The translations under genes were made by a program, and so were the position numbers. From a phage: a DNA stretch of 64,000 nt. Of this stretch, positions 1 through 64,000 are shown piece by piece (the first letter of the stretch is position 1; each line of letters starts with the position of its first letter). The notes under the pieces were generated by a model. It was given only the letters and a program-made list of their open reading frames with translations, searched no databases and had not been told where the DNA came from. The DNA is taken from sequence record OZ556245.1. One strand, written 5' to 3'.

Positions 1-1039
1 GAATAATACCTTCAAGACCTTGGTCAATATACTTTTTATAAATTACCTTAGCTTCATCTAGGTTATTTACTACCTGGTTTTCAATTAAAATTACTTTATC
101 ATATCCTGATGTCATTTGTTCTAGTTTAGAAAAACGTACATCATATTTTAAACGAAACGCCGGAAGACCGTATATTTCTACCAACGGGACATAATCCCAG
201 ACCTGAAACTTCATGCATTGAGCTTCTTTTTCTGAAATAGTTCCCTTTAAAGATTTATTGGCGATTCCATTAGAAGCAGTACGCGATTCAGCTACTTCGG
301 AAAACTCTTTAGCTTTACTGATTTCAGGAGCATCAAAAAGAAAATCTAGGCCTTCTGGCTCCTTTTCAACCTGCTCATGGTATACCAATTCGCCATCAAT
401 TAACACGCCTTCTGGATGAATCTGGCGAGCTTCAGCAGTCATTTTGATTAACTCTTCCTTAAGAAGATCTAATCCTAGATATTCATTACCAGCTCGTGAT
501 AAAAGACGAACATCATCTAATTCATCGCCTCGGACTTCAGCAAAACACCGAGCTCCATCTGCTTTTAACTGTGCAAAAGCTGGAAATTTGATATTCTTAC
601 TAATGCCTTTTTCATCATAAGAACTTGCCAGCATTTGAGGTTGTTCAGGAATTAAACCTGGCCAAACTTTATTTGCGATAGATACTGAAGCACCGCATTC
701 AAGATCTCGCATCATAACTCGACGCAAAACTTCAACGTCATCCTTTTTACCATCGGTGATATATCCAGTTAATTCCTCAATTGCCGCATTTCCAGTCAAT
801 TTCCGAGTAGCTAACGTGAATTCAATGAAGTCAAGCATATCGGTAATAGTCAGCATTCCAAAACTCTGGGTAGCAATACCAGGTTTAGGCCATTTCTTGA
901 TATAATACTGTAACCCACGAGAATAAGTCAGACGATATACTCGTTTAAGCAATTCATTATCTTTATTCTTTTCAAGAATTGCTTGCTTCTGCTTAGTTGA
1001 TCCAATAGATGCTATTTCATTCAGAATTTTAAGAATCAT
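1..1039 (-). CDS. 30: DNA ligase gp30, N-terminal ~346 codons; 3' end lies beyond the window edge
   Basis: Reverse-strand translation from ATG at ~1039 begins MILKILNEIASIGSTKQKQAILEKNKDNELLKRVYRLTYSRG, matching T4 DNA ligase as I recall it; frame stays open to position 1. Confidence 0.88.
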   Translation of the reverse strand, partial: MILKILNEIASIGSTKQKQAILEKNKDNELLKRVYRLTYSRGLQYYIKKWPKPGIATQSFGMLTITDMLDFIEFTLATRKLTGNAAIEELTGYITDGKKDDVEVLRRVMMRDLECGASVSIANKVWPGLIPEQPQMLASSYDEKGISKNIKFPAFAQLKADGARCFAEVRGDELDDVRLLSRAGNEYLGLDLLKEELIKMTAEARQIHPEGVLIDGELVYHEQVEKEPEGLDFLFDAPEISKAKEFSEVAESRTASNGIANKSLKGTISEKEAQCMKFQVWDYVPLVEIYGLPAFRLKYDVRFSKLEQMTSGYDKVILIENQVVNNLDEAKVIYKKYIDQGLEGII

Positions 1040-1305
1040 TGCTCATCCTTCAAGGTTTGGTTTACAGCTCTATTATAAATCAATTCATCATTAAGCTCAG
1101 GCAAAGACCTATGATATGTAGTTCTAACTTTATTTCCTTGCATCCAGTGCTTAACGTAAATGAAACCTTGCTCTACACATTTTTTAAAAATTCGTTCGTC
1201 TTTTTGAGCTCGGAATTCTGGATTACATCTAAAAAATTGATTTACGTGACCGTAATCACGTGTAGTATTACCTTCATTTTCATAAATAGTGTGAACGACA
1301 AACAT
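1036..1305 (-). CDS. hypothetical protein (30.1 position)
   Basis: 89-aa ORF, start overlaps upstream stop; synteny only. Confidence 0.5.
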   Translation of the reverse strand: MFVVHTIYENEGNTTRDYGHVNQFFRCNPEFRAQKDERIFKKCVEQGFIYVKHWMQGNKVRTTYHRSLPELNDELIYNRAVNQTLKDEQ

Positions 1306-2144
1306 TAGAATGCTCCTTGGAAAATATTATCACCGCTAGTAGGTCTATTATACAAATACTCTATGCCACCAGGTTTAATATAGTTCCATGTCTGAAATGG
1401 ATGTGTCTGATATGGATGATATAGATGATTATAAGGATTAAATCCAGGAGTTCTCCAGGTAGTGTTCCAAGGAAAAGAATCGTTTTTAACCATCTTCTCA
1501 ATTAAATCTTTTATAGCTTTTTCACTATCAAAACTTTCTTTATTTTCCTTCGGCGAAAAAAGCTTATTTTCTACATCATTCCATGTATAAACTCGCTGAG
1601 CAGTTTTTGGAATATTGTCACGCTCTCCTCGAGCCATCCAATAAACAGGAACATTTAATATTTCACTCGCATGATCGCAGTGATGAGCGAGATCGTCAAT
1701 ATAACAAATTACGTTATATTTCTCTTTTGCCTTTTTAAACAACTCTTCTTTTGAAGAATCATGACCACACATCATTACTTCTGAGAAGGCACCAGGAAAA
1801 AGAGCATTCAAATTAAATTGACGATTCAACAGAGCGTCAATAGAATCACCCAATGCTGTGACAGCTACAAAATTATAATCTTCTTTTAATTTGTTAATTA
1901 CACACAGTGCATCTTTATATGGAGACAAGTAACGAATAAAATCTGATCGATTATATTTTTCAATTAGCTTGACACCGAGTTCTTCATCACAATTAAAGAG
2001 TTTACCTGGAGAAATAAATTTCTCATCTTGGATCATTTTTAAAATATGTTCTAACGGAAGATTATATTTCTGAGCAAAATAAGGAAGACCTGATTGCCAG
2101 CTTAAACATACTCCATCAATATCAGTTAAAATAGTAGGCTTCAT
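1305..2144 (-). CDS. HAD-superfamily-like hydrolase (30.2 position)
   Basis: 279-aa ORF; N-terminal DIDGV (HAD motif I-like) and later YIDD motif; synteny. Confidence 0.55.
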   Translation of the reverse strand: MKPTILTDIDGVCLSWQSGLPYFAQKYNLPLEHILKMIQDEKFISPGKLFNCDEELGVKLIEKYNRSDFIRYLSPYKDALCVINKLKEDYNFVAVTALGDSIDALLNRQFNLNALFPGAFSEVMMCGHDSSKEELFKKAKEKYNVICYIDDLAHHCDHASEILNVPVYWMARGERDNIPKTAQRVYTWNDVENKLFSPKENKESFDSEKAIKDLIEKMVKNDSFPWNTTWRTPGFNPYNHLYHPYQTHPFQTWNYIKPGGIEYLYNRPTSGDNIFQGAF

Positions 2145-2599
2145 AGAGAGTCTCTTAATAGGTTTAACACATCAATAAATTCAGCTTCGGTTAGTATTGT
2201 ATCATCTTTTGTTAGATCACTAGCCATGCTGTGCTTCAAAACTTTTCCTTTCGAGGCTTGTAATGCATCGCGAAAGCCCTTGTTTTGGAACGCTGCTTCA
2301 AAATATGCATTTGTGTATAATTCTTTCCACGCTGGAGAGTATCTTGAAAACGGAACTCCAAGCCAGAAGAGGGTCCCACGGTCCTGAGCTCTAGCATAAG
2401 ACCTTCCAGCTTGTTGGGCGGCAAGCCCGGATAACCCAAATATACGTCTTTGCTGTTCAACATTTTTCACCTTACATCCTTGGAGGAATCCTTCGAGACC
2501 TCCAAATTGAATGTCATCCATAACGAAAGGCCATTGGGCGAAATTACTTAATGCACATGATGGCCATTTAAAATTGCTTCTAATCTCTAACTCAGACAT
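2141..2599 (-). CDS. YbiA/NADAR-like domain protein (30.3 position)
   Basis: 152-aa ORF; residue pattern resembles the DUF1768/NADAR fold as recalled for T4 30.3; not verified by search. Confidence 0.5.
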   Translation of the reverse strand: MSELEIRSNFKWPSCALSNFAQWPFVMDDIQFGGLEGFLQGCKVKNVEQQRRIFGLSGLAAQQAGRSYARAQDRGTLFWLGVPFSRYSPAWKELYTNAYFEAAFQNKGFRDALQASKGKVLKHSMASDLTKDDTILTEAEFIDVLNLLRDSL

Positions 2600-2807
2600 C
2601 TTTAATACTTATAATTTCAATATCAGCCCAATGACCGTAACTTGGTAAACGGTCTTCAATAGATAATCCGCCATCATATTTAAGCATTTTAATTGTCATA
2701 ATATATGGCTCTAAATGGTCTTCAGTGAGCGGAGAGACATCAGTCACACGATAAGTAACTTCGACCATTTCCGTGCCCAGTAATTTCTTGATTAATTTCT
2801 TAAACAT
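2592..2807 (-). CDS. hypothetical protein
   Basis: 71-aa ORF in co-directional minus-strand array. Confidence 0.45.
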   Translation of the reverse strand: MFKKLIKKLLGTEMVEVTYRVTDVSPLTEDHLEPYIMTIKMLKYDGGLSIEDRLPSYGHWADIEIISIKDV

Positions 2808-2811
2808 TTTA

Positions 2812-3099
2812 TTAGAACCTCATCTGAAAACCGTGCGATTTAACATTACCGCCGCCAATATCAGAAATGTTAATTTCACGCGCAATTGAAGGGTCAATGT
2901 CAATTTCACGATTGAGTTTAGTGATAGCTAAAGTATCGCGGCCATTTACAGTACGGAACTCTAAAGGGCAGACTACATTAACATAGTTTTTAATCGATTC
3001 ACTGGTAAGTTGCAAATGAGCAGGAAGGTCTTTAGGCGCCTTAGAGAAAACCACTTCACAGAAATTTTTGCGGGTGTCAAAATAAGTAGTCATAAACAT
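2812..3099 (-). CDS. hypothetical protein
   Basis: 95-aa ORF in minus-strand array. Confidence 0.5.
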   Translation of the reverse strand: MFMTTYFDTRKNFCEVVFSKAPKDLPAHLQLTSESIKNYVNVVCPLEFRTVNGRDTLAITKLNREIDIDPSIAREINISDIGGGNVKSHGFQMRF

Positions 3100-3140
3100 A
3101 GTATTTTCCTCAGTAAGGGGCCGAAGCCCCTCATTTTATT

Positions 3141-3506
3141 TTAAATATCAAATTCGTTAAGAACTACATCAAAGATTGCTTCAAGATGCTCAGGGTTAGC
3201 TCTGTTACTCAGAATATGACGAATCCAAGTTTTAACCAGAAGCTTGCGATTAACACCATTCCAGCAAGGATGAGTCCCTAAATCGCGTTGACGAAAATCA
3301 TCATCCAAAGCGATTTTGAAGTTGGAACCTTCCATTGTGATTGAAACCGTGATGCCATTTTCAAATCGCATATAAACGTAGTTAGGAGTCATATACTGTT
3401 CAATTTCGCATACTGATCCATTTTGATGTTTCCAAAGGTAAATAGTATCAATAGAACCTGCAATACCATTAGAAACATATTTACGTTCAAAGTTGATGTA
3501 GTTCAT
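3141..3506 (-). CDS. hypothetical protein
   Basis: 121-aa ORF in minus-strand array. Confidence 0.5.
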   Translation of the reverse strand: MNYINFERKYVSNGIAGSIDTIYLWKHQNGSVCEIEQYMTPNYVYMRFENGITVSITMEGSNFKIALDDDFRQRDLGTHPCWNGVNRKLLVKTWIRHILSNRANPEHLEAIFDVVLNEFDI

Positions 3507-3574
3507 TTTTATTCTCCGAGATGTTTAATTGCAGTACAGGTATATAATATCATATCCTGTACCAAAGTAAACAA

Positions 3575-3907
3575 TTATTTTACTACTTTCCAGTGCTGCA
3601 TGTCAAGTTTACCAACTTTTTTCATCTTCTCAATTAAGCGTTCGGCGCGTTGGCGAGCTGTAACATAATACCATTCACCCAATTCATTTTGTTCAATTTT
3701 TCCAACGATTACTGTATTCAATTCATAAATCCAACCAGTAAAGAAATTATGAACTTGAATTGTAAAGGTGAAATCTGTTCCCATACCTTCTGTTGTTTCT
3801 ACTTCAATAATATCACCTTCAACTGCCATTAAGAACCACATAGTTTCATCATATTTACCATTGAAGCATTTAGTTTTAACTGCAGCGTTCAGATTAATCG
3901 TTTTCAT
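3575..3907 (-). CDS. hypothetical protein
   Basis: 110-aa ORF in minus-strand array. Confidence 0.5.
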   Translation of the reverse strand: MKTINLNAAVKTKCFNGKYDETMWFLMAVEGDIIEVETTEGMGTDFTFTIQVHNFFTGWIYELNTVIVGKIEQNELGEWYYVTARQRAERLIEKMKKVGKLDMQHWKVVK

Positions 3908-3984
3908 TTTATTCTCCTTTGTTTGTGTAAGATAATACTATCACAAAGGAACCATACTGTAAACAACTTTGTGCAGTCTTTGGA

Positions 3985-4012
3985 AAATAAAAAAGGACTC
4001 CCGAAGGAGTCC
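3985..4012 (-). terminator. rho-independent terminator
   Basis: AGGACTCC-CGAA-GGAGTCCT hairpin (UUCG loop on transcript) with U-run. Confidence 0.55.
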
Positions 4013-4017
4013 TCAAC

Positions 4018-4194
4018 TTATGCTTTCTGCTTACCAAAACGAGAAGCATCATCTCGAAGAACCGCACGTGCTCGGCGCATGATCTTCTCAACAGTTTGAT
4101 TGATACGAGAGTTCGACCCACGCTTGTAACCAGCGCGTTTAGAATCACCAACTTTCTTTTCAACTGCTTTCTTTGCTTTAGCTTGTTTTGCCAT
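4018..4194 (-). CDS. small basic protein (start taken at MAKQAK)
   Basis: Lys/Arg-rich ~58-aa reading; followed downstream by a terminator hairpin. Confidence 0.4.
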   Translation of the reverse strand: MAKQAKAKKAVEKKVGDSKRAGYKRGSNSRINQTVEKIMRRARAVLRDDASRFGKQKA

Positions 4195-4314
4195 TATAAA
4201 TTCTCTTTTAAATGAAAATGCAGGACTTATTGGCATTGCCTGCGCAAGCCCTCAAGGGGAACATAGGTTTTTGAATATTTAACGACCAGGATAACCATAA
4301 ACCCGTCATCATAC

Positions 4315-4563
4315 TTACTTCAGTGTTACCACAAAATGACGAACTGCTTTTCGTGCAGCAGAAGCCAGTGGCTTAGCATATTTAAGTTCATCTTTTTCCT
4401 GAAGCTCAGCAGCTAATGCAGTTTGAGCAGGATTCAGATGTTTGAAATAACGCAGGATTTCAAGAGCTTCGGCTTCAACATCAATAGATGCGCCATAGTT
4501 TTCGTGACCATTATTCCATGCGTTTCGTTGCAGTTCAAGAGCGTGTTGTAATTGTTTAATCAT
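4315..4563 (-). CDS. rIII: rIII lysis-inhibition accessory protein
   Basis: 82-aa ORF immediately upstream of gene 31 position; length and synteny as in T4. Confidence 0.8.
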   Translation of the reverse strand: MIKQLQHALELQRNAWNNGHENYGASIDVEAEALEILRYFKHLNPAQTALAAELQEKDELKYAKPLASAARKAVRHFVVTLK

Positions 4564-4711
4564 TTAAAAAATTCTCGTTAGAGATTAAAACTCGGTAGTC
4601 ACGTTCTTCTGAATTTCATCTTCTTTCGACAGATCTCTCAGTTGTAGACTACCACGTAGAATTGTTCGGTTAACTTATTATTCCGACACCCAATTCATAT
4701 TATTATTTATA

Positions 4712-5047
4712 TCACTTATAAAGACACGGAATAGCTTTATAGTGACAGGTAACGAATTTTTGTTTAATTTCTTTTGGCTGCTTAAGACCCAGAGCTACAA
4801 AAGGATGCGGAACGTTTCGAATTTGACCAACTGGAAGAGAAGTCAAATCACCAACTTCACAGAAACCTTCAGGAACATCAGGACCAACAGAGTGAACTAC
4901 ACACAGTTCAGGAACTTCACCTTGAACACGTTTACCGATAATAAGTCCTGATTCTGTAACTTCTTCATCACCGGCTTGTGCAGGTTCAGAAACTAAAATA
5001 ACATATTCACCGACAGCACGAATTGGTAGCTGTTGTACTTCAGACAT
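4712..5047 (-). CDS. 31: gp31 GroES-like co-chaperonin
   Basis: 111-aa ORF, length and synteny match T4 gp31. Confidence 0.85.
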
Positions 5048-5103
5048 CGTTTTTCCTTTTTGTTAACAGATGAATTAATAATAACAAATAATTCTTAAAG
5101 CAT

Positions 5104-5412
5104 TTATTTACCAATAAATTGAAGCAAATGCTCAACTTTCATACCATTAACGGAAATTAATTTATCAATAGAAAAACCTCGCCATGCACCAAGCTCAACA
5201 TCAAATACTGGAACCATATCAGTAGATTCTTTCCGAGTAGATTCAGTCAATTTACCGGTTTGCATGGTTGGCATAAAATCGGCATCACGAGTACCTTTCA
5301 TAGTACGAATAGTACCATCAGACTTTTCAAAAACTATGTTTGAAACCCCCATGGACAATTTAGTTTTCAAAATTTCACGAATTGCTACTTTCTGTTCAGT
5401 TGTCAGTTTCAT
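5104..5412 (-). CDS. hypothetical protein (31.1 position)
   Basis: 102-aa ORF. Confidence 0.5.
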   Translation of the reverse strand: MKLTTEQKVAIREILKTKLSMGVSNIVFEKSDGTIRTMKGTRDADFMPTMQTGKLTESTRKESTDMVPVFDVELGAWRGFSIDKLISVNGMKVEHLLQFIGK

Positions 5413-5649
5413 TTATTTACCTATTACAGTTTTAATATGGGTTGTTCCACGTTCTTTAAGAGTGGAAAGCAATTTTTGGCATTTTTCTAAATCAGATTTC
5501 CAACTATACGGCCTATCAATACTAGTCCAATCAGTTTTATAATACTGTTTCCATTTAGAGAAAAAATATTTCTTATACTCTACAGCAAATGAAATGTTCT
5601 CGTTGGAATAAGAACTAATTGCTGTGAGCTGTACCAAACGAAATTTCAT
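5413..5649 (-). CDS. hypothetical protein (31.2 position)
   Basis: 78-aa ORF. Confidence 0.45.
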   Translation of the reverse strand: MKFRLVQLTAISSYSNENISFAVEYKKYFFSKWKQYYKTDWTSIDRPYSWKSDLEKCQKLLSTLKERGTTHIKTVIGK

Positions 5650-6230
5650 TATTCACCACAGAATTCGTTGATATTTTCCCAGTTTAACTTATTCAAGTTT
5701 TTCTTAGGAACATTAAACACTTCAATACCTGCATTTCGCAGAATATCATCCCAGCCAGGTTTATTTTTATCGTATGTTTCGCAATAAACCAGCTTTTTAA
5801 TACCAGATTGAGCTATCGCTTTTGCGCAATCTGGGCAAGGAGAAAGTGTTACATACATAGTAGCACCTTCAATTGAAGAACCGTTTCGTGCAGCAAACAA
5901 AATCGCATTTAGTTCAGCATGAATTTCATTTTTAGACGACCATTCAGAGTGCGCGCTACGGTGTTCTTTCGCCAAGACAAAACGATCAGTTGAACCAAAT
6001 GATACACATTCAGGCTTATGACCTTGAATGATAGTATGTTTAGGCTTATTCAACAACCAACCTTGCTCAGCAGCATAATCACAACAGTTCACACCACCGG
6101 CAGGTGAACCATTATATCCGGTAGAAATAATACGTCCATTCTTTTCAATTACTGCTCCTACCTTCCAGGAGCAACATTTTGATTCTTGCGATACTAAATA
6201 TGCAATTTGAAGTACTGTACTCGCTTTCAT
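5649..6230 (-). CDS. cd: dCMP deaminase
   Basis: 193-aa ORF with HAELNAI and SPCPDCAKAI zinc-binding cytidine/dCMP deaminase motifs. Confidence 0.9.
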   Translation of the reverse strand: MKASTVLQIAYLVSQESKCCSWKVGAVIEKNGRIISTGYNGSPAGGVNCCDYAAEQGWLLNKPKHTIIQGHKPECVSFGSTDRFVLAKEHRSAHSEWSSKNEIHAELNAILFAARNGSSIEGATMYVTLSPCPDCAKAIAQSGIKKLVYCETYDKNKPGWDDILRNAGIEVFNVPKKNLNKLNWENINEFCGE

Positions 6231-6565
6231 TTCATAATCACCAGATAAGCAGATTTAGCAGTTTCAACACGATAAATTTCGTGACGAAGTTTAGTTATAC
6301 TTTTAATAACAGAACTAATTATATTCTGCCCATCTTTAAAGCGGTTTTTCTTATCAATAAAAATTGCGCCAACCATCTTTTTGTGAAGCTCAACTGGATA
6401 CTTCGTCACAATAATAGCATCATACACAGAAGGATGAATACTATTCACTAGAGTGTCATTCATTAAAGTTATTCTAATGAACTGTGCTGTTTCAGAGTCA
6501 AGCGCTCTATGATCGCCAGTATCATTTTCAAGACAATTATCAATTATATCAGTTAAATTCATCAT
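6227..6565 (-). CDS. hypothetical protein (cd.1 position)
   Basis: 112-aa ORF. Confidence 0.5.
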   Translation of the reverse strand: MMNLTDIIDNCLENDTGDHRALDSETAQFIRITLMNDTLVNSIHPSVYDAIIVTKYPVELHKKMVGAIFIDKKNRFKDGQNIISSVIKSITKLRHEIYRVETAKSAYLVIMK

Positions 6566-6798
6566 AGTACGCCATACACCCTTTGTGCTTCAACTAATCC
6601 ATCAAAATCCAATTTGAGATGTGTTATTTGGTCACCATCACCTGGATTCACAATTACTAATACTGAACGAGGAGTTTCGGTAATAACGCGAACCGATGTT
6701 TCTGGAAATCGTTCAGAAACCTTATTTACCAATTCCTGAGCAAATAGTTTAACTTTTTCTTGGAATTCTTTAACAGTAATTGGTTTTTCACTTAGCAT
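6562..6798 (-). CDS. hypothetical protein
   Basis: 78-aa ORF. Confidence 0.5.
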   Translation of the reverse strand: MLSEKPITVKEFQEKVKLFAQELVNKVSERFPETSVRVITETPRSVLVIVNPGDGDQITHLKLDFDGLVEAQRVYGVL

Positions 6799-7322
6799 GT
6801 TGATCCCAGCTCCTTACTTTCAACGTTTTTAACTAATTTGACAGAAACTAATTCAGCATCTTGAGTAATCATTACCGGGCCTTCTTCATACTCTTCAAGA
6901 TATTCTAGAGCTTTCTTTTTAGCTTCTTCCTTCGTATCAGTTTGAGCATAGATATAAAACATGCAACCACCAGTAATACCTACTACTTTCCACTTAATTT
7001 CTTTATCAGTTTTAATTTCAAATTTACTGACAGAATCATCTTTTTGAACTTCTTCGAAAAAAGAATATTCTAACATATAAGCAATTGAAAATAACGGGCT
7101 AACTTTATAAGATTCGCCCATTACATCAACAGCTTTATACCAGCGGTCATCAATTTCGCGTTTAATGCTAATAACATTTTTCGCAGGATCTATTTTTACT
7201 TTAAATGAATTTTCCCCAATAAACTGGGCAATTCGTTTATTAGCACCACAGGTTTCATTAAAAATATTTTTATATCCAGCTTTAAAGCGATAAACCTTAT
7301 CTTCTTCAAACCATTCGCTCAT
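6792..7322 (-). CDS. hypothetical protein
   Basis: 176-aa ORF. Confidence 0.5.
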   Translation of the reverse strand: MSEWFEEDKVYRFKAGYKNIFNETCGANKRIAQFIGENSFKVKIDPAKNVISIKREIDDRWYKAVDVMGESYKVSPLFSIAYMLEYSFFEEVQKDDSVSKFEIKTDKEIKWKVVGITGGCMFYIYAQTDTKEEAKKKALEYLEEYEEGPVMITQDAELVSVKLVKNVESKELGSTC

Positions 7323-7384
7323 TTCAATTTCCTCATTTGTTTTGGTAGAGCTATAATATCACAACTCTACCGTAAAGTAAACTA

Positions 7385-7660
7385 TTAAAATGCTTTGAAT
7401 TCTGATGTCTGCGATTCAAAGCAAATATCGCCTTTGATGACTAGCTCAGCATCAAGACCAAATACGACAATGATATGCGCAGAACCTGGATACAACGTAA
7501 TGGCAATAGAATCCACCTGGTCTGGAAGCAAAGTGTTCAATACATGAGTCACTTGAGCATGAATTCGAAGCTCGGCAGCGTTATCAAGCTTTTCAAACAT
7601 ATTATTAGCAATAATTTGGCTAAACACTACTTCTACGATTTTAGAATAAGTCGGAAACAT
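7385..7660 (-). CDS. hypothetical protein
   Basis: 91-aa ORF preceded by an early-promoter-like element. Confidence 0.5.
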   Translation of the reverse strand: MFPTYSKIVEVVFSQIIANNMFEKLDNAAELRIHAQVTHVLNTLLPDQVDSIAITLYPGSAHIIVVFGLDAELVIKGDICFESQTSEFKAF

Positions 7661-7662
7661 AT

Positions 7663-7855
7663 TTACCTCACATAATTTTCTTCAAGCCAATCAATAACAT
7701 CCAACGCATTATCAAAAGTTGAACCATCTACTTTGTCTTCTGTTTCATAATCAAGAACATCTAAGCCTACTCTTCCATCAACAATAGGCCATAAACAAAA
7801 TAGATATTTCTTTTCTTTTTCAATTTTATCACAAAGCCGATAAATCTTTTCTATG

Positions 7856-7863
<8 letters not shown>
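7663..7863 (-). CDS. hypothetical protein
   Basis: 66-aa ORF. Confidence 0.45.
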
Positions 7864-9278
<1,415 letters not shown>

Positions 9279-9281
9279 TTA

Positions 9282-9512
9282 TTATTTCTCAACCAATGAT
9301 TGAATATAATCATGCAGGTCTTTGGATGCTTTACCCCACTTATTTTGGTATTCATTTTTAAGATTAGCACGTGATTGAGCTAATAAAACATCATTAGTTG
9401 GAGGTAAAGATTCTAACCGCTGAATCTGGCGTCCGTAAATCATTGCAGCCATCTCGGATTCATAAATCAATCCTTTGAGATGTTCAAATTGATGCCATGA
9501 AATCATTTGCAT
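9282..9512 (-). CDS. hypothetical protein
   Basis: 76-aa ORF. Confidence 0.45.
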   Translation of the reverse strand: MQMISWHQFEHLKGLIYESEMAAMIYGRQIQRLESLPPTNDVLLAQSRANLKNEYQNKWGKASKDLHDYIQSLVEK

Positions 9513-9802
9513 TTATCCTCTTTTAACTCTTGGCGATAATAACATATCATAGTTTTCTGATCATGTACATATCGTTTTACATCATTAAGCCAAATACGAA
9601 ATTCCTGGGAATCTTCGAATGGCATACCGACCCAAGCTTTACCATCAATAACTTTAACTTGCCAAGATAGTTTAGCTTCATCGTATGACTTTATTTGTAC
9701 AGGCCAATTAGGATGAACTGTTTCTTTCTTTACTTCTAGAGGCTTTGTCGAACAACCAACTAGAATACCAATAGATAATATTACTGCTGATAGTTTAATC
9801 AT
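9503..9802 (-). CDS. outer-membrane spanin-like lipoprotein (o-spanin)
   Basis: 99-aa ORF with lipoprotein signal and lipobox (ILVGCS); directly downstream of a putative i-spanin. Confidence 0.55.
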   Translation of the reverse strand: MIKLSAVILSIGILVGCSTKPLEVKKETVHPNWPVQIKSYDEAKLSWQVKVIDGKAWVGMPFEDSQEFRIWLNDVKRYVHDQKTMICYYRQELKEDKCK

Positions 9803-10152
9803 TTAGAAAGGTCCTGGATGTCTTCTGCGAACTTGTTGAAGGAGTTGTTGATTTGTTTTTCAACCAATCCTGGCTTATGAGCCACCACATCCGCCTTCTT
9901 TGCGTCTTTGCGCAGTTTTTCATTTTCACGCTCAATAGCAGCAATTGCCTCACGATTTTTATTATTCATCGCATCAATATAATTATACTGAATTCGCAAA
10001 TTATTTAATGCTAAAGCGTTTTCATTGGCCGTTTTTGTAATTTCTACAACAGACGTTTCTAATCTTTCAATTTTATTTTTTAAAATTAAAGAAGTTCCGC
10101 CCAATGCAATTACAATTAATAACAAGCCTGTTGTCGTATTACTTAATTGCAT
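9799..10152 (-). CDS. inner-membrane spanin-like protein (i-spanin)
   Basis: 117-aa ORF with N-terminal TM helix followed by a charged, coiled-coil-like region. Confidence 0.55.
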   Translation of the reverse strand: MQLSNTTTGLLLIVIALGGTSLILKNKIERLETSVVEITKTANENALALNNLRIQYNYIDAMNNKNREAIAAIERENEKLRKDAKKADVVAHKPGLVEKQINNSFNKFAEDIQDLSK

Positions 10153-10646
10153 AAAGTTTTAATAACCTCTACAATATCGTCTTGAGAAAGACCGTTAATT
10201 AAAATATGATGTTCAGCTGGAGATTTAGAAATTTTAAAGCATGCCTCAACATCTTCTGCCATATCTGATGCGCTACGATTTGGATTACTAATTCCAAGAC
10301 GATGTTTTCCCGTTAAAGGATTAACGATGATATAGCATTTACAGTTGTTAATATGAACATTAGGTTGAGTCTGATTAATGAACACATCACAATCATATTT
10401 CGCAAGCTGATTTTCTAAAAAGACTTTCATCTCCTCAACCGCATCAGGAAGCATATCACGGGCTTGCTCAAGACGACGATTTCGATATTCTTTAATGGTC
10501 GTTTTCCGCTTGACTTGCTTAGCTAAATCTTTCTTAAGATCGGTGATATATCCAACTCGACGATTTCCTTTAAATACAGAAATCCCATCTGTAGTATCAC
10601 CGTATGCTTCAACGACCATCTCAGTAGTAATAAGCTGCAAATCCAT
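10143..10646 (-). CDS. alc: Alc host-transcription unfolding/termination protein
   Basis: 167-aa ORF; length and synteny (between pseT block and rnlA) as in T4. Confidence 0.75.
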   Translation of the reverse strand: MDLQLITTEMVVEAYGDTTDGISVFKGNRRVGYITDLKKDLAKQVKRKTTIKEYRNRRLEQARDMLPDAVEEMKVFLENQLAKYDCDVFINQTQPNVHINNCKCYIIVNPLTGKHRLGISNPNRSASDMAEDVEACFKISKSPAEHHILINGLSQDDIVEVIKTLCN

Positions 10647-10710
10647 TATAAAGTCCTCATGTTATGTCAGTAAGACTACTGTAACACAACACGAGGGACT
10701 TGTAAACAGC

Positions 10711-12298
<1,588 letters not shown>

Positions 12299-12325
12299 AA
12301 TAAAATGGGCCTTGCGGCCCACTCC

Positions 12326-13504
12326 TTAAAAATATTTTTTAAAACTCATCATAACTTTATCATCAACATCATTATCAATCTGTGCTACAAGGTAAGATGA
12401 AAGTTCTACTTCTTGTGGCGCGGATTGAACATTATCAGAATTAAGGTATTCACGAATCCAAGGATACGGATGTTTAACCGGAGCATCAGTAATTGGGCAT
12501 GGAAGACCACACTGTTTCATACGAGATACAGTTAAGTAATCAATAAAGTTCCACATGCTATTTGTATTTAATCCAGGAACATCGCCATCTTTAAATAAAT
12601 GAACTGCCCAGTCTTTTTCTTGACGGTTAACTTCCATGAAAATATCAACTGCTTCTTGTTCACACTCTTGGGCGATTTTAACCCATTCATCACCATCAGT
12701 GCCAAGTTGAAGTTGACGAATAATATATTGGGTGCCTTTAAGGTGAAGCTGCTCATCACGTGCAATGAACTTCATAATCTTGGCATTACCTTCCATGATT
12801 TCCATGTTCTTATGGAAGTTAAAGGTACATGCGAAAGATACATAAAAACGAATAGCTTCCAATGCGTTGATTACATGCAGACAAAGGTAAAGAGAACGCA
12901 TTAGTTCGTATTTGCATTCTTCTACATGCATAAGGCTATTTGAATATGCGTCCAAATCATATTCATTCTCTGAAAAACACCTAAAAATTTCTTTTGCGTT
13001 TTCCCATTCACGAGTTTTCTCAATAACATCATCATAATAACGACCAATAGATTCAGCACGTTTCATGATAGCTTTATCTAATACAATCTCATCAAATACC
13101 TTTGACGGATCAGTATAAAGATTTCGCATGATATGAGTATATGAACGACTGTGAATAGTTTCGCTAAAAGTCCATGTAGCAACCCATGTATCAAGGCTTG
13201 GATCTGAAATTAATGACATAAGTACAGCAGACGGTGCACGACCCTGAATGCTATCCAAAAGTGATTGATACTTCAGGTTATTAGTAAAAATATCTTGCTG
13301 ATACTGGGGAAGCTTGTTAAATTGTGCAGCATCCATCATCAAGTTTACTTCTTCAGGACGCCAGAAAAATGACAACTGCTTTTCGGTTAAATCTTCAAAA
13401 ACTTTATGACGTTGAATATCATAACGCGCAATACCAAGACCTGAACCGAAGAACATAGGTTCTTTTAAAACATCAACTGGATTTGTATTAAAAACTGTGC
13501 TCAT
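12326..13504 (-). CDS. nrdB: ribonucleotide reductase small subunit, uninterrupted
   Basis: 392-aa continuous ORF with class I RNR R2 features; no intron. Confidence 0.93.
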   Translation of the reverse strand: MSTVFNTNPVDVLKEPMFFGSGLGIARYDIQRHKVFEDLTEKQLSFFWRPEEVNLMMDAAQFNKLPQYQQDIFTNNLKYQSLLDSIQGRAPSAVLMSLISDPSLDTWVATWTFSETIHSRSYTHIMRNLYTDPSKVFDEIVLDKAIMKRAESIGRYYDDVIEKTREWENAKEIFRCFSENEYDLDAYSNSLMHVEECKYELMRSLYLCLHVINALEAIRFYVSFACTFNFHKNMEIMEGNAKIMKFIARDEQLHLKGTQYIIRQLQLGTDGDEWVKIAQECEQEAVDIFMEVNRQEKDWAVHLFKDGDVPGLNTNSMWNFIDYLTVSRMKQCGLPCPITDAPVKHPYPWIREYLNSDNVQSAPQEVELSSYLVAQIDNDVDDKVMMSFKKYF

Positions 13505-13555
13505 AAATTTTCCGCTTAGTTAATAGATAGTGACTCGTCCGTGAGTCAAATTATA

Positions 13556-15820
13556 TCATAATTTACAGGATGAACAATCTTCAGCTTTTGGAGTTTCTAT
13601 TTCATAATCATCAGTACCAGAACCGTCACGGGTATTATGATAATAGAAATTTTTTCCGCCAAAATACCAAAAATACAAAAGGTCATCAATCATTATTGAC
13701 ATTGGAACCTTTCCTTTTGGAAAAATCTGCGGGTCATAATATGTATTCGCTGAAGCTGATTGACACACCCATTTCAGCATAATAGCTACTTGCGTAAGAT
13801 AAGGTTTATTGCCTTTCTTAGCTAATTTCCATGTATAATCATAGAGGTCTATGTTGTGCTCAATATTGGGCACGACTTGATTAAAGGAGCCCTCTTTTGA
13901 TTCTTTAACAGAGACTGGTCCACGTGGAGGCTCGATACCGTTTGTACTGTTAGAAACTTGGGAAGATGACTCACATGGCATAAGTGCTGATAATGTGCTA
14001 TTACGGATGCCAAAGAGCTTAAGGTCTTCCCGCAGCGACGACCAGTCACAAACGTATTTTGGAGCTGCGATTTGGTCAATCTTTTTATTGTACCAGTCGA
14101 TAGGTAATTCGCCTCGAGACCAACGAGTGTCTGAATAATATTCGCAAGGTCCTTTTTCTTTGGCGAGCTTAATGGATGCTTTAATGAGTCCATACTGTAG
14201 TCTCTCAAATAGTTCATGTGTTAAATCGTTAGCATCTTCATAAGAAGCAAAATTACTTGCCAGCCAAGCTGCATAGTTAGTAACACCTACGCCAAGGTTT
14301 CGACGTTTTTTAGCTTTTTCTGCTTCAGGAACTGGATATCCTTGGTAATCCAAAAGATTATCAAGAGCACGAACTTGGACTTCTGCCAATTCATTAATTT
14401 TATCTTGGTCTTGCCAATCGAAGTTATCTAACACAAATGCAGATAACGTACACAATCCAATTTCAGCATCAGGACTATTCACATCATTTGTTGGAATAGC
14501 AATTTCACAACACAAGTTGCTCTGACGAATAGGTGCCTTTTCACGAATAAACGGAGTATAGTTATTCGTATTATCAATGAACTGTACATAAATCCTTGCT
14601 GTTCCTGAGCGTTCAGTCATGAGCAATTCAAACAGTTCACGGGCTTTAATACGCTTTTTACGAATATTAGGGTCTTTTTCTGCAGCTTCGTATAATTCAC
14701 GGAAACGGTCTTGGTCTTTAAAATAAGAATAGTAAAGTTCGCCACCCATTTCATGCGGACTGAACAAAGTAATGTAATCATTCTTTCCAAATCGTTCCAT
14801 CATCAAATCATTCAGCTGGACGCCATAATCCATATGACGAATGCGGTTTTCTTCTACACCTTTGTTATTTTTCAAAACGAGAAGATTTTCAACTTCCAAA
14901 TGCCAAATAGGATAATAAGCAGTAGCAGCGCCGCCACGAATTCCACCCTGTGAGCATGATTTAACAGCAGTCTGAAAATGTTTCCAAAAAGGAATAACAC
15001 CAGTATGGCGTACTTCACCTGTGCCAATCTTAGAACCTTCGGCACGAATCATACCAACGTTAATACCAATTCCAGCGCGTTTGGAGATATATTCAACAAT
15101 TGAAGCAGAAGCCTTATTGATAGACTTTAATGAATCACCTGCTTCAATAACAACGCATGAACTAAACTGCCGAGTTGGAGTACGGCAACCAGCCATAATA
15201 GGAGTTGGCAGTGAAATCTGTCGAGTAGATACTGCTTCATAAAAACGAATAACATGTTTTAATCTATCAACAGGTTCATCTTGATGCAATGCCATTCCAA
15301 TAGTCATAAATGCAAACTGTGGAGTTTCATAAATTTGACCAGTGGTTTTATCTTTAACTAGATATTTTTCTTTTAATTGCATCGCCCCGGAATAAGTAAA
15401 TTCCATATCCCGCTCGTGCTTAATTTTTGATTCTAAAAATGTAATTTCTTCTGCAGAATATTTTGATAACAGTTCAGGGTCATATTTACCTTCATTTACA
15501 CAGTAAGAAATATGGTCAATAAATGAACGTGGTTCATACTGCCCGTAGACATGCTTACGAAGAGCGAACATTAAACAGCGTGCAGCTACATATTGATAAT
15601 CAGGCTCTTCAACTGAAATAGAATTCGCAGCAGCCTTAATGACAATAGTCTGAATGTCATCAGTTGTCATTCCATCACGGAGATATGATTTAATATTTTC
15701 ATATAATTCATAAGGATCTACAGATGTTCCTTCAGCTGCCCAAGATAAAACTTTAATAATTTTTTGCGGGTCAAAGCTCTGAGAAACACCACTACTTTTG
15801 ATAACATTAATTAATTGCAT
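13556..15820 (-). CDS. nrdA: ribonucleotide reductase large subunit
   Basis: 754-aa ORF, class I RNR R1 (CEI/NLCCE-type active-site region, C-terminal CxxC tail). Confidence 0.95.
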   Translation of the reverse strand: MQLINVIKSSGVSQSFDPQKIIKVLSWAAEGTSVDPYELYENIKSYLRDGMTTDDIQTIVIKAAANSISVEEPDYQYVAARCLMFALRKHVYGQYEPRSFIDHISYCVNEGKYDPELLSKYSAEEITFLESKIKHERDMEFTYSGAMQLKEKYLVKDKTTGQIYETPQFAFMTIGMALHQDEPVDRLKHVIRFYEAVSTRQISLPTPIMAGCRTPTRQFSSCVVIEAGDSLKSINKASASIVEYISKRAGIGINVGMIRAEGSKIGTGEVRHTGVIPFWKHFQTAVKSCSQGGIRGGAATAYYPIWHLEVENLLVLKNNKGVEENRIRHMDYGVQLNDLMMERFGKNDYITLFSPHEMGGELYYSYFKDQDRFRELYEAAEKDPNIRKKRIKARELFELLMTERSGTARIYVQFIDNTNNYTPFIREKAPIRQSNLCCEIAIPTNDVNSPDAEIGLCTLSAFVLDNFDWQDQDKINELAEVQVRALDNLLDYQGYPVPEAEKAKKRRNLGVGVTNYAAWLASNFASYEDANDLTHELFERLQYGLIKASIKLAKEKGPCEYYSDTRWSRGELPIDWYNKKIDQIAAPKYVCDWSSLREDLKLFGIRNSTLSALMPCESSSQVSNSTNGIEPPRGPVSVKESKEGSFNQVVPNIEHNIDLYDYTWKLAKKGNKPYLTQVAIMLKWVCQSASANTYYDPQIFPKGKVPMSIMIDDLLYFWYFGGKNFYYHNTRDGSGTDDYEIETPKAEDCSSCKL

Positions 15821-16137
15821 AAGTCCTCAACTTGAAAATCGTCTTTAAACAATCGGTTAACTATATGAGCTATTATATCACCATGACACGGCTTTGGTTT
15901 ACATGTGCATCCTAGCCTCATTCCACGTAAAGGCTCTAAATGTGCTTTAGTTATTTCTCCGGATTTAATTCGACGTATAAAATCTTTTTTGAATAATTCA
16001 ATGGCAGCCTCCCGGCTGCCAGCATCTTTACCGACGTAATTTCCCCAAAATGTACCACGGTGAATATTAACATCAAAGTCGGATTTATATTTATTCACTA
16101 CCTGGCATAGACGGCCCGCGCGGTGATAATTCGTCAT
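15811..16137 (-). CDS. hypothetical protein (nrdA.1 position), Cys/His-containing
   Basis: 108-aa ORF with [12 protein letters not shown] motif. Confidence 0.5.
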
Positions 16138-16366
16138 ATTGTTTTTCCGTTAAAACAGTAATATCATAATAACAGTCAGAAGAAGTTTTAACTGTGGAAA
16201 TTTTATTATCAAAATACTCACGAGTCATTTTATGAGTATAATATTTTTTGCCATAAATGATAATAGGCTGATTTGGTCCTGGAACTTCTAACTCGCTTGG
16301 ATTAGGAAGTGTAAAAAGAACTACACCAGAAGTATCCTTAAATCGTAAAATCATATATCCTCTCAA
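16091..16366 (-). CDS. hypothetical protein (nrdA.2 position)
   Basis: 91-aa ORF. Confidence 0.5.
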
Positions 16367-16377
16367 TTAAATTAAAA

Positions 16378-17237
16378 TTACACCGCCATCTTTCCTTTAA
16401 TTGGCGGGTGAGATACATAGTTGTTAAGAACAAAATTATGCGGCTTTGCGAATTGACTCAACCAAAATACCTGCGATTCTGTGTCCCATTCATCAAATTC
16501 ATCTGGAAATTTTAATTGTAATTCGCATAAATCCATAGGTTCACGACGCAAAATTTCTTTACATTGTTCTACGTGATTCATATAGATATGAGTATTACCA
16601 CCAGAAAATATCAAATCTCCTGGAATAAGATTACACATCTTAGCTACAATATGAACTAACGTAGCATATGATGCAATATTAAATGGAAGACCGAGGAAAA
16701 CATCTACCGAACGTTGATACCACTGCAAATCCAAATAGCCATTACGCACATTAAATTGATAGAACATATGACAAGGTGGTAATGCCATTTGCTTGAGTTC
16801 AGCTGGATTCCATGCTGAAACAATTTGACGTCTATCATTTGGCAGTTTTTTAATACGATCAACAACTTCTATAATTTGGTCTACACCACCAAAATCACGC
16901 CACTGTTTTCCATAAATTGGACCAAGTTCACCACTATGGTATCCTAAATCTTTTGCTTGATTTTCGTAATTTTCATCCCAGACTGTTTTGCCTTGAATTA
17001 ATGAATCATGTTGAATTAATCGCAAATCATTGACATTTGTGCTTCCCGATAAAAACCATATTAGCTCAGCAATGCAAGCTTTCCAGGCAAGCTTCTTAGT
17101 CGTTACTGCAGGAAAACCTTTAGTTAAATCCCAGCGTAATTTAGTACCGAACAAAGCAATTGTTCCTGTGCCTGTTCGGTCATCGGTTTCATAACCGTTT
17201 TCCAGGATATCTTTAATTAAAAATTGGTATTGTTTCA

Positions 17238-17238
<1 letters not shown>
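16378..17238 (-). CDS. td: thymidylate synthase, uninterrupted
   Basis: 286 aa from MKQYQ; ThyA motifs (PPCH, sequence around the catalytic Cys); track ORF starts 4 codons upstream at a TTG. Confidence 0.93.
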
Positions 17239-18263
<1,025 letters not shown>

Positions 18264-18279
<16 letters not shown>

Positions 18280-18623
18280 TGAAAAGGGCCAGGAACATAT
18301 CCGCTAGAGTTAACCATTTTAACTAAAGTTACCATTCCTCTGTTAACTGCTTGCGCGATTTCATCAAAAACTTCGTCACTATCATCGTAAAGGTCATTAA
18401 AAAGTTCTAATACGTTCTTCTGAACTTTTAATTTACGGCCGACAATTTCGCCTACAGTAAATTCGTTTCCGCCAAATCCAGCGTAAAATGTAATTACACC
18501 CATTAACTGGCTTTCACGGGAATCTATGTCGTGTGATAAATTAATAAAAGCCGTCCCAGGCGCGGTTTTAAGTTGGCAACGAATTTTTACTTGGGTAATT
18601 CCAGTTATATGAATGTTAGACAT
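18264..18623 (-). CDS. hypothetical protein (frd.2 position)
   Basis: 119-aa ORF. Confidence 0.5.
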
Positions 18624-18633
18624 AATATTTTTC

Positions 18634-18876
18634 TCAAACAGACTTTTTCACAATTTTCCAATCAGCTTTAAACTGATCAACATCAGAATGATAAATCCAG
18701 AATCCTGCGCTTTCTCCATCCTCATAAAGAGAGCATCCATCACATTCATCTTCCCATCCCATATCACGCAAAAGACGTTCAGCTTTTTCAACAAGTTCAG
18801 AATCTTTACCGATGATATTAAAATACCATTTACCTCTAACTTCTGAATCTTTAATGCTCTGACGTTGTAATCTCAT
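18634..18876 (-). CDS. hypothetical protein (frd.3 position)
   Basis: 80-aa ORF. Confidence 0.5.
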   Translation of the reverse strand: MRLQRQSIKDSEVRGKWYFNIIGKDSELVEKAERLLRDMGWEDECDGCSLYEDGESAGFWIYHSDVDQFKADWKIVKKSV

Positions 18877-19014
18877 TTTATTCTCCTTAGCAAGCTTTAA
18901 TCAAAAGGTATAAGCAAACTAACATAACTGCTGCCATAATATAAGGTGCGAACATTTTCTTTTCTCCATTAGTTTTGATAGGGTAATAGTATCACACTAC
19001 TACCCTTCTGTAAA

Positions 19015-19395
19015 CTACTTTTTGAAAGTTTTTCGCAAAAGTTCAATGATTTCGTCTACATTGTTTTCGTCAACAATGCAATGAATTTTTGTTACGCCAG
19101 AAACCTTGTCTTTGACTTCATCTTCTTCAGAAGTCGGTTCTTTATACTCACGAAAACAATGAAATTCATCTTCGCAAATTTCTAAAAGTCTATCTTTGAG
19201 GTAAAAATGCTTTCCATTTGCGCATTCAATGTGTTTTACTGCTTTAAATCCATTAGCAAAGAAAACTTCTTTAACTTCAAACCACCCGCCATTTTCTCGA
19301 ATAATTTTAACTATTGACGTGTTGGATCGTGGGCTATAATTAATAAATGTATCAATAAGTCTTGGAACAAGTTCATACTTTTTGCCAATATACAT
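19015..19395 (-). CDS. hypothetical protein
   Basis: 126-aa ORF between a hairpin and an early-promoter-like element. Confidence 0.5.
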   Translation of the reverse strand: MYIGKKYELVPRLIDTFINYSPRSNTSIVKIIRENGGWFEVKEVFFANGFKAVKHIECANGKHFYLKDRLLEICEDEFHCFREYKEPTSEEDEVKDKVSGVTKIHCIVDENNVDEIIELLRKTFKK

Positions 19396-19439
19396 TACGT
19401 TTTCCTCATTTTAACGGGGCTGTAATAGCCCCTTGATAA

Positions 19440-19670
19440 TTATTGTTCAATCAATCCCATGTAAAATTCTGCGTCTTCAGAATCCATGCCGTCACAATAC
19501 TCATTAGCCATAAAGCGGGTGAGGTCTTCAAGAGGACCTTCAATGACAATAGAAAAATTGCAATAATTGGGATCATCGTGAATACTTGTGATACTAAGTT
19601 CAGGATAACGATTACGAATAATTTCTTCAATATATTCAAAATCAACGATGTCAATATCAACTTTAGCCAT
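19440..19670 (-). CDS. small acidic protein (start taken at MAKVDIDIV)
   Basis: ~76 aa; AGAGGAAAG Shine-Dalgarno upstream of the second ATG; early promoter upstream. Confidence 0.5.
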
Positions 19671-19712
19671 ATTACTTTCCTCTTTAATCATCAGCAGTAT
19701 TGCCGATAGTTG

Positions 19713-19743
19713 TATAGTACCATAAAGCTTTATGCTTGTAAAC
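19713..19743 (-). promoter_or_regulatory. early sigma70-type promoter (-35 GTTTACA, -10 TAnnnT)
   Basis: Minus-strand GTTTACA and extended -10 with ~17-bp spacing plus A/T-rich upstream tract. Confidence 0.55.
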
Positions 19744-19764
19744 CGTTTTGTGAAAAATTTTTGA

Positions 19765-19792
19765 AATAAAAAAGGGGACCTCTAGGGTCCCC
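19765..19792 (-). terminator. rho-independent terminator downstream of gene 32
   Basis: GGGGACC-TCTA-GGGTCCCC hairpin followed on the minus strand by a U-run. Confidence 0.6.
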
Positions 19793-19814
19793 AATTAATT
19801 AGTAATATAATCTA

Positions 19815-20723
19815 TTAAAGGTCATTCAAAAGGTCATCCAGGTCCGTGTCATCAGCACTAGATGAACTGCCAGAGCTTGAGCTCATAAAATCATCTTCAG
19901 TTTTTGTATTGAAGTCATCAACATTGAATGCATCCAAATCATCAGCAACTTTATCAGCTTTCTTAGCGGCAGTCGCTGCGGCACCACCCATAGCAGCAGT
20001 TCCCATAACTTGACTGAACTTAGTGCTCAGTTCTTCAAACGATTTGAATTTATCTTTAGAAGTCATTTCAGAAAGGTCAACCATTTGTTCAAACAGTTCT
20101 TTCTGGAAAGATTCATCATCAATGTTTGGAATCGCAGATTGATTCAGGAATTTAGATTCGTCGTAGTTACTAAAACCAGAAACTTGTTTAACTTTCAGTA
20201 CAAAGTTAGCACCTTCCCACGGACAAGTTACATCAACCGGAGTTTCACCCATTTCAACATCAACTGCAATCATTGCATTGATTTTATCCCAGATTTTCTT
20301 GCCGAAACGGTATTTAAATACTTTACCTTCATTTTCTGGAGCAGCTGGGTCTTTTACTACAAGAATGTTAGCCCAGTAAGAAGTTTTACGTTTAACAAGA
20401 CCGTACTCTTTATTGTCAGTGTTGTACAAATCATTTTTACTGATATACTGACATACTGGGCAAGAATCGTAATCACCGTGGGTAGATGAACAGTTTTCAA
20501 TATACCATTTACCATTTTTCTTGAAACCGTGATTTACAAGAATTGCGAATGGTGCTTGTTCATCATTTTTAGACGGAAGAAAACGAATTACTGCTTGACC
20601 GTTACCCGCATTGTCGAGTTTCAGTTTCCACTCGCCTTTATCTTCAGAAGAAAAACCACCTTTGTTTCCAGCCAGTTTAGCCATTTGTGCAGCGAGTTCA
20701 GCAGTAGATTTACGTTTAAACAT
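19815..20723 (-). CDS. 32: gp32 single-stranded DNA-binding protein
   Basis: 302-aa ORF starting [17 protein letters not shown] with acidic C-terminal tail ([12 protein letters not shown]). Confidence 0.95.
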
Positions 20724-20800
20724 TTTTATTTCCTTTTTAATTTAATTAACAGTTGGTGCTATGACGATGTATGACCTCATAGCTGGTCAGTGAGATAATT
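20724..20800 (-). promoter_or_regulatory. gene 32 mRNA leader: candidate translational operator (structured element plus A/U-rich tract)
   Basis: Leader ...GAGGUCAUACAUCGUCAUAGCACCAACUGUUAAUUAAAUUAAAAAGGAAAUAAAAAUG with overlapping complementary segments. Confidence 0.5.
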
Positions 20801-20806
20801 ATAATC

Positions 20807-20814
20807 TATTTATA
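20807..20814 (-). promoter_or_regulatory. late-promoter-like TATAAATA upstream of gene 32
   Basis: Reverse complement of tatttata ~85 nt upstream of gene 32 ATG. Confidence 0.4.
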
Positions 20815-20822
20815 ATAAGCAA

Positions 20823-21476
20823 TTAATACTTGCAAGATTTCACAGTTTCAATAAAAACACTTTTAGCTTTCTGTGAATCAATATTTAAAATTTTTCTATA
20901 AGCCTTTAACTTTATAGAATAATTATTCCAGACTAAATTATCAGTCTGTTCATCATGTTTATCGATTATATTTAAAAACGAATCAAGCAAGATAAACGTC
21001 TCAAACGAAATTATATTCGATTGAAGTAGTTTAAAAATATAACTTGATTGAACTTTTGGATTATACTCAAAGATTTCTTTAAAAGCAGAAACTTCAACTT
21101 TTTTACTAAAATAATAAATGTTGCGAATATCTTCTTCAAACTTAAATTTAATTTGCTTTAAGCGTCCGATATATTCACGATAAAACACAAGTGCATCAGC
21201 GTCAGAGATGTCACCAATCCAAGCATCTTGGTTAGCAACAAGATTGCTTATAAAGATTAAAGCAAGTTCCTTTAATTTATATTTTTCTGATAACTTCTGG
21301 AAAAAATACTTATCCCTTCGCTTTTGATAAGCGGCATCAGACACCCGCATGCACCAATTATACTTAATTACATCATACTTTCCATTCATATGTTGTTTTA
21401 TCATTAAGTATAATTTATAAACTGATTTACCATCAATGTATCTTTCACCACCAGCAGGCATGCGGAGTTTAATCAT
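20823..21476 (-). CDS. 59: gp59 helicase loader
   Basis: 217-aa ORF starting MIKLRMPAGGERYIDGKSVYKLYLM; synteny. Confidence 0.9.
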   Translation of the reverse strand: MIKLRMPAGGERYIDGKSVYKLYLMIKQHMNGKYDVIKYNWCMRVSDAAYQKRRDKYFFQKLSEKYKLKELALIFISNLVANQDAWIGDISDADALVFYREYIGRLKQIKFKFEEDIRNIYYFSKKVEVSAFKEIFEYNPKVQSSYIFKLLQSNIISFETFILLDSFLNIIDKHDEQTDNLVWNNYSIKLKAYRKILNIDSQKAKSVFIETVKSCKY

Positions 21477-21811
21477 AGTAGAAAATCTAATGTATTAGTT
21501 TTTTCACAACGAACAACAGAAGGACGTAAAAGATTTTCGTCAATAGCTTCTGACTGAATTTTTTCAATTATACCCGAAGGAATAAATTTAGCAAATTGAG
21601 TTTCAGGAATAGAATTTTCTTCTAAGAATGCTGTTGTAGCTTCAAGATAACTCATTCCAAACTCTTCTACCATTTTTTCAATAATAAATCCATTTTCTTG
21701 GCGGTCAAGAAGCTTTGCAATTTCATCCTTTTCTTTCTTAATTGAAAGTTCTTTTTCTGAAAGACCGGTCTCATCGACCGGACGAATATCATTTAGAGAA
21801 AACTGTGTCAT
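21473..21811 (-). CDS. 33: gp33 late transcription co-activator
   Basis: ~112 aa from MTQFSLNDIRP; overlaps dsbA 3' end. Confidence 0.85.
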   Translation of the reverse strand: MTQFSLNDIRPVDETGLSEKELSIKKEKDEIAKLLDRQENGFIIEKMVEEFGMSYLEATTAFLEENSIPETQFAKFIPSGIIEKIQSEAIDENLLRPSVVRCEKTNTLDFLL

Positions 21812-22058
21812 AAAGTTCAACTACCTCTTCAGTTTCAGCTTCAAACACATCACGGTTATCTTTATGATACAAAGCTAACAGACGATTAAACATCTTGCCA
21901 TCAACACCAAGTTCATCTTTGGCACGAATTCGAATATCTTTAATCAATTCATTATAACCAGAAATTTTCAGTTTATGATCAGATGCTTCTTTAATAAATT
22001 TAGCCAAGTCTTCACCATGGATAGCTTCATCAAATTCAACCATTTCTTTTTTAGCCAT
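21789..22058 (-). CDS. dsbA: DsbA dsDNA-binding late transcription enhancer
   Basis: 89-aa ORF; length and synteny. Confidence 0.75.
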   Translation of the reverse strand: MAKKEMVEFDEAIHGEDLAKFIKEASDHKLKISGYNELIKDIRIRAKDELGVDGKMFNRLLALYHKDNRDVFEAETEEVVELYDTVFSK

Positions 22059-22066
22059 TATTCACC

Positions 22067-22984
22067 TCAAAATTCATTAATGCTATTAGTTAATTTAGAA
22101 AGACCCGCTTTTACAAAATATGAATAAATTTTGCCACGCGGTGGTAATTTATATGAATTATAGTAATTCACAATGTTTGAAGCAATATTATCAGGAATAT
22201 AATCAAAATCAATTAGAACTAAATTTTCTTTATAACGATTATATTCAGATTCTGTGAGAAGCACCTTAGCTTGCTCGCGGTCATTAGCAATAGCTTCAAC
22301 AATAGAGGTTTTCATTGAAGGAGTTCGTTCACCTTCAACTCTGGTAAACCAAAAGTCAGATCGTACTTTAACTGAAGCAACGTTATCCTTTTTGTCGCCT
22401 TTAAGGATTTTAGTCATACAGTCAATTTCAGCAGAACCGCTTTTAATTTTAACCCATTTCTTGTGCATCGGTGACCATTGCTTAACATTTGGGTATTTGT
22501 GAAGTTGAGTAAAGTCACCATCCGACGAAATGATTAAAATCTTATGTCCTTCTAAAGAGAACTTTTTAACAAGAACAGCAATATGGTCATCTGCTTCATA
22601 CTTATCAATATCCATAACGATGTATGGCATATAAGCTTTCAATTCATCTATAACTTTATGACTGGATTCAAAATAACCTTCCCAGTCCCAAGTAGATTCT
22701 TCTCGTGCTTTTCCGCGGTTTTTCTTATAATAATAAGCGAAATCACGACGCCAGTATCCAGATTTCGCGTTATCAATACACAATACAATTTTAGTGTATC
22801 CAAGAGTTTTTGCTTTTTTAACATTGAACTTAATTGAGTTCAATATCAAATGACGAACCATTGATAAATTAATTTTTTCTTTATCTGGGAAGTTTACCAG
22901 AGCAGTTGAAAGCGCAATCTGACTAAAGTCAATTAAGCAAATTCCTTCTTTGTAATCTTCATCCAGCATCATTTCTAAATCCAT
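22067..22984 (-). CDS. rnh: RNase H (5'-3' exonuclease, FEN-like)
   Basis: ~305 aa from MDLEMMLDEDYKEGICLIDFSQIALS; track ORF starts 5 codons upstream. Confidence 0.9.
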   Translation of the reverse strand: MDLEMMLDEDYKEGICLIDFSQIALSTALVNFPDKEKINLSMVRHLILNSIKFNVKKAKTLGYTKIVLCIDNAKSGYWRRDFAYYYKKNRGKAREESTWDWEGYFESSHKVIDELKAYMPYIVMDIDKYEADDHIAVLVKKFSLEGHKILIISSDGDFTQLHKYPNVKQWSPMHKKWVKIKSGSAEIDCMTKILKGDKKDNVASVKVRSDFWFTRVEGERTPSMKTSIVEAIANDREQAKVLLTESEYNRYKENLVLIDFDYIPDNIASNIVNYYNSYKLPPRGKIYSYFVKAGLSKLTNSINEF

Positions 22985-23046
22985 ATGAACCTCGTTCAAT
23001 TAGTGAGATTTCTATTATATACTATCTAAATCTTAAAGTAAACAAG

Positions 23047-23054
23047 TATAAATA
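23047..23054 (+). promoter_or_regulatory. late promoter (TATAAATA) for gene 34
   Basis: Exact TATAAATA ~35 nt upstream of gene 34 ATG. Confidence 0.7.
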
Positions 23055-23088
23055 CTTATTATTGAAAACACAATAGGAGCCCGGGAGA

Positions 23089-26000
23089 ATGGCCGAGATT
23101 AAAAGAAAGTTCAGAGCAGAAGATGGTCTGGACGCAGGTGGCGATAAAATAATCAACGTAGCTTTAGCTGATCGTACCGTAGGAACTGACGGTGTTAACG
23201 TTGATTACTTAATTCAAGAAAACACAGTTCAACAATATGATCCAACTCGTGGATATTTAAAAGATTTTGTAATCATTTATAATAATCGTTTTTGGGCAGC
23301 AACGGATAATATTCCAAAACCTGCTGGAAGTTTTAATAGAATTCGTTGGAAAGCATTACGTACTGATGCTGTATATACAACCGTATCATCTGGACCGTAT
23401 CAATTAAAATCCGGAGAAGCAATTTCAGTAGATACATCAGTTGGTAATGACATTGAGTTTACTTTACCACCTTCTCCGCTCGATGGAGAAACAGTAATAA
23501 TTCAAGATATCGGTGGAAAACCTGGTATAAATCAGGTTAAAATAAGTTCTTCAAATCAGAACATTGTTAATTTTAGAGGTGAACAAGTACGTTCAGTTTT
23601 AATGACTCATCCAAAGTCACAGATGATATTCATTTTTAATAATCGTTTGTGGCAAATGTATGTTGCTGATTATAGCAGAGAAGCTGCAATTGTTACTCCA
23701 TCGACTGCATATCAAGCACAATCTAATGATTTTATCGTGCGTAGATTTACTTCCGCAGCGCCGATTAATATTAAACTTCCGAGATTTGCTAATCATGGCG
23801 ATATTATTAATTTCGTTGATTTAGATAAATTAAATCCACTTTATCATACAATTGTCACGACATATGATGAAACAACTTCAGTACAAGAAGTTGGAACTCA
23901 TTCCATTGAAGGCCGTACATCGATTGACGGTTTCTTGATGTTTGATGATAGTGAAAAATTATGGAGATTGTTTGACGGGGATAGTAAAGCACGTTTACGC
24001 ATTATAACGACTAATTCAAACATTCGTCCAAATGAAGAAGTTATGGTATTTGGTGCGAATAACGGAACAACTCAAACAATTGAGCTTCAGCTTCCAACTA
24101 ATATTTCTGTTGGTGATACTGTTAAAATTTCCATGAATTACATGAGAAAAGGACAAACAGTTAAAATCAAAGCTGCCGGTGAAGATAAAATTGCTTCTTC
24201 AGTTCAATTGCTGCAATTCCCAAAACGCTCAGAATATCCACCTGAAGCTGAATGGGTGACTGTTCAAGAATTAGTTTTTAACGGTGAAACTAATTATGTT
24301 CCAGTTTTACAGCTTGCTTATATTGAAGATTCTGACGGAAAATACTGGGTTGTACAGCAAAACGTTCCAACCGTTGAAAGAGTCGATTCTTTAAATAATT
24401 CTACTAGAGCAAGATTAGGCGTAATTGCTTTAGCTACACAAGCCCAAGCTAACGTCGATTTAGAAAATTCTCCACAAAAAGAATTAGCAATTACTCCAGA
24501 AACATTAGCTAACCGTACTGCTACAGAAACTCGTAGAGGTATCGCAAGAATAGCAACTACTGCTCAAGTAAATCAGAACACTACATTCTCTTTTGCTGAT
24601 GACCTTATCATCACTCCTAAAAAGCTGAATGAAAGAACTGCTACAGAAACTCGCAGAGGTGTTGCTGAAATTGCTACGCAGCAGGAAACTAATACAGGTA
24701 CTGATGATACTACAATCATCACTCCTAAAAAGCTTCAAGCTCGTCAAGGTTCTGAAACATTATCGGGTATTGTAACTTTTGTATCTACCGCAGGAGCTAC
24801 TCCAGCCTCTAGTCGTGAATTAAATGGTACAAATGTTTATAATAAAAATACTAATAATTTAGTTGTTTCGCCTAAAGCACTGGATCAGTATAAAGCTACT
24901 CCAACGCAACAAGGTGCAGTAATTTTAGCAGTTGAAAGTGAAGTAATTGCTGGACAAAGCCAAGAAGGATGGGCAAATGCGGTTGTAACACCAGAAACGT
25001 TACATAAAAAGACATCAACTGATGGAAGAATTGGTTTAATTGAAATTGCTACGCAAAGCGAAGTTAATACAGGAACTGATTATACTCGCGCAGTCACTCC
25101 TAAAACTTTAAATGACCGTAGAGCAACTGAAAGTTTAAGTGGTATAGCTGAAATTGCTACGCAAGTTGAATTCGACGCAGGCGTCGACGATACTCGTATC
25201 TCTACACCATTAAAAATTAAAACCAGATTTAATAGTACTGATCGTACTTCTGTTGTTGCTCTATCTGGATTAGTTGAATCAGGAACTCTCTGGGACCATT
25301 ATACCCTTAATATTCTTGAAGCAAATGAGACACAGCGTGGTACACTTCGTGTAGCTACACAAGTTGAAGCTGCTGCAGGAAAATTAGATAATGTTTTAAT
25401 AACTCCTAAAAAGCTTTTAGGTACTAAATCTACCGAATCGCAAGAAGGTGTTATTAAAGTTGCAACTCAGTCTGAAACCGTGACTGGAACGTCAGCAAAT
25501 ACTGCTGTATCTCCAAAAAATTTAAAATGGATTGTGCAGAGTGAACCTACTTGGGCAGCCACTCCAGCCATAAGAGGATTTGTTAAAACTTCATCCGGTT
25601 CAATTACATTCGTTGGTAATGATACAGCTGGTTCTACGCAGGACTTAGAGCTATACGAGAAAAATAGTTATGCAGTATCACCATATGAATTAAACCGTGT
25701 ATTAGCAAATTATTTGCCGTTAAAAGCAAAAGCTGCTGACGCAAATTTATTAGATGGTCTAGATTCATCTCAGTTCATTCGTAGGGATATTGCCCAGACA
25801 GTTAATGGTTCACTAACCTTAACCAAACAAACGAACCTGAGTGCCCCTCTTGTATCATCTAGTACTGCTACGTTTGGTGGATCAGTTTCAGCAAATAGTA
25901 CACTAACTATTTCTAATACTGGAACGGCAACTCAATTAATTTTTGAGAAAGGACCTCAAACTGGAACAAACCCGACTCAAACAATGACTGTAAAAGTGTG

Positions 26001-26958
26001 GGGAAATCAATTTAGTGGGGAGTCAGACACAACACGTTCTACTGTATTTGAAGTTAGTGATGAAACTTCTAGTCATTTTTATTCTCAGCGTAATAAAGCT
26101 GGTAATATAACATTTAATATCAACGGTACAGTAACACCGATAAATGTGAATGCTTCAGGAACATTGAATGCGAATGGCGTTGCTACATTTGGTAATTCAG
26201 TCACTGCAACTGGTGAAATTATTTCTCGAAGCGCAAATGCTTTCCGTGCTATTAATGGAAATTACGGTTTCATTATTCGTAATGACGGGTCAGTAACGAA
26301 TTTTATGCTTACTGCATCAGGCAATCAAACTGGTGGATTTAATGGATTGCGTCCATTGTTCATTAATAATCAATCTGGGCAGGTCACAATTGGTGAAAGC
26401 TTGATCATTGCTAAAGGTGCTACTATAAATTCAGGTGGTTTAACTGTTAACTCGAGAATTCGTTCTCAAGGTGTTAAAACATCTGATTTATATACCCGCG
26501 CGCCGACATCTGATACCGTAGGATTCTGGTCAATCGATATTAATGATTCAGCCACTTATAACCAGTTCCCGGGTTATTTTAAAATGGTTGAAAAAACTAA
26601 TGAAGTTACTGGACTTCCATACTTAGAACGTGGCGAAGAAGTTAAATCTCCTGGTACATTGACTCAGTTTGGTAACACACTTGATTCGCTTTACCAAGAT
26701 TGGATTACTTATCCAACAACTCCAGAAGCACGTACCACTCGCTGGACACGTACATGGCAGAAAACCAAAAACTCTTGGTCAAGTTTTGTTCAGGTATTTG
26801 ACGGAGGTAACCCTCCTCAACCTTCAGATATAGGAGCGATCCCATCTGATAACGGAATAATAGGTAATCTTACTATTCGTGATTTCTTGCGAATTGGTAA
26901 TGTTCGCATTATTCCTGACCCAGTGAATAAAACTGTTAAATTTGAGTGGATTGAATAA
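23089..26958 (+). CDS. 34: gp34 long tail fibre proximal subunit
   Basis: 1289-aa ORF; internal repeated ~40-aa motifs; late promoter upstream. Confidence 0.93.
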   Translation: MAEIKRKFRAEDGLDAGGDKIINVALADRTVGTDGVNVDYLIQENTVQQYDPTRGYLKDFVIIYNNRFWAATDNIPKPAGSFNRIRWKALRTDAVYTTVSSGPYQLKSGEAISVDTSVGNDIEFTLPPSPLDGETVIIQDIGGKPGINQVKISSSNQNIVNFRGEQVRSVLMTHPKSQMIFIFNNRLWQMYVADYSREAAIVTPSTAYQAQSNDFIVRRFTSAAPINIKLPRFANHGDIINFVDLDKLNPLYHTIVTTYDETTSVQEVGTHSIEGRTSIDGFLMFDDSEKLWRLFDGDSKARLRIITTNSNIRPNEEVMVFGANNGTTQTIELQLPTNISVGDTVKISMNYMRKGQTVKIKAAGEDKIASSVQLLQFPKRSEYPPEAEWVTVQELVFNGETNYVPVLQLAYIEDSDGKYWVVQQNVPTVERVDSLNNSTRARLGVIALATQAQANVDLENSPQKELAITPETLANRTATETRRGIARIATTAQVNQNTTFSFADDLIITPKKLNERTATETRRGVAEIATQQETNTGTDDTTIITPKKLQARQGSETLSGIVTFVSTAGATPASSRELNGTNVYNKNTNNLVVSPKALDQYKATPTQQGAVILAVESEVIAGQSQEGWANAVVTPETLHKKTSTDGRIGLIEIATQSEVNTGTDYTRAVTPKTLNDRRATESLSGIAEIATQVEFDAGVDDTRISTPLKIKTRFNSTDRTSVVALSGLVESGTLWDHYTLNILEANETQRGTLRVATQVEAAAGKLDNVLITPKKLLGTKSTESQEGVIKVATQSETVTGTSANTAVSPKNLKWIVQSEPTWAATPAIRGFVKTSSGSITFVGNDTAGSTQDLELYEKNSYAVSPYELNRVLANYLPLKAKAADANLLDGLDSSQFIRRDIAQTVNGSLTLTKQTNLSAPLVSSSTATFGGSVSANSTLTISNTGTATQLIFEKGPQTGTNPTQTMTVKVWGNQFSGESDTTRSTVFEVSDETSSHFYSQRNKAGNITFNINGTVTPINVNASGTLNANGVATFGNSVTATGEIISRSANAFRAINGNYGFIIRNDGSVTNFMLTASGNQTGGFNGLRPLFINNQSGQVTIGESLIIAKGATINSGGLTVNSRIRSQGVKTSDLYTRAPTSDTVGFWSIDINDSATYNQFPGYFKMVEKTNEVTGLPYLERGEEVKSPGTLTQFGNTLDSLYQDWITYPTTPEARTTRWTRTWQKTKNSWSSFVQVFDGGNPPQPSDIGAIPSDNGIIGNLTIRDFLRIGNVRIIPDPVNKTVKFEWIE

Positions 26959-26966
26959 GAGGTATT

Positions 26967-28082
26967 ATGGAAAAATTTATGGCAGAGTTTGGACAAGGAT
27001 ATGTCCAAACGCCATTTTTATCGGAAAGTAATTCAGTAAGATACAAAATAAGCATAGCGGGTTCTTGCCCGCTTTCTACAGCAGGACCATATGTTAAATT
27101 TCAGGATAACCCTGTCGGAAATCAAACATTTAGTGCAGGTCTTCATTTAAGAGTTTTTGACCCTTCAACAGGAGCATTAGTTGATAGTAAGTCATATGCT
27201 TTTTCTACTTCAAATAATACTACATCAGCTGCTTTTGTTAGTTTCATGAATTCTTTGTCAAACAATAGACTTGTTGCTATATTAACTAGCGGAAAGGTTA
27301 ATTTTCCTCCTGAAGTGGTATCTTGGTTAAGGGGAGCAGGAACTTCAGTTTTTCCATCAGATTCAGTATTGTCAAGATTTGACGTATCATATGCTGCTTT
27401 TTATACTTCTTCTAAAAGAGCTATTGCATTAGAGCATGTTAAACTAAGTAATAGAAAAAGCACAGATGATTATCAAACTATTTTAGATGTTGTATTTGAT
27501 AGTTTAGAAGACGTCGGAGCTACGGGATTTCCTAAAAGAACATATGAAAGTGTCGAGCAATTTATGTCAGCGGTTGGTGGAACTAATAACGAAATTGCGC
27601 GATTGCCAACTTCAGCTGCTATAAGTAAACTTTCTGACTATAATTTAATTCCTGGTGATGTTCTTTATCTTAAAGCACAGTTATATGCTGATGCTGATTT
27701 ACTTGATCTTGGAACTACAAACATATCCATTCGTTTTTATGATGCATCAAATGGTTATATTTCCTCTACCCAAGCTGAATTTACTGGGCAAGCTGGGTCT
27801 TGGGAATTAAAGGAAGATTATGTAGTTGTTCCTGAAAATGCAGTCGGATTTACTATATATGCGCAGAGAACTGCTCAAGCTGGTCAAGGCGGAATGAGGA
27901 ATTTAAGCTTTTCTGAAGTATCAAGAAATGGCGGCATTTCAAAACCTGCCGAATTTGGCGTCAACGGTATTCGCGTTAATTATGTCTGTGAATCGGCTTC
28001 ACCTCCAGATATAATGGTACTTCCTACACAAGCCTCTTCTAAAACTGGCAAAGTGTTTGGGCAAGAATTTAGAGAAGTTTAA
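26967..28082 (+). CDS. 35: gp35 long tail fibre hinge protein
   Basis: 371-aa ORF directly after gene 34. Confidence 0.88.
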   Translation: MEKFMAEFGQGYVQTPFLSESNSVRYKISIAGSCPLSTAGPYVKFQDNPVGNQTFSAGLHLRVFDPSTGALVDSKSYAFSTSNNTTSAAFVSFMNSLSNNRLVAILTSGKVNFPPEVVSWLRGAGTSVFPSDSVLSRFDVSYAAFYTSSKRAIALEHVKLSNRKSTDDYQTILDVVFDSLEDVGATGFPKRTYESVEQFMSAVGGTNNEIARLPTSAAISKLSDYNLIPGDVLYLKAQLYADADLLDLGTTNISIRFYDASNGYISSTQAEFTGQAGSWELKEDYVVVPENAVGFTIYAQRTAQAGQGGMRNLSFSEVSRNGGISKPAEFGVNGIRVNYVCESASPPDIMVLPTQASSKTGKVFGQEFREV

Positions 28083-28087
28083 ACTGA

Positions 28088-28113
28088 GGGAGCCTTTGGG
28101 TTCCCTTTTTCTT
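28088..28113 (+). terminator. rho-independent terminator after gene 35
   Basis: GGGAGCC-TTTG-GGTTCCC hairpin followed by TTTTTCTTT. Confidence 0.6.
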
Positions 28114-28121
28114 TATAAATA
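28114..28121 (+). promoter_or_regulatory. late promoter (TATAAATA) for gene 36
   Basis: Exact TATAAATA immediately after the gene 35 terminator hairpin. Confidence 0.7.
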
Positions 28122-28144
28122 ATATTAAAATAAAGGGGCATATA

Positions 28145-28795
28145 ATGGCTGATTTAAAAGTAGGTTCAACTGTGGGTGGATCTGTCATTTGGCATCAAGG
28201 AAATTTTCCATTGAATTCAGCCGGTGACGATGTACTCTACAAATCATTTAAAATATATTCAGAATATAATAAACCGCAGGCAGCTGATAACGATTTCGTT
28301 TCTAAAGCTAATGGTGGTACTTACACCGGTCCAATTACTATTAATTATGGGGTAAATAGTTATCTTCAATTAAGTAATAATGAAACCCCTATCCGAATTC
28401 GTTCTGGTGGCGGCACCGGTAATACTCTTGTAATCGGTGGCTCTTCTGGTGGTATTAGTTTTAGACCTGCAGGTAGTGAAATCACTACTGGACAAATTAC
28501 TATTACGCCAGAAGGTTTGACAACATTCACCAAAGCTGTAAAGGCTCCATCTGTAACTGTTACATCTACTCCTTCCGCAGCATCAGATGCTACTCGTAAA
28601 GATTATGTTGATGGAGCAATAAATACTGTTACAGCAAATGCAAACTCTAGAGTGTTACGATCTGGTGACACCATGACAGGAAATTTAACTGCGCCAAACC
28701 TTTTTTCACAGAATCCTGCATCTCAACCTTCACACGTTCCACGATTTGACCAAATCGTAATTAAGGATTCTGTTCAAGATTTCGGCTATTATTAA
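28145..28795 (+). CDS. 36: gp36 long tail fibre distal connector
   Basis: 216-aa ORF with its own TATAAATA late promoter. Confidence 0.88.
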
Positions 28796-28803
28796 GAGGA
28801 CTT

Positions 28804-31788
28804 ATGGCTACTTTAAAACAAATACAATTTAAAAGAAGCAAAACCGCAGGTCAACTTCCTGCTGCTTCAGTATTAGCCGAAGGTGAATTGGCTATTAATT
28901 TAAAAGATAAAACAATTTTCACAAAAGATGACTCAGGCAATGTTATAGAATTAGGTTTAAAATATGGAGGAACAATTGATGGTTCTTTAACTGTTAATGG
29001 AAATATAATTGGAAATTTAACAGGTAACGCTGCAACTGCAACGAAATTAAAAACAGCACGAAAAATTAATGGTATATCCTTTGATGGGTCAAAAGATATC
29101 ACGCTAACTCCATCCGACATAAATGTCAATAGCACAACGTTTATAAAAAATAACGGCGAATTACCTGTTGATGCTAATTTAGATACGTATGGGCCTGTTG
29201 AAGAATATCTTGGAGTTTGGTCGAAAGCAACTTCAACCAACGCTCAACCAGCAAATAAATTTCCAGAAGACAATGCTGTAGGTGTGCTAGAAGTATTTGT
29301 GGCCGGTCAATTTGCTGGTACTCAGAGATATACAACTAGATACGGAAATGTTTATATTCGTTCCTTGACTGCTACATGGAACGGAGTAAATGGTCCGTGG
29401 AGTGTGTGGCGAAATATTCAATCCGGTACTCGTCCACTGTCAACAACAATTGATCTTAATGATCTAGGAGGCGCTGAACACCTTGGTTTGTGGCGAAATA
29501 GTTCAAATTCCATTGCTACATTTGACAGAAATTTCCCAGAAGAGGGGTCGTCAGCTCAAGGTCTTTTGGAAGTATATGAAGGTGGAAACTATTCTCGTAC
29601 ACAAAGATATACAACCAGATTTGGTGTTGTTTATACTCGTTGTCTTGCTGCCGCGTGGGATTCTACTGCGCCTAAATGGGGACCGTGGCAGCAAGTCGGT
29701 AATGTCACACCAGCGACTTTTTATGATGGAGATCTGAATGATTTTAAAACTCCTGGGTTATATAATATTTTAGGCACTGATGCCGTTATTAATTGTCCTA
29801 CAGGCGAAGGTTTACCAGCCGTTATTGTTGGTTTGCTGGAAGTTAAACAGCGTGCTTCTGGTGGTGCTATTTTCCAAAAATTTACTACTGCCGGAACAGG
29901 TGCAACTACCCGCGATCGTATTTTTGAGCGCGCATATACCGGCGGTGTGTGGGGTGAATGGAACGAAGTATACACATCTTATTCTCTACCAATTACTTTG
30001 GGTATGGGCGGTATTAAATCTAACTTAGCAGAGTTAGACTGGCAAACATTTGATTTTGTTCCTGGTAGTATGTTTAGCGTTCCTTTGAACAAAATAAAGA
30101 ACATGCCAGCTAATATGGATTGGGGTACGATTGACAGAAACTTAATTATGTTTTCTGTTGGTCCTAGCGAGCACACCAGCACAGGACGTACTGTTCAGGT
30201 TTGGCGTGGTACTGTATCCCAGACAAACTACCGTTATTTTGTCGTTCGTGTATTCGGTAATTCAGGAAATAGAACTTGCACAGTTCGTCGCGTTGTTCTT
30301 GAAGATGGTCGCCACAAATGGACAGCGCAACAAGATTTTAATGGCGCAGTTAACTTCGGTGCTCCTACCAATTTTAACTCTACTGTTAACCTTAATAACA
30401 CTACCACTTTTAAAACAGAAGTTAAATTTCGCTCATTGAATGCATTCCGTATGTATGGCGGAAAATTTGGTACAATTTTCCGTAATGATGGAGAGAGTCT
30501 TTATATTCTTTCCACCGACGAAGATGACCAAGATGGAAACTTTAATACAAATAGACCTTTCCGTTATGAATTGAGAACTGGTGATGTTACTTTAGGTGGT
30601 ACTAGTGGTGCTAACGTTTTAAAATTAAAACGTGATTCTCTCACCGCATTTTTTGGCGGTGATATTAACACGAAAGGCTTGCTGACTTTTGACGCCGGAC
30701 GTTTAGGATCACGAGATTATTTTAAATTTAACCATTGGGGTGATAGTAATAATGCGCGTGATAACATTATTCAGTTAGAAGACAGCAAAGGCGCTCATTT
30801 TTCCACTGAACGTACTTTAGCGACTGGTGCAATTAAGACTAAATTTTTTGGTGAAATTGAATCCGATGGTAAATTGGTTATTAAACGTCCGGGTGATTCT
30901 ATTGTATTATCAACAACTGCTAGTAATTCTTTGCATATTCGTGGTGACATAGACGGGACTGGTAACTGGTATATTGGTAAGGGTGGTGCTGATAATGGAT
31001 TAGCGTTATATAGTTATGCTACTAATGCTGGTGTATACATTACAAACGCAGGAGATATCACGCTAAGTCCAAAAGGCGTCGAAATGGCCCATGTCAATAA
31101 CGTTCGATTATATGTTCATGGTGAACGTTGGACTGCTAGTCAACCAGGTGATTGGAGTAGTCAGTGGCAAGTGGAAGCGCCAATATTCGTCGATCATGGT
31201 TATGTTTCACAGGATTGTTATTATCCAATTATTAAAGGAAGAAGTGTAATCACCAATCAAGGGTTTGTAACTGCCGTCGATCTTGGTATTCGTCGTGTCA
31301 ATAACAATTGGGGACAAGCAATTATTCGTGTTGGATCTGCGGAGGCATCGCCAGCGGCTGGACACCCTAACGCGGTATTTGAATTTCATTACGACGGTAC
31401 TTTCTATTCTCCTGGTAATGGTAACTTTAACGATGTGTATATTCGTTCCGATGGTCGTCTTAAGATTAATAAAAAAGAGCTAGAAAACGGAGCGATTGAA
31501 AAAGTTTGCCGACTGAAAGTTTATACTTACGATAAAGTTAAGTCTATTAAAGACCGTAGTGTTATTAAACATGAAGTTGGTATTATTGCGCAGGATCTTG
31601 AAAAGGAATTGCCGGAAGCTGTATCTAAAGTTGAAGTTGATGGATCTGATGTTCTGACAATTTCTAACTCTGCTGTGAATGCTCTTTTAATTAAGGCCAT
31701 TCAGGAAATGAGCGAAGAAATTAAAGAATTGAAAACACCTTTCTTCACTAAAATTGCTCGCAAAATTAGTAATTATTTTAAATTCTAA
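28804..31788 (+). CDS. 37: gp37 long tail fibre distal subunit with C-terminal self-cleaving chaperone-like domain
   Basis: 994-aa ORF starting [13 protein letters not shown]; C-terminal ~110 aa carries SDGRLK motif. Confidence 0.9.
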
Positions 31789-31820
31789 CAACAGGGGGCT
31801 TTGCCCCTTTGGAGAAAATT

Positions 31821-32603
31821 ATGGCAGTAGTTGGTGTTCCCGGTTGGATTGGTAGTTCATCCGTAAATGAAACAGGACAACGATGGATGAGTCAAGCGGC
31901 TGGTCAATTAAGATTGGGCATTCCTTGCTGGATGAGCCAATTTGCAGGTCGCTCAAGAGAAATTATTCACACGCTTGGAGCAGACCATAACTTCAATGGT
32001 CAATGGTTCCGAGATAGATGTTTTGAGGCAGGTAGTGCACCTATAGTGTTTAATATCACTGGAGATTTAGTATCATATTCTAAAGATGTTCCTTTATTCT
32101 TTATGTACGGAGATACACCGAATGAATATGTTCAGTTGAACATACATGGTGTAACGATGTATGGCCGTGGCGGGAATGGCGGTAGCAATAGTCCTGGCTC
32201 AGCTGGGGGTCATTGTATTCAAAATGATATTGGTGGGAGACTAAGAATTAATAATGGCGGAGCTATTGCTGGCGGCGGTGGCGGCGGTGGCGGCGGGTAT
32301 TATTCTCCTTTTTCACAAATGAGATTGACCTTTGGCGGTGGCGGCGGTCGTCCGTTTGGCGCACCGGGCGGATCTATTAATATGCAATCAGGAGCAACTG
32401 CTGGTACTATTTCTGCGCCAGGCGCAGGGTCTGTGAACGGTATCTACAACGGCGGGTCTGGTGGTGAAGTTGGCTCCGCAGGAGGTAGATGTAATATTCG
32501 TGGTCAAGGATATGAATACGATGGCGGAGCTGCTGGTTATGCCGTCATAGGGTCTACACCGACATGGCAAAACGTTGGAGCAATATATGGTCCAAGAGTA
32601 TAA
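31821..32603 (+). CDS. 38: gp38 tail fibre tip adhesin (T2-type, glycine-rich)
   Basis: ~260 aa from ATG at 31821 (GGAG 7 nt upstream); [14 protein letters not shown]-terminus; several poly-Gly motifs separating short variable segments. Confidence 0.85.
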
Positions 32604-32635
32604 TTTTTGAATAAATACCCTTAAAAGGAGGGTCT

Positions 32636-33292
32636 ATGACAGCACCTAGAATATCATTTTCGCCCTCTGATATTCTGTTTGGTGTTCTAGATCGCTTGTT
32701 CAAAGATAATGCTACCGGGGAAGTTCTTGCTTCCAGGGTAGCTGTCGTAATTCTTTTGTTTATAATGGCGATTGTTTGGTATAGGGGAGATAGTTTCTTT
32801 GAGTACTATAAGCAATCAAAGTATGAAACATACAGTGAAATTATTGAAAAGGAAAGAAATGCACGCTTTGAATCTGTCGCCCTGGAACAACTCCAGATAG
32901 TTCATATATCATCTGAGGCAGACTTTAGTGCGGTGTATTCTTTCCGCCCTAAAAACTTAAACTATTTTGTTGATATTATAGCATACGAAGGAAAACTACC
33001 TTCAACAATAAGTGAAAAATCACTTGGAGGATATCCTGTTGATAAAACTATGGATGAATATGCAGTTCATTTAAATGGACGTCATTATTATTCAAACTCA
33101 AAATTTGCTTTTTTACCAACTAAAAAGCCTACTCCCGAAATAAATTACATGTACAGTTGTCCATATTTTAATTTGGATAATATCTATGCTGGAACAATAA
33201 CCATGTACTGGTATAGAAATGATCATATAAGTAATGACCGCCTTGAATCAATATGTGCTCAGGCGGCCAGAATATTAGGAAGGGCTAAATAA
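32636..33292 (+). CDS. t: holin T
   Basis: 218-aa ORF, single TM helix (VAVVILLFIMAIVWY) and large periplasmic domain; strong AAGGAGGG Shine-Dalgarno. Confidence 0.93.
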   Translation: MTAPRISFSPSDILFGVLDRLFKDNATGEVLASRVAVVILLFIMAIVWYRGDSFFEYYKQSKYETYSEIIEKERNARFESVALEQLQIVHISSEADFSAVYSFRPKNLNYFVDIIAYEGKLPSTISEKSLGGYPVDKTMDEYAVHLNGRHYYSNSKFAFLPTKKPTPEINYMYSCPYFNLDNIYAGTITMYWYRNDHISNDRLESICAQAARILGRAK

Positions 33293-33565
33293 TTATTTGT
33301 TTGTATACATTTCTAGATATCGATATACACCCTCAAAACCCTCGTTGAATTCGTCGATGAGGGTTTTCTTATCTTCTTGAGTTAATTCAGAAACAATTTT
33401 ACGGAATGAATTCTGATTTAACTTTCTACCTTCATGCGTTACTCCAATCTCATTCAGAAATGCAATAAAATTAGCACGATTCTCAACAATATCTTCTCTG
33501 GAAAATTTAATCAAAATAGACGCAACAGTAATAATTTCACGAACTGTATCAATATTTTTATTCAT
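33293..33565 (-). CDS. asiA: AsiA anti-sigma70 factor
   Basis: 90-aa ORF starting MNKNIDTVREIITVASILIKFSREDIVENRANFIAFLNEIG. Confidence 0.93.
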   Translation of the reverse strand: MNKNIDTVREIITVASILIKFSREDIVENRANFIAFLNEIGVTHEGRKLNQNSFRKIVSELTQEDKKTLIDEFNEGFEGVYRYLEMYTNK

Positions 33566-33726
33566 TAACTATACCACTCAATTAGTTGACTTTGTTATAA
33601 TATCATCAGACGCTTGATTTGTAAACTGGTCTGTGGTATTTTCTTCAAAAATTTTTTCTACGAATTCCTTGAACGACTTACGTTCCTGAGCTACATTATG
33701 CTCGATTACTTTTTCAAGATTATGAC

Positions 33727-34005
33727 TCATTCGAAATAATCTTCAATTTCATAATCAAGGACATAAATCATTATAGTTTTTAATACATCATCAATACTTT
33801 TTCCTGGAGCTGGAATTACGTAAAAATATCCCGCCTTTGAGTTATCTTTATAAGTTCCAATCAAGAAATCATTATTCCCAAGATGTAGTTCTTCAACTAA
33901 TTCATTAACAATTGAGTGGTATAAATTTGGTAGAAACTTGTATAGCTTTTCTAGAATATCAATTTTGATTGTGTATTGAACCACAGACTGAGAATCAATA
34001 ATCAT
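33727..34005 (-). CDS. arn: Arn anti-restriction protein (McrBC inhibitor) candidate
   Basis: 92-aa acidic ORF adjacent to asiA; length and synteny. Confidence 0.7.
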   Translation of the reverse strand: MIIDSQSVVQYTIKIDILEKLYKFLPNLYHSIVNELVEELHLGNNDFLIGTYKDNSKAGYFYVIPAPGKSIDDVLKTIMIYVLDYEIEDYFE

Positions 34006-34088
34006 AGACCTTCCCCTTATGTTTCTGTTTGCGATTAGATTCTTTAAACGCTTTCTTCTTATCCTTATGGACAGAAGCTTTATTAAAA

Positions 34089-34307
34089 TTATGTTTTGCG
34101 ACTAAATTGTTCATAGTGCTGAATTACCTCTCTTAGACATTTGCATGTGAATGAAAACTTTTTAGCTACACCACATTCAAATATATGTTCTCTTAAATCA
34201 CGCGTGTCAGTATATCCCATCTCAACAATAAAATGTCTTATTAGATTTTTATCTTTATCATTGAGAGAATTAAAATAATCGGATTTTGAATTAATTTCCC
34301 TGGCCAA
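34089..34307 (-). CDS. hypothetical protein
   Basis: 72-aa ORF. Confidence 0.45.
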   Translation of the reverse strand: MAREINSKSDYFNSLNDKDKNLIRHFIVEMGYTDTRDLREHIFECGVAKKFSFTCKCLREVIQHYEQFSRKT

Positions 34308-34587
34308 ATTGAATAACCTTTAGTTGACGTTTTAGTTCTTTTATCATTTCTTCGTTCATCGCAATATAAAGATCGCGTAAAGCAGGTTTTAGCATTCCAT
34401 TTACTGGAGAACTAAATGGACATACATAATCTTTTCCTACGAGCTTTTTGGTGAATTCCATATCACAGAACTGAAATGCCGGTTCATTGGCATAAATTCC
34501 CCAATTAGTTGACATCATTTTATTGGCATATTCCAACGCCTGGATTTGATTCTTAATTCCATCAATTTGAAACTTTTTAATATTCAT
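34291..34587 (-). CDS. hypothetical protein
   Basis: 98-aa ORF. Confidence 0.5.
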   Translation of the reverse strand: MNIKKFQIDGIKNQIQALEYANKMMSTNWGIYANEPAFQFCDMEFTKKLVGKDYVCPFSSPVNGMLKPALRDLYIAMNEEMIKELKRQLKVIQFGQGN

Positions 34588-35048
34588 TAGTAAAGGTCCT
34601 CAGAGTAAAGTTCTTTTTCACTACCACCGCGTTCAATACGTACTTGTCCGGCGTAAGTTGCAATAATCATTGCTTCTTCACGTGTCCAGTAATTGCTATA
34701 CTGATCAATAAACCCTTGGTCATCATCACAAACTTGCTGAGTAACTAATTGGGGTTTAACTACATCTAAAACTTCTGCCATATCTTTAGAATAATGACGA
34801 GCACCTGGAATAACAAGAGTTCGTCCATCTTTTAATTTAAAACGGTTGGCGGCACAAACAATTCGTCGTTGATACTTTTGGTTTTCATCCCAGTATGCGG
34901 TCTGCCAACAGATTTCAGGAACTTCTTTCAGAATATCTTCTTCTGTGCATTTATAACCATGTGCTTTAAATTTTTCAACAAGACTTTCTGGAGTTTCACG
35001 AGATAAAGGAACATTCAGCATTTTTAAACGATTAATAAATGGGTTCAT
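34587..35048 (-). CDS. hypothetical protein
   Basis: 153-aa ORF. Confidence 0.5.
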
Positions 35049-35389
35049 TTAAACCATCCTTTAATACGCTGCCACAGAGTTTTCTGTTGAGCTTTGTTAA
35101 CACCAATTGAGCGAATAACTGGTTGAGATTCCTGGAATTCTTTATAATCAGCAAGGTAAATTTCGTAAGCCGATTGAACAAAGGTACTAATCGCTGCCAT
35201 GAAGTTTTTACGTACACCGCCAGGAGCTACTCCGTTAGGTAATTCAGAATTTTCACGAATAATTAAATATAGCCCAGTTCTAACTTTAACAATAGTTCCA
35301 AGATAAGCTCCATGATACCAGATATCCCACCCCTCTTGAGTGGGTTCTGCACAACGACGAAGTTCATTAACAATTTCTAACTTGTTCAT
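35045..35389 (-). CDS. hypothetical protein
   Basis: 114-aa ORF. Confidence 0.5.
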
Positions 35390-35399
35390 TATTTATTCC

Positions 35400-36035
35400 T
35401 CACAGTTCAGATGCTACGGTGATTACTGCTTCAATGTTTTCTGCCGAGCGTTTAATGTCAAGATACACATTGCCGTTTTTAGCGATTTTACATGACATTC
35501 CGATATCAGTAAATTTCTGAATATGATGTTCCATCATTTTGTATCCAAAAATTCGCATATTTCCATTGTTATTAATTTCAAAATTACGAATTCCGTGAGT
35601 GCGTTTTTCTAAAATAGCAAGATAGTTACTGCGGTAAGTTTCAACCTTTTTAAGAACAAATCCATTTTCATCTAAAAGTTTTAGCATGAGGTCTTTATCT
35701 TCTTCCATATCGGAAGTAATCTCACGAGCTTTACGAGTTGCTCGTTTTTTCAGCAGTTCAGGAGCATTTTCCTGTGCATATAAAGTTGCCGCATTTGAAA
35801 TAATATCCTGAGCTTCACCTGTAATGATCAATCCATCACCAGATTTCTCCACCAGGCCTTTTTTAATCAATACCCCAATATTACTATTAACTACTGCATT
35901 ACCTAAATCTGGATGCACCTCACGAACTTCTGCGGCTGTAATGAAATCTTTCTTAGCAATGGTAATTAAAATCGCAGCAGTTTTTTCATTCAGAACATCG
36001 TTAGAAGCTTTGATGATGTAAGTTACTTTAGACAT
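35400..36035 (-). CDS. motA: MotA middle-transcription activator
   Basis: 211-aa ORF starting MSKVTYIIKASNDVLNEKTAAILITIAKKDFITAAEVREV. Confidence 0.92.
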   Translation of the reverse strand: MSKVTYIIKASNDVLNEKTAAILITIAKKDFITAAEVREVHPDLGNAVVNSNIGVLIKKGLVEKSGDGLIITGEAQDIISNAATLYAQENAPELLKKRATRKAREITSDMEEDKDLMLKLLDENGFVLKKVETYRSNYLAILEKRTHGIRNFEINNNGNMRIFGYKMMEHHIQKFTDIGMSCKIAKNGNVYLDIKRSAENIEAVITVASEL

Positions 36036-36140
36036 TTTAATCTCCGTTTCAGTTCATTTATTTGATAGGTCTATAGTATCATGTTTAAAGCAGAAGTAAA
36101 CACTTTTTTGCACTCTTTTTCAAGAGCTCTAATAAAGTAC

Positions 36141-36368
36141 TTACTTAATGTTCAGATTACGAACTTCGATTTCGTCTTCATGGGCAAAATCAAACTGTTT
36201 GAATTCTGTGTCACCTTTAAATTTAAAAATCATTGTGAAGAAAGTCAGAACACCAGGTTTTTCTTCACGAACTCCACAGATATCATATTCAATACCATCT
36301 ACAACCAGTTTGTTAGCAGTCAGAGCATTTTTAGCTTTAACGATTTCGTTTTCGATTTTAAATTTCAT
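36141..36368 (-). CDS. hypothetical protein
   Basis: 75-aa ORF downstream of an early promoter. Confidence 0.5.
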   Translation of the reverse strand: MKFKIENEIVKAKNALTANKLVVDGIEYDICGVREEKPGVLTFFTMIFKFKGDTEFKQFDFAHEDEIEVRNLNIK

Positions 36369-36416
36369 TTTTTGTATCTCCGGGTTGTTTGTTTCAGTTC
36401 ATTTATTTGATAGTTG

Positions 36417-36447
36417 TATAGTACCATAAAGCTTTATGCTTGTAAAC
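36417..36447 (-). promoter_or_regulatory. early sigma70-type promoter, near-identical copy of the one at 19713-19743
   Basis: Same ~60-bp sequence as 19705-19768. Confidence 0.55.
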
Positions 36448-36471
36448 CGTTTTGTGAAAAAATTTTGAAAT

Positions 36472-36497
36472 AAAAAAGGGAGAGCCTCGGCTCTCCC
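36472..36497 (-). terminator. rho-independent terminator downstream of gene 52 unit
   Basis: GGGAGAGCC...GGCTCTCCC hairpin with minus-strand U-run. Confidence 0.55.
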
Positions 36498-36502
36498 TAA
36501 AA

Positions 36503-36652
36503 TTACTGCATGACTGTGATAACTGTCATGATAACACGTTGAATTCCGAACGCAAGAAGACCTCCTGCTACGGCAGGAACAACACCTAAACCCGCCAGTA
36601 AAATGCCACCAGATACTAATGCAGCGCTTGTAATACCTATGAATGGACTCAT
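36503..36652 (-). CDS. small hydrophobic membrane peptide (49 aa)
   Basis: Hand translation MSPFIGITSAALVSGGILLAGLGVVPAVAGGLLAFGIQRVIMTVITVMQ; ATG overlaps gene 52 stop; terminator downstream. Confidence 0.4.
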   Translation of the reverse strand: MSPFIGITSAALVSGGILLAGLGVVPAVAGGLLAFGIQRVIMTVITVMQ

Positions 36653-37977
36653 TTGATTTCCTCTAAATCTTTGGTGTATTCTGTAACTACATCAGTAGTT
36701 TTCCAATATTCGTTTTCTTCTTTTTTAGCTTTAGCTTCTTCAGCAAGTTTCTTTGCTTCGTCGGAAGTCATATGAAAAATATTCATTCCAACTAGTTTAT
36801 CAACATAAGAAGAATACATATCAATTTTAGAAAGTTCTTCGGTCAGTTCTTTGCGAGTTTTACCTTGTACAACAATTTCACCTGAAATTACTTTCTTAAT
36901 GAAATGTGCCTTGGCAAAGGCTAAACGAAATGCTGATTCAGTTTCTTTGATTTTGTTATCAATTCGTTTTTGGACATAAGTTTTACGAACTTCAACGAAG
37001 TCTTTGATTAAATCAACTACGTTATCGTAAACTTGTAGTTTTCCTTTCTCATTAATAACGGTAATATTCTGGGAACGACGCTCAATCAACCCGAAGTCTT
37101 TCATAATTTTTGCATGGCGTTCTTCTTCGTTATCGCTTAAGGAATATTCTTTACGGAATTTAACTTTGAAGCCAAAACCATGCTCACCGCAAGCATCATC
37201 CCACGTAATGAAACCTTTATCTTCAAGCGGGTCTAAGATTTTACTCACATAAGTTTCACGATCATACTTATACGGAATCTCAGTGATATGCATTTGAGTT
37301 CGCGAAGTAAACTTGTACGTTCCACGAATTTCATATTGACCGTCAATTTCAACGACTTCACCACGAAATTCTGGGAATTCTACCTTAGGTTTAGTTACTT
37401 TCTTTCCTTGAAGAGCTTGCAATACAGCTTTCTTGACAGAAGAAACACTATGAGGAAGAATGTAAGTTGCATAACCAGTTGCAATACCGGAAACACCATT
37501 AAGAAGAACAGTAGGAATAATAGGCAAATAGAAAGCAGGCGGAATGTGTTCTTTATCTTGATGTACCGGAGCATATTCAGTATCTTTATATACGTTATAG
37601 AAATTTTTACTTACACGAGCAAAAATATAACGACTTGCCGCTGCTTTTTGAACGGTACGAGAACCAAAGTTTCCTTGACCATCTAACAGAGGAAAGTTAT
37701 TATTCCAAGTATTAGCCATCAAAGCACCTGCGTCTTGTGCAGAGTTTTCACCATGATGATATCCAAGGTCTGCTACACCACCTGCAATAGAAGCGAGTTT
37801 GTGAAACTTATCTTTATTTCCTCGTGCCAAATCAAGAGCTCGAGCAATAACAAATCGTTGAACTGGCTTAAATCCATCAATCATATTTGGGATAGCACGA
37901 TTTTCAACCGTGTACATAGCATAAGCCAATGCTTCGTTATCAATGATACTTTTTAAATCGCGATTATTCAGTTGCAT
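36649..37977 (-). CDS. 52: gp52 topoisomerase II medium subunit
   Basis: 442-aa ORF, GyrA-like N-terminal region with active-site tyrosine context. Confidence 0.9.
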   Translation of the reverse strand: MQLNNRDLKSIIDNEALAYAMYTVENRAIPNMIDGFKPVQRFVIARALDLARGNKDKFHKLASIAGGVADLGYHHGENSAQDAGALMANTWNNNFPLLDGQGNFGSRTVQKAAASRYIFARVSKNFYNVYKDTEYAPVHQDKEHIPPAFYLPIIPTVLLNGVSGIATGYATYILPHSVSSVKKAVLQALQGKKVTKPKVEFPEFRGEVVEIDGQYEIRGTYKFTSRTQMHITEIPYKYDRETYVSKILDPLEDKGFITWDDACGEHGFGFKVKFRKEYSLSDNEEERHAKIMKDFGLIERRSQNITVINEKGKLQVYDNVVDLIKDFVEVRKTYVQKRIDNKIKETESAFRLAFAKAHFIKKVISGEIVVQGKTRKELTEELSKIDMYSSYVDKLVGMNIFHMTSDEAKKLAEEAKAKKEENEYWKTTDVVTEYTKDLEEIK

Positions 37978-37981
37978 AAAT

Positions 37982-38122
37982 TTACCATACTAGTGAATGT
38001 AGTGCCATAATAACATCAGAAATGAAAAGCACGACTTGAATTAATCCGAACATTACTCCATAATATAGTGCTACCAATAAAGTAGCAAGGGCTAATGAAT
38101 AGCCCAAGATTTTCTTAATCAT
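37982..38122 (-). CDS. small hydrophobic peptide (~46 aa)
   Basis: Hand translation [31 protein letters not shown]...; coordinates approximate. Confidence 0.3.
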   Translation of the reverse strand: MIKKILGYSLALATLLVALYYGVMFGLIQVVLFISDVIMALHSLVW

Positions 38123-38273
38123 TAGTAGATAACAACACAAATGTTAAATATGCACACATACCCTGAGATAAAGCTTGTGAAAACACGCTGTTAGCATCGG
38201 TGCAGATAGTTAAAACACATGCTACTATCCAACAAATCATTGAAATAATTCCAATAATTTTCGTAATATTCAT
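38115..38273 (-). CDS. small hydrophobic membrane peptide (52 aa)
   Basis: Hand translation [52 protein letters not shown]; GAGGAGA Shine-Dalgarno 6 nt upstream. Confidence 0.4.
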
Positions 38274-38370
38274 AATATTCTCCTCGATTGTTTTTAAAAC
38301 CTAAAACACCGAAATTTTTAAGATTGTTACGATAGAACTGCATCACATGTTCGTTATGGAAATTACTCAT
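38191..38370 (-). CDS. stp: Stp-like peptide; N-terminus matches T4 Stp, C-terminus divergent and extended to 59 codons
   Basis: ATG overlapping ndd stop (TAATG); reads [28 protein letters not shown]...; first 18 residues match T4 Stp as recalled. Confidence 0.5.
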
Positions 38371-38822
38371 TAGTATACCTGCAAAACAAATTTAAAGTTA
38401 TCAGCCAACATACGGTTCATTTCTTCAAGTGTTTGATACTCAGAATGATGATTACGAGTAAACGCTAAAGCTAACTGACCTTTTCCAAATCCTGTCGTCA
38501 AAGGTTTCATCTTAGAAGCAGGCAAATAAAATACTGCGTATGGAACATTATTATTTGCAATAGTGCGCGCGAGCTGAGACCGACGTTGACGAATATGACT
38601 TAGAACTGCACTGAATCCTTGTTTAGAACGCTGATTACCTACATAAAATCGTGCAGATACGCATGAACCATATGAACCATCGAATTCGCTTATTAAAAAG
38701 TAAAATCCAGGTTTAGATAAAATATCTTTGTGCGGAGTTCCCAAAAACCATTCACCGCCCTTGATTGTACCAATAACAGTAGCACCTGCATTATTCAGAT
38801 CAGTAACAGTCATGTATTTCAT
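38370..38822 (-). CDS. ndd: Ndd nucleoid disruption protein candidate
   Basis: 150-aa ORF directly upstream of stp; length and synteny. Confidence 0.7.
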
Positions 38823-38881
38823 ATTAATTTCCTCTAATTATTTTCTACTCCAAGGCCGCATGAATACACACGGCCGATAAA

Positions 38882-39097
38882 TTAATCGTCGCAGTCGACG
38901 CTCAATTCCCAGAACTCTTCTACGGTATAAGTTTCAGTATCATTTTCAATACAGAAACGTTCATTACTGTTGTTTGCTAAAGTAGCATTAACTGTCATTT
39001 TCTCGCTAGTGCTCTTAAGAGGTGAAATACGAATTAACTGATCACCACTATCTAAGCAAAAAATTTCGCCAACTTTTACATCTTTAAAAATTTTCAT
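38882..39097 (-). CDS. hypothetical protein
   Basis: 71-aa ORF. Confidence 0.5.
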   Translation of the reverse strand: MKIFKDVKVGEIFCLDSGDQLIRISPLKSTSEKMTVNATLANNSNERFCIENDTETYTVEEFWELSVDCDD

Positions 39098-39212
39098 AAT
39101 TCACCTCAGGGAGTATAAAATCCAAATGCAGTTGTTGACCATCCCATCCAATACGGAAAATTTGCACCGACGTAAAACATGAGAATATAAAACCAACCAC
39201 TCAATAAATTCA

Positions 39213-39431
39213 TCATTTTACACCATTCCAAATTGTTTCAACCACAGATTTTAAGCCATTTTGATGAATGTCCATTCCGACAACTGCCATCAAATAAATT
39301 CCAACTACAACTGAACCTAAGGCAAAAATCAGCATGAAAATGAATAAAGCCGGAAAAATATTATCGAAAAACCATTCAATAAATGTAAAAGCACTGCGTT
39401 TACGCTTCATATTTTCCTCACATAAATCCAA
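39213..39431 (-). CDS. small membrane protein
   Basis: 72-aa ORF with hydrophobic helices. Confidence 0.5.
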   Translation of the reverse strand: MDLCEENMKRKRSAFTFIEWFFDNIFPALFIFMLIFALGSVVVGIYLMAVVGMDIHQNGLKSVVETIWNGVK

Positions 39432-39627
39432 AGTAAGCGTTTAATACATCAATCATTAAAACGATTGGGAATATACTCAAAACTACTAGTATTATAACTA
39501 CATTCCATATAGCTTTAACAATCTTTTTCATTTTCTGTTCCTCCGTAGTTGATAGTTGTATAGTACCACAAAGGAACAGTCTTGTAAACAACTTTTTAAA
39601 AATATTCGTAATAAATGTGAATACCAA
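39418..39627 (-). CDS. small membrane protein
   Basis: 69-aa ORF, hydrophobic (VVIILVVLSIFPIVLMI). Confidence 0.5.
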   Translation of the reverse strand: MVFTFITNIFKKLFTRLFLCGTIQLSTTEEQKMKKIVKAIWNVVIILVVLSIFPIVLMIDVLNAYFGFM

Positions 39628-39805
39628 TCACCACTGCCGAAACTTGTGCAACCCACCATGCACAAGCAATAAGTACAGAATTCAAAATTTTCATAATAAC
39701 CTCATTACAAAAGTAAATGTTAAACAAATTAATGGAATACTAACTAACCAAACAAAACACCACCACAATGAACTCATAGTTCAATCTCAACGATTTTCAT
39801 TTTAC

Positions 39806-40024
39806 TCAATAATCCGCTAAAAGATCGACGATTGTATCACGAAGACATTTATTCGCGATACGTTTAAGAGCAATTTCAGTTTCTGGAGCATTTTGAATAA
39901 TCATTGAATTCAATTCAGCTTCAGCAAACTGAAGTTCTTTAACTAATTCAGCTTTATATTTTCCTTGCCCTTTCTTAGCTTTTGCTCGTTTTAATTCAGC
40001 TGTAGTAAACATTTTATTCTCCAA
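39806..40024 (-). CDS. hypothetical protein
   Basis: 72-aa ORF, Lys/Ala-rich N-terminus. Confidence 0.5.
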   Translation of the reverse strand: MENKMFTTAELKRAKAKKGQGKYKAELVKELQFAEAELNSMIIQNAPETEIALKRIANKCLRDTIVDLLADY

Positions 40025-40093
40025 ATCCGTATCAGTTGATAGTTGTATAATACCACAGTCCTTGTGGTATGTAAACCATTTTGTGAAAATTTT

Positions 40094-40651
40094 TTAAATG
40101 GAAAGATACCATCCGTTGTAGTTGCTTTTTCTTACAACCTTACGAAGGTCTTCTCTATCACCGATGAACTTCGGAGTGTACTGGATGACACCTGGATGAA
40201 TTTCTTTAGTGTTGAATATAATTATACAGTCAGCGACCTGATGATTCAGAATGGGCCCTAGATTTATTCCAGAACCGTATGGATACTCTCCGCTGCATCC
40301 TGTTGTTACAGAAATCCAACGCGAGTCAGTTTGATGTGTCTTAACTTCTACGCGAAGCCCGCAGTATCTTGGATGCGCCAATACATCCCATGCGTATGTA
40401 TACGGGTCATTAACATCCTCTTGGCCTTTGTTAACATACCCGCTTAGCCAATCTGCTACAAAAAACTCTGCGTACACCGCGATACGACATCTTTCAATAA
40501 CTTCTGCTTTATCCTGGTTCGGGTTTTGTTTTAAAGAGTATCTTGCTGTATCAGCAATTTTGACCTTCATTTCACTAGTCAAGTCACTGTTCGATAGGGT
40601 AAATGTCGGAATCTGAAATAGTCTCTGTAAACCCGGATTCGTTTTCTGCAT
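40094..40651 (-). CDS. denB: endonuclease IV
   Basis: 185-aa ORF; length and synteny (upstream of rIIB) as in T4. Confidence 0.8.
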   Translation of the reverse strand: MQKTNPGLQRLFQIPTFTLSNSDLTSEMKVKIADTARYSLKQNPNQDKAEVIERCRIAVYAEFFVADWLSGYVNKGQEDVNDPYTYAWDVLAHPRYCGLRVEVKTHQTDSRWISVTTGCSGEYPYGSGINLGPILNHQVADCIIIFNTKEIHPGVIQYTPKFIGDREDLRKVVRKSNYNGWYLSI

Positions 40652-40913
40652 TTAGACTTTCCTTTTTACCGCTGAGATAAGCGTTATATACTTTAAGAGT
40701 GCCGTAATAAATTCGGTCATTTTCATCTAAAGACTCACGGTCAAGTTCATCGAGTTCCTTTTTATCCATGACTATAACATCATTGCAGTAAAGAAACCCA
40801 AGTTTTTCGTGACCAAACTCAAATTTATTGCAGTACACAATATTAGCGTGATGATTTCCGTGTAGATTAATCTCTTTTATGTCGGAATCACCGATATTCA
40901 TACAATAAATCAT
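40584..40913 (-). CDS. hypothetical protein
   Basis: 109-aa ORF; 3' end overlaps denB start, true start uncertain. Confidence 0.4.
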   Translation of the reverse strand: MIYCMNIGDSDIKEINLHGNHHANIVYCNKFEFGHEKLGFLYCNDVIVMDKKELDELDRESLDENDRIYYGTLKVYNAYLSGKKESLNAENESGFTETISDSDIYPIEQ

Positions 40914-40951
40914 AATTTTTCCTTAAAACAAAAGGGCCGAAGCCCCTTATT

Positions 40952-41146
40952 TTATTTGAATTGTGCAATTCTTTTTTCTAAACAATCTGCGTAAGATTTC
41001 ATTGAGATGAATTGTGAAAGCAGTAATTCTTGCTCAACTTCATTAATCATTAGAAACTTTGTGCTTTCTAAAAATTTGCTCAGTGCATTAATTTTGAGCA
41101 TTAATTGATCGTATTCTTCTTTTACTCGTGCTTGATAACCTAACAT
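40952..41146 (-). CDS. hypothetical protein
   Basis: 64-aa ORF flanked by C(UUCG)G-type hairpins. Confidence 0.5.
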   Translation of the reverse strand: MLGYQARVKEEYDQLMLKINALSKFLESTKFLMINEVEQELLLSQFISMKSYADCLEKRIAQFK

Positions 41147-41174
41147 AATTTTCCTTAGTTAAGGGCCGAAGCCC

Positions 41175-42113
41175 TTATTTAAATTGTTCAGTAACGTCTT
41201 CAACTACTTCGTATTGGCAGGTACGCATTTTAGCATCGTTGTAATCAATCGGAATTGATACTACATCACGCGGATGCACTTTAACTTTTACAACTCGACT
41301 GGTTGAACTGCCAAAGTGACGAATATAAGATTTAGAACACACATGCAGACCACGAGAACAAGTTTGTGTATCATCGTCATTCACACGAGTACGTGGCATT
41401 TTAACTACTTTACCAGGACTGTTATCAAAAGTATTTGAATGACAGTCAAAGTAATTGCTGCGAACTACTTTCCAAGCATAGAAGTAGCCATCTTCTGTAA
41501 TTTCAATATCGTTTGCTACCAAGAAATCAAAGAGTCGAGATACCGCTTTTTGGCTTGGGTTTTCCAACAGATTTTCCAAGAACGGAAAATAAAATTCAAA
41601 GTTTTCGCCTTTTTCCATCGAATCGAGAATACGATCAACTAAACCAGACCGCAATTCAATATTTTGATAGAACAAGCTTCCACCTTCAATTCGAACATCA
41701 CCGGAAATATATTTTTCAACGGCGCGACGAACATTAATTTTTTGTGCCGCTTCTTCCAATTTATCTGCAACAAGCAGATTAAGAATTTCCTGGAAGTTTG
41801 AATGAGTATTAGGAGTTGCGTTATAAGTTACACCATCAACAGTAATTGAAATGAATTTTTTAGATGCATTCCAAATAATGTCAGATTTAGCAACTGGAGC
41901 GATAGTTGTATCGCTATTAACTTTAACCGTAATGTCACCGCTAATGGTAACTTTGGAACGCTCAGCTTCTTCAGCATTTTTCAAAACACGACGGATTGTG
42001 TCAACCGATACACCTTGCCAATCAGCCAATTCCTGTTGGGTGTAATTACCACTTGAATACAGTTTGACAATTTCAGCTTGTTCGTTTTTGGTCAGGCATT
42101 TAATATTGTACAT
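41175..42113 (-). CDS. rIIB: rIIB
   Basis: 312-aa ORF starting MYNIKCLTKNEQAEIVKLYSSGNYTQQELADW. Confidence 0.93.
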   Translation of the reverse strand: MYNIKCLTKNEQAEIVKLYSSGNYTQQELADWQGVSVDTIRRVLKNAEEAERSKVTISGDITVKVNSDTTIAPVAKSDIIWNASKKFISITVDGVTYNATPNTHSNFQEILNLLVADKLEEAAQKINVRRAVEKYISGDVRIEGGSLFYQNIELRSGLVDRILDSMEKGENFEFYFPFLENLLENPSQKAVSRLFDFLVANDIEITEDGYFYAWKVVRSNYFDCHSNTFDNSPGKVVKMPRTRVNDDDTQTCSRGLHVCSKSYIRHFGSSTSRVVKVKVHPRDVVSIPIDYNDAKMRTCQYEVVEDVTEQFK

Positions 42114-42124
42114 AATTTTCCTTA

Positions 42125-44302
42125 TTAGGCCGCAAGGGCCTTCATAGTTTTAGCGATTTGGGAAACTTCATCATCACTTAAAGAGTTGCGATAACCGATG
42201 AAGTCGGAAACAATACGGAATTTCTTGGTAAACTCAGCAACCATTTTATCACTGTTTTTTGAAGCATTATTTGATAATACATCAAAAAGATTAGTTACTG
42301 TCCAGATGTCATGACCGATGGTACCTTTTCCACCGTTGAAATATATACCCTGCAATGAACTAACCATATTACCAAGGCGAGTATATTCTTCAGAAACTTC
42401 ATCTACACTGAAGTACTTCATCATAAAATCTAACTCAGGATACTTGATAATTTTATCAATATATCGTTTAGCTGAACTTGAATAACCTACATACTTATCA
42501 TAATCTACAGCATCAAAAGCATCTACATATAAATCACGTAGAGTTTCAAAAATACATTGGCACTGACCGAGTTCTTTTACCTTTTTCTGCAAAAGCGGAC
42601 GAATAACATAAAATTCATTAATGCCAATAAGATTAGCCATACGAGTCAAAATACTCGTAGATGGATGACAAAGCGATGTAGTACCATCCATAGAGAAAAT
42701 ATCAGAACGATGCATGTATGCTACATAACCAGTAATTTCATCTGCTTCTGATGTGAGTGTAAACAGTTCCTCTTTTTCCCAGCGTCCGTCTTTAATTTCA
42801 AACTTAAATGCAGTAGCAGCTTTAGGACGAGGAGCTTTACTTTTAACTACCTTCGGAATATAACTTTTAACTAAAGCTTCAATTTCTGACAAATAATGAA
42901 TGTTAACTTCATCACTTTCAAACATCGCAATAATATCAGGAAGTAAATCAATCTGCGATTCTACTTCCGGGTTAATAAACAGAAGACGCTCATTATGATG
43001 AATATTTAAAGTGTTATTAAATTCACTATCATCTAACGCATGTGCTAATCCACGGACAATATTAACACGATTTTTAATATCATCAATAACGATATTAATT
43101 TTTGTTGTATTAATACCGAACAGACGATAGCTTGATGCAACGGCTGAAGTTTCATGGCTTTGCTTAATGCGTTTCAGTCGAGGGTCAAGATTTACTTCAT
43201 ACACAACCCCTGCATTACATAACTTACTATCAGGTTCAAACATGCTCTGCATCTTCTTATATGACAAATTTTTAGTCGTGAATTTGACTGAATTACTAAT
43301 CATATAATCTCGAGCAGAATACCCCATCTTCATCAATTCGCGATATGTGTGACGAGGAGATGTAGATTCTTTAAATCGTTTTACATCTTCATTAAATGCT
43401 TGCTCACTAAGTTCTTTAACTCGTTCAATAATATTTTTACGAGTACGATCATCCAGTGAAAGAGCCTCGCGAGATGGAGCAATATCAAGTGAACCCATTG
43501 GAAACTTAATGTAATTCACTTCATTACGAATGCTTAGCCAGTTACGCTCTCTAATAACACCATCAATAGGATAAACAATACCGCCATAGATGGCATACAA
43601 TCCACCACGATCAGGCCAATATCTTTCTGGATTTACGCCATAGTAGTCATCAAAATCCGGAAAATAATCAATTTCACGGTCAAGACCATTGATGATAGCC
43701 AAATCTTTGAATGGCCGCATGATATAAGAAACTTCATAAGCAAAGTTTCTAAAGTCTTTTTCTTCAACTGGAACTACGATTTCAATACCAGTTTTATCAT
43801 CTGGGCCCATTTCTTTTACAAATGTAGGTTTAATTTGTGGACCATCGCCATCCATATAAGCTACATAACCACGAATTTCGCCTTTATGATACGAAGTAAT
43901 ACTAAACGTATCAGTATAACTAAATGGAGATTTAGAACCTAAACCAAATCCGCCAATGAAATCGTTGGATTCGGCTTTAGATGAACTGAAGTATGAATTA
44001 TACAGACCAGGAGAATTATCATCACCTTGAATATCAAAATCGCTCATACCCGGACCAAAATCTCGGCAAACAAATCGCGGATCTAATCGTCCTGGAACTT
44101 GAATGATAAATTTTTCATGATTTCCATTGAGAGCATGGGCGTCAATCATGTTGGTAATCAATTCACGGACTACTGCGCGAATCTTGTTTGTATACAAATC
44201 AGATGACAGAATTTTAAATACTTTAGGAGATGCTGTGATGCTAAATGCTTTTGATTTAGAACCATTACCAAGAATTGTTTCTTTTTCAGTGGTGATAATC
44301 AT
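42125..44302 (-). CDS. rIIA: rIIA
   Basis: 725-aa ORF with GHKL-like ATPase N-terminal region; synteny. Confidence 0.93.
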
Positions 44303-44312
44303 AATTTCCTCA

Positions 44313-44516
44313 TTAATTCATATTGCGTTTAATAACTTCAGCAACTTCTAGTAGTTCATCTTTAGTTGCGGTGTCGGATTGAATTTTATCTCTAATATCC
44401 TTAAAGCGGTTTTTAAACTCTTCGGCTTCTCCCATATCGAAAAAGCGTTGAATGATTCTATATTCTCGATGAACTGCTTTATCAAAAAGTTCTAAATTTA
44501 CTTTATATGATTTCAT
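44313..44516 (-). CDS. hypothetical protein (rIIA.1 position)
   Basis: 67-aa ORF. Confidence 0.5.
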
Positions 44517-44570
44517 TTCAATATCCTCATTTGCCCAATTAATTATACCACATCCTTGTGGTAAAGTAAA

Positions 44571-46388
44571 CTATTGGCTCATCCATTCTTTACGAAGGTC
44601 AGCATTATCTCCCATGAGCATTTCAAAAAGCTCTTTCCAGTTCTCAGGAAGTTTAACAACATCATATACTGGGTTTTGAATCATCTCACGGTATTCAGAT
44701 TTTTCCAAAGAGCCAAGTCCCTTAATATAACGGATGCTATGTTTAGGTAGAGCATCTTTGGCACTCTCATATTCAGCGACTGTATAAAACCATTCTTGTT
44801 TTTTACCGACCTGAGCGATGATTACAGGAGTTTTGACGAAGCGAATTCTTCCTTGTTCAAACAGTTCTGGCCAATTACTAAAAAATCCGAGCAGAGAAGG
44901 ATAAATGCTTCCTAGACCATCATGGTCGGCATCGGTCATAATTGCAATATTATGATAATTCAAGTTTTCAGCCTTTTCACCAAGAACTAATCCAGTGATT
45001 GCGCAAATATCAAACAGTTCTTTGTTTTTAAGCATATCAGCATATGACATACCCCAGCTGTTAAGAACTTTACCGCGTAATGGATAACCACCATGAAGTT
45101 CTTTATCACGAACATCAATAAGATATCCGATAGCCGAATCACCCTCAGTCAAGAAAAGAGTAGTGTCAGCATCTTTACCACAAAGATTCGCTTTAATATG
45201 TTTATGAACCTTAGCTTTAGAAGCCTTTTTAGCTGCTTTAGTTTCTGCTGCCTTTTCTGCAGCCAATTTACGAGCCAAAGCAGCTTCAATAATTGGCATT
45301 AAAATTGCTTCATTGTTTAAAATAGCGCGTGAAATCTTTTTAGCATCAAGCTGAATATGACTACGAATTTCACCAAATGGAGAAGTCAAACGCTCTTTAG
45401 TTTGAGAATCAAATCGCATGTTTTTCATATCACGAACAAACATGACGATAGTCAAACATTCTTTAACACGTGCTTTAGTTACATCAATTTTGAACTTGCG
45501 TTTGATTTGTGGAATAAGGTCTTCACAAATATCATCCATAACACAGTCAATGTGATGACCACCATTCTTAGTATGAATGTTATTAACGTATGTTAATTGA
45601 CGAAAACCATCCGGTGAACGACCAACCGCAATAGAACAATTTTCTTGTTCTTGAACAATAGCATGCTCATCATATTGGCGTGCGTATTTCTTAAAATTAC
45701 CCTGAACCTTTTTACCATTAAAGGTAAATTGAATATCAGGATAAACTACTGCAAGTGTCTGGAGACGATCTAGTGTAATGTCAAGATAAACTTGAGATAG
45801 CTCATTAGTTTCAAATGACATAAAATCAGGAATGAAAGTAACACGTGTTCCTTTCCATTTTCCAGGAATATCTTCCCATGATTTATTTTCCATGCCATTT
45901 GAACAACGAACTACAATATTATTTTGACCGTCGCCAGTTTCACCGATAAACATCACAGAAAAAATGTTAGTTAAACTAGAACCAACACCGTTCATACCGC
46001 CAGTGACGCGTTCTTTGTCATCACCAAAGTTACCACCTGCTTTTGGAATAGTCCAGGCAGCAACAGGACCAGGAATTTCTTCACCAGTAGGTGTTTTAAC
46101 CATCGCTTGTGGAATACCACGACCGTTATCTTCAACTGTTACTTGATTGTTTTTGATAGTAACATTAATTTTATTCGCGAATTTAAACTTAGTACGAATA
46201 CCTTCATCTACCGAGTTATCGATAATTTCATCAATAAGCTTAACAAGACCAGGTACATACTGAACACTTTCCCATTTACCAAACAGAAAGCGCTCATGCA
46301 TTTCATTAGCGGAAGAGCCAATGTACATGCCGCTACGCTTTTTGATATGTTCAATATCGCTCAGAATTTTAATTTCATTCTTAATCAT
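44571..46388 (-). CDS. 39: topoisomerase II large (ATPase) subunit, single uninterrupted ORF
   Basis: ~605 aa from MIKNEIKILSDIEHIKKRSGMYIGS; GyrB-like ATPase and TOPRIM regions in one frame. Confidence 0.9.
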   Translation of the reverse strand: MIKNEIKILSDIEHIKKRSGMYIGSSANEMHERFLFGKWESVQYVPGLVKLIDEIIDNSVDEGIRTKFKFANKINVTIKNNQVTVEDNGRGIPQAMVKTPTGEEIPGPVAAWTIPKAGGNFGDDKERVTGGMNGVGSSLTNIFSVMFIGETGDGQNNIVVRCSNGMENKSWEDIPGKWKGTRVTFIPDFMSFETNELSQVYLDITLDRLQTLAVVYPDIQFTFNGKKVQGNFKKYARQYDEHAIVQEQENCSIAVGRSPDGFRQLTYVNNIHTKNGGHHIDCVMDDICEDLIPQIKRKFKIDVTKARVKECLTIVMFVRDMKNMRFDSQTKERLTSPFGEIRSHIQLDAKKISRAILNNEAILMPIIEAALARKLAAEKAAETKAAKKASKAKVHKHIKANLCGKDADTTLFLTEGDSAIGYLIDVRDKELHGGYPLRGKVLNSWGMSYADMLKNKELFDICAITGLVLGEKAENLNYHNIAIMTDADHDGLGSIYPSLLGFFSNWPELFEQGRIRFVKTPVIIAQVGKKQEWFYTVAEYESAKDALPKHSIRYIKGLGSLEKSEYREMIQNPVYDVVKLPENWKELFEMLMGDNADLRKEWMSQ

Positions 46389-46457
46389 CACTTATCCTCG
46401 TTTGGTTTCGGGAATATTATACTCCGGTAATCATAAAGCTAAAGGCCCGAAGGCCTT

Positions 46458-46727
46458 TTATTTAAAACGGATAGTCGAATCCTTGAAGAATAGACCAGAA
46501 CACACGGTTCCTTCTACTTTCTGCCCAGTAGGTCCAATAGCACGAAATCCAGTATGTTGAAAATCATTTTCAGAGCAACCGAACCAGTTGTATCCAGTGA
46601 TTTCAATATTAGTAAAACCACTTGAAGACAAAACTTTGGTTGCATTATCAGCATCAGTACATCCTGCTAAAGACACTGCTAATACTAATGCTGCGATAGA
46701 ACGATTAATATATTTCATAGTTTTCAC
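46458..46727 (-). CDS. small lipoprotein
   Basis: 89-aa ORF with signal peptide and lipobox (LAGCT). Confidence 0.5.
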   Translation of the reverse strand: MKTMKYINRSIAALVLAVSLAGCTDADNATKVLSSSGFTNIEITGYNWFGCSENDFQHTGFRAIGPTGQKVEGTVCSGLFFKDSTIRFK

Positions 46728-47101
46728 TTAAATTTAATGGCTTGAAGGAGACTAATAATTCTCAAGCGACTTCTTTCATCTTTAACTGTAAATGAAAGAG
46801 GGTCACCAGATTTCATAGTGATAGTGCATTCAAAATCAAAACCTTCGGGGACTTCTTCGAATAGGTCAAATTCTTCATCATATATTAGAACATTACTCTG
46901 AAAACTGTGAAGAATTTTTCCATCATTTCCAGATGCTGTACTAATCATTGTAACATTATGGCCTTTCATATCTTCAACGATAAATTCGCTTGTAGATATT
47001 ACGGCATTAATAGAACCATTCCTATAAATAGAAGAAAGTAGATATTTCTTTTCTTCACCTTCGCGAACACGATATTTCTTACCGATTTTAAACATAATCA
47101 C
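46724..47101 (-). CDS. hypothetical protein
   Basis: 125-aa ORF. Confidence 0.5.
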   Translation of the reverse strand: MIMFKIGKKYRVREGEEKKYLLSSIYRNGSINAVISTSEFIVEDMKGHNVTMISTASGNDGKILHSFQSNVLIYDEEFDLFEEVPEGFDFECTITMKSGDPLSFTVKDERSRLRIISLLQAIKFK

Positions 47102-47130
47102 CCTTTAAGTAAGTCGTAAAAACCACCATT

Positions 47131-47274
47131 CACATGCTTAGGAGCAGAAGGCCGACGAGTAGACAGACGATGACATTTAGGGCAAACATCATTTTCTCGT
47201 TCAGAAATCTTTTTAATTTTTTCATATTCATGCCCACAATCTTCGGATTGGCATTTATAATCATACATTGGCAT
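47131..47274 (-). CDS. small membrane protein (~47 aa)
   Basis: Hand translation MPMYDYKCQSEDCGHEYEKLKRFLNEKMMFALNVIVCLLVGLLLLSM; coordinates approximate. Confidence 0.3.
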
Positions 47275-47276
47275 AA

Positions 47277-47696
47277 TTATTCCTTAAAGTGTGCTTTCAA
47301 CATCTGATACAAGGACCATGCCTGTTCATTATTTTCAATAGTGACTTTCATTACCGGGAATTCTGTGAAATCTTCTATTTGTTCTTGCTCTTCCTGCTCT
47401 TGTTCTTCAGCAGCCTGATATGGATTTTCCACTTCATCAAAGAATTCAGCTTCATTCGATGAAAGCCAAATAAAATCTTCATCCAAAATATCTTTACCAG
47501 AAGATAGTACTAAATTTCCAGCAAATGACATAATTTTAATAGGACGCCCAAGAGCATCCACATCTAAAATTTTAAAAGGATGCATACCTAAACGCCGCGC
47601 ATAGATTCCGTTATCAGTATGGTCTTTAATAAAATTTTCTTGAGCTTGTTTATTTTTAAATTGATACCATTTATTAACTTCAAATTTAATAGCCAT
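47277..47696 (-). CDS. hypothetical protein with acidic Glu/Gln-rich segment (goF position)
   Basis: 139-aa ORF; position between gene 39 block and motB. Confidence 0.45.
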
Positions 47697-47911
47697 TAAT
47701 AAATTTCCTTCCAGTAAGTTGTACCGTCTTCAGTGATTTCACGAAATACACCGTAAATTGGTTGTTTATCCCCAACCTTTTCATACACATAAACCGAAGT
47801 CAAGTGAGTAAACTTAGCAGTGTGTTCCTTTTGAACTACTACCAAATCTGGATCGAATAACACATCTTCAAATTCGTCATTAGTGCAGTTCTGAACAATT
47901 TTACGTTTCAT
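47696..47911 (-). CDS. hypothetical protein (cef position)
   Basis: 71-aa ORF. Confidence 0.4.
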
Positions 47912-48082
47912 TACAATTTCCTCATTAATTGAACATTGGAGCGATGCGTTTCAGAAGAGTAGCAGCACCTTTGGCAAATTTTCCATTTTATTCTCCAAGT
48001 TATTTTCTGTATCAGTAGTTGATATTGATATAGTACCATAATCAACTACTGATGTATATAGTTTTATGAAAAATTTTAAACT

Positions 48083-48574
48083 TTATGCATAGCGAGCTTT
48101 GCTATAGTGTTTAATCCAACTTTCAGGAATGACTTTGTATGTTCCTAAAAATACCACATTGTACAACTTAACGCCATCTTCTACCCATTGATCTGTAATG
48201 TATGCACACATAGCGCGAGTACGATGAGGAAGTGGTTGTCCACCTTCAGTAAATTCAAACTCATAAGGAGCAACGAACTTAATAGCTTGACCGAGTTTCC
48301 ACTTAAAGTCTACACCTACATGCGAAGTATCAATCGTTTCAATTCCTTTAGCAGGAACAGCTTTCAAAAACGCAGATTCAAGAAATTTCGCGCGAACATA
48401 ACCAAACTGAGGTTTAGACTTTCCATCTTTAGGAATGATACGAACTTTTACTTCAGAATCTTCATCTTTAACACCATGCTTAAGCTGAATGCTTACAATT
48501 TCGACCAATTTTCCTGCTGCTTTAGAACGGGATTTATCAGATACACGAGCTAATTCACCAATATTAATAATCAT
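48083..48574 (-). CDS. motB: MotB-like protein
   Basis: 163-aa ORF; length and position consistent with T4 MotB; preceded by early promoter. Confidence 0.55.
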   Translation of the reverse strand: MIINIGELARVSDKSRSKAAGKLVEIVSIQLKHGVKDEDSEVKVRIIPKDGKSKPQFGYVRAKFLESAFLKAVPAKGIETIDTSHVGVDFKWKLGQAIKFVAPYEFEFTEGGQPLPHRTRAMCAYITDQWVEDGVKLYNVVFLGTYKVIPESWIKHYSKARYA

Positions 48575-48650
48575 AGTTATCTCTCACTTGTTAAAAAGAT
48601 TTTATACTCCGCGGGACCATTATACTCTGGTCCCAAGAGTTTGTAAACTA

Positions 48651-49190
48651 TTAATTCAAAATAGCTACCACCGCACTACGAGGTACTACACTAAAATCAC
48701 CTGCATGAACAACGTTCAGAAGTTCAACACCATCTTCAATCCACTGGTCTGTTACCCAACCACAGACCGAAACAAATGGGGTCTTGATAGCTACAGCACA
48801 AGTCAAAAGGTCAGTAGGATCGCATTCTTGAAAGAGGATAAGCTCTGCTTCAAAGACTATAGTTTTAATTACTTCATCATTATCTAAGCGTTGTGCTCGA
48901 ATCACATAAGCTTTATTCTTATCATGCCAATTACTTTTTGAAAAACTTTTAACCACAAACTCGCCTTCACCAAAAACACTAGTCAATGCTTTATAACCCA
49001 AACTTAGTTCAGTAGTTTTAATTTCAGTTTCAACCAGTTTGTAGGTTTTGCCGATTTCAATAGCGGTAGTCATAGTAGGTTCCTTAATTTCTAGTGGTTT
49101 AACAGGGCATACATAAGTGCTTACAACATCAAAATCAATCAGTTTAGCTACCGGATTTGGTGTGTATTCAGGATTATAATTAAATTTCAT
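48651..49190 (-). CDS. paralog of the adjacent MotB-like protein
   Basis: 179-aa ORF sharing a C-terminal motif (VTDQWIEDGVELLNVV vs ITDQWVEDGVKLYNVV). Confidence 0.5.
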   Translation of the reverse strand: MKFNYNPEYTPNPVAKLIDFDVVSTYVCPVKPLEIKEPTMTTAIEIGKTYKLVETEIKTTELSLGYKALTSVFGEGEFVVKSFSKSNWHDKNKAYVIRAQRLDNDEVIKTIVFEAELILFQECDPTDLLTCAVAIKTPFVSVCGWVTDQWIEDGVELLNVVHAGDFSVVPRSAVVAILN

Positions 49191-49192
49191 AA

Positions 49193-49732
49193 TTATCTCA
49201 TTTCAATAAAATCTATAAGTTCAGCATGGGATTTACGGAACATTACTTGATGTCCGCCAATGATAACTTGGTCATCTGGCACTTCGTATACAGCAAGATA
49301 AAATCCTTTAGAAGATAATTCTTCACGCTCTTCTCGTGTGAACCATCTCATCATATCATATTCACTAGCGAAAGCAAAATGATAAAGAGCTATAAACCAT
49401 CCTGGAATATGATATTCTACTCCAACATAATCTTTCTTGAACTTAGTATTAATTACTATATTAGCGTTTTTAACTAATAGTTTATCTTCATGTGGTACAG
49501 GAATTCTTTTATTATCATCGCTATGATGCATAAAATTAGGTCTACTATAACCTACACGTAATAGCCACTCTTCGCTCCATGAATCTATTATACTCCTGTA
49601 CGGCGTTATTTGAACACAAAGATTTCGACGTATTGTTATAGCATCTTCATAATCAAGAATACTAAACGATGATTCAACACGATAAATTTTCATTTTATTA
49701 TCCTCAGTAGCTATGGTGTTATAATACCACAA
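49193..49732 (-). CDS. hypothetical protein
   Basis: 179-aa ORF preceded by early promoter. Confidence 0.5.
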   Translation of the reverse strand: MWYYNTIATEDNKMKIYRVESSFSILDYEDAITIRRNLCVQITPYRSIIDSWSEEWLLRVGYSRPNFMHHSDDNKRIPVPHEDKLLVKNANIVINTKFKKDYVGVEYHIPGWFIALYHFAFASEYDMMRWFTREEREELSSKGFYLAVYEVPDDQVIIGGHQVMFRKSHAELIDFIEMR

Positions 49733-49756
49733 CTAACCGAGGAAGTAAACAACTTT

Positions 49757-50440
49757 TTATCGTTTTGTTGGAAGAGACAGAGGATCGCACTCTTCCTCTG
49801 ACGGAGCATCTTCAAGACCCATAGCATATCGCAAAGCATACTTCATCATCAGGATGTCTTTCGCACAGTCATGAATAGAATCATGCGCAACGAATCCGTC
49901 TAAAGTTCCCTTTGGAAGAGGACATGTAGTCATATCACGAACAAGCAGAAGTGCTTCAATTCTGGTACGAATATCACGCTGATTCCAGAATTTACATGGT
50001 TCTAACTTAAATGTATCAAGCTCATTCTCAGAAACGCCGTTAAAACGTTGAATATCACGAATGAGATCGACTAAAATTGGAAAATCAAACGACATTCCAC
50101 GGCACCAGCCTTGAGATTTCCAAGGATCAATGTTATGTGCATTGATGTAATCATTAAATTTTGCAATACCGTCGATAGTGCTTACATCTTCATCTGATGG
50201 CGCAATATTTTTTCGAGCTTCAGGAGATTGATTTTTCCACCATTCGATAGTGCTTTTAGTAAAAAGACGATGTCCTTTTTGGCTTTTTAAATCAAACTTG
50301 ATTTTAATGCCGCGTGAAACTAATTCATCAAATGTTTCAACTACTTCTGGGTTAGGATCAAAGGCAATAACAGCTAAGTCAATAACAGCTGCTTTTTCAC
50401 CGCTTCCCATTGTTTCAAAATCTATAATAAAATCAAACAT
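49757..50440 (-). CDS. dexA: exonuclease A (DnaQ-like 3'-5' exonuclease)
   Basis: 227-aa ORF with FDFETMG-type Exo I motif; length as T4 DexA. Confidence 0.85.
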   Translation of the reverse strand: MFDFIIDFETMGSGEKAAVIDLAVIAFDPNPEVVETFDELVSRGIKIKFDLKSQKGHRLFTKSTIEWWKNQSPEARKNIAPSDEDVSTIDGIAKFNDYINAHNIDPWKSQGWCRGMSFDFPILVDLIRDIQRFNGVSENELDTFKLEPCKFWNQRDIRTRIEALLLVRDMTTCPLPKGTLDGFVAHDSIHDCAKDILMMKYALRYAMGLEDAPSEEECDPLSLPTKR

Positions 50441-50715
50441 TAAATTTTCCTCGCTAAATCGCGAATTTGACCTACAGTATAATCTTGGATATAAACTTTA
50501 TTAACGGGCTCATCAATAAATTTTGCCATAGATTCAATATCTTTTTGTATCTCTTCAAGACTGTATACTATCTTTAAAGCTTTTTCGCGAATAGTAACAT
50601 TATCAGGTCCTGGATTTTCTTGAATGACAGCTTTAACATTTGCCATAAGAGATTTAAACTGATGCAAACTCAATTCAATCATTAATAACCGCCTTATAAA
50701 GATGGCTAATTTCAC
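50440..50715 (-). CDS. small paralogous protein A
   Basis: 91-aa ORF; alignable to the two neighbours. Confidence 0.45.
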   Translation of the reverse strand: MKLAIFIRRLLMIELSLHQFKSLMANVKAVIQENPGPDNVTIREKALKIVYSLEEIQKDIESMAKFIDEPVNKVYIQDYTVGQIRDLARKI

Positions 50716-50935
50716 CTAAAATATAATCACTGATTGTAACAGTTTTCACTTCACCGCAAAAGAATTCTAACGCAATCAAATCTCGTTCAATTTCTTCCAA
50801 TTGAAGCATTAACTTGCCTGATTCAATTTTTACATTTGTACGATTTTTACTATAAGCTATTTCATAAATTTCGCTCACTTTATCTTGAAGCAGATAAAAC
50901 TGGTCTTTAGTTATTTCCACGAATAGCTTCCTCAA
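50675..50935 (-). CDS. small paralogous protein B
   Basis: 86-aa ORF; shares LEEI..D...V.I.DY..G.I pattern with A. Confidence 0.45.
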   Translation of the reverse strand: MRKLFVEITKDQFYLLQDKVSEIYEIAYSKNRTNVKIESGKLMLQLEEIERDLIALEFFCGEVKTVTISDYILGEISHLYKAVIND

Positions 50936-51167
50936 ATTTAATTAGTAATTTACAGACACTTTCATCTAGCGTAATTACCGTATCTGTATTACTGTGATAT
51001 GATTGTTTTTCAATTCGTTTAATTGCTAGTATAGTATCACTTATAAGATTAAGCTTATAAAGGAGCTCAGCTCCTGTTACCATAACACTGAGGTTATCTT
51101 GCTTATCAGTGTGCTTCTTTATACCATCTATTAGACGATTTAAATATTTTGAATTGATGTTAATCAT
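50907..51167 (-). CDS. small paralogous protein C
   Basis: 86-aa ORF; weaker similarity to A and B. Confidence 0.4.
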   Translation of the reverse strand: MININSKYLNRLIDGIKKHTDKQDNLSVMVTGAELLYKLNLISDTILAIKRIEKQSYHSNTDTVITLDESVCKLLIKFEEAIRGNN

Positions 51168-51173
51168 ATATCC

Positions 51174-52493
51174 TCACACATAAAACACATCATAACGACC
51201 ACGAGTGACACCAACATAAAGAAGCTGCTGAGCCAATTCAGCGTCTGCATAATGAATACAAGGCGTATAGATGAAAGCACGGTCTACAGACATACCCTGC
51301 GCTTTATGGAACGTTGATGCAGGAAGTGCTTTCACTTTACTAAACTGTGATTTAGCATCCCAAAAATCACTCCACGGAGCTTTTCCACCTTTATTCCAAT
51401 TTTTATAAGTTTCTGCTGTTTTACCTAAAAATAGGTTAAACTTATACAGCTCTTCATCAGATGAAATTATTTTAATCTTTTCACGATAATATTCATCATC
51501 GCCGTAAGTTTCTACTGTTAAATCCCAATGACGAATTAGATATTCTCCAGAAACACCACGAGCTTTAACAAATGTTGATGTATACTCTGCTTCTATAATA
51601 CGAACTAATTGTCCGTTATTAAAAATAATTTCTGACACAGGCTTTCCATCAATTTTATATGTTTTAATTAATGGTTCCTGCATTACAATAATTTCACCAA
51701 CGATAAAATCTTTATCAGTTTCAAAAATCTTTTTGCGAATAATGCTATTTAACTTATCAACAGATTTATTCGTAAATGCCATTACGCGATTTTCAAACAA
51801 ATCATCTAGTGATTTTACGATTGAAAAATAATTTACCATAAAATCGCGTAAAGCGGTATCACCAGTAAATCCACGTACTCCATGGCCGTCAACAACTTTA
51901 TCATAAATCCACTTACCGTTGCGAACATCAGTAGCTACATCAATAATAGGAGCATTACTGCGTTTAACTTCAGTGAGTTCACACTGATAAAAATCTTTAT
52001 GTGTAAAGAATGGACTGATATAAGCAGTGTTTTCTCCTGGGTCAACAGGTCTAATTTGCTTATTATCCCCTATTCCAATTATAGTACACCATGGCGGGAT
52101 AGTTGAAAGTAGAATTTTGAATAGCTTTCTATCATACATTGACACTTCGTCGCAGATTAATACTCTGCATTTAGCTAAATCCGGTACTTCTTTTTGTTCA
52201 AAAAGAACGTTTTCTTCATATGTTACTGGGTTAATTTTAAGAATACTGTGAATAGTACTCGCTTCTTTCCCTGACAGTTTTGAAAGAATCTTTTTAGCTG
52301 CATGTGTAGGAGCTGCTAAAATAATGCCAGTTTCGCCTGTAGATATTAAGGCTTCAATGATAAACTTGGTAAGAGTAGTCTTACCAGTACCGGCAGGTCC
52401 ATTAATAGTCACATGATGTTTCTTTTCTTTGATAGCCCTCATAACAATGTTAAAGGCATTTTTCTGACCTTCGGTCAAATCATCAAATGTCAT
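51174..52493 (-). CDS. dda: Dda DNA helicase (SF1B)
   Basis: 439-aa ORF, Walker A GPAGTGKTT; length as T4 Dda. Confidence 0.93.
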   Translation of the reverse strand: MTFDDLTEGQKNAFNIVMRAIKEKKHHVTINGPAGTGKTTLTKFIIEALISTGETGIILAAPTHAAKKILSKLSGKEASTIHSILKINPVTYEENVLFEQKEVPDLAKCRVLICDEVSMYDRKLFKILLSTIPPWCTIIGIGDNKQIRPVDPGENTAYISPFFTHKDFYQCELTEVKRSNAPIIDVATDVRNGKWIYDKVVDGHGVRGFTGDTALRDFMVNYFSIVKSLDDLFENRVMAFTNKSVDKLNSIIRKKIFETDKDFIVGEIIVMQEPLIKTYKIDGKPVSEIIFNNGQLVRIIEAEYTSTFVKARGVSGEYLIRHWDLTVETYGDDEYYREKIKIISSDEELYKFNLFLGKTAETYKNWNKGGKAPWSDFWDAKSQFSKVKALPASTFHKAQGMSVDRAFIYTPCIHYADAELAQQLLYVGVTRGRYDVFYV

Positions 52494-52801
52494 CGTAAAT
52501 TCCCTGCAATTGGTATACTAACAATACGCCCAGTATCTAAAATTCGCCGATATAATCTTTGTGTGTCTACATCAGGCTTAACACGTTTAACTTCTATTTT
52601 ATTAAACCAAAACTTGCGTGGAGTCTCAACTAATCTCGGAATTCCCATACCTAAAGCTAGTCGATACTGCTCTTTAAGAGTAGTAAATACTTTATCAGCA
52701 ATCTCCCTTTCAAAAAATACAGCAGGGCGATGTTCATCAAGCGGAACTGGCGCCGTAAATCCATCTTTATCTCTATAAACTATCGCATATACATAAAACA
52801 T
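52490..52801 (-). CDS. hypothetical protein
   Basis: 103-aa ORF. Confidence 0.5.
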   Translation of the reverse strand: MFYVYAIVYRDKDGFTAPVPLDEHRPAVFFEREIADKVFTTLKEQYRLALGMGIPRLVETPRKFWFNKIEVKRVKPDVDTQRLYRRILDTGRIVSIPIAGNLR

Positions 52802-52802
52802 A

Positions 52803-53549
52803 TTATCCTCGGATAAGTTTAAAAATTGAACAATTTAGCGGGTATCCTCTTTTCAGTTTAAGTTTATCAATAAAAGACAAGTTTTGATACCGCTCTACAC
52901 CTTGAATAATTTTATCACACATATCATATTGCATTTCTGCTTCTGACAACTTTTTCACAGTTTTCCAATCCGAGCCTTTAAGAAGAACGTTCAATTTAAC
53001 AACTTCAGCGCCTTCTGCTATACGAGAACCATCAATACGAGCTTTGAGTGCTACAATCGTTAGCTTAATATCAGAGGTTTGTTTTGATTTAGAAAGCTGA
53101 GAAATGTGTTCAATTCTGTTTTCACGTTTTTTCTGTATAGCTTTAATTTGATTATAAGTCTTTTTGATTTTAGCCCATTTCTTTTCATCTAAATTTAATT
53201 TATGAACTTTTTTCGCAGATGAACGACCAATTCGCAAAGCAAATAAATCACGCTTTTCAATCAACTCTTCTAAAGTATAATCAGAACGAAATGTATTGTA
53301 CTTTTTCTTTACTGCAATAACATTCCCTTTAATGTATCCAACGTTATTATCAAAACGTTCTAATGATAATTTCTCTCCTTCAATATGGTTATCAAAAGGT
53401 TCTCCCGAGTAAGCGCAAACTTTCTGATCTAAAATGTTCTTAATGTAATTGAAGTCTAAGTTAAAATCTTTAGAACGTCTTTTGGCAGATGCCTGAGTGT
53501 GCTCTAGACGACGTGTAATTTTACGAATTTGATTTTTAGACAGTTTCAT
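52803..53549 (-). CDS. srd: Srd-like protein
   Basis: 248-aa basic ORF; length and position as T4 srd. Confidence 0.6.
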   Translation of the reverse strand: MKLSKNQIRKITRRLEHTQASAKRRSKDFNLDFNYIKNILDQKVCAYSGEPFDNHIEGEKLSLERFDNNVGYIKGNVIAVKKKYNTFRSDYTLEELIEKRDLFALRIGRSSAKKVHKLNLDEKKWAKIKKTYNQIKAIQKKRENRIEHISQLSKSKQTSDIKLTIVALKARIDGSRIAEGAEVVKLNVLLKGSDWKTVKKLSEAEMQYDMCDKIIQGVERYQNLSFIDKLKLKRGYPLNCSIFKLIRG

Positions 53550-53665
53550 ATTTTTCTCACGGACGGGTTAACTACTTATACTATAACATTTTTACTTCAG
53601 TTTGTAAACAACTTTATGAAAAATGCTTTAAAACTTTCGTGGTATAATGAATCTAAGTCCTTCCA

Positions 53666-54268
53666 TTATAGATTAAATCCTTCAAAATCAAGAGTATAGA
53701 TAGTGTATGTTGAATACTTTTTATACTCGTATCTATCCGCAATTCTAAATACACTTCCAGCTGGTATCATTACTTCTTGTTCATCTGAAACTAATTCCAT
53801 ATTACGATAGCGATGGCTATCTGGAAACTTAAAACTTGGACTATATTCTTTACAGCGTAGAGCTTTTATAGCATACTCCTGGAAATTAAACACCATAGGA
53901 GCTTTGAATTCAAAAATAACTTGTGTATTGTATTCTAATCCAGAAGCAAAATGTAGAGCTATATTTTTATCATATGAAGCTGATACTACTTTATCAAATG
54001 TAATAATATCAATTCCTTGATTTAACACCTGTTTAGTCTCAACTGGAACACCTCTCCAAAGAGGTTTATCGTTTGGTTCCAAACGAGATTTGATTATTTC
54101 ATTTAACCAAGAATGATCGTCTGGTTTATTAGTAATACAATGAATTAAAAGTTCAATTTCAGATAAATTAAATCCTTCGGAAAGTAATTCTTCACGAATA
54201 GAAGCACGCACCGATGCATCCATTGATTTGATTTTAAAATCTTTTAATTGCATTGCTGAATATTTCAT
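53666..54268 (-). CDS. modA: ADP-ribosyltransferase ModA-like
   Basis: 200-aa ORF, tandem with a paralog; lengths match T4 ModA/ModB. Confidence 0.7.
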   Translation of the reverse strand: MKYSAMQLKDFKIKSMDASVRASIREELLSEGFNLSEIELLIHCITNKPDDHSWLNEIIKSRLEPNDKPLWRGVPVETKQVLNQGIDIITFDKVVSASYDKNIALHFASGLEYNTQVIFEFKAPMVFNFQEYAIKALRCKEYSPSFKFPDSHRYRNMELVSDEQEVMIPAGSVFRIADRYEYKKYSTYTIYTLDFEGFNL

Positions 54269-54900
54269 TCAACTACCTCAATATCATACACTTTAAATGT
54301 TCCAAATGAATCATGTAATTTTTCTTTTGAAATAGAAGTTATTTTATACTTTCCAATTGGAATCATCCATTCTTGTTCACGTACAATCATCATTAAGTTA
54401 TCAGTACGTTCTGAATCTAATCCATCAGTATCTTCATATGTATACTTAAACTCAGTATTAGGAGAAGAAAGTATAATATCGCTGATATGGTCAGAATAAT
54501 TAAAAGCTTTATCAGTTTTTAAGCGAAATATTATTTCAGTGGAATATTCAACATAAGAAAAATCACAAGCTGTGTGCAAACTAGTAGTAAATGAATCTAC
54601 TCTGTTCGTTGAAAACACTTCTCCGATTTGTAAATCTTTAATGAGTTCTTTTGTCGATTTTGATATACCACGATATAGCTGATAAGGCGATTTAGTTAAA
54701 TGCTTTTTAACGATTTTATTCAACTGCTGATGAAGAGCTTCATTCTTTTTGGCTTCCATACATTGCCAAAGAATTGACTGTTCAAAGTCAGTAAATTTTT
54801 CACAGACCTTTTTATACATATCATATTGAAAATCGACACTTTCAGCTTTTATAGATAACTGTTCAACATCTGCGAGATTAATAATCATGATAGCCTCCAT
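54265..54900 (-). CDS. modB: ADP-ribosyltransferase ModB-like
   Basis: 211-aa ORF, paralog of the adjacent gene. Confidence 0.7.
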   Translation of the reverse strand: MEAIMIINLADVEQLSIKAESVDFQYDMYKKVCEKFTDFEQSILWQCMEAKKNEALHQQLNKIVKKHLTKSPYQLYRGISKSTKELIKDLQIGEVFSTNRVDSFTTSLHTACDFSYVEYSTEIIFRLKTDKAFNYSDHISDIILSSPNTEFKYTYEDTDGLDSERTDNLMMIVREQEWMIPIGKYKITSISKEKLHDSFGTFKVYDIEVVE

Positions 54901-54955
54901 ATACTTCAGAAGCTATCATATCATTGTTAGGAAGGAAAGTAAACAACTTTTTGAA

Positions 54956-55138
54956 TTATTTTGCCCAGGGAGCCCAAGGCGGAGGGTCAAGATGGTATGA
55001 AGCTAGTTCTTCTAGAAGAGCATCTGGGGCTTCAATTCCATAATTCTGTAATACTATACGGTACTCTTTCTTATAATCACTAGAATCATTCTGGATATTC
55101 GTAGAATGATTATCTTCTAACATCTCAAATAAATCCAT
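54956..55138 (-). CDS. hypothetical protein
   Basis: 60-aa ORF. Confidence 0.4.
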   Translation of the reverse strand: MDLFEMLEDNHSTNIQNDSSDYKKEYRIVLQNYGIEAPDALLEELASYHLDPPPWAPWAK

Positions 55139-55146
55139 ATTAATTC

Positions 55147-55629
55147 CTAGCGATAAAAACCAAAATAACGATTAGCTTCAATAATCTTTCTTTCTTCTTC
55201 AGATATTCTCCAGCGTAGTCCAACATCAAAATGAGCCCAGACCATCTTAACAAATGCATTTATATCTTTAATATCTTCAATAATGAATGTTTTACTTTTA
55301 GAAGGTTGACCTGCTAAATTAAGTGCTAATTTAACTTTATCGTCTTCAAACAGGGCAAAAAGACCATATTCATGAGCTCTTTTATAGCCTTTAATAGTTA
55401 AAGCTTCAGAAGAAGAAAACGGTGAATCAGTATTCTGTAAAATATCTTCAGTATGCTTTATAATTAGAATAACATTTTCTGGATATTTTCTTTCTTTTAT
55501 ATCTTTAATTAAAAGATCCGGATTTTCTGCTAAAGGAATAATTAATGAGCATTTTTTATCAAGTGCATTTACTGATTTACCTTCTTTAGACATAAATTCT
55601 ATTGAATAATGTTTTGCTACTTCAATCAT
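55147..55629 (-). CDS. hypothetical protein (mrh position)
   Basis: 160-aa ORF. Confidence 0.45.
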
Positions 55630-55782
55630 GTGATTTCCTTTTGCCTACTAATGGACCGTCAGGAATTTTGTTTTCCTGGATATATTTCTCATTTTCTTCC
55701 ATCATTTTACTGCCAATTTTAAGAAGCAAATCCATTGCTTCATTTGCTTTAGCTTTAGCCTCTTCTAATGTCATATCTCTGT

Positions 55783-55986
55783 TCATGATTTATCCCCATA
55801 GATATCTCTCATCAATTTAAGCGCTGAGCGTTCTAATTTCTTTTCTTTCTCAGCACTAATCATTGATTTCATCAATTCTTCTGATTCGTTCTGCATTTCT
55901 TTATTTACCTGTTCAACCCAACCATCGTCAATGTACATTGAGTTTGGTCTATTGAACCATTCAAGCATCTTCTTCAGAACTTTCAC
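55783..55986 (-). CDS. hypothetical protein
   Basis: 67-aa ORF; overlaps next ORF. Confidence 0.4.
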
Positions 55987-56458
55987 TTGTTTTACCTAAA
56001 ACAATAGTAGGAGCATCGTCAAATTCATGAATTTTTAGCAATTTTGGATTTAAATTATTCCATACATAATAAATGAAGTATGATAAAGCATCTTCACTCG
56101 CAATTATAAATTTATTTCCTTTATCTATTTTCCAGTCATATACTGAATCATATGAATATAATGGCAATGGTTTATTGTTATAATATGATTCAGCAACATC
56201 AATATAGTTAGATTTAGTAAATGCTTGAATTGACATAAATGGAGAATTTCGTACAGTTTCAATAATTCCGATCTTTTTAAGTTTTATTTCAACATCTTCT
56301 GGAACTGGCATTGAAATAAAATCTTCTACTAGATACATGTTATTATCATATCTTTTATCAATTATTACTGCTACTGTAATTGGAATATCTTTAGCAAATG
56401 CCATGCTATCACTGCTAATATACATTTCAAACAAAATTGCTTCCATAATTTTCCTCAA
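55961..56458 (-). CDS. hypothetical protein
   Basis: 165-aa ORF. Confidence 0.5.
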
Positions 56459-56793
56459 TCACAAGATGTAGATGAACAACTAGAATCACAAGAACTTCCA
56501 CATGAATCGCCCGTCCACACATGAACAGGAACATTAGTATCATATGAATCAGAACTAGACTGTGTATTCTGCGTATTAGATGATGTAGGTGTTGACCAAC
56601 GCCAAGGATTTTTATAATATTCCTGGGCTTCTTCATAAGTCATAGTAACTGCTTCTACTGTTCCATCTCCCATATAAACATATTCAACTACAGTTAAAGG
56701 AAGGTAGTCATTTGAAATAGGAACTACACCTTCTCCGGGAGTCGTAGAGAAAAAATCCGTAAAGAAACTTTTAAACCAATTAAAGATAAACAT
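56455..56793 (-). CDS. hypothetical protein with Ser/Cys-rich C-terminal tail
   Basis: 112-aa ORF ending [18 protein letters not shown]. Confidence 0.5.
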
Positions 56794-57005
56794 TACAAAA
56801 AGCCTCTTTGAAATTCGACTCTTTGAAATCCACCCCAGTCAGTGTATCGCATTTCAGCATTGAACTCGACTGAACCATCTGCATGCATCATGAATGAATG
56901 CGTGACGATATCACAATCCCAGCTTTTCATACCCCATTTATCAGAGATAGCTTTATCAAGAACCTTCTGGAGGTCTTCATTTGGTTTAATCCAGCGATTT
57001 AACAT
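56793..57005 (-). CDS. hypothetical protein
   Basis: 70-aa ORF. Confidence 0.5.
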   Translation of the reverse strand: MLNRWIKPNEDLQKVLDKAISDKWGMKSWDCDIVTHSFMMHADGSVEFNAEMRYTDWGGFQRVEFQRGFL

Positions 57006-57071
57006 AGTGCTCTCCTCTATAAGATAATTTTATTATACCATACTTGTTTTGGAAAGTAAACCGGTAAAATG

Positions 57072-57096
57072 AAAAAAGGACTCCCGGAGGAGTCCT
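57072..57096 (-). terminator. rho-independent terminator downstream of soc
   Basis: AGGACTCC-CGGA-GGAGTCCT hairpin with minus-strand U-run. Confidence 0.6.
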
Positions 57097-57103
57097 TGAA
57101 TTA

Positions 57104-57349
57104 TTAACCACCAGTTACTTTCCACAAATCTTCGTTTGCAGTAATCCATGCATCACGTTGATTTTCTTCGTATACAGTAGTATATGCTGCTTTTTCTGAA
57201 GGGAATGTCTGGTAATGAGCACCAGAAATTTTGTGAACGTCAGAATAAAGAGGGAAAGCTACAGAAATTTCCTTTCCTTCAATTTTCTTATTTCCATCTA
57301 ATTTTTGCTCAAATGTTTTAATATTAACATAACCGCGAGTACTAGCCAT
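57104..57349 (-). CDS. soc: Soc small outer capsid protein
   Basis: 81-aa ORF; late promoter upstream and terminator downstream. Confidence 0.88.
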   Translation of the reverse strand: MASTRGYVNIKTFEQKLDGNKKIEGKEISVAFPLYSDVHKISGAHYQTFPSEKAAYTTVYEENQRDAWITANEDLWKVTGG

Positions 57350-57365
57350 GTAATTCTCCTTTTAT

Positions 57366-57575
57366 TTAAATTACATGACTATTTATAATAAATTCTTGCG
57401 GAACGTTAAAATACCCAATTTTAGTTAATATAACAACATCACCGTTAATAATTACCGGAGAATAATCGGCTGGAGCATTAAACTTCCAATGAGCTCTAAT
57501 ATTATATCCATCAGAACCAAATGCTCGACTAGCCGGTTTCCCGGCTTTTTGCCATGCATAAAAATCAAATTTCAT
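57366..57575 (-). CDS. hypothetical protein
   Basis: 69-aa ORF. Confidence 0.5.
   Translation of the reverse strand: MKFDFYAWQKAGKPASRAFGSDGYNIRAHWKFNAPADYSPVIINGDVVILTKIGYFNVPQEFIINSHVI
57380..57387 (-). promoter_or_regulatory. late promoter (TATAAATA on minus strand) for soc
   Basis: Reverse complement of tatttata ~30 nt upstream of soc ATG. Confidence 0.65.
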
Positions 57576-57772
57576 TTTGAATGCTCTATAATTAATTTTA
57601 AGGCTTCTTCATGCACCTTACCTAATTGTATATGTCCAGTTTTAATTGTGTAAGCTTTGTGGAGCTGATTAGATAAGAGCTCACATACGAGCTCTTTGTC
57701 ATAATTTTTAAATAGCTGGTCAATACGTTTCTTGTGGGCTTTCTTAAGCTGGCGTTTATTTAAACGAGCCAT
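57572..57772 (-). CDS. hypothetical basic protein
   Basis: 66-aa ORF. Confidence 0.5.
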   Translation of the reverse strand: MARLNKRQLKKAHKKRIDQLFKNYDKELVCELLSNQLHKAYTIKTGHIQLGKVHEEALKLIIEHSK

Positions 57773-58290
57773 TAATAACCTCGGTCTTGACGAGCGAAGT
57801 TTTCAGCATTTTTCAGATAATAAAGTTTAAAGATTTCTTCAGCCGTAAGACCGAGACCTTGGAACATGTTCAGAACGAAATGAAGAATATCAATCATTTC
57901 GAATTTAATTTCCAACTGGTCTTGTGGAGACAAATCAGTAATCAGAGTTTCACGTCGTTCACCATGCTGAGCTTTCCAAGGCTTCCATACAGCAGATGCA
58001 TCTTTTTCACCATTGCTCATACCACCAAGAGAAGTCAATAGTTCGCGGAATTCATCATCAATATAATCTTTCTGATTACGCAGCCAATCAACAACTTCAC
58101 CCGCAGTAGCCAAATCATCAGGATGACGGTTATATTCAGGTTTATCTTTAGCTAAACGAACCTGCAGAGATTTCTGCATATCAAGCATAACCTGCAGCGG
58201 GTCTTTTTCATCACCGAGAATATCCCAGTATTCATTTTGAGCTTTATCAGCGCCTTCAATCAGTTGTGAACATTCATTAAAGTATGCCAT
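57772..58290 (-). CDS. 56: gp56 dCTPase/dUTPase (MazG-like)
   Basis: ~172 aa from MAYFNECSQLIEGADKAQNEYWDILGDEKDPLQVM; track ORF has a spurious 31-codon upstream extension. Confidence 0.9.
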   Translation of the reverse strand: MAYFNECSQLIEGADKAQNEYWDILGDEKDPLQVMLDMQKSLQVRLAKDKPEYNRHPDDLATAGEVVDWLRNQKDYIDDEFRELLTSLGGMSNGEKDASAVWKPWKAQHGERRETLITDLSPQDQLEIKFEMIDILHFVLNMFQGLGLTAEEIFKLYYLKNAENFARQDRGY

Positions 58291-58361
58291 TATTTTTCCT
58301 TTCAATTCATGGGTTAGTAGATTAATTATACAATAAATATATAAAGCAATAAGGAGGATAT

Positions 58362-58457
58362 ATGGTACAAAAATTAATGGCACTTGTCGATGCCATAAAA
58401 GGTAATAAAAAACGTATAGCTTTTACTATTTCTGTTATGATAGGAATTTTACTCTGA
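58362..58457 (+). CDS. small hydrophobic ORF (31 codons to an in-frame TGA; same frame continues 34 more codons to 58562)
   Basis: AAGGAGG at 58351-58357 then ATG 58362; MVQKLMALVDAIKGNKKRIAFTISVMIGILL-TGA-NFVLSPIAIAHGVNIPVITLDTFVDLAFALVGLI. Confidence 0.35.
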   Translation: MVQKLMALVDAIKGNKKRIAFTISVMIGILL

Positions 58458-58558
58458 AATTTTGTTTTATCACCAATTGCTATTGCTCATGGTGTTAATA
58501 TTCCGGTAATTACTCTTGATACATTCGTAGATTTAGCATTTGCTTTGGTTGGGTTAAT

Positions 58559-59587
58559 TTAAATCTTAGCATATTTAGATAGCCGCATTTTAGCCATCAA
58601 CCCTTGGGCAATATTATTTTTCATATATTCCATAATTTGTTTAGGGGTTGCACCTTCCTTTCTAATCATATCATTAACATCTTTTGATTTCCAGGGAGAT
58701 TTGTCCCAAAACATAACCCTTTCTCCTGCATCAACTAATTTAGTCATTCGTTTAATAGTGTCAGGATGACGAGGTTCATTATCTAAAACCCATACACGTC
58801 TATCTTTAAATGGAACAATTTCTAGGTCTAATTGACCACCCGTAATAGCTATACCATTTTCAATAAAAAGTGAATCTATAGGTCCTTCTAGAACATATAC
58901 ATCACCATCTTTGACTCGTTCGACTCCATAGATTTTTGTTGCCTCAGGATAAGCTTTGATGGTGATATATTTTTGAGGAGCATCTTTCTTTAATGCACGT
59001 CCTTGAAAAGACTCGGCTTTTCCGTTAGCATTATAAATTGGAATAACAAGACGAGGCTCAGGTATTTCCTTTTTATATGTTCCTGGCGCTATGCTATTAA
59101 CTAATTTAGGCCATTCGGTTGTAAACCAAAGATATTTCCATTTATTCTTTGGAATACAACGAGCTTTTACATATTTTATAATTGGATGGTCTTCCGCCAG
59201 TTTATCTAATCTAATGCATGACGGAAGAGATTTAATTATTTTCTTCTCAGGTTGTTTAGGAAGTTCTTTAGGTTTTTCTACTGGACGACTTTTACCTTTT
59301 TCTTTTCTTATTTCAAAGATATACTCACGATATAAATCAGGTTCAAACTCCTTTAAATATATTCCGATTGGTGCATGATAGTTGCAGTTATAACAATGAA
59401 TATTTCCTTCATTATTATCACCATAATACCATCCACGGGCTTTATTTTGGTCGGTTTTTGAATCTCCACAAACAGGGCATCTAAACCGTAATTTAAAAGT
59501 TGAACTATTATTTACTTGTGTGAATTTAGGTAAATGAGCTAATGCACGGTATGCAAACTCATTATCAATCCAAGGTATTGATGACAT
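58559..59587 (-). CDS. 61: gp61 DNA primase
   Basis: 342-aa ORF with zinc-ribbon (CPVCGDSK...CYNC) and TOPRIM region. Confidence 0.93.
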   Translation of the reverse strand: MSSIPWIDNEFAYRALAHLPKFTQVNNSSTFKLRFRCPVCGDSKTDQNKARGWYYGDNNEGNIHCYNCNYHAPIGIYLKEFEPDLYREYIFEIRKEKGKSRPVEKPKELPKQPEKKIIKSLPSCIRLDKLAEDHPIIKYVKARCIPKNKWKYLWFTTEWPKLVNSIAPGTYKKEIPEPRLVIPIYNANGKAESFQGRALKKDAPQKYITIKAYPEATKIYGVERVKDGDVYVLEGPIDSLFIENGIAITGGQLDLEIVPFKDRRVWVLDNEPRHPDTIKRMTKLVDAGERVMFWDKSPWKSKDVNDMIRKEGATPKQIMEYMKNNIAQGLMAKMRLSKYAKI

Positions 59588-59755
59588 TTTTACTCTTCTT
59601 TTTCTTTAGATTCCTCTTTTTTCTTTTTAGGAATCTGTTCAGGACCTTTATTTACTACAGCGCCTGATGTTGTTCCAGTGGAGATATTTTCAGGATTACC
59701 ACCTGAATCTCCAGCTACCATATCTTCTTTAATAAATTCTTTATATGTTTTCATA

Positions 59756-60112
59756 TTAACCTCTATTCATAAAAGCATTAAAAATTTGGTCATCAATCGA
59801 TGGAACAGCAACCTTTTCGGCATCATTTAGCAAATCATTAATTTCATCAGATAGCATAACGCATGTACCTTTATTTCCTGTAATTGTTACTGCACAATTA
59901 CGAACGTTTTCTTTATCAAATTTTAGGTTAATATTTTCGTAGTGAAAATCCTTTAATGCCGAATATATTTTTAAAATGAAATTGTCTTTTACTGCAATAA
60001 ACCCAACTTCACTATTAAAACGTGGTTCATGGAAACTGTAATAAACCTTTTCATCTATAAAATCGTATGAAATTTTTTCCATTTTTAAATATGAAAATTC
60101 AGAACTGTACAT
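59756..60112 (-). CDS. hypothetical protein
   Basis: 118-aa ORF. Confidence 0.5.
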   Translation of the reverse strand: MYSSEFSYLKMEKISYDFIDEKVYYSFHEPRFNSEVGFIAVKDNFILKIYSALKDFHYENINLKFDKENVRNCAVTITGNKGTCVMLSDEINDLLNDAEKVAVPSIDDQIFNAFMNRG

Positions 60113-60124
60113 ACTAACCTCTAA

Positions 60125-60418
60125 TTACTCACCTACCACTTCAGCGATGATATTTTTATTATTAAAGTTTTTATCGCAATACAGAACATAATTATACTGC
60201 ATTACACCGCCAGACTTAAGCTGTTTTTGCACTTCAGCTTTCATTTCAGGACGATCACGCTCAACGATATTCATAATATCTGCTTCAATTTGAGTTTCAA
60301 CTTCAGTCTGATCTGCAGTCATAGACCATTCACACAAATCTTTGTCATAACCCGCCATAGCAGGCTGAGCAGCGCAAGAAGATAAAGCAAAAATTGTAGC
60401 AAAGATAAATTTTTTCAT
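60125..60418 (-). CDS. sp: Spackle-like periplasmic protein
   Basis: 97-aa ORF with signal peptide (MKKFIFATIFALSSCAAQPAMAG); length and position match T4 sp (61.3). Confidence 0.65.
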   Translation of the reverse strand: MKKFIFATIFALSSCAAQPAMAGYDKDLCEWSMTADQTEVETQIEADIMNIVERDRPEMKAEVQKQLKSGGVMQYNYVLYCDKNFNNKNIIAEVVGE

Positions 60419-60476
60419 GATAATCTCCTCAGTAGTTTATGTTTATAGTATCTCAATTTCCAATAAAAGTAAACAG

Positions 60477-60776
60477 CTATTTTAAAACTTCTGCATAATC
60501 ACATGTTACAAACTGTTTCTCTAACTTGGCGATTTTACGAAAGTATCTTTTGCATTGACGAATCTGTCGCTTCGTAGGGCGCACAGCAAACTTAATAAAT
60601 TCCACTCGACCAAATGGAGGACTTTCTTCTGCTGGAATATCTAATACCAATTCCCACGTATCTACAATAAGTGCTTTGAATTGAGTATTTTTCCTGACAT
60701 TATACGGAGTAGGTTTAAATAAAACAATATGCATATTATCCTCGGCAATCCACTTCACATACTTTCTTGTCATCAA
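60477..60776 (-). CDS. hypothetical protein
   Basis: 99-aa ORF. Confidence 0.5.
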   Translation of the reverse strand: MMTRKYVKWIAEDNMHIVLFKPTPYNVRKNTQFKALIVDTWELVLDIPAEESPPFGRVEFIKFAVRPTKRQIRQCKRYFRKIAKLEKQFVTCDYAEVLK

Positions 60777-60918
60777 TGAAAGCTTTAACTAATGCTTTAT
60801 TAACTTCAGCGTATTGATTAGTAGCCCATTGAACGTCATCTTTCATCATTGTGATTTCTTTAGTAAACATGCTTTCGTTCTTAAACCACCCCATAAAAAC
60901 TACCTTTACCAATTCCAT
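60736..60918 (-). CDS. dmd: Dmd-like antitoxin candidate
   Basis: 60-aa ORF at the position of T4 61.5/dmd immediately downstream of gene 41; sequence identity not verified. Confidence 0.45.
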   Translation of the reverse strand: MELVKVVFMGWFKNESMFTKEITMMKDDVQWATNQYAEVNKALVKAFIDDKKVCEVDCRG

Positions 60919-60924
60919 AACAAT

Positions 60925-60970
60925 CTCCTCATTTAACCAACAAGACTACTATACCATAGTCTTGTTGGCT
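60925..60970 (-). promoter_or_regulatory. early-promoter-like element upstream of the dmd-position ORF
   Basis: tataccatag...cttgtaaac on plus strand (minus-strand -10/-35 pattern). Confidence 0.4.
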
Positions 60971-60976
60971 TGTAAA

Positions 60977-62404
60977 CTAAAATTTTAATTCATTTGCCAA
61001 AGCATCTAACTGAGCTCGAGCAGATTCGTTTCTTTGATAGCGATTCTGTTCAGCCTGAATCTGCTGTGAACCTGCTACTTCGTTCACTTCAGTTGGAGTA
61101 GAATCTTGTTCAATTTCTACCCATTTCTGATTTCCTTTTTGAACACCCATCAAAAACTTATTCCATTTATTCTTATCACCGTATCGTGATTTGATTTGCT
61201 TAATGAGTTGTTGTTCAGCAGCTGCTAACTCCTCGGTTTCAATGACCGCAAGCATAAAATCGGCTGTTGCTGGAAGACCGGCAGATTCTGCGATATCGCT
61301 CATGTTAACATCAGAAGAATCCCAAGCTTGTTTACCAACCTGTGCTGCAGTCCAAAGAACAGTTTCAGTTTCAACAGCCAGAGCACGCAATTCCTCTGCG
61401 ATAGCTTTAACAGTTGTGTAACTATTTTCTGAGTAAACTCTGATGCGGCAAGATTTACAAATACCCAGATAGTCAACAATAATGATTGTTGGAACAAAAT
61501 TCTTCTTGAGCTTCAATTCATTCAAGAGAGACCTGAATGTATTAGCGTCTGCTCCACCAGTAGGATACTGTTTAACGATTAAACGGCCGAGAGTAGATTT
61601 CTCACGCCATTTTTCCATTTTTCCTTTATACTCAGCGTAAGAAATATGCCCATCATCAATGTCATCAAGAGAAACATCAAGCATATTAGCGTCAATACGC
61701 TTAGCACAGACTTCTTCTGCCATTTCCATGGAAATGTAAAGAACATTATGTCCGAGCTGCAAATAATCTGCTGCCAATGAACACAGACCTAATGACTTAC
61801 CGACGTTAACACCAGCCATTAAAACGTTCAGTGTTCCAGTTTCAGCTCCGCCTTTAGTAATTTTATTTAGAATTTTGAGTTTAAATGGAACCTTACGAGC
61901 TTTATTCATATAAGATAGCCAACGTGCTTCGTAGTCATCTATCCAATCATGACCAACGTAACTATCAAATGAAATTGATAATGCTTGGCGCATGATGTCA
62001 GGAATAGCACCTACATCTGGCATTTTCTTATTTCGTTTTTCTGGAGGAAGCTCAGCATTAGTTTGAATTTCAATTATTTTAGACGTAGCATTAAACATCG
62101 CCCTTTGCTGAACATATTTTTCTGTTTCTTTTACTAACCAGCTGTGGTCTTCCGGAGAATCGGCTAGTTTTGAAATAAGTGTTTTTACACCAGAATATTC
62201 TGTTTCAGTAAATGAACTATTTTCTAATGCAACATTTAACGCATTAATAGATGGAACGCTATGGTATTCATTAACATGAGATTTAATTAATTTGAATGTA
62301 TTTTTAGCTGGACCACTTTCAAAATATTCTGAATCCATATATGGCCAAACTTTTGAAAAATAAGCTTGATCAAATATGAGATGGGAAAGAATAATTTCTA
62401 CCAC
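60977..62404 (-). CDS. 41: gp41 replicative DNA helicase (DnaB-like)
   Basis: 475-aa ORF with Walker A (GVNVGKS). Confidence 0.93.
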   Translation of the reverse strand: MVEIILSHLIFDQAYFSKVWPYMDSEYFESGPAKNTFKLIKSHVNEYHSVPSINALNVALENSSFTETEYSGVKTLISKLADSPEDHSWLVKETEKYVQQRAMFNATSKIIEIQTNAELPPEKRNKKMPDVGAIPDIMRQALSISFDSYVGHDWIDDYEARWLSYMNKARKVPFKLKILNKITKGGAETGTLNVLMAGVNVGKSLGLCSLAADYLQLGHNVLYISMEMAEEVCAKRIDANMLDVSLDDIDDGHISYAEYKGKMEKWREKSTLGRLIVKQYPTGGADANTFRSLLNELKLKKNFVPTIIIVDYLGICKSCRIRVYSENSYTTVKAIAEELRALAVETETVLWTAAQVGKQAWDSSDVNMSDIAESAGLPATADFMLAVIETEELAAAEQQLIKQIKSRYGDKNKWNKFLMGVQKGNQKWVEIEQDSTPTEVNEVAGSQQIQAEQNRYQRNESARAQLDALANELKF

Positions 62405-62413
62405 ACTTACTCC

Positions 62414-62776
62414 TTAAAAGAATTTAAATTTTTTCTTTGACCTTTTATTAAATGCATCTTGTAGTTGCATTGTAATACATTTTTCTACATGAGGAGCTAA
62501 CTCAGCTTTTCTTTCTTGGTCAAGAACAGCAAAGTCCATTACGACTTTTCCATCAACCCAATCTAATTTTGTCACATACACAATGTGTGTAGAACCATCT
62601 TCTAGTTTAATGACAATCTCCTGGATAACATTTTCCATGGCAGATTTAATTATCTTAAGAGATTCATTAAAAAGACGTTCTTTTCTTTCTTCTTCCCCCT
62701 CCGAAGAGGGGGATTCATCGATAATTTCTAGATCTAAATCTAAATCATCTTTATTCATTAAATTCTTCCATATCAC
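62414..62776 (-). CDS. 40: gp40 head assembly protein candidate
   Basis: 120-aa ORF between 41 and uvsX. Confidence 0.6.
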   Translation of the reverse strand: MIWKNLMNKDDLDLDLEIIDESPSSEGEEERKERLFNESLKIIKSAMENVIQEIVIKLEDGSTHIVYVTKLDWVDGKVVMDFAVLDQERKAELAPHVEKCITMQLQDAFNKRSKKKFKFF

Positions 62777-63932
62777 TTAACTGATCTAGGTCAGTTTCTA
62801 AATCAGCTGCTGATTTACTTTTGCTTTCTGGAGATTTAAATTTTTCAACCTTTGAGTTAATCAATTCATCAACTTCAGCTTCAACAATTTCATTACTATC
62901 AATAGCACCTAACTGATAAGCACGTTTAATAGCGTCTCGGAATGGTTGATGCTTAAATAAAGGACCCCAGAATGTAGTGCAGTTGGTATCTTTTGCACGC
63001 CAAGATTTTTCTTCTCGAATCATCTCGCCAGTTTCTTCGTCAAGAAATTCACGAGCATACCAGCCATTTTTAGGTTTTACCACAAATCCTAATTCAAGAG
63101 CCATATCTAACAATCCAGAATAAGGATCGATACCACCGTCAAATTTAACATCAATAAAGAATTTACTTTTTTCTTTAACGGTACGAGATTTTTCTACATT
63201 TAGAACAAATTGATACCCCTGAAGATCAGAACCATCTTTAATCTGGCGCTTACCGATAATGAATACAGTATCAGCCGAATACATTACGCCTGTACCACCT
63301 GTCATCACGGTTTTACTGAACATTTCAATTGTTTCAATTGTATGGTTAACCGCAACGCATGGAATGTTTTTAATACTAAAATAAGGAGTAACAATACGGA
63401 ATAATGACTTCAGTGATTTAGCACGAGTCATATCTGCCACAGATTTTTCATTCAAGGCATCTTCCGTTTCTTTCTTAGAAGCCATATTACCGATTGAGTC
63501 GATGAATACAATAACTTTTTCACCACGCTCAATAGCTTCAAGCTGATTCACCATATCAATTTTCAGCTGTTCAACTGACTGAATTGGTGTATGAATTACT
63601 CGTTCCGGGTCAACTCCCATGGATCGCAAATAAGCTGGAGTAATACCAAATTCGCTATCATAAAATAGACATACCGCGTCAGGATATTTGTTCAAATACG
63701 CCGCAACCATAGTCAAAGACATATTTGATTTAAAGTGTTTAGAAGGACCTGCAAAAATGGTTAAACCAGACTGCATTCCACCATCAATCGCACCTGAAAT
63801 AGCGATATTAAGCATTGGGATTTTTGTACGGATTACATCCTTTTCATTAAAGAATTTAGATGTAGTCAGTTCAGCAGTCATTTTAGAAGTGGAAGCTTTA
63901 ATCAAACGGGATTTTAAATCTGCAATAGACAT
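62751..63932 (-). CDS. uvsX: UvsX recombinase (RecA-like)
   Basis: 393-aa ORF starting MSIADLKSRLIKASTSK; Walker A-like region GPSKHFKS. Confidence 0.93.
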   Translation of the reverse strand: MSIADLKSRLIKASTSKMTAELTTSKFFNEKDVIRTKIPMLNIAISGAIDGGMQSGLTIFAGPSKHFKSNMSLTMVAAYLNKYPDAVCLFYDSEFGITPAYLRSMGVDPERVIHTPIQSVEQLKIDMVNQLEAIERGEKVIVFIDSIGNMASKKETEDALNEKSVADMTRAKSLKSLFRIVTPYFSIKNIPCVAVNHTIETIEMFSKTVMTGGTGVMYSADTVFIIGKRQIKDGSDLQGYQFVLNVEKSRTVKEKSKFFIDVKFDGGIDPYSGLLDMALELGFVVKPKNGWYAREFLDEETGEMIREEKSWRAKDTNCTTFWGPLFKHQPFRDAIKRAYQLGAIDSNEIVEAEVDELINSKVEKFKSPESKSKSAADLETDLDQLSDMEEFNE

Positions 63933-64000
63933 TCATTTTTTCCATAGGCATCATTATATTTTCCTCACTGGTTAAAGATAGAGTAATTATAACACAATAA

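Follow-up and report, generated by a model that had tools for sequence, protein, structure and literature searches.

The interval between dexA and dda of phage T4 holds two small genes, dexA.1 (80 aa) and dexA.2 (81 aa). Together with dda.1 and dda they are reported to form one mainly middle-phase transcription unit (dda.1-dda-dexA.2-dexA.1) with a single transcription start site, located 101 nt upstream of dda.1 and with A at −1 (bioRxiv 10.1101/2024.04.04.588121). DexA.2 has been detected by mass spectrometry in T4-infected cells with a cGAS conjugate on Lys5, and is one of two T4 proteins with a Cap2-dependent cGAS conjugate (PMC10097602). Our literature search by gene name, accession, locus tag and Pfam identifier (PF26837) returned no functional study of these genes, and the published data that we found on T4 DexA.1 and DexA.2 consisted of the cGAS conjugation of DexA.2 and the co-transcription with dda, with nothing else.

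The window analyzed here (the whole 64,000-nt stretch of record OZ556245.1) is a segment of a Tequatrovirus (T4-like) genome, and the 1-kb region around the locus matches 498 phage records at 90-99% identity. Three small genes, here referred to as A, B and C, lie between dexA and dda. The order on the minus strand is dda.1, dda, C, B, A, dexA, followed by the motB.2/motB.1/motB region. The features used throughout the text are as follows:

52909..52914, minus strand: -10-like hexamer TAAAAT of a promoter upstream of dda.1, read from the sequence, with a putative function in this phage.
52490..52801, minus strand: dda.1, an ORF in synteny with T4 dda.1 and the first gene of the transcription unit.
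51174..52493, minus strand: dda helicase gene, an ORF with 98% aa identity to T4 Dda, named dda in relatives, directly upstream of the array.
50943..51174, minus strand: the ~232 nt missing from the T4-type two-gene allele, from the alignment, with breakpoints ambiguous within a few bases.
50907..51167, minus strand: gene C, 86 aa, absent from T4; phrog_4967, orthologue of Shfl2p018, RB14ncORF015c and AR1 ar1_017.
50907..50942, minus strand: 3' end of C kept in T4 as a relic (...IKFEEAIRGNN*), containing the dexA.2 Shine-Dalgarno sequence (50929-50933) and GTG start.
50675..50920, minus strand: gene B, the dexA.2 orthologue, 81 aa, GTG start (50918-50920), 90% identity to T4 DexA.2.
50440..50682, minus strand: gene A, the dexA.1 orthologue, 80 aa, ATG start at 50682, 90% identity to T4 DexA.1.
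49757..50440, minus strand: dexA (exonuclease A), an ORF with 99.6% aa identity to T4 DexA, directly downstream of the array.

A first-pass annotation of this DNA had described three slightly overlapping minus-strand ORFs of 91, 86 and 86 aa between dexA and dda. The coordinates and lengths were reproduced for the mechanical maximal ORFs (A 50440-50715, B 50675-50935, C 50907-51167) and the overlaps are real, but the likely starts shorten two of the products, giving the 80, 81 and 86 aa for A, B and C that are annotated in relatives. Each of these starts has a Shine-Dalgarno sequence at proper spacing: GAGGA before the C ATG (51171-51175, overlapping the dda stop codon), GAGGA before the B GTG, and AAGG before the A ATG (50692-50695). 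With the likely starts, C and B overlap by 14 nt, B and A by 8 nt, and A and dexA by 1 nt, the A stop codon overlapping the dexA start (TAATG).

Two of the three genes are already known as T4 dexA.1 and dexA.2 (the first-pass annotation had put one or two small ORFs at this position in T4), and C is known as a hypothetical protein in hundreds of genomes. A and B correspond to the two halves of the 160-position phrog_1700 profile, with B matching positions 1-80 (E = 8.7e-49) and A positions 73-159 (E = 1e-42). The length of this profile is probably due to at least one record, ime09, which annotates both genes as one 159-aa ORF. That B+A fusion results from a 1-nt deletion in a single record; it could be read as a Rosetta-stone hint that A and B interact but was not used in this way, as the deletion may be a sequencing error. 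Near-identical database homologues of A and B carry a precomputed PF26837 assignment, and our own scans of the three proteins against NCBIfam and a Pfam set without PF26837 gave no significant match. The sub-threshold output of these scans was noise (Cnd1, AFG1, ESAT-6, MinE and similar). Many database records of DexA.1 and DexA.2 carry an exonuclease or dextranase label, which we rejected: the Pfam and NCBIfam scans showed no nuclease or glycoside-hydrolase domain, and the predicted structure is an 80-aa three-helix bundle in which the core residues alone are conserved. Both labels seem to have been taken over from the gene symbol dexA.N, and we flag them here as widespread misannotations.

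A, B and C are paralogues of one phage-restricted family of ~76-86-residue proteins. For A and B this was evident from direct comparison, with a Smith-Waterman score of 83 against 27.2 ± 5.1 for shuffled sequences (z = 10.8, 0/2000 shuffles as high), and the alignment reproduces the motif string on which the first-pass annotation had based their relationship. The weaker similarity that it had claimed for C did not hold at the pairwise level, where A-C and B-C comparisons were not above shuffles (Smith-Waterman, z = 1.3 and −0.05) and identity was 14-17%, compared with 26-29% between A and B, but it did hold at the profile level (26-27 bits). An HMM built from eight proteins of the dda-dexA slot in seven genera, with no C sequence included, scored C at 27.4 bits (E = 3e-7), while the best of 300 shuffles reached 9.6 bits and the best unrelated ORF of the window 6.2 bits. 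A second C-free profile of 31 sequences scored it at 26.2 bits, compared with 17.0 bits for the best of 2000 shuffles, and phrog_5263 was matched by all three proteins (E = 3e-4, 5e-8 and 1.6e-6 for A, B and C). Save for a 6-residue insertion in the alpha2-beta2 loop, C aligns end-to-end with the family and shares its N-terminal beta-strand, the LxxLIxxI motif, the LxxI...AI motif and the beta2 strand. For the C orthologues no PF26837 match is precomputed, so that C falls below Pfam's own threshold; phrog_1700, the profile matched by A and B, does not capture it either. The placement of C in the family is new; it unifies three PHROGs and extends PF26837.

Structure prediction agreed with the profile searches. 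Two of the three proteins were modelled with AlphaFold2, A (pLDDT 95.3) and C (pLDDT 89.4); the two models have the same topology, and A and C share a predicted beta1-alpha1-alpha2-beta2-alpha3 three-helix-bundle fold. The best non-self structural neighbours of the C model were DexA.1/DexA.2-family proteins (TM 0.72-0.85), an independent BFVD model of the Sf25 C orthologue matched the A model with TM 0.82, and the structural neighbours of A and C were reciprocal. The paralogy of all three genes proposed in the first-pass annotation is thus borne out by profile scores, phrog_5263 and predicted fold. A search of PDB sequences with the family profile returned weak coiled-coil (GCN4-like) noise alone (E >= 0.04) and no experimental structure. 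Conservation across the family is limited to the hydrophobic core, a single Gly/Pro loop and a single acidic position. When variable positions were mapped among 49 A and 28 B variants, the core motifs were invariant and no clear hypervariable surface patch was seen among these variants. C, with a pI of 7.85, is close to neutral, whereas most of the family is acidic (pI 4.2-5.8).

The family is restricted to T4-like phages of enterobacteria, each genome having 0 to 3 copies. An HMM search of 1.84 billion representative proteins gave 22 matches at E <= 1e-3, 21 of them to proteins or fragments just 39-86 aa long; the remaining match, spread over nine short stretches of a 653-aa protein, was judged spurious. 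Copy number was compared across related phages as had been proposed, and the dda-dexA slot does vary from 0 to 3 among T4-like genera:

RB69 (Mosigvirus): 0 copies, with dda and dexA directly adjacent.
Bp7, UGJNEcP3 and C6 (Dhakavirus): 1 copy each.
VR7 (Gaprivervirus): 1 copy.
IME523 (Kanagawavirus): 1 copy.
JY1 (Jiaodavirus): 1 copy.
Melville (Gelderlandvirus): 1 copy.
Gravdalen (Winklervirus): 1 copy.
TG1 (Tegunavirus): 2 copies.
T4 (Tequatrovirus): 2 copies.
The window, OZ556245.1 (Tequatrovirus): 3 copies.

The slot ORFs of Acinetobacter phage 133, Aeromonas avDM1, Vibrio CZ01 and Krischvirus G5211 had family-profile scores not above those of shuffled controls, and the idea of a universal link between the family and dexA was therefore dropped. 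Foldseek gave a weak likeness (TM ~0.6) of the family to some Acinetobacter and Aeromonas proteins.

The ORFs are conserved: ~530 phage records contain A and B, and ~309 of ~494 Tequatrovirus records contain C, in all cases at >=90% identity to the C described here; by subtraction, the two-gene allele is present in ~185 of the 494 records. The first-pass annotation had suggested that the third gene may be an expansion relative to T4, and this does not fit the alignment of the two alleles. T4 lacks 232 nt, and the last 36 nt of C stand right after its dda stop codon, so that a span of 363 nt in the three-gene allele is 131 nt in the two-gene allele. The junction reads as the first two codons of C joined in frame to the last ten, leaving a 12-codon relic (MIKFEEAIRGNN*). 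The relic covers part of helix alpha3 including C Phe77, which in the profile alignment (mapped by eye) appears at the conserved alpha3 hydrophobic position of the family, and it therefore looks like a fragment of a once-complete gene. An identical junction, TATGTATGATTAAATTTGAGG, was found in T4, T2, PYps11T, Pu-Krd-SF1 and UFV-AREG1, that is in 5/5 two-gene phages examined. Since every examined two-gene phage has this same junction, T4 carries a deletion, and the two-gene state is thus a single deletion allele. The five phages sharing the junction differ in their dda polymorphisms, and the allele has probably spread by recombination; the scar itself may be the product of a single deletion accompanied by a synonymous G-to-A change, or of two deletions. 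Tequatrovirus is thus polymorphic for the presence of C, the three-gene state being one of the alleles, and T4, the reference phage, represents a derived state marked by a deletion scar. The polymorphism of the locus is known, and the third gene is no new expansion. What is new is the T4 deletion scar and the series of 0-3 copies of one family in the dda-dexA slot, and isogenic-like phages with or without C provide a natural experiment for assigning function to a pre-replicative T-even gene.

All three genes are genuine protein-coding genes and all are under purifying selection. For A and B compared with T4, dN/dS was 0.17 at ~10% amino acid divergence; other A/B pairs gave mostly 0.08-0.19 (with one close pair at 0.49 and one with dS = 0), and the more diverged comparisons 0.11-0.19. 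Values for C ranged from 0 to 0.38, and the C alleles of the window and ime09 differ by 8 synonymous changes and 1 nonsynonymous change. The neighbouring genes gave 0.005-0.045 (dda) and 0-0.016 (dexA) at 0-2% amino acid divergence, and the constraint on A and B is several-fold to tenfold weaker than that on dda and dexA. The rapid evolution attributed to these genes in the first-pass annotation is therefore real in the sense that the A and B proteins change faster than Dda and DexA, but the selection is purifying, and the dN/dS values do not demonstrate diversifying selection.

The promoter geometry of the T4 unit is kept in this phage, with TAAAAT at 52914-52909; counting 101 nt back from the dda.1 ATG leads to ~52902, with A at −1. 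A terminator scan found no convincing terminator between dda and dexA, and sigma-70 and terminator scans across the locus were not enriched over shuffles and showed no internal signals of note. One MotA-box consensus lies inside B (50802-50810, minus strand); no suitable -10 follows it, and it was therefore taken as a chance occurrence. The gene geometry and the T4 data together suggest that the genes are co-transcribed and translationally coupled in this phage as well. They had been described as early genes; in T4 they are reported as mainly middle-phase and not strictly early (bioRxiv 10.1101/2024.04.04.588121).

Taken together, we consider it probable that A, B and C, including the diverged C, belong to one family and that the two-gene state of T4 arose by one 232-nt deletion. 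The role of the products is a more tentative matter, a binding-protein role being the most likely. RB69 lacks any copy and T4 lacks C, which indicates that the genes are dispensable, and this dispensability, the core-only conservation and the variants that spare the core suggest small binding proteins that have variable surfaces and no enzymatic activity. They could act as dispensable, stoichiometric modulators of a host or phage macromolecule, a proposal that is plausible but to which we would give somewhat less than an even chance. On this proposal A, B and C would be made together with Dda and DexA in the pre-replicative period, would bind their target and not catalyze a reaction, and as diverged paralogues would recognize different targets or target variants. 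The most likely kind of modulator would be a host-directed or counter-defence factor.

The main alternative is that A, B and C would serve one or both of the flanking DNA enzymes, the Dda helicase and the DexA exonuclease, as accessory subunits or regulators, and would not be directed at the host. In at least eight enterobacterial genera (Tequatro-, Dhaka-, Gapriver-, Kanagawa-, Teguna-, Jiaoda-, Gelderland- and Winklervirus) the exact interval between dda and dexA contains a family member, the last copy overlaps the dexA start codon in a TAATG or ATGA arrangement that suggests coupled translation, and in T4 the genes are transcribed together (bioRxiv 10.1101/2024.04.04.588121). However, dda and dexA are adjacent in RB69 with no family member between them, T4 functions without C, and the slots of the Acinetobacter, Aeromonas, Vibrio and Krischvirus phages hold ORFs that the family profile does not detect. 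The proteins also evolve several-fold to about ten times faster than Dda and DexA, which would be unusual for obligate subunits. On balance, an accessory role seems unlikely, at roughly one chance in a few.

The relationships among slot proteins bear on the origin of C. A and B have each other and the single-copy protein of Dhakavirus as nearest relatives (35-45% identity; 39-45% for A and 35-37% for B), while the nearest relatives of C are the single-copy slot proteins of Gelderland-, Gapriver- and Winklervirus, represented by Melville, VR7 and Gravdalen (z = 6-7, 22-27% identity, compared with z = 0-1 for A/B). With A and B closest to a Dhakavirus-type protein and C closest to those of other genera, all three are old lineages and not fresh duplicates. 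The same best matches would be expected if C had been gained horizontally from another T4-like genus beside a resident pair and later lost in the T4 lineage. At 22-27% identity, though, the databases hold no plausible recent donor, searches with C alone find only proteins >=90% identical to it, and ancient duplication with differential loss explains the same pattern, so we regard horizontal gain as rather improbable. It is more improbable still that C is an unrelated small gene that came to occupy the same slot and resembles the family by generic helical-bundle convergence, since the C-free profiles give it 26-27 bits where 2000 shuffles reach <=17 bits and other ORFs of the window <=6.2 bits, it aligns end-to-end with shared strands and motifs, it has phrog_5263 in common with A and B, and its top structural neighbours are specifically of the DexA.1/DexA.2 family. 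A recent lineage-specific expansion, in which dexA.1 or dexA.2 was newly duplicated in tandem and the third copy then diverged rapidly, would fit the two genes of the T4 interval and the variation in slot copy number between genera but is scarcely credible, given that C is present at >=90% identity in 309 phage records, that T4-type genomes keep its last 10 codons and start context at one junction, and that recently amplified copies would resemble each other most, when A and B share 26-29% identity and C is nearer to genes found singly in the slot of other genera (z = 6-7) than to A/B (z = 0-1).

We therefore return to the reading of A, B and C as an old family of putative binding proteins, one of which has been lost from T4 by deletion, and compare it with described systems. 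In size, dispensability and polymorphism the family can be likened to Arn, Dmd and Stp, which we take to be small, non-essential and polymorphic T4 takeover or counter-defence proteins. The one link to bacterial defence that we found, the cGAS conjugate of T4 DexA.2, whose Lys5 is conserved in B, offers a specific version of this analogy. The family could consist of polymorphic counter-defence or host-factor binders that cover host variants, with DexA.2 as a physiologically relevant partner of type II CBASS via Lys5, serving Cap2-mediated cGAS conjugation at this residue either as decoy substrate or as sensed target. We consider this doubtful, at little better than one chance in ten; if true, whether a phage has C, and how many of the 0 to 3 copies its slot contains, would track host immune repertoires. 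Acb2/Vs.4, a cGAMP sponge (PMC10097602), is likewise small, non-essential, made before replication, polymorphic among T-even phages and without an enzymatic signature. Searches by Pfam, NCBIfam, PHROG and structure comparison found no sequence or specific fold relationship between the family and Acb2/Vs.4-type small T4 proteins, and the likeness is a guess at mode of action and not one of membership.

The closest described counterparts are those of the same slot. T4 DexA.1 (NP_049630) and DexA.2 (NP_049631) match A and B in lengths, order, overlaps and dexA-dda position, with no substantive difference. The C orthologues Shfl2p018, RB14ncORF015c, AR1 ar1_017 and KNP5 gp250 (phrog_4967) are 86-aa ORFs in the same place, 90-100% identical to C, whose records give a hypothetical protein with no family, in contrast to the link with the DexA.1/DexA.2 family drawn here by profile and predicted fold. 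Beyond Tequatrovirus, the single-copy slot protein of Dhakavirus (Bp7 gp116), VR7 'DexA.2' and the corresponding proteins of Melville, Gravdalen, JY1, IME523 and TG1 agree with the genes described here in slot, strand, size and family, but these other Tevenvirinae slots hold one copy per genome (two in TG1), compared with three here.

Two or three small ORFs also occupy the interval between dda and dexA, independently, in other T4-like phages (TG1 and phage 133), as follows:

L010 (local coordinates) 2050-2504, dda-dexA slot: pair of small ORFs of Yersinia phage TG1
L016 (local coordinates) 1675-2502, dda-dexA slot: three small ORFs of Acinetobacter phage 133

Both TG1 ORFs were members of the DexA.1/DexA.2 family. 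Sequence comparison detected no family membership for the three phage 133 ORFs, of which a single one showed fold similarity to the family, and that weak. The third family gene, C, is represented in RB14 by a 58-aa protein, 'RB14ORF15' (P0004), with a match restricted to residues 7-84; the RB14 copy may be an allele of C that is truncated or has a different start.

Two further ORFs involve the T4-type junction, a deletion that leaves a relic of the end of C between dda and dexA.2, and the boundary between dexA.2 and dexA.1:

L001 (T4) about 2890-2925, equivalent to window 50907-50942 together with the stop codon of dda: 12-codon mini-ORF MIKFEEAIRGNN, followed by a stop, made by the T4-type junction
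L015 441-920, equivalent to window 50440-50920: annotated 159-aa 'dexA.1' of ime09 (JN202312)

The ATG of the T4 mini-ORF shares bases with the dda stop codon (ATGA), and its reading frame ends 14 nt into dexA.2. The ime09 ORF is a fusion of DexA.2 and DexA.1 that results from a 1-nt deletion located 5 nt upstream of the dexA.1 ATG, which may be a sequencing error. A fusion of this type probably explains the length of phrog_1700 (160 positions). Many RefSeq, GenBank and UniRef records label DexA.2 'dextranase' (T4, Killian, Shfl2 and others; window 50440-50920) and DexA.1/DexA.2 'exonuclease'. Since both are helical proteins of about 80 aa in which no dextranase or exonuclease domain was found, these enzyme names appear to derive from the gene symbol dexA.N and to have been propagated between records.

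A MotA-box match and a possible second pair of tandem paralogs were observed in the window:

50802-50810, minus strand: perfect MotA-box consensus AATGCTTCA, within dexA.2
48083-48574 and 48651-49190, minus strand: MotB and the motB.1-slot ORF, with a C-terminal motif in common

No suitable -10 element follows the MotA box inside dexA.2. The window as a whole contains 25 copies of the motif, where 13.3 would be expected, and it is therefore probable that genuine middle promoters exist among the other copies. Just downstream of dexA, the 179-aa motB.1-slot ORF and MotB share a C-terminal motif (WVEDGVKLYNVVFLGTYKVIPESW vs WIEDGVELLNVVHAGDFSVVPRSA) and may constitute a second tandem pair of paralogs. 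The window ORF is far longer than motB.1 of T4 (119 aa), and an ORF of RB69 is also annotated 'similar to motB'.

Follow-up and report, generated by a model that had tools for sequence, protein, structure and literature searches.

A private opal codon in a conserved gene for a small putative membrane protein between genes 56 and 61 of a Tequatrovirus

The junction between genes 56 and 61 of a Tequatrovirus carries a small plus-strand open reading frame (ORF) whose counterparts in related phages encode an intact protein of 66 residues, and in which codon 32, a near-invariant tryptophan elsewhere in the family, reads TGA. We consider it likely that this is a conserved gene for an inner-membrane protein, that the change at Trp32 is private to this genome and leaves a null or strongly hypomorphic allele, and that the absence of dam from the same junction is unrelated to it. 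The features on which this account rests are collected in Table 1, where positions are those of the window, that is, the whole 64-kb stretch of phage DNA that was analysed.

Table 1. Features of the 56-61 region, numbered along the window
Feature	Position	Strand	Comment
Gene 56 (dCTPase/dUTPase)	57772..58290	-	519-nt extent as annotated in close relatives; left neighbour of the ORF
MotA-type middle-promoter-like site of gene 56 (GCTT-N13-TATAAT, within ATTGCTTTA...TATAAT)	58325..58347	-	Consensus match; overlaps the plus-strand octamer
Octamer AATAAATA (ATAAATA part at 58333-58339)	58332..58339	+	7/8 match to the T4 late-promoter consensus TATAAATA; putative late promoter of the ORF
Shine-Dalgarno site TAAGGAGG	58350..58357	+	4 nt before ATG 58362; single copy in the window
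Small putative membrane-protein gene, RB32ORF030w / RB69ORF029w family, PHROG 2024	58362..58562	+	66 aa expected; codon 32 is a stop
Terminator-like hairpin (ATGGCA...TGCCAT, then TAATTTTTG)	58377..58396	-	On the gene 61 strand; inside ORF codons 6-12
Opal codon, TGG (Trp32, conserved WNF motif) to TGA, next base A	58455..58457	+	Private to the window genome
Gene 61 (DNA primase)	58559..59587	-	Convergent with the ORF; stop codons overlap

A conserved plus-strand gene in a minus-strand region

The window is from a Tequatrovirus. Its 56-61 stretch is 99.0% identical to those of phages PBM-1 and EPIMAM01 and finds matches in 741 phage records. For gene 56 we adopted the 519-nt extent, the longer GTG-started ORF being a mechanical call. 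Between this gene and gene 61 lie 71 nt and the small ORF, which runs for 31 codons to the TGA and then for a further 34 sense codons to a TAA (58560-58562) that overlaps the gene 61 stop on the opposite strand. The facing ends of both flanking genes, the coordinates of the Shine-Dalgarno site, ATG, TGA and TAA, and the translation all agree with an earlier description made from the letters of the DNA alone (hereafter the sequence-only reading).

That description had proposed a plus-strand gene that has signals of its own and encodes a hydrophobic protein, and comparison with databases bears it out. Once tryptophan is put back at codon 32, the translation finds PHROG 2024 at E = 2.7e-30, with residues 2-66 covering all 65 positions of the profile, and the window product is 85-97% identical to 66-aa members of the family. 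The parts of the ORF before and after the TGA each have their counterparts in intact 66-aa genes of relatives, where a 201-nt CDS is annotated at this place under the names 'RB32ORF030w', 'putative membrane protein' or 'hypothetical protein'. In T4 itself the 66 codons are intact as well, at 17738..17938 (+) in the gap between dam and gene 61, and are absent from the reference annotation. Searches by tblastn with the most divergent members recovered the gene in about 700 phage records. It occurs in Tequatrovirus, Mosigvirus (RB69ORF029w) and Gaprivervirus (TH15), so the frame is conserved across three genera, and the prospect that related phages would lack an ORF in this frame can be set aside. 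The family is already catalogued, though uncharacterised, and we found no mention of ORF030w or description of the ORF in the literature.

The family is also compact. A collection of 5.8 billion proteins holds 32 clusters of it, nearly all with proteins of 66 aa, and a profile search of 1.84 billion representatives returned only a handful of family representatives and linked no larger family. For this search, and for the structure prediction described below, the query was the 97% identical protein P0001, standing in for the Trp-restored window protein.

Position and orientation are as stable as the sequence. At every locus that we inspected, and in nearly all of the listed matches, the ORF converges on the primase gene 61, and metagenomic homologues at only 52% and 70% identity keep the order 56(-) / ORF(+) / 61(-). 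In SHFML-26 the ORF is the one plus-strand CDS among 58 CDS over 33.8 kb, and the claim that it is the only plus-strand gene embedded in the minus-strand early region holds in that genome. The window copy shares position, orientation, length, Shine-Dalgarno site and upstream octamer with the RB32ORF030w / RB69ORF029w family of Tevenvirinae. It differs from the intact catalogued members, which have 65-66 aa, in its TGA and in two further private substitutions. Lacking the uninterrupted frame of 65-66 codons with WNF, it is a disrupted allele of the family.

Judged from its sequence, the ORF is a genuine gene under purifying selection. Variable sites are distributed over the first, second and third codon positions as 10/4/16 within Tequatrovirus and 41/19/55 overall, and this ranking of third over first over second extends along all 66 codons, with a dN/dS of 0.2-0.25. 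Between lineages, synonymous sites are saturated, while length, start, Shine-Dalgarno site and stop are preserved. The motifs AIKGNKK, WNF, AHG and VD persist between lineages, including at 45-52% amino-acid identity.

The opal codon and its likely consequence

Relatives have TGG where the window has TGA. The sequence-only reading had asked which of the two codons related T-even genomes carry, and the alignment gives TGG in the relatives and TGA in none. Trp32 is near-invariant in the full family alignment and invariant in its intact members, and it is kept in Mosigvirus- and Gaprivervirus-type proteins. Across the stop, the window reads ...ATTTTACTC-TGA-AATTTTGTT... (CTC-TGA-AAT). We searched for this allele by megablast with a 30-mer, so that no 28-mer seed could miss the mutated base, using the TGG version of the same haplotype as the control. 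The control 30-mer was found in 62 phage records and the TGA 30-mer in 0. IMG/VR, JGI metagenomes and GTDB genomes, scanned with degenerate exact patterns, yielded no TGA copy; IMG/VR contains only 5 homologous loci, and the allele counts rest on the 30-mer BLAST with its positive control. From the count of 0 TGA against 62 TGG, and from the empty result in the other collections, we therefore take the stop to be a private G-to-A change, a single transition that would have converted TGG at codon 32 to TGA. Among the options put forward in the sequence-only reading, a recently inactivated gene fits best, with TGG in the relatives and a private TGA.

The 201 nt of the ORF contain two more substitutions that are private to the window, one replacing alanine 25 by valine (A25V, at 58435) and one synonymous (at 58505). 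Counted together with the stop, private substitutions number 3 in the 201 nt of the ORF, against 2 in 1,615 nt of flanking sequence (Fisher p = 0.011). As a mark of pseudogene drift this excess is unconvincing. We count it as a weak sign of relaxed constraint, because in all relatives the ORF changes at about 3 times the rate of its flanks.

Could the true codon be TGG, and the stop a base-calling or consensus artefact at 58457? A sequencing or assembly error is the strongest of the competing explanations, and we consider it unlikely. It would account for a TGA that is unique among all comparators and that strikes a near-invariant codon in a gene under purifying selection. The change is nevertheless a clean substitution outside a homopolymer, an uncommon type of error in consensus assemblies, and the two other private substitutions in the same 201 nt mark the copy as genuinely divergent. 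Naturally defective alleles also exist, as in T6, where the start codon has changed from ATG to ATT.

If the TGA is real, termination there would yield a 31-residue fragment with about 13 hydrophobic residues and without the conserved C-terminal half. Such a fragment would be too short to span the membrane. Because the fragment could not span the membrane and the conserved half would be lost, the allele is most likely null or strongly hypomorphic. Internal restart downstream of the TGA was considered and rejected, there being no in-frame ATG, GTG or TTG with a Shine-Dalgarno site. Several family members in assemblies are frameshifted or truncated (P0026, P0027, P0031 and P0036); together with the ATT start of T6, these broken alleles fit a dispensable accessory gene.

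Some full-length protein may still be made. An A on the 3' side of UGA favours UGA suppression in the older literature, and the A1 protein of Q-beta is a classical case of leaky opal termination. In E. coli K-12, UGA is read through at ~2-4% by Trp-tRNA-Trp competing with RF2 (PMC10570021), and the window TGA likewise has A as its next base and would be open to the same near-cognate tRNA. Should a few percent of ribosomes read the UGA as tryptophan, they would rebuild the exact wild-type protein. Residual synthesis of wild-type protein through incidental, low-level readthrough by tRNA-Trp is thus plausible, given the rate in E. coli K-12.

A stronger version of this idea holds that the TGA is tolerated or even selected, giving a reduced dose of a two-helix protein and possibly a 31-aa peptide with a role of its own. 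We regard such functional readthrough as very unlikely. Its appeal lies in a near-cognate suppressor tRNA that restores the ancestral residue, with the baseline noted above, in the favourable next base, and in 34 downstream codons that are all still sense and conserved. A very recent nonsense mutation predicts an intact downstream frame equally well, however, and the stop occurs in 0 of the 62 same-haplotype records and in none of the other lineages or collections. The flanks equal those of the TGG relatives, and no dedicated stimulatory element is evident. Programmed readthrough was rejected on the same grounds, the stop being unconserved, the flanks unchanged and no RNA element detected. Known programmed cases have a conserved stop and a distinct functional extension, whereas the stop in the window is peculiar to this genome and falls within a conserved gene. 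The sequence-only reading had entertained a dedicated opal-readthrough design, which does not survive the finding that the stop is conserved in no relative. Selenocysteine insertion was likewise discarded, since the UGA is not conserved and 58100-58800 contains no Rfam match.

Expression signals and the predicted protein

The ORF carries its own translation signal, AAGGAG(G) lying 4-8 nt before the ATG in six of six lineages, and translation would start from this strong Shine-Dalgarno site. Further upstream, the NATAAATA octamer ends 16-22 nt before the ATG in five of the six lineages, with flanks that are not conserved. The five comprise Tequatrovirus with dam, Tequatrovirus without dam, Mosigvirus, Gaprivervirus and the metagenomic lineage L013; the octamer is missing from the sixth lineage, L016. 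The late-promoter-like octamer that had been read ahead of the Shine-Dalgarno site is present in the window, as AATAAATA. In T4, late genes depend on gp55 and gp33 and have a TATAAATA-type element at -10. The ORF octamer matches this element at 7 of 8 positions, and in no lineage does it have the T that opens the consensus.

The window has 12 copies of ATAAATA where shuffles give 36 +/- 6, a 3-fold depletion, and several of the copies elsewhere sit shortly before the late genes 34, 36 and soc. The variant AATAAATA also precedes the holin gene t, at 32611. We infer that the ORF is probably transcribed late in infection in the gp55-dependent manner, because the position of the octamer is conserved, ATAAATA is depleted and other copies of it precede late genes. 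Late transcription from the NATAAATA element would run antisense to the early/middle transcript that extends from gene 61 to gene 56.

Signals on the opposite strand share the same DNA. In the window, the octamer lies inside the spacer of the minus-strand MotA-type middle-promoter-like site of gene 56. A homologous middle promoter is annotated in SA20RB, and comparable GCTT...TAnnnT sites occur in four other lineages. Placement within this spacer could partly explain why the octamer is present in this lineage. The minus-strand hairpin is annotated as a rho-independent terminator in SA20RB, and its stem is kept in Tequatroviruses; the L013 lineage has a different hairpin plus a U-run at the same place. 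The terminator-like hairpin overlaps the first third of the ORF, where it adds a non-coding constraint.

That the conservation stems altogether from non-coding elements (a gene 61 terminator, a gene 56 promoter, an antisense late RNA or origin-related sequence), making the TGA inconsequential, is barely credible: the 5' part of the ORF and the DNA upstream of it do share ground with the hairpin and the MotA-type site, the annotated oriA of T4 lies close by within gene 56, and reference T4 leaves the ORF unannotated, but the codon-position pattern and a dN/dS of ~0.2 span the whole 66 codons, the 65-66 aa length, start, Shine-Dalgarno site and stop are kept despite synonymous saturation, amino-acid motifs are conserved at 45-52% identity, and no Rfam family matches.

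For the protein-coding gene that we favour, AlphaFold2 (25-sequence alignment, pLDDT 78) predicts helices at residues 2-14, 16-42 and 52-63. The hydropathy profile has one maximum over residues 19-42 and another at the C-terminus. A basic cluster, K13-R18 (KGNKKR), stands ahead of the long helix and suggests that the N-terminus would be cytoplasmic. The C-terminal helix is short, with D53 and D57 on one face. The intact product would thus comprise a short N-terminal helix, a cytoplasmic basic patch, one long transmembrane helix at about residues 16-42 that bears WNF, and a short, acidic, amphipathic helix at the C-terminus. Peptides of the 66-aa product include RIAFTISTMVGILLWNFILSPVAIAHGVNIPVVTLDTFVDLAFALVGLI and, at the N-terminus, MVQKLMALVNAIK.

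Homology gives little purchase on function, with no match in Pfam, NCBIfam or PADLOC. A fold search of BFVD returned only the family itself plus a weak, 29%-identical Karamvirus protein. Two labels attached to family members were considered and rejected, neither having support from homology. For 'Head morphogenesis protein' (T6, BW-1), the notes of the T6 record show that T6 took its label by similarity from the record of another phage, and 'Holin' (on the OE5505 member, in UniProt) appears to be an automated name. The ORF product does resemble phage holins in being small, hydrophobic and probably late, and AATAAATA precedes both t and the ORF. Holins, however, have a charged, hydrophilic C-terminal domain, whereas the ORF product ends in the hydrophobic, uncharged ...ALVGLI and carries its charge on the N-terminal side. 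It matches no holin family in Pfam, NCBIfam or PHROGs, and the phage has a holin of its own, T. For the ORF product we infer no more than a role at the membrane late in infection.

The dam cassette and the significance of the locus

In the T4 reference record the order is gene 56 (16270..16785), dam (16846..17625), a 309-bp unannotated gap and gene 61 (17935..). The placing of dam in the 56-61 interval of T4 by the sequence-only reading was thus sound. So was its statement that no dam-sized gene lies at the junction or elsewhere in the window. A tblastn search with the T4 Dam protein (259 aa, DPPY motif) brought up no homologue in the 64-kb window, the best E being 1.5, and a motif scan of the window found no [DNS]PP[YFW] motif in a Dam-sized frame.

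The significance implied for this absence does not hold up. The full 272-bp dam-less junction occurs in 335 phage records, T6 among them, and represents about two thirds of sequenced Tequatroviruses. DNA of dam is found in 184 phage records, all but one of which have it at a single place, and it adjoins the 56/61 locus wherever this was inspected. Nor does the ORF stand 'instead' of dam, as had been suggested: T4 has the order 56 / dam / ORF / 61, with an intact copy of the ORF beside dam. A third type of junction reads dam / 186-aa gene / ORF / 61 (L010). The boundary between gene 56 and the ORF is a variable insertion site, and dam is an optional cassette that occupies it in the genomes that have the gene. 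The T4 cassette occupies the same genomic site as the window junction, which is without a dam homologue, like T6 and most sequenced Tequatroviruses. Because the dam-less junction is so common (335 records against 184 with dam), the missing dam is unremarkable. It is a routine polymorphism, unrelated to the mutation in the ORF.

For the phage from which the window comes, the locus would pair a common dam-minus genotype with a naturally arisen allele, loss-of-function or hypomorphic, in a non-essential accessory gene. The remaining interest lies in the gene family, which, on the signals and comparisons above, is conserved, probably late-expressed, counter-oriented and membrane-targeted.

A bolder reading is that the ORF is an overlooked late gene of at least three Tevenvirinae genera, acting late in infection as a membrane protein, an antisense late transcript or both, and that the window carries a leaky opal knock-down of it. 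We hold this as a doubtful but not negligible prospect. If it were true, the role might be in lysis timing or exclusion at the membrane, or in the shut-off of early replication-gene mRNA. It would belong to a lone counter-oriented gene in an early-gene block of more than 30 kb, one in which readthrough by tRNA-Trp restores the wild-type sequence.

More broadly, about 700 T4-like genomes contain a 66-codon gene that has a ribosome-binding site of its own and a conserved late-promoter-like element, and that is missing from the T4 annotation. Its natural defective alleles, the opal codon described here and the ATT start of T6, may serve as ready-made material for probing the role of the gene.

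The gene 56–61 junction

In gp56, the window shares 99-100% identity with one group of relatives but only 71-74% with T4 and T6, whereas its gp61 shows ~98% identity to all relatives compared. This split in gp56 identity by group, set against the uniform gp61, marks the junction as mosaic, with a recombination boundary at or near the small ORF. T4 segF is absent from this region of the window, which has small genes of the soc.1/soc.2 type instead. In a third junction type (L010, a relative's locus), an additional 186-aa gene has dam on one side and the small ORF on the other. In the mechanical listing of ORFs, gene 56 runs on to an upstream GTG; homology and the relatives' annotation instead put its true start at an ATG.

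Coordinates of the features discussed (ATAAATA: four example sites of the 12 in the window)
Feature	Sequence	Position	Strand	Detail
Gene 56	window	57772-58290	-	ATG 58290; 172 aa
Gene 56, rejected start	window	57772-58383	-	GTG 58383; 203 aa
Gene 61	window	58559-59587	-	
MotA-box-like site	window	58325-58347	-	ATTGCTTTA-N-TATAAT
Hairpin and U-run	window	58377-58396	-	gene 61 strand
Holin gene t octamer region	window	32611-32636	+	gene t, 218 aa
ATAAATA	window	23048	+	
ATAAATA	window	28115	+	
ATAAATA	window	32611	+	
ATAAATA	window	57380	-	
T4 small ORF	NC_000866	17738..17938	+	L006 (T4 locus) 2739-2939
T6 start codon	NC_054907	L005 (T6 locus) 1572-1574		ATT
Third junction type	IMGVR_UViG_2974787500_000001	L010 1-1500		

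Intact and defective copies of the small ORF

The T4 copy is intact at 66 codons, has an SD site and GATAAATA upstream, and occupies the 309-bp gap from dam to gene 61; it is unannotated in both NC_000866 and KJ477684. In T6, ATT replaces the ATG start codon, and the annotated gene begins at Met6, without a properly spaced SD site. T6 is a classical laboratory phage, and its ATT-start copy may add a second hypomorphic allele of natural origin. Public assemblies also contain several family members that are frameshifted or truncated (P0026, P0027, P0031 and P0036, all protein-database members), one of them in the record of the 175-kb phage ERS-1. These defects reflect either errors of sequencing or additional alleles that have lost function naturally.

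Control signals and late-promoter motifs

The terminator-like hairpin inside small-ORF codons 6-12, together with a different hairpin and U-run at the equivalent position in the divergent lineage of L013 (a relative's locus), suggests that the 5' part of the small ORF, lying between the gene 61 unit and the gene 56 promoter, is constrained both as coding sequence and as a terminator. A middle-promoter-like site for gene 56, recognized by sequence match to the MotA box, overlaps the plus-strand AATAAATA octamer, and the two apparently form a compact bidirectional control region. Upstream of holin gene t, the octamer is likewise the variant AATAAATA, not TATAAATA, and its spacing to the SD site resembles that seen at the small ORF. 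Across the whole window ATAAATA is ~3-fold under-represented (12 observed, 36 expected from shuffles), and several copies directly precede late genes (34, 36, t and soc). This scarcity and late-gene placement fit with stray late-promoter motifs being selected against.

Follow-up and report, generated by a model that had tools for sequence, protein, structure and literature searches.

A T2/RB32-type gene 41–61 island: a single-module AdfA paralogue and head-protein signatures in gp61.1

The interval between genes 41 and 61 of phage T4 has been termed an 'anti-TA island', in which dmd counteracts RnlA, tifA (gene 61.4) counteracts ToxN and adfA (gene 61.2) counteracts DarT, and the remaining genes were described as 'attractive anti-toxin candidates' (Srikant, Guegler & Laub 2022, PMC9391042). 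According to the same study, an early promoter upstream of dmd drives dmd-tifA, and a promoter downstream of tifA is also mentioned. The functions of Dmd, TifA and Spackle have been shown in T4; for TifA (PMC9391042, PMC10853763), ToxN neutralisation holds alike for the homologues of T2, T4 and T6, whose mutual identities exceed 96%. The function of adfN (gene 30.3) has also been described (PMC11257639). Phage T2 becomes DarTG1-sensitive once adfN is deleted, and it was counted as lacking adfA by the authors of that work.

The DNA analysed here (the window) comprises 64,000 nt of phage DNA from record OZ556245.1. The following features are discussed.

2144..2599, minus strand: homologue of adfN (gene 30.3), a NADAR-type anti-DarTG1 enzyme
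58559-59587: primase 61, flank of the island
59590..59754, minus strand: gene 61.1, 54 aa, with a targeting-like decapeptide, a putative cleavage site, a gp23*-like segment and a Lys/Glu tail
59756..60112, minus strand: 118-aa single-module AdfA-family paralogue (T2 '61.2' / RB32ORF033c type)
60113..60124, minus strand: sp/118-aa junction, 12 nt, containing a leftover of adfA from its 3' end (TAGAGGTTAGT)
60125..60418, minus strand: sp (Spackle), signal-peptide protein of 97 aa, predicted periplasmic inhibitor of incoming gp5 tail lysozyme
60419..60476, minus strand: intergenic region between tifA and sp, with an early-promoter-like site that is weaker and was read from the sequence
60477..60734, minus strand: tifA (gene 61.4), 85 aa, predicted RNA-binding protein that inhibits ToxN, a type III toxin
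60736..60918, minus strand: dmd, 60 aa, predicted antitoxin mimic inhibiting the RNase toxins RnlA/LsoA
60919..60976, minus strand: 41-dmd intergenic region, with an early-type promoter and an overlapping inverted repeat
60977-62404: helicase 41, flank of the island

The five small minus-strand ORFs that the initial annotation had placed between primase 61 and helicase 41 are all present where it located them. Each could be assigned to a PHROG family (E ≤ 1e-34), synonymous changes predominate among the codon differences from RB18 and T4, and the region has matches of at least 90% DNA identity in 510 phage records, so they are not chance frames. The nearest relative, vB_Eco_ZCEC15, shows 99.1% DNA identity and identical gene calls; hundreds of Tequatrovirus genomes are 97–99% identical to the region, and the arrangement is of the T2/RB32 type. 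Matches to the Pfam families Dmd, DUF7279, T4_Spackle and AdfA all exceed the curated cutoffs. Position between genes 41 and 61, strand, early promoter and gene order are those of the T4 island, and a comparison with the T4 61.1–61.5 proteins, which the initial annotation had recommended, gave protein identities of 98.3% for Dmd, 96.5% for gp61.4, 97.9% for Sp and 96% for gp61.1. The 118-aa ORF, on the other hand, is not the 208-aa T4 gp61.2: the slot between sp and 61.1 carries a 118-aa paralogue here and the 208-aa adfA in T4, while RB18 has both genes. The interval is therefore very probably the T-even accessory early-gene island between genes 41 and 61 in its T2/RB32-type form, with gene functions assigned by similarity. 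Its reading as a T4-like island with anti-superinfection and antitoxin functions is right, and is that of the already published 'anti-TA island' (PMC9391042); as a counter-defence island, the locus is the T4 island in a common T2-type form and adds nothing to it. The one potentially new point of the locus is the observation on gp61.1 presented below.

Transcription of the island would run along the minus strand from an early promoter that immediately follows gene 41, and a second, weaker promoter-like site precedes sp. The first site (60976-60948; TTTACA, 17-nt spacer, TATAGT, with an upstream TG) scored 10/12 in a promoter scan. It is overlapped by a 12-bp perfect inverted repeat (60937-60948 / 60957-60968), detected by a repeat finder, which RNA folding lengthens to a 15-bp stem (dG -22.1 kcal/mol, z -5.8). 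This stem is preserved in T4 through a double change from A-T to G-C. The second site (about 60473-60445; TTTACT, 17-nt spacer, TACTAT) scored 8/12, under the scanner threshold of 9. Rfam returned no RNA family within 59300-61200, and the late promoter TATAAATA is absent in and near the island.

Dmd, encoded by the first gene after helicase 41, differs from T4 Dmd by one substitution (T34N; 59/60 residues identical), as expected from its description in the initial annotation as a 60-aa ORF at the dmd position. It scored 153.9 bits against Pfam Dmd (PF17587; cutoff 27) and matched PDB 5hy3_B, 'Antitoxin Dmd', at E 9.6e-37. The protein would bind and block the RNase toxins RnlA and LsoA. In one related locus, a 96-aa gene occupies the dmd position, and its identification as an Arr-like ADP-ribosyltransferase was rejected as it had no Pfam support.

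The ORF next to dmd is a real gene, although not in the form first listed. The frame of 99 aa (60477-60776) begins at a TTG inside dmd; the true start is the ATG at 60734, giving a product of 85 aa. The gene is annotated in this way in T4, in RB18 and in the nearest relative, and the start has a Shine-Dalgarno sequence, GAGGA. Nor is it unassigned, as the product is TifA, matching T4 gp61.4 over 85/85 aa and Pfam DUF7279 (PF23945) with 73.1 bits (cutoff 24.5). Residue 41, which tunes ToxN inhibition, is Phe, the weak T4-type allele. K55, R56 and R59 are present as well; the variant TifA-RB69 K55A R56A R59A is named in a methods heading of a TifA paper, and from the existence of this mutant a role of the three residues in RNA binding may be supposed. 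TifA would bind RNA and ToxN, trapping the toxin in an inactive ribonucleoprotein.

The signal-peptide protein of 97 aa, suspected from its position to be Spackle, is indeed the Sp homologue, with 152 bits to Pfam T4_Spackle (PF25676) and a match to PDB 6x6o at E 2.2e-61; the mature chain (7cn6) aligned to residues 23-97. Codon differences between sp and its relatives (RB18/T4) are nine synonymous to one nonsynonymous. Spackle would be exported to the periplasm and inhibit the gp5 lysozyme of superinfecting phages, resulting in superinfection exclusion. For all three proteins, protein identities of 96–98% to T4 suggest that the functions established there apply in this phage.

The difference from T4 lies downstream of sp. 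When the DNA of the window was compared three ways, with that of T4 and RB18, it proved to lack RB18 positions 321-935, which correspond to adfA. In RB18, a gene of the 118-aa type stands in tandem with adfA and a 49-nt direct repeat occurs at both 3' ends; T4 has adfA without the 118-aa gene, and the window has the 118-aa gene without adfA. The 12-nt junction retains a piece of the adfA 3' end, which acts as the Shine-Dalgarno sequence of the 118-aa gene. A simple microhomology deletion was considered as the full origin of this junction and rejected, the window having extra bases compared with the TGAATA product. Because the phage is without full-length adfA, the adfN homologue near the left end of the window is relevant; it is 96.7% identical to T4 gp30.3 over 152/152 aa (tblastn).

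The 118-aa protein belongs to the AdfA family. It passes the gathering threshold of Pfam AdfA (PF23813; 34.6 bits, cutoff 27), although the match covers profile positions 113-211 only, and its match to phrog_4122 has an E value of 4.7e-72. The protein shares 35% identity with residues 109-208 of T4 gp61.2 and 93% with the product of the T2 gene annotated 61.2. With AdfA (T4 gp61.2 / RB69 AdfA) it has in common a 'G-I-VKDN-I' strand motif, a C-terminal tail and the predicted topology of the module. The two-module architecture of about 208–216 aa is, however, absent: AlphaFold2 predicted a single module for the 118-aa protein (one five-strand sheet plus helices, pLDDT 83) and two for AdfA. An internal duplication in AdfA is suggested mainly by this repeated predicted topology, the N-half and C-half matching each other in sequence at E 0.017. 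The tail, IDDQIFNAFMNRG (13 residues), is invariant in 17/17 aligned short and long family members, and is kept among members that are only 24–40% identical. Its codons carry synonymous changes in diverged loci, even where 61.1 is not the next gene. A phmmer search with the 118-aa protein against 1.84 billion representatives returned three real relatives and one low-complexity match, and a word-indexed search returned five near-identical clusters; judged by these searches, the family of the 118-aa protein is restricted to T4-like phages.

The ORF is half the size of AdfA, is missing from T4 and lies at a recombination-prone spot flanked by the 49-nt repeat, features that could mark it as a decaying, functionless remnant of an adfA duplication. 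This is very unlikely given that it is intact in about 295 phage records at 80% identity or more, differs from RB18 by seven synonymous and only two nonsynonymous codons and has a confidently predicted fold, and that diverged orthologues (40–49% identity, 119–125 aa) retain both module and tail.

Family membership makes the 118-aa protein a legitimate inhibitor candidate, as the initial annotation had proposed for the unassigned ORFs, and the chance that it inhibits a toxin or defence is rated at only a little below even. In its most likely mode of action, the protein would use its variable beta-rich module to recognise a toxin variant, DarT-like or otherwise, and its invariant tail to touch a constant partner. 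The column that carries the His/Arg determinant of DarT1 neutralisation (H, the residue that permits neutralisation, in T4-type proteins, R in RB69-like ones) is Asn72 in the 118-aa protein; this column appears from the alignment to be the published 'position 164' (RB69 R164H). T2 carries a copy with 93% identity and is sensitive to DarTG1 without adfN; the 118-aa type therefore gives no protection from that DarT1 at native levels. The same applies to full-length T4 AdfA. More generally, the AdfA family appears to consist of variable one- or two-module proteins with an invariant 13-residue tail, often encoded by tandem paralogues that recombine via the 49-nt repeat, and the partner of the tail together with the swapping of modules offers a handle on how these inhibitors work and diversify. 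This architecture also explains why T2 and other such phages were scored as being without adfA.

The gene next to the primase, 61.1, gave a different picture. The N-terminus of its product, MKTYKEFIKE, matches the capsid-targeting sequence of the T4 internal proteins IPII and IPIII (MKTYQEFIAE) at 8/10 positions, retaining the residues for targeting (Y4, F7) and processing (I8, E10), and no other frame in the window has an N-terminal motif of this type. The sequence I8-K9-E10|D11 fits the L/I-x-E motif of the gp21 prohead protease, and a hydrophobic-x-E|DM junction was kept in every gp61.1 orthologue examined. Residues 11-38, directly after this junction, resemble the N-terminus of mature gp23 (residues 66-93), the 25-residue 'N-fist' position, where a Glu likewise precedes the new N-terminus. 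Identity to gp23 residues 57-93 is 43% (BLASTP), and from the cleavage Glu onward 16/29 residues are identical without gaps (pattern GD-G-N--NI--G-TSGAV---GP). A profile of the gp61.1 family searched against 177,635 PDB sequences returned gp23 entries only (E 1.3e-5 and 5e-4), with the match running from gp23 residue 58 to residue 94 and thus through the maturation site, E65|A66. In contrast to gp23*, gp61.1 has no HK97-fold body (A and P domains, E-loop), its 54 aa covering gp23 residues 57-94 only, and a Lys/Glu tail follows the 'GP'.

Short proteins with a Gly/Thr/Ser-rich middle and a Lys/Glu-rich end may produce spurious similarities, and Pfam gave no match for gp61.1 even at E 10 (15 family members). 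That the resemblance to the targeting sequence and to gp23 is due to chance or low complexity is nevertheless highly improbable. The PDB search was specific for gp23, the alignment runs without gaps and keeps register with the cleavage site, and the decapeptide is unique in the window. A database-wide tblastn search with gp61.1 matched gene 23 of Acinetobacter phage 133 (E 3e-4), and long-form orthologues (154–158 aa), which lack the IP-type targeting sequence, match gp23 independently. Some homologues are named 'major capsid domain-containing protein' in UniRef and NCBI.

These signatures suggest that the targeting sequence would carry gp61.1 into the prohead core, where the gp21 protease would cut it after Glu10. 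Cleavage would free a 44-residue peptide consisting of the copy of the gp23* N-terminus and the charged tail, and DMVAGDSGGNPENISTGTTSGAVVNK with a non-tryptic N-terminus at D11 would be the sign of such cleavage. Such targeting and cleavage is assessed as having somewhat less than an even chance of being correct. It is tentatively proposed, with slightly lower expectation, that gp61.1 is an unrecognised head-associated mini-protein conserved among T4-like phages that is prohead-targeted and gp21-cut in the T-even phages. The peptide might occupy capsid or scaffold sites for the gp23 N-terminus, or be delivered with the DNA. According to a review, the small peptides produced by cleavage are believed to exit the prohead, which counts against a packaged peptide, as does the lack of the IP-type targeting sequence in the long-form orthologues; no virion-proteomics or structural report of gp61.1 was found in the searchable literature. 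The absence of a late promoter in the region also counts against a role in the head. However, T4 ipI, ipII and ipIII are themselves under early-type promoters, and a late-promoter consensus is missing directly before them as well, so the missing late promoter is not decisive and early expression of gp61.1 is no obstacle.

The neighbours dmd, tifA and adfA all encode toxin inhibitors, the other genes of the T4 island were named as candidates (PMC9391042) and the 118-aa protein is of the AdfA family, all of which would favour both gp61.1 and the 118-aa protein being additional inhibitors that act in the cytoplasm on toxin-antitoxin or other defences of the host. This joint reading is considered unlikely. 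For the 118-aa protein, the lack of the His/Arg determinant and the failure of the T2 copy to rescue T2 without adfN on DarTG1 speak against it. For gp61.1, the only detectable similarities are to head proteins, and it is conserved in 1397 phage records from many host genera, always abutting the primase, a distribution unlike that of a counter-defence gene with fast turnover. In Aeromonas, Acinetobacter and Pectobacterium phages its orthologues immediately precede the primase gene, and in Aeromonas phage avDM1 the orthologue is the only gene annotated between 41 and 61, so counter-defence genes may have been inserted beside a conserved core gene. Because of the head-protein signatures and a conservation extending far beyond the variable island, gp61.1 is a less likely inhibitor candidate than the initial annotation had assumed, and probably is not a toxin inhibitor. 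The inhibitor and head-protein readings of gp61.1 are not mutually exclusive, since real internal proteins can be counter-defence factors.

The similarity is specifically to gp23 residues 57-93, gp61.1 would come from early transcripts, before gp23, and several bacterial defences have been reported to respond to capsid proteins (e.g., Gol-Lit on gp23). This could mean that gp61.1 is not packaged but acts in the cytoplasm as a decoy or regulator through its likeness to the gp23 N-terminus, directed at a host capsid sensor, gp21 or the handling of gp23 by gp31/GroEL. This appears rather improbable, and somewhat more so than the joint inhibitor reading. The Gol segment of gp23 would lie shortly downstream of the stretch that gp61.1 copies and not within it. 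A decoy would also have no need of a capsid-targeting decapeptide that retains the residues for targeting and processing. The x-E|DM junction is conserved across the family.

If the head-protein reading of gp61.1 is true, the gene has been misfiled in the anti-TA island, and a conserved component of T4 head assembly has been overlooked, a capsid-targeted and gp21-processed mimic of the gp23 N-terminus. The closest described proteins would then be IPI, IPII and IPIII, which share with gp61.1 the N-terminal sequence (T4 gp61.1 begins MKTFKEF, as in IPI), the I-x-E motif at residues 8-10, small size, charge and early-type promoters. Unlike them, gp61.1 is just 54 aa long, is encoded in a replication-gene cluster and not in an internal-protein locus, and is far more widely conserved. 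A precedent for small ORFs derived from the duplicated N-terminal part of a packaged head protein is provided by alt.-1 and alt.-2 of T4, which are partial duplicates of the 5' part of alt according to the T4 annotation note. These differ from gene 61.1 in their source gene, in adjoining their parent and in not being widely conserved.

Five small minus-strand ORFs fill the interval between primase gene 61 and helicase gene 41, as the initial annotation had described, and all five are present in the ORF list:

58559–59587, primase 61 (342 aa)
59590–59754, minus strand, 54-aa ORF (gp61.1)
59756–60112, minus strand, 118-aa ORF
60125–60418, minus strand, 97-aa ORF (Sp)
60477–60776, minus strand, 99-aa ORF, listed from a TTG
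60736–60918, minus strand, 60-aa ORF (Dmd)
60977–62404, helicase 41 (475 aa)

Each of the five matches a PHROG family (E 1e-34 or lower) and their codon differences from RB18 and T4 are mainly synonymous, so they are genuine genes. The base composition of the island is not unusual compared with its surroundings. The 99-aa frame, previously left unassigned, is a listing artefact. The gene is tifA, which specifies 85 aa from ATG 60734, one base past the dmd stop and with a GAGGA sequence in front; the same start is annotated in T4, RB18 and the nearest relative. A similar artefact affects gene 40 (62414–62776, minus strand), listed as 120 aa from a GTG, as the T4 gene starts at an ATG six codons later (114 aa, 100% identical to the window over that span).

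A megablast search with nt 59400–61100 returned 510 phage records of at least 90% identity, nearly all of them Tequatrovirus phages of Escherichia, Shigella or Yersinia. The top match was vB_Eco_ZCEC15 (99.1%), with identical gene calls across the island. The arrangement is the common T2/RB32 type, 97–99% identical to hundreds of deposited genomes. Comparison with the T4 61.1–61.5 proteins, the check originally proposed, gave identities of 96% for gp61.1, 98% for Sp, 96.5% for gp61.4 and 98% for Dmd (gp41, 99%). The exception is the 118-aa ORF: T4 has a 208-aa gp61.2 between sp and 61.1, whereas the window has the 118-aa protein in that slot, with just 35% identity to gp61.2 residues 109–208.

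The view of this region as a counter-defence island is borne out by the presence of dmd, tifA (61.4) and sp, and matches a published locus; in T4 it has already been named the ‘anti-TA island’, with the remaining genes named as antitoxin candidates (Srikant et al., PMC9391042). The island as a whole is therefore already known. The 60-aa ORF at the dmd position scored 153.9 bits against Pfam Dmd and matched PDB 5hy3_B (‘Antitoxin Dmd’) at E 9.6e-37, and is predicted to be an RnlA/LsoA inhibitor. Gp61.4 is TifA. Amplification of dmd-tifA lets T4 escape toxIN, and TifA neutralises ToxN (Srikant et al., PMC9391042). TifA binds both RNA and ToxN (Guegler et al., PMC10853763), and the homologues of T2, T4 and T6 are all active, with potency tuned by residue 41 (PMC10853763). 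The window protein has F41, the weak T4-type allele, and carries lysine/arginine at positions 55, 56 and 59, those altered in a triple mutant named in the methods of PMC10853763. The 97-aa protein at the Spackle position matched T4_Spackle (152 bits) and PDB 6x6o (E 2.2e-61); its mature chain begins at residue 23, confirming the reported signal peptide.

A strong early-type promoter-like site (TTTACA, 17-nt spacer, TATAGT with TG; nt 60976–60948) lies just past gene 41, and agrees with the published early promoter of dmd-tifA (PMC9391042). Overlapping its -10 element, directly past the gene 41 stop, is a perfect 12-bp inverted repeat (nt 60937–60968) that as RNA gives a 15-bp stem (dG -22.1 kcal/mol, z -5.8). 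T4 preserves the stem by changing both bases of an A-T pair to G-C, and the hairpin might terminate or stabilise the transcript that reaches it from upstream. Similar overlaps of hairpin and early promoter occur upstream of T4 ipI, ipII and ipIII. A weaker promoter-like site (TTTACT, 17-nt spacer, TACTAT) is found between tifA and sp. Neither a late-promoter consensus nor an Rfam family was detected in the island region.

The 118-aa ORF scored 34.6 bits (cutoff 27) against Pfam AdfA (PF23813), covering profile positions 113–211 only, and falls in a PHROG of its own made of 118-aa proteins. By tblastn at ≥80% identity the gene is found in about 295 phage records, including T2, whose copy (93% identity) is annotated ‘61.2’, and RB18, whose copy bears the note ‘some similarity to gp61.2; RB32ORF033c’. 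AlphaFold2 modelled the protein confidently (pLDDT 83, pTM 0.72) as five antiparallel strands, a helix, a strand, a helix and then a C-terminal helix. This topology is present twice in the model of T4-type AdfA (pLDDT 72.5), so the 118-aa protein is a one-module paralogue and not a truncated adfA product. No solved fold matching the model was found, and its BFVD matches were to T4-like relatives only. The C-terminal IDDQIFNAFMNRG is invariant in every AdfA-family member aligned, short and long (118 to 216 aa), at overall identities down to 24–40% (two alignments). The constraint acts on the protein and not on a downstream ribosome-binding site, because the tail codons show synonymous changes in two diverged metagenomic loci, in one of which the next gene is other than 61.1.

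Though a member of Pfam AdfA, the 118-aa protein departs from AdfA proper in two ways: it has a single module, and it carries Asn72 at the His/Arg column on which DarT1 neutralisation turns. The fitting name for it is AdfA-like single-module paralogue, not AdfA. T2 is described as without adfA, and since T2 lacking adfN is DarTG1-sensitive (PMC11257639), the 118-aa protein, like T4 AdfA, probably gives no protection against that DarT1 at native level. Our best guess is that it would combine a variable toxin-binding module with a constant tail touching a shared partner. Elsewhere in the window (nt 2144–2599, minus strand) is a full-length homologue of adfN (30.3), 96.7% identical to T4 gp30.3 over 152/152 aa and followed by genes 30.2, 31 and cd in T4 order. 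AdfN is a NADAR-type DNA ADP-ribosylglycohydrolase countering DarTG1, so the phage keeps the main anti-DarTG1 factor despite having no full-length adfA.

In RB18 the 118-aa gene and adfA stand in tandem (61.1, 118-aa gene, adfA, sp; nt 1318–2302 of its locus, L003), with a 49-nt direct repeat (98% identity) at their 3' ends. Relative to RB18, T4 is missing the 118-aa gene, its breakpoint falling within the repeat, and the window (nt 59756–60124) is missing adfA, the adfA 3' remnant TAGAGGTTAGT now being the Shine–Dalgarno sequence. PhiZZ23 also carries both genes in tandem, as do SH-1, SH-2 and ADUt, judged by a match length about 610 bp longer. T4 and the window look like two reciprocal single-gene derivatives of the tandem pair, a small presence/absence polymorphism apparently driven by recombination.

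Gp61.1 is spread far more widely than the other island genes. Homologues were found by tblastn in 1397 phage records, with hosts including Escherichia, Klebsiella, Acinetobacter, Aeromonas and Enterobacter. The gene is directly upstream of the primase in every distant phage inspected, and Aeromonas phage avDM1 has no other gene annotated between 41 and 61. Long forms of 154–158 aa (phrog_2086; L011 3113–3577 and L006 1165–1641), from an Acinetobacter phage and a diverged metagenomic T4-like contig, have a leading domain of ~113 aa with no detectable relatives, then an LFE|DM junction, a segment like the gp23 N-terminus and a basic tail. In T6-type proteins (62 aa; P0026, P0028) the tail differs (KKKKRNLKKKKSKNVINTLD), which could be explained by a frameshift within the A-rich stretch encoding KKKKEESKEKEE (window nt 59590–59630); the charged tail is thus the least constrained part.

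When a profile of 15 gp61.1 family members was searched against all 177,635 distinct PDB sequences, the only match was T4 gp23, the major capsid protein (full-length, E 1.3e-5, residues 58–94; mature gp23*, E 5e-4). By BLASTP, gp61.1 residues 2–38 align ungapped with gp23 residues 57–93 (43% identity), the long forms separately match the same segment, and some homologues are named ‘major capsid domain-containing protein’ in databases. The alignment places the gp23 maturation site L63-T64-E65|A66 against gp61.1 I8-K9-E10|D11. The prohead protease gp21 cleaves after L/I-x-E, and a hydrophobic-x-E|DM junction is present in every orthologue inspected. Residues 11–38 correspond to gp23* residues 66–93, a stretch located where the 25-residue ‘N-fist’ lies.

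The N-terminus, MKTYKEFIKE, matches that of the T4 internal proteins IPII/IPIII (MKTYQEFIAE) at 8/10 positions, and T4 gp61.1 and IPI both start MKTFKEF. The IPII/IPIII decapeptide is the experimentally defined capsid-targeting sequence, enough to bring foreign proteins into the head, in which residues 4 and 7 serve targeting and 8 and 10 processing (PMC9026906). All four are retained in gp61.1, and no other frame of the 64-kb window carries the motif. Early expression of 61.1 is compatible with packaging, as T4 ipI, ipII and ipIII also have early-type promoters, with no late-promoter consensus directly upstream. T4 alt.-1 and alt.-2 set a precedent: their annotation describes them as duplicating the 5' part of alt, a gene for a head protein.

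Gp61.1 thus has the sequence features of a putative capsid-targeted internal protein. From its distribution, gp23 likeness, cleavage register, targeting sequence, timing and precedent, we infer that it enters the prohead core and that gp21 cleavage leaves a 44-residue peptide with a gp23*-like N-terminus and a charged tail. This peptide might occupy sites used by the N-terminus of gp23, remain with the DNA or be lost. Against this reading, small cleavage peptides are believed to leave the prohead (review), the long forms are without the IP-type targeting sequence, and the literature search turned up no proteomic or structural report of gp61.1. The proposal that the unassigned ORFs are further inhibitors therefore holds in part: the 118-aa ORF stands as an AdfA-family candidate, the 99-aa ORF is TifA, and gp61.1 more likely belongs to head assembly than to toxin inhibition, given its gp23 and capsid-targeting matches. 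A literature search found no paper on gp61.1 or its sequence strings, and the head-assembly reading is the sole point that might be new.

Other small genes occur in the diverged islands (L011 1536–1826 and 2887–3081; L012 1–720, 1075–1512 and 2071–2262). They specify a 96-aa protein at the dmd position (phrog_2110), a 63–64-aa protein ahead of 61.1 (phrog_3249), also present in the flanking sequence of RB69 shown in PMC11257639, a 145-aa protein ending in an AdfA-type tail, VDDQIFNAFMKRD (phrog_8539), and, beside sp, a homing-endonuclease-like protein with NUMOD3 and I-TevI DNA-binding domains.
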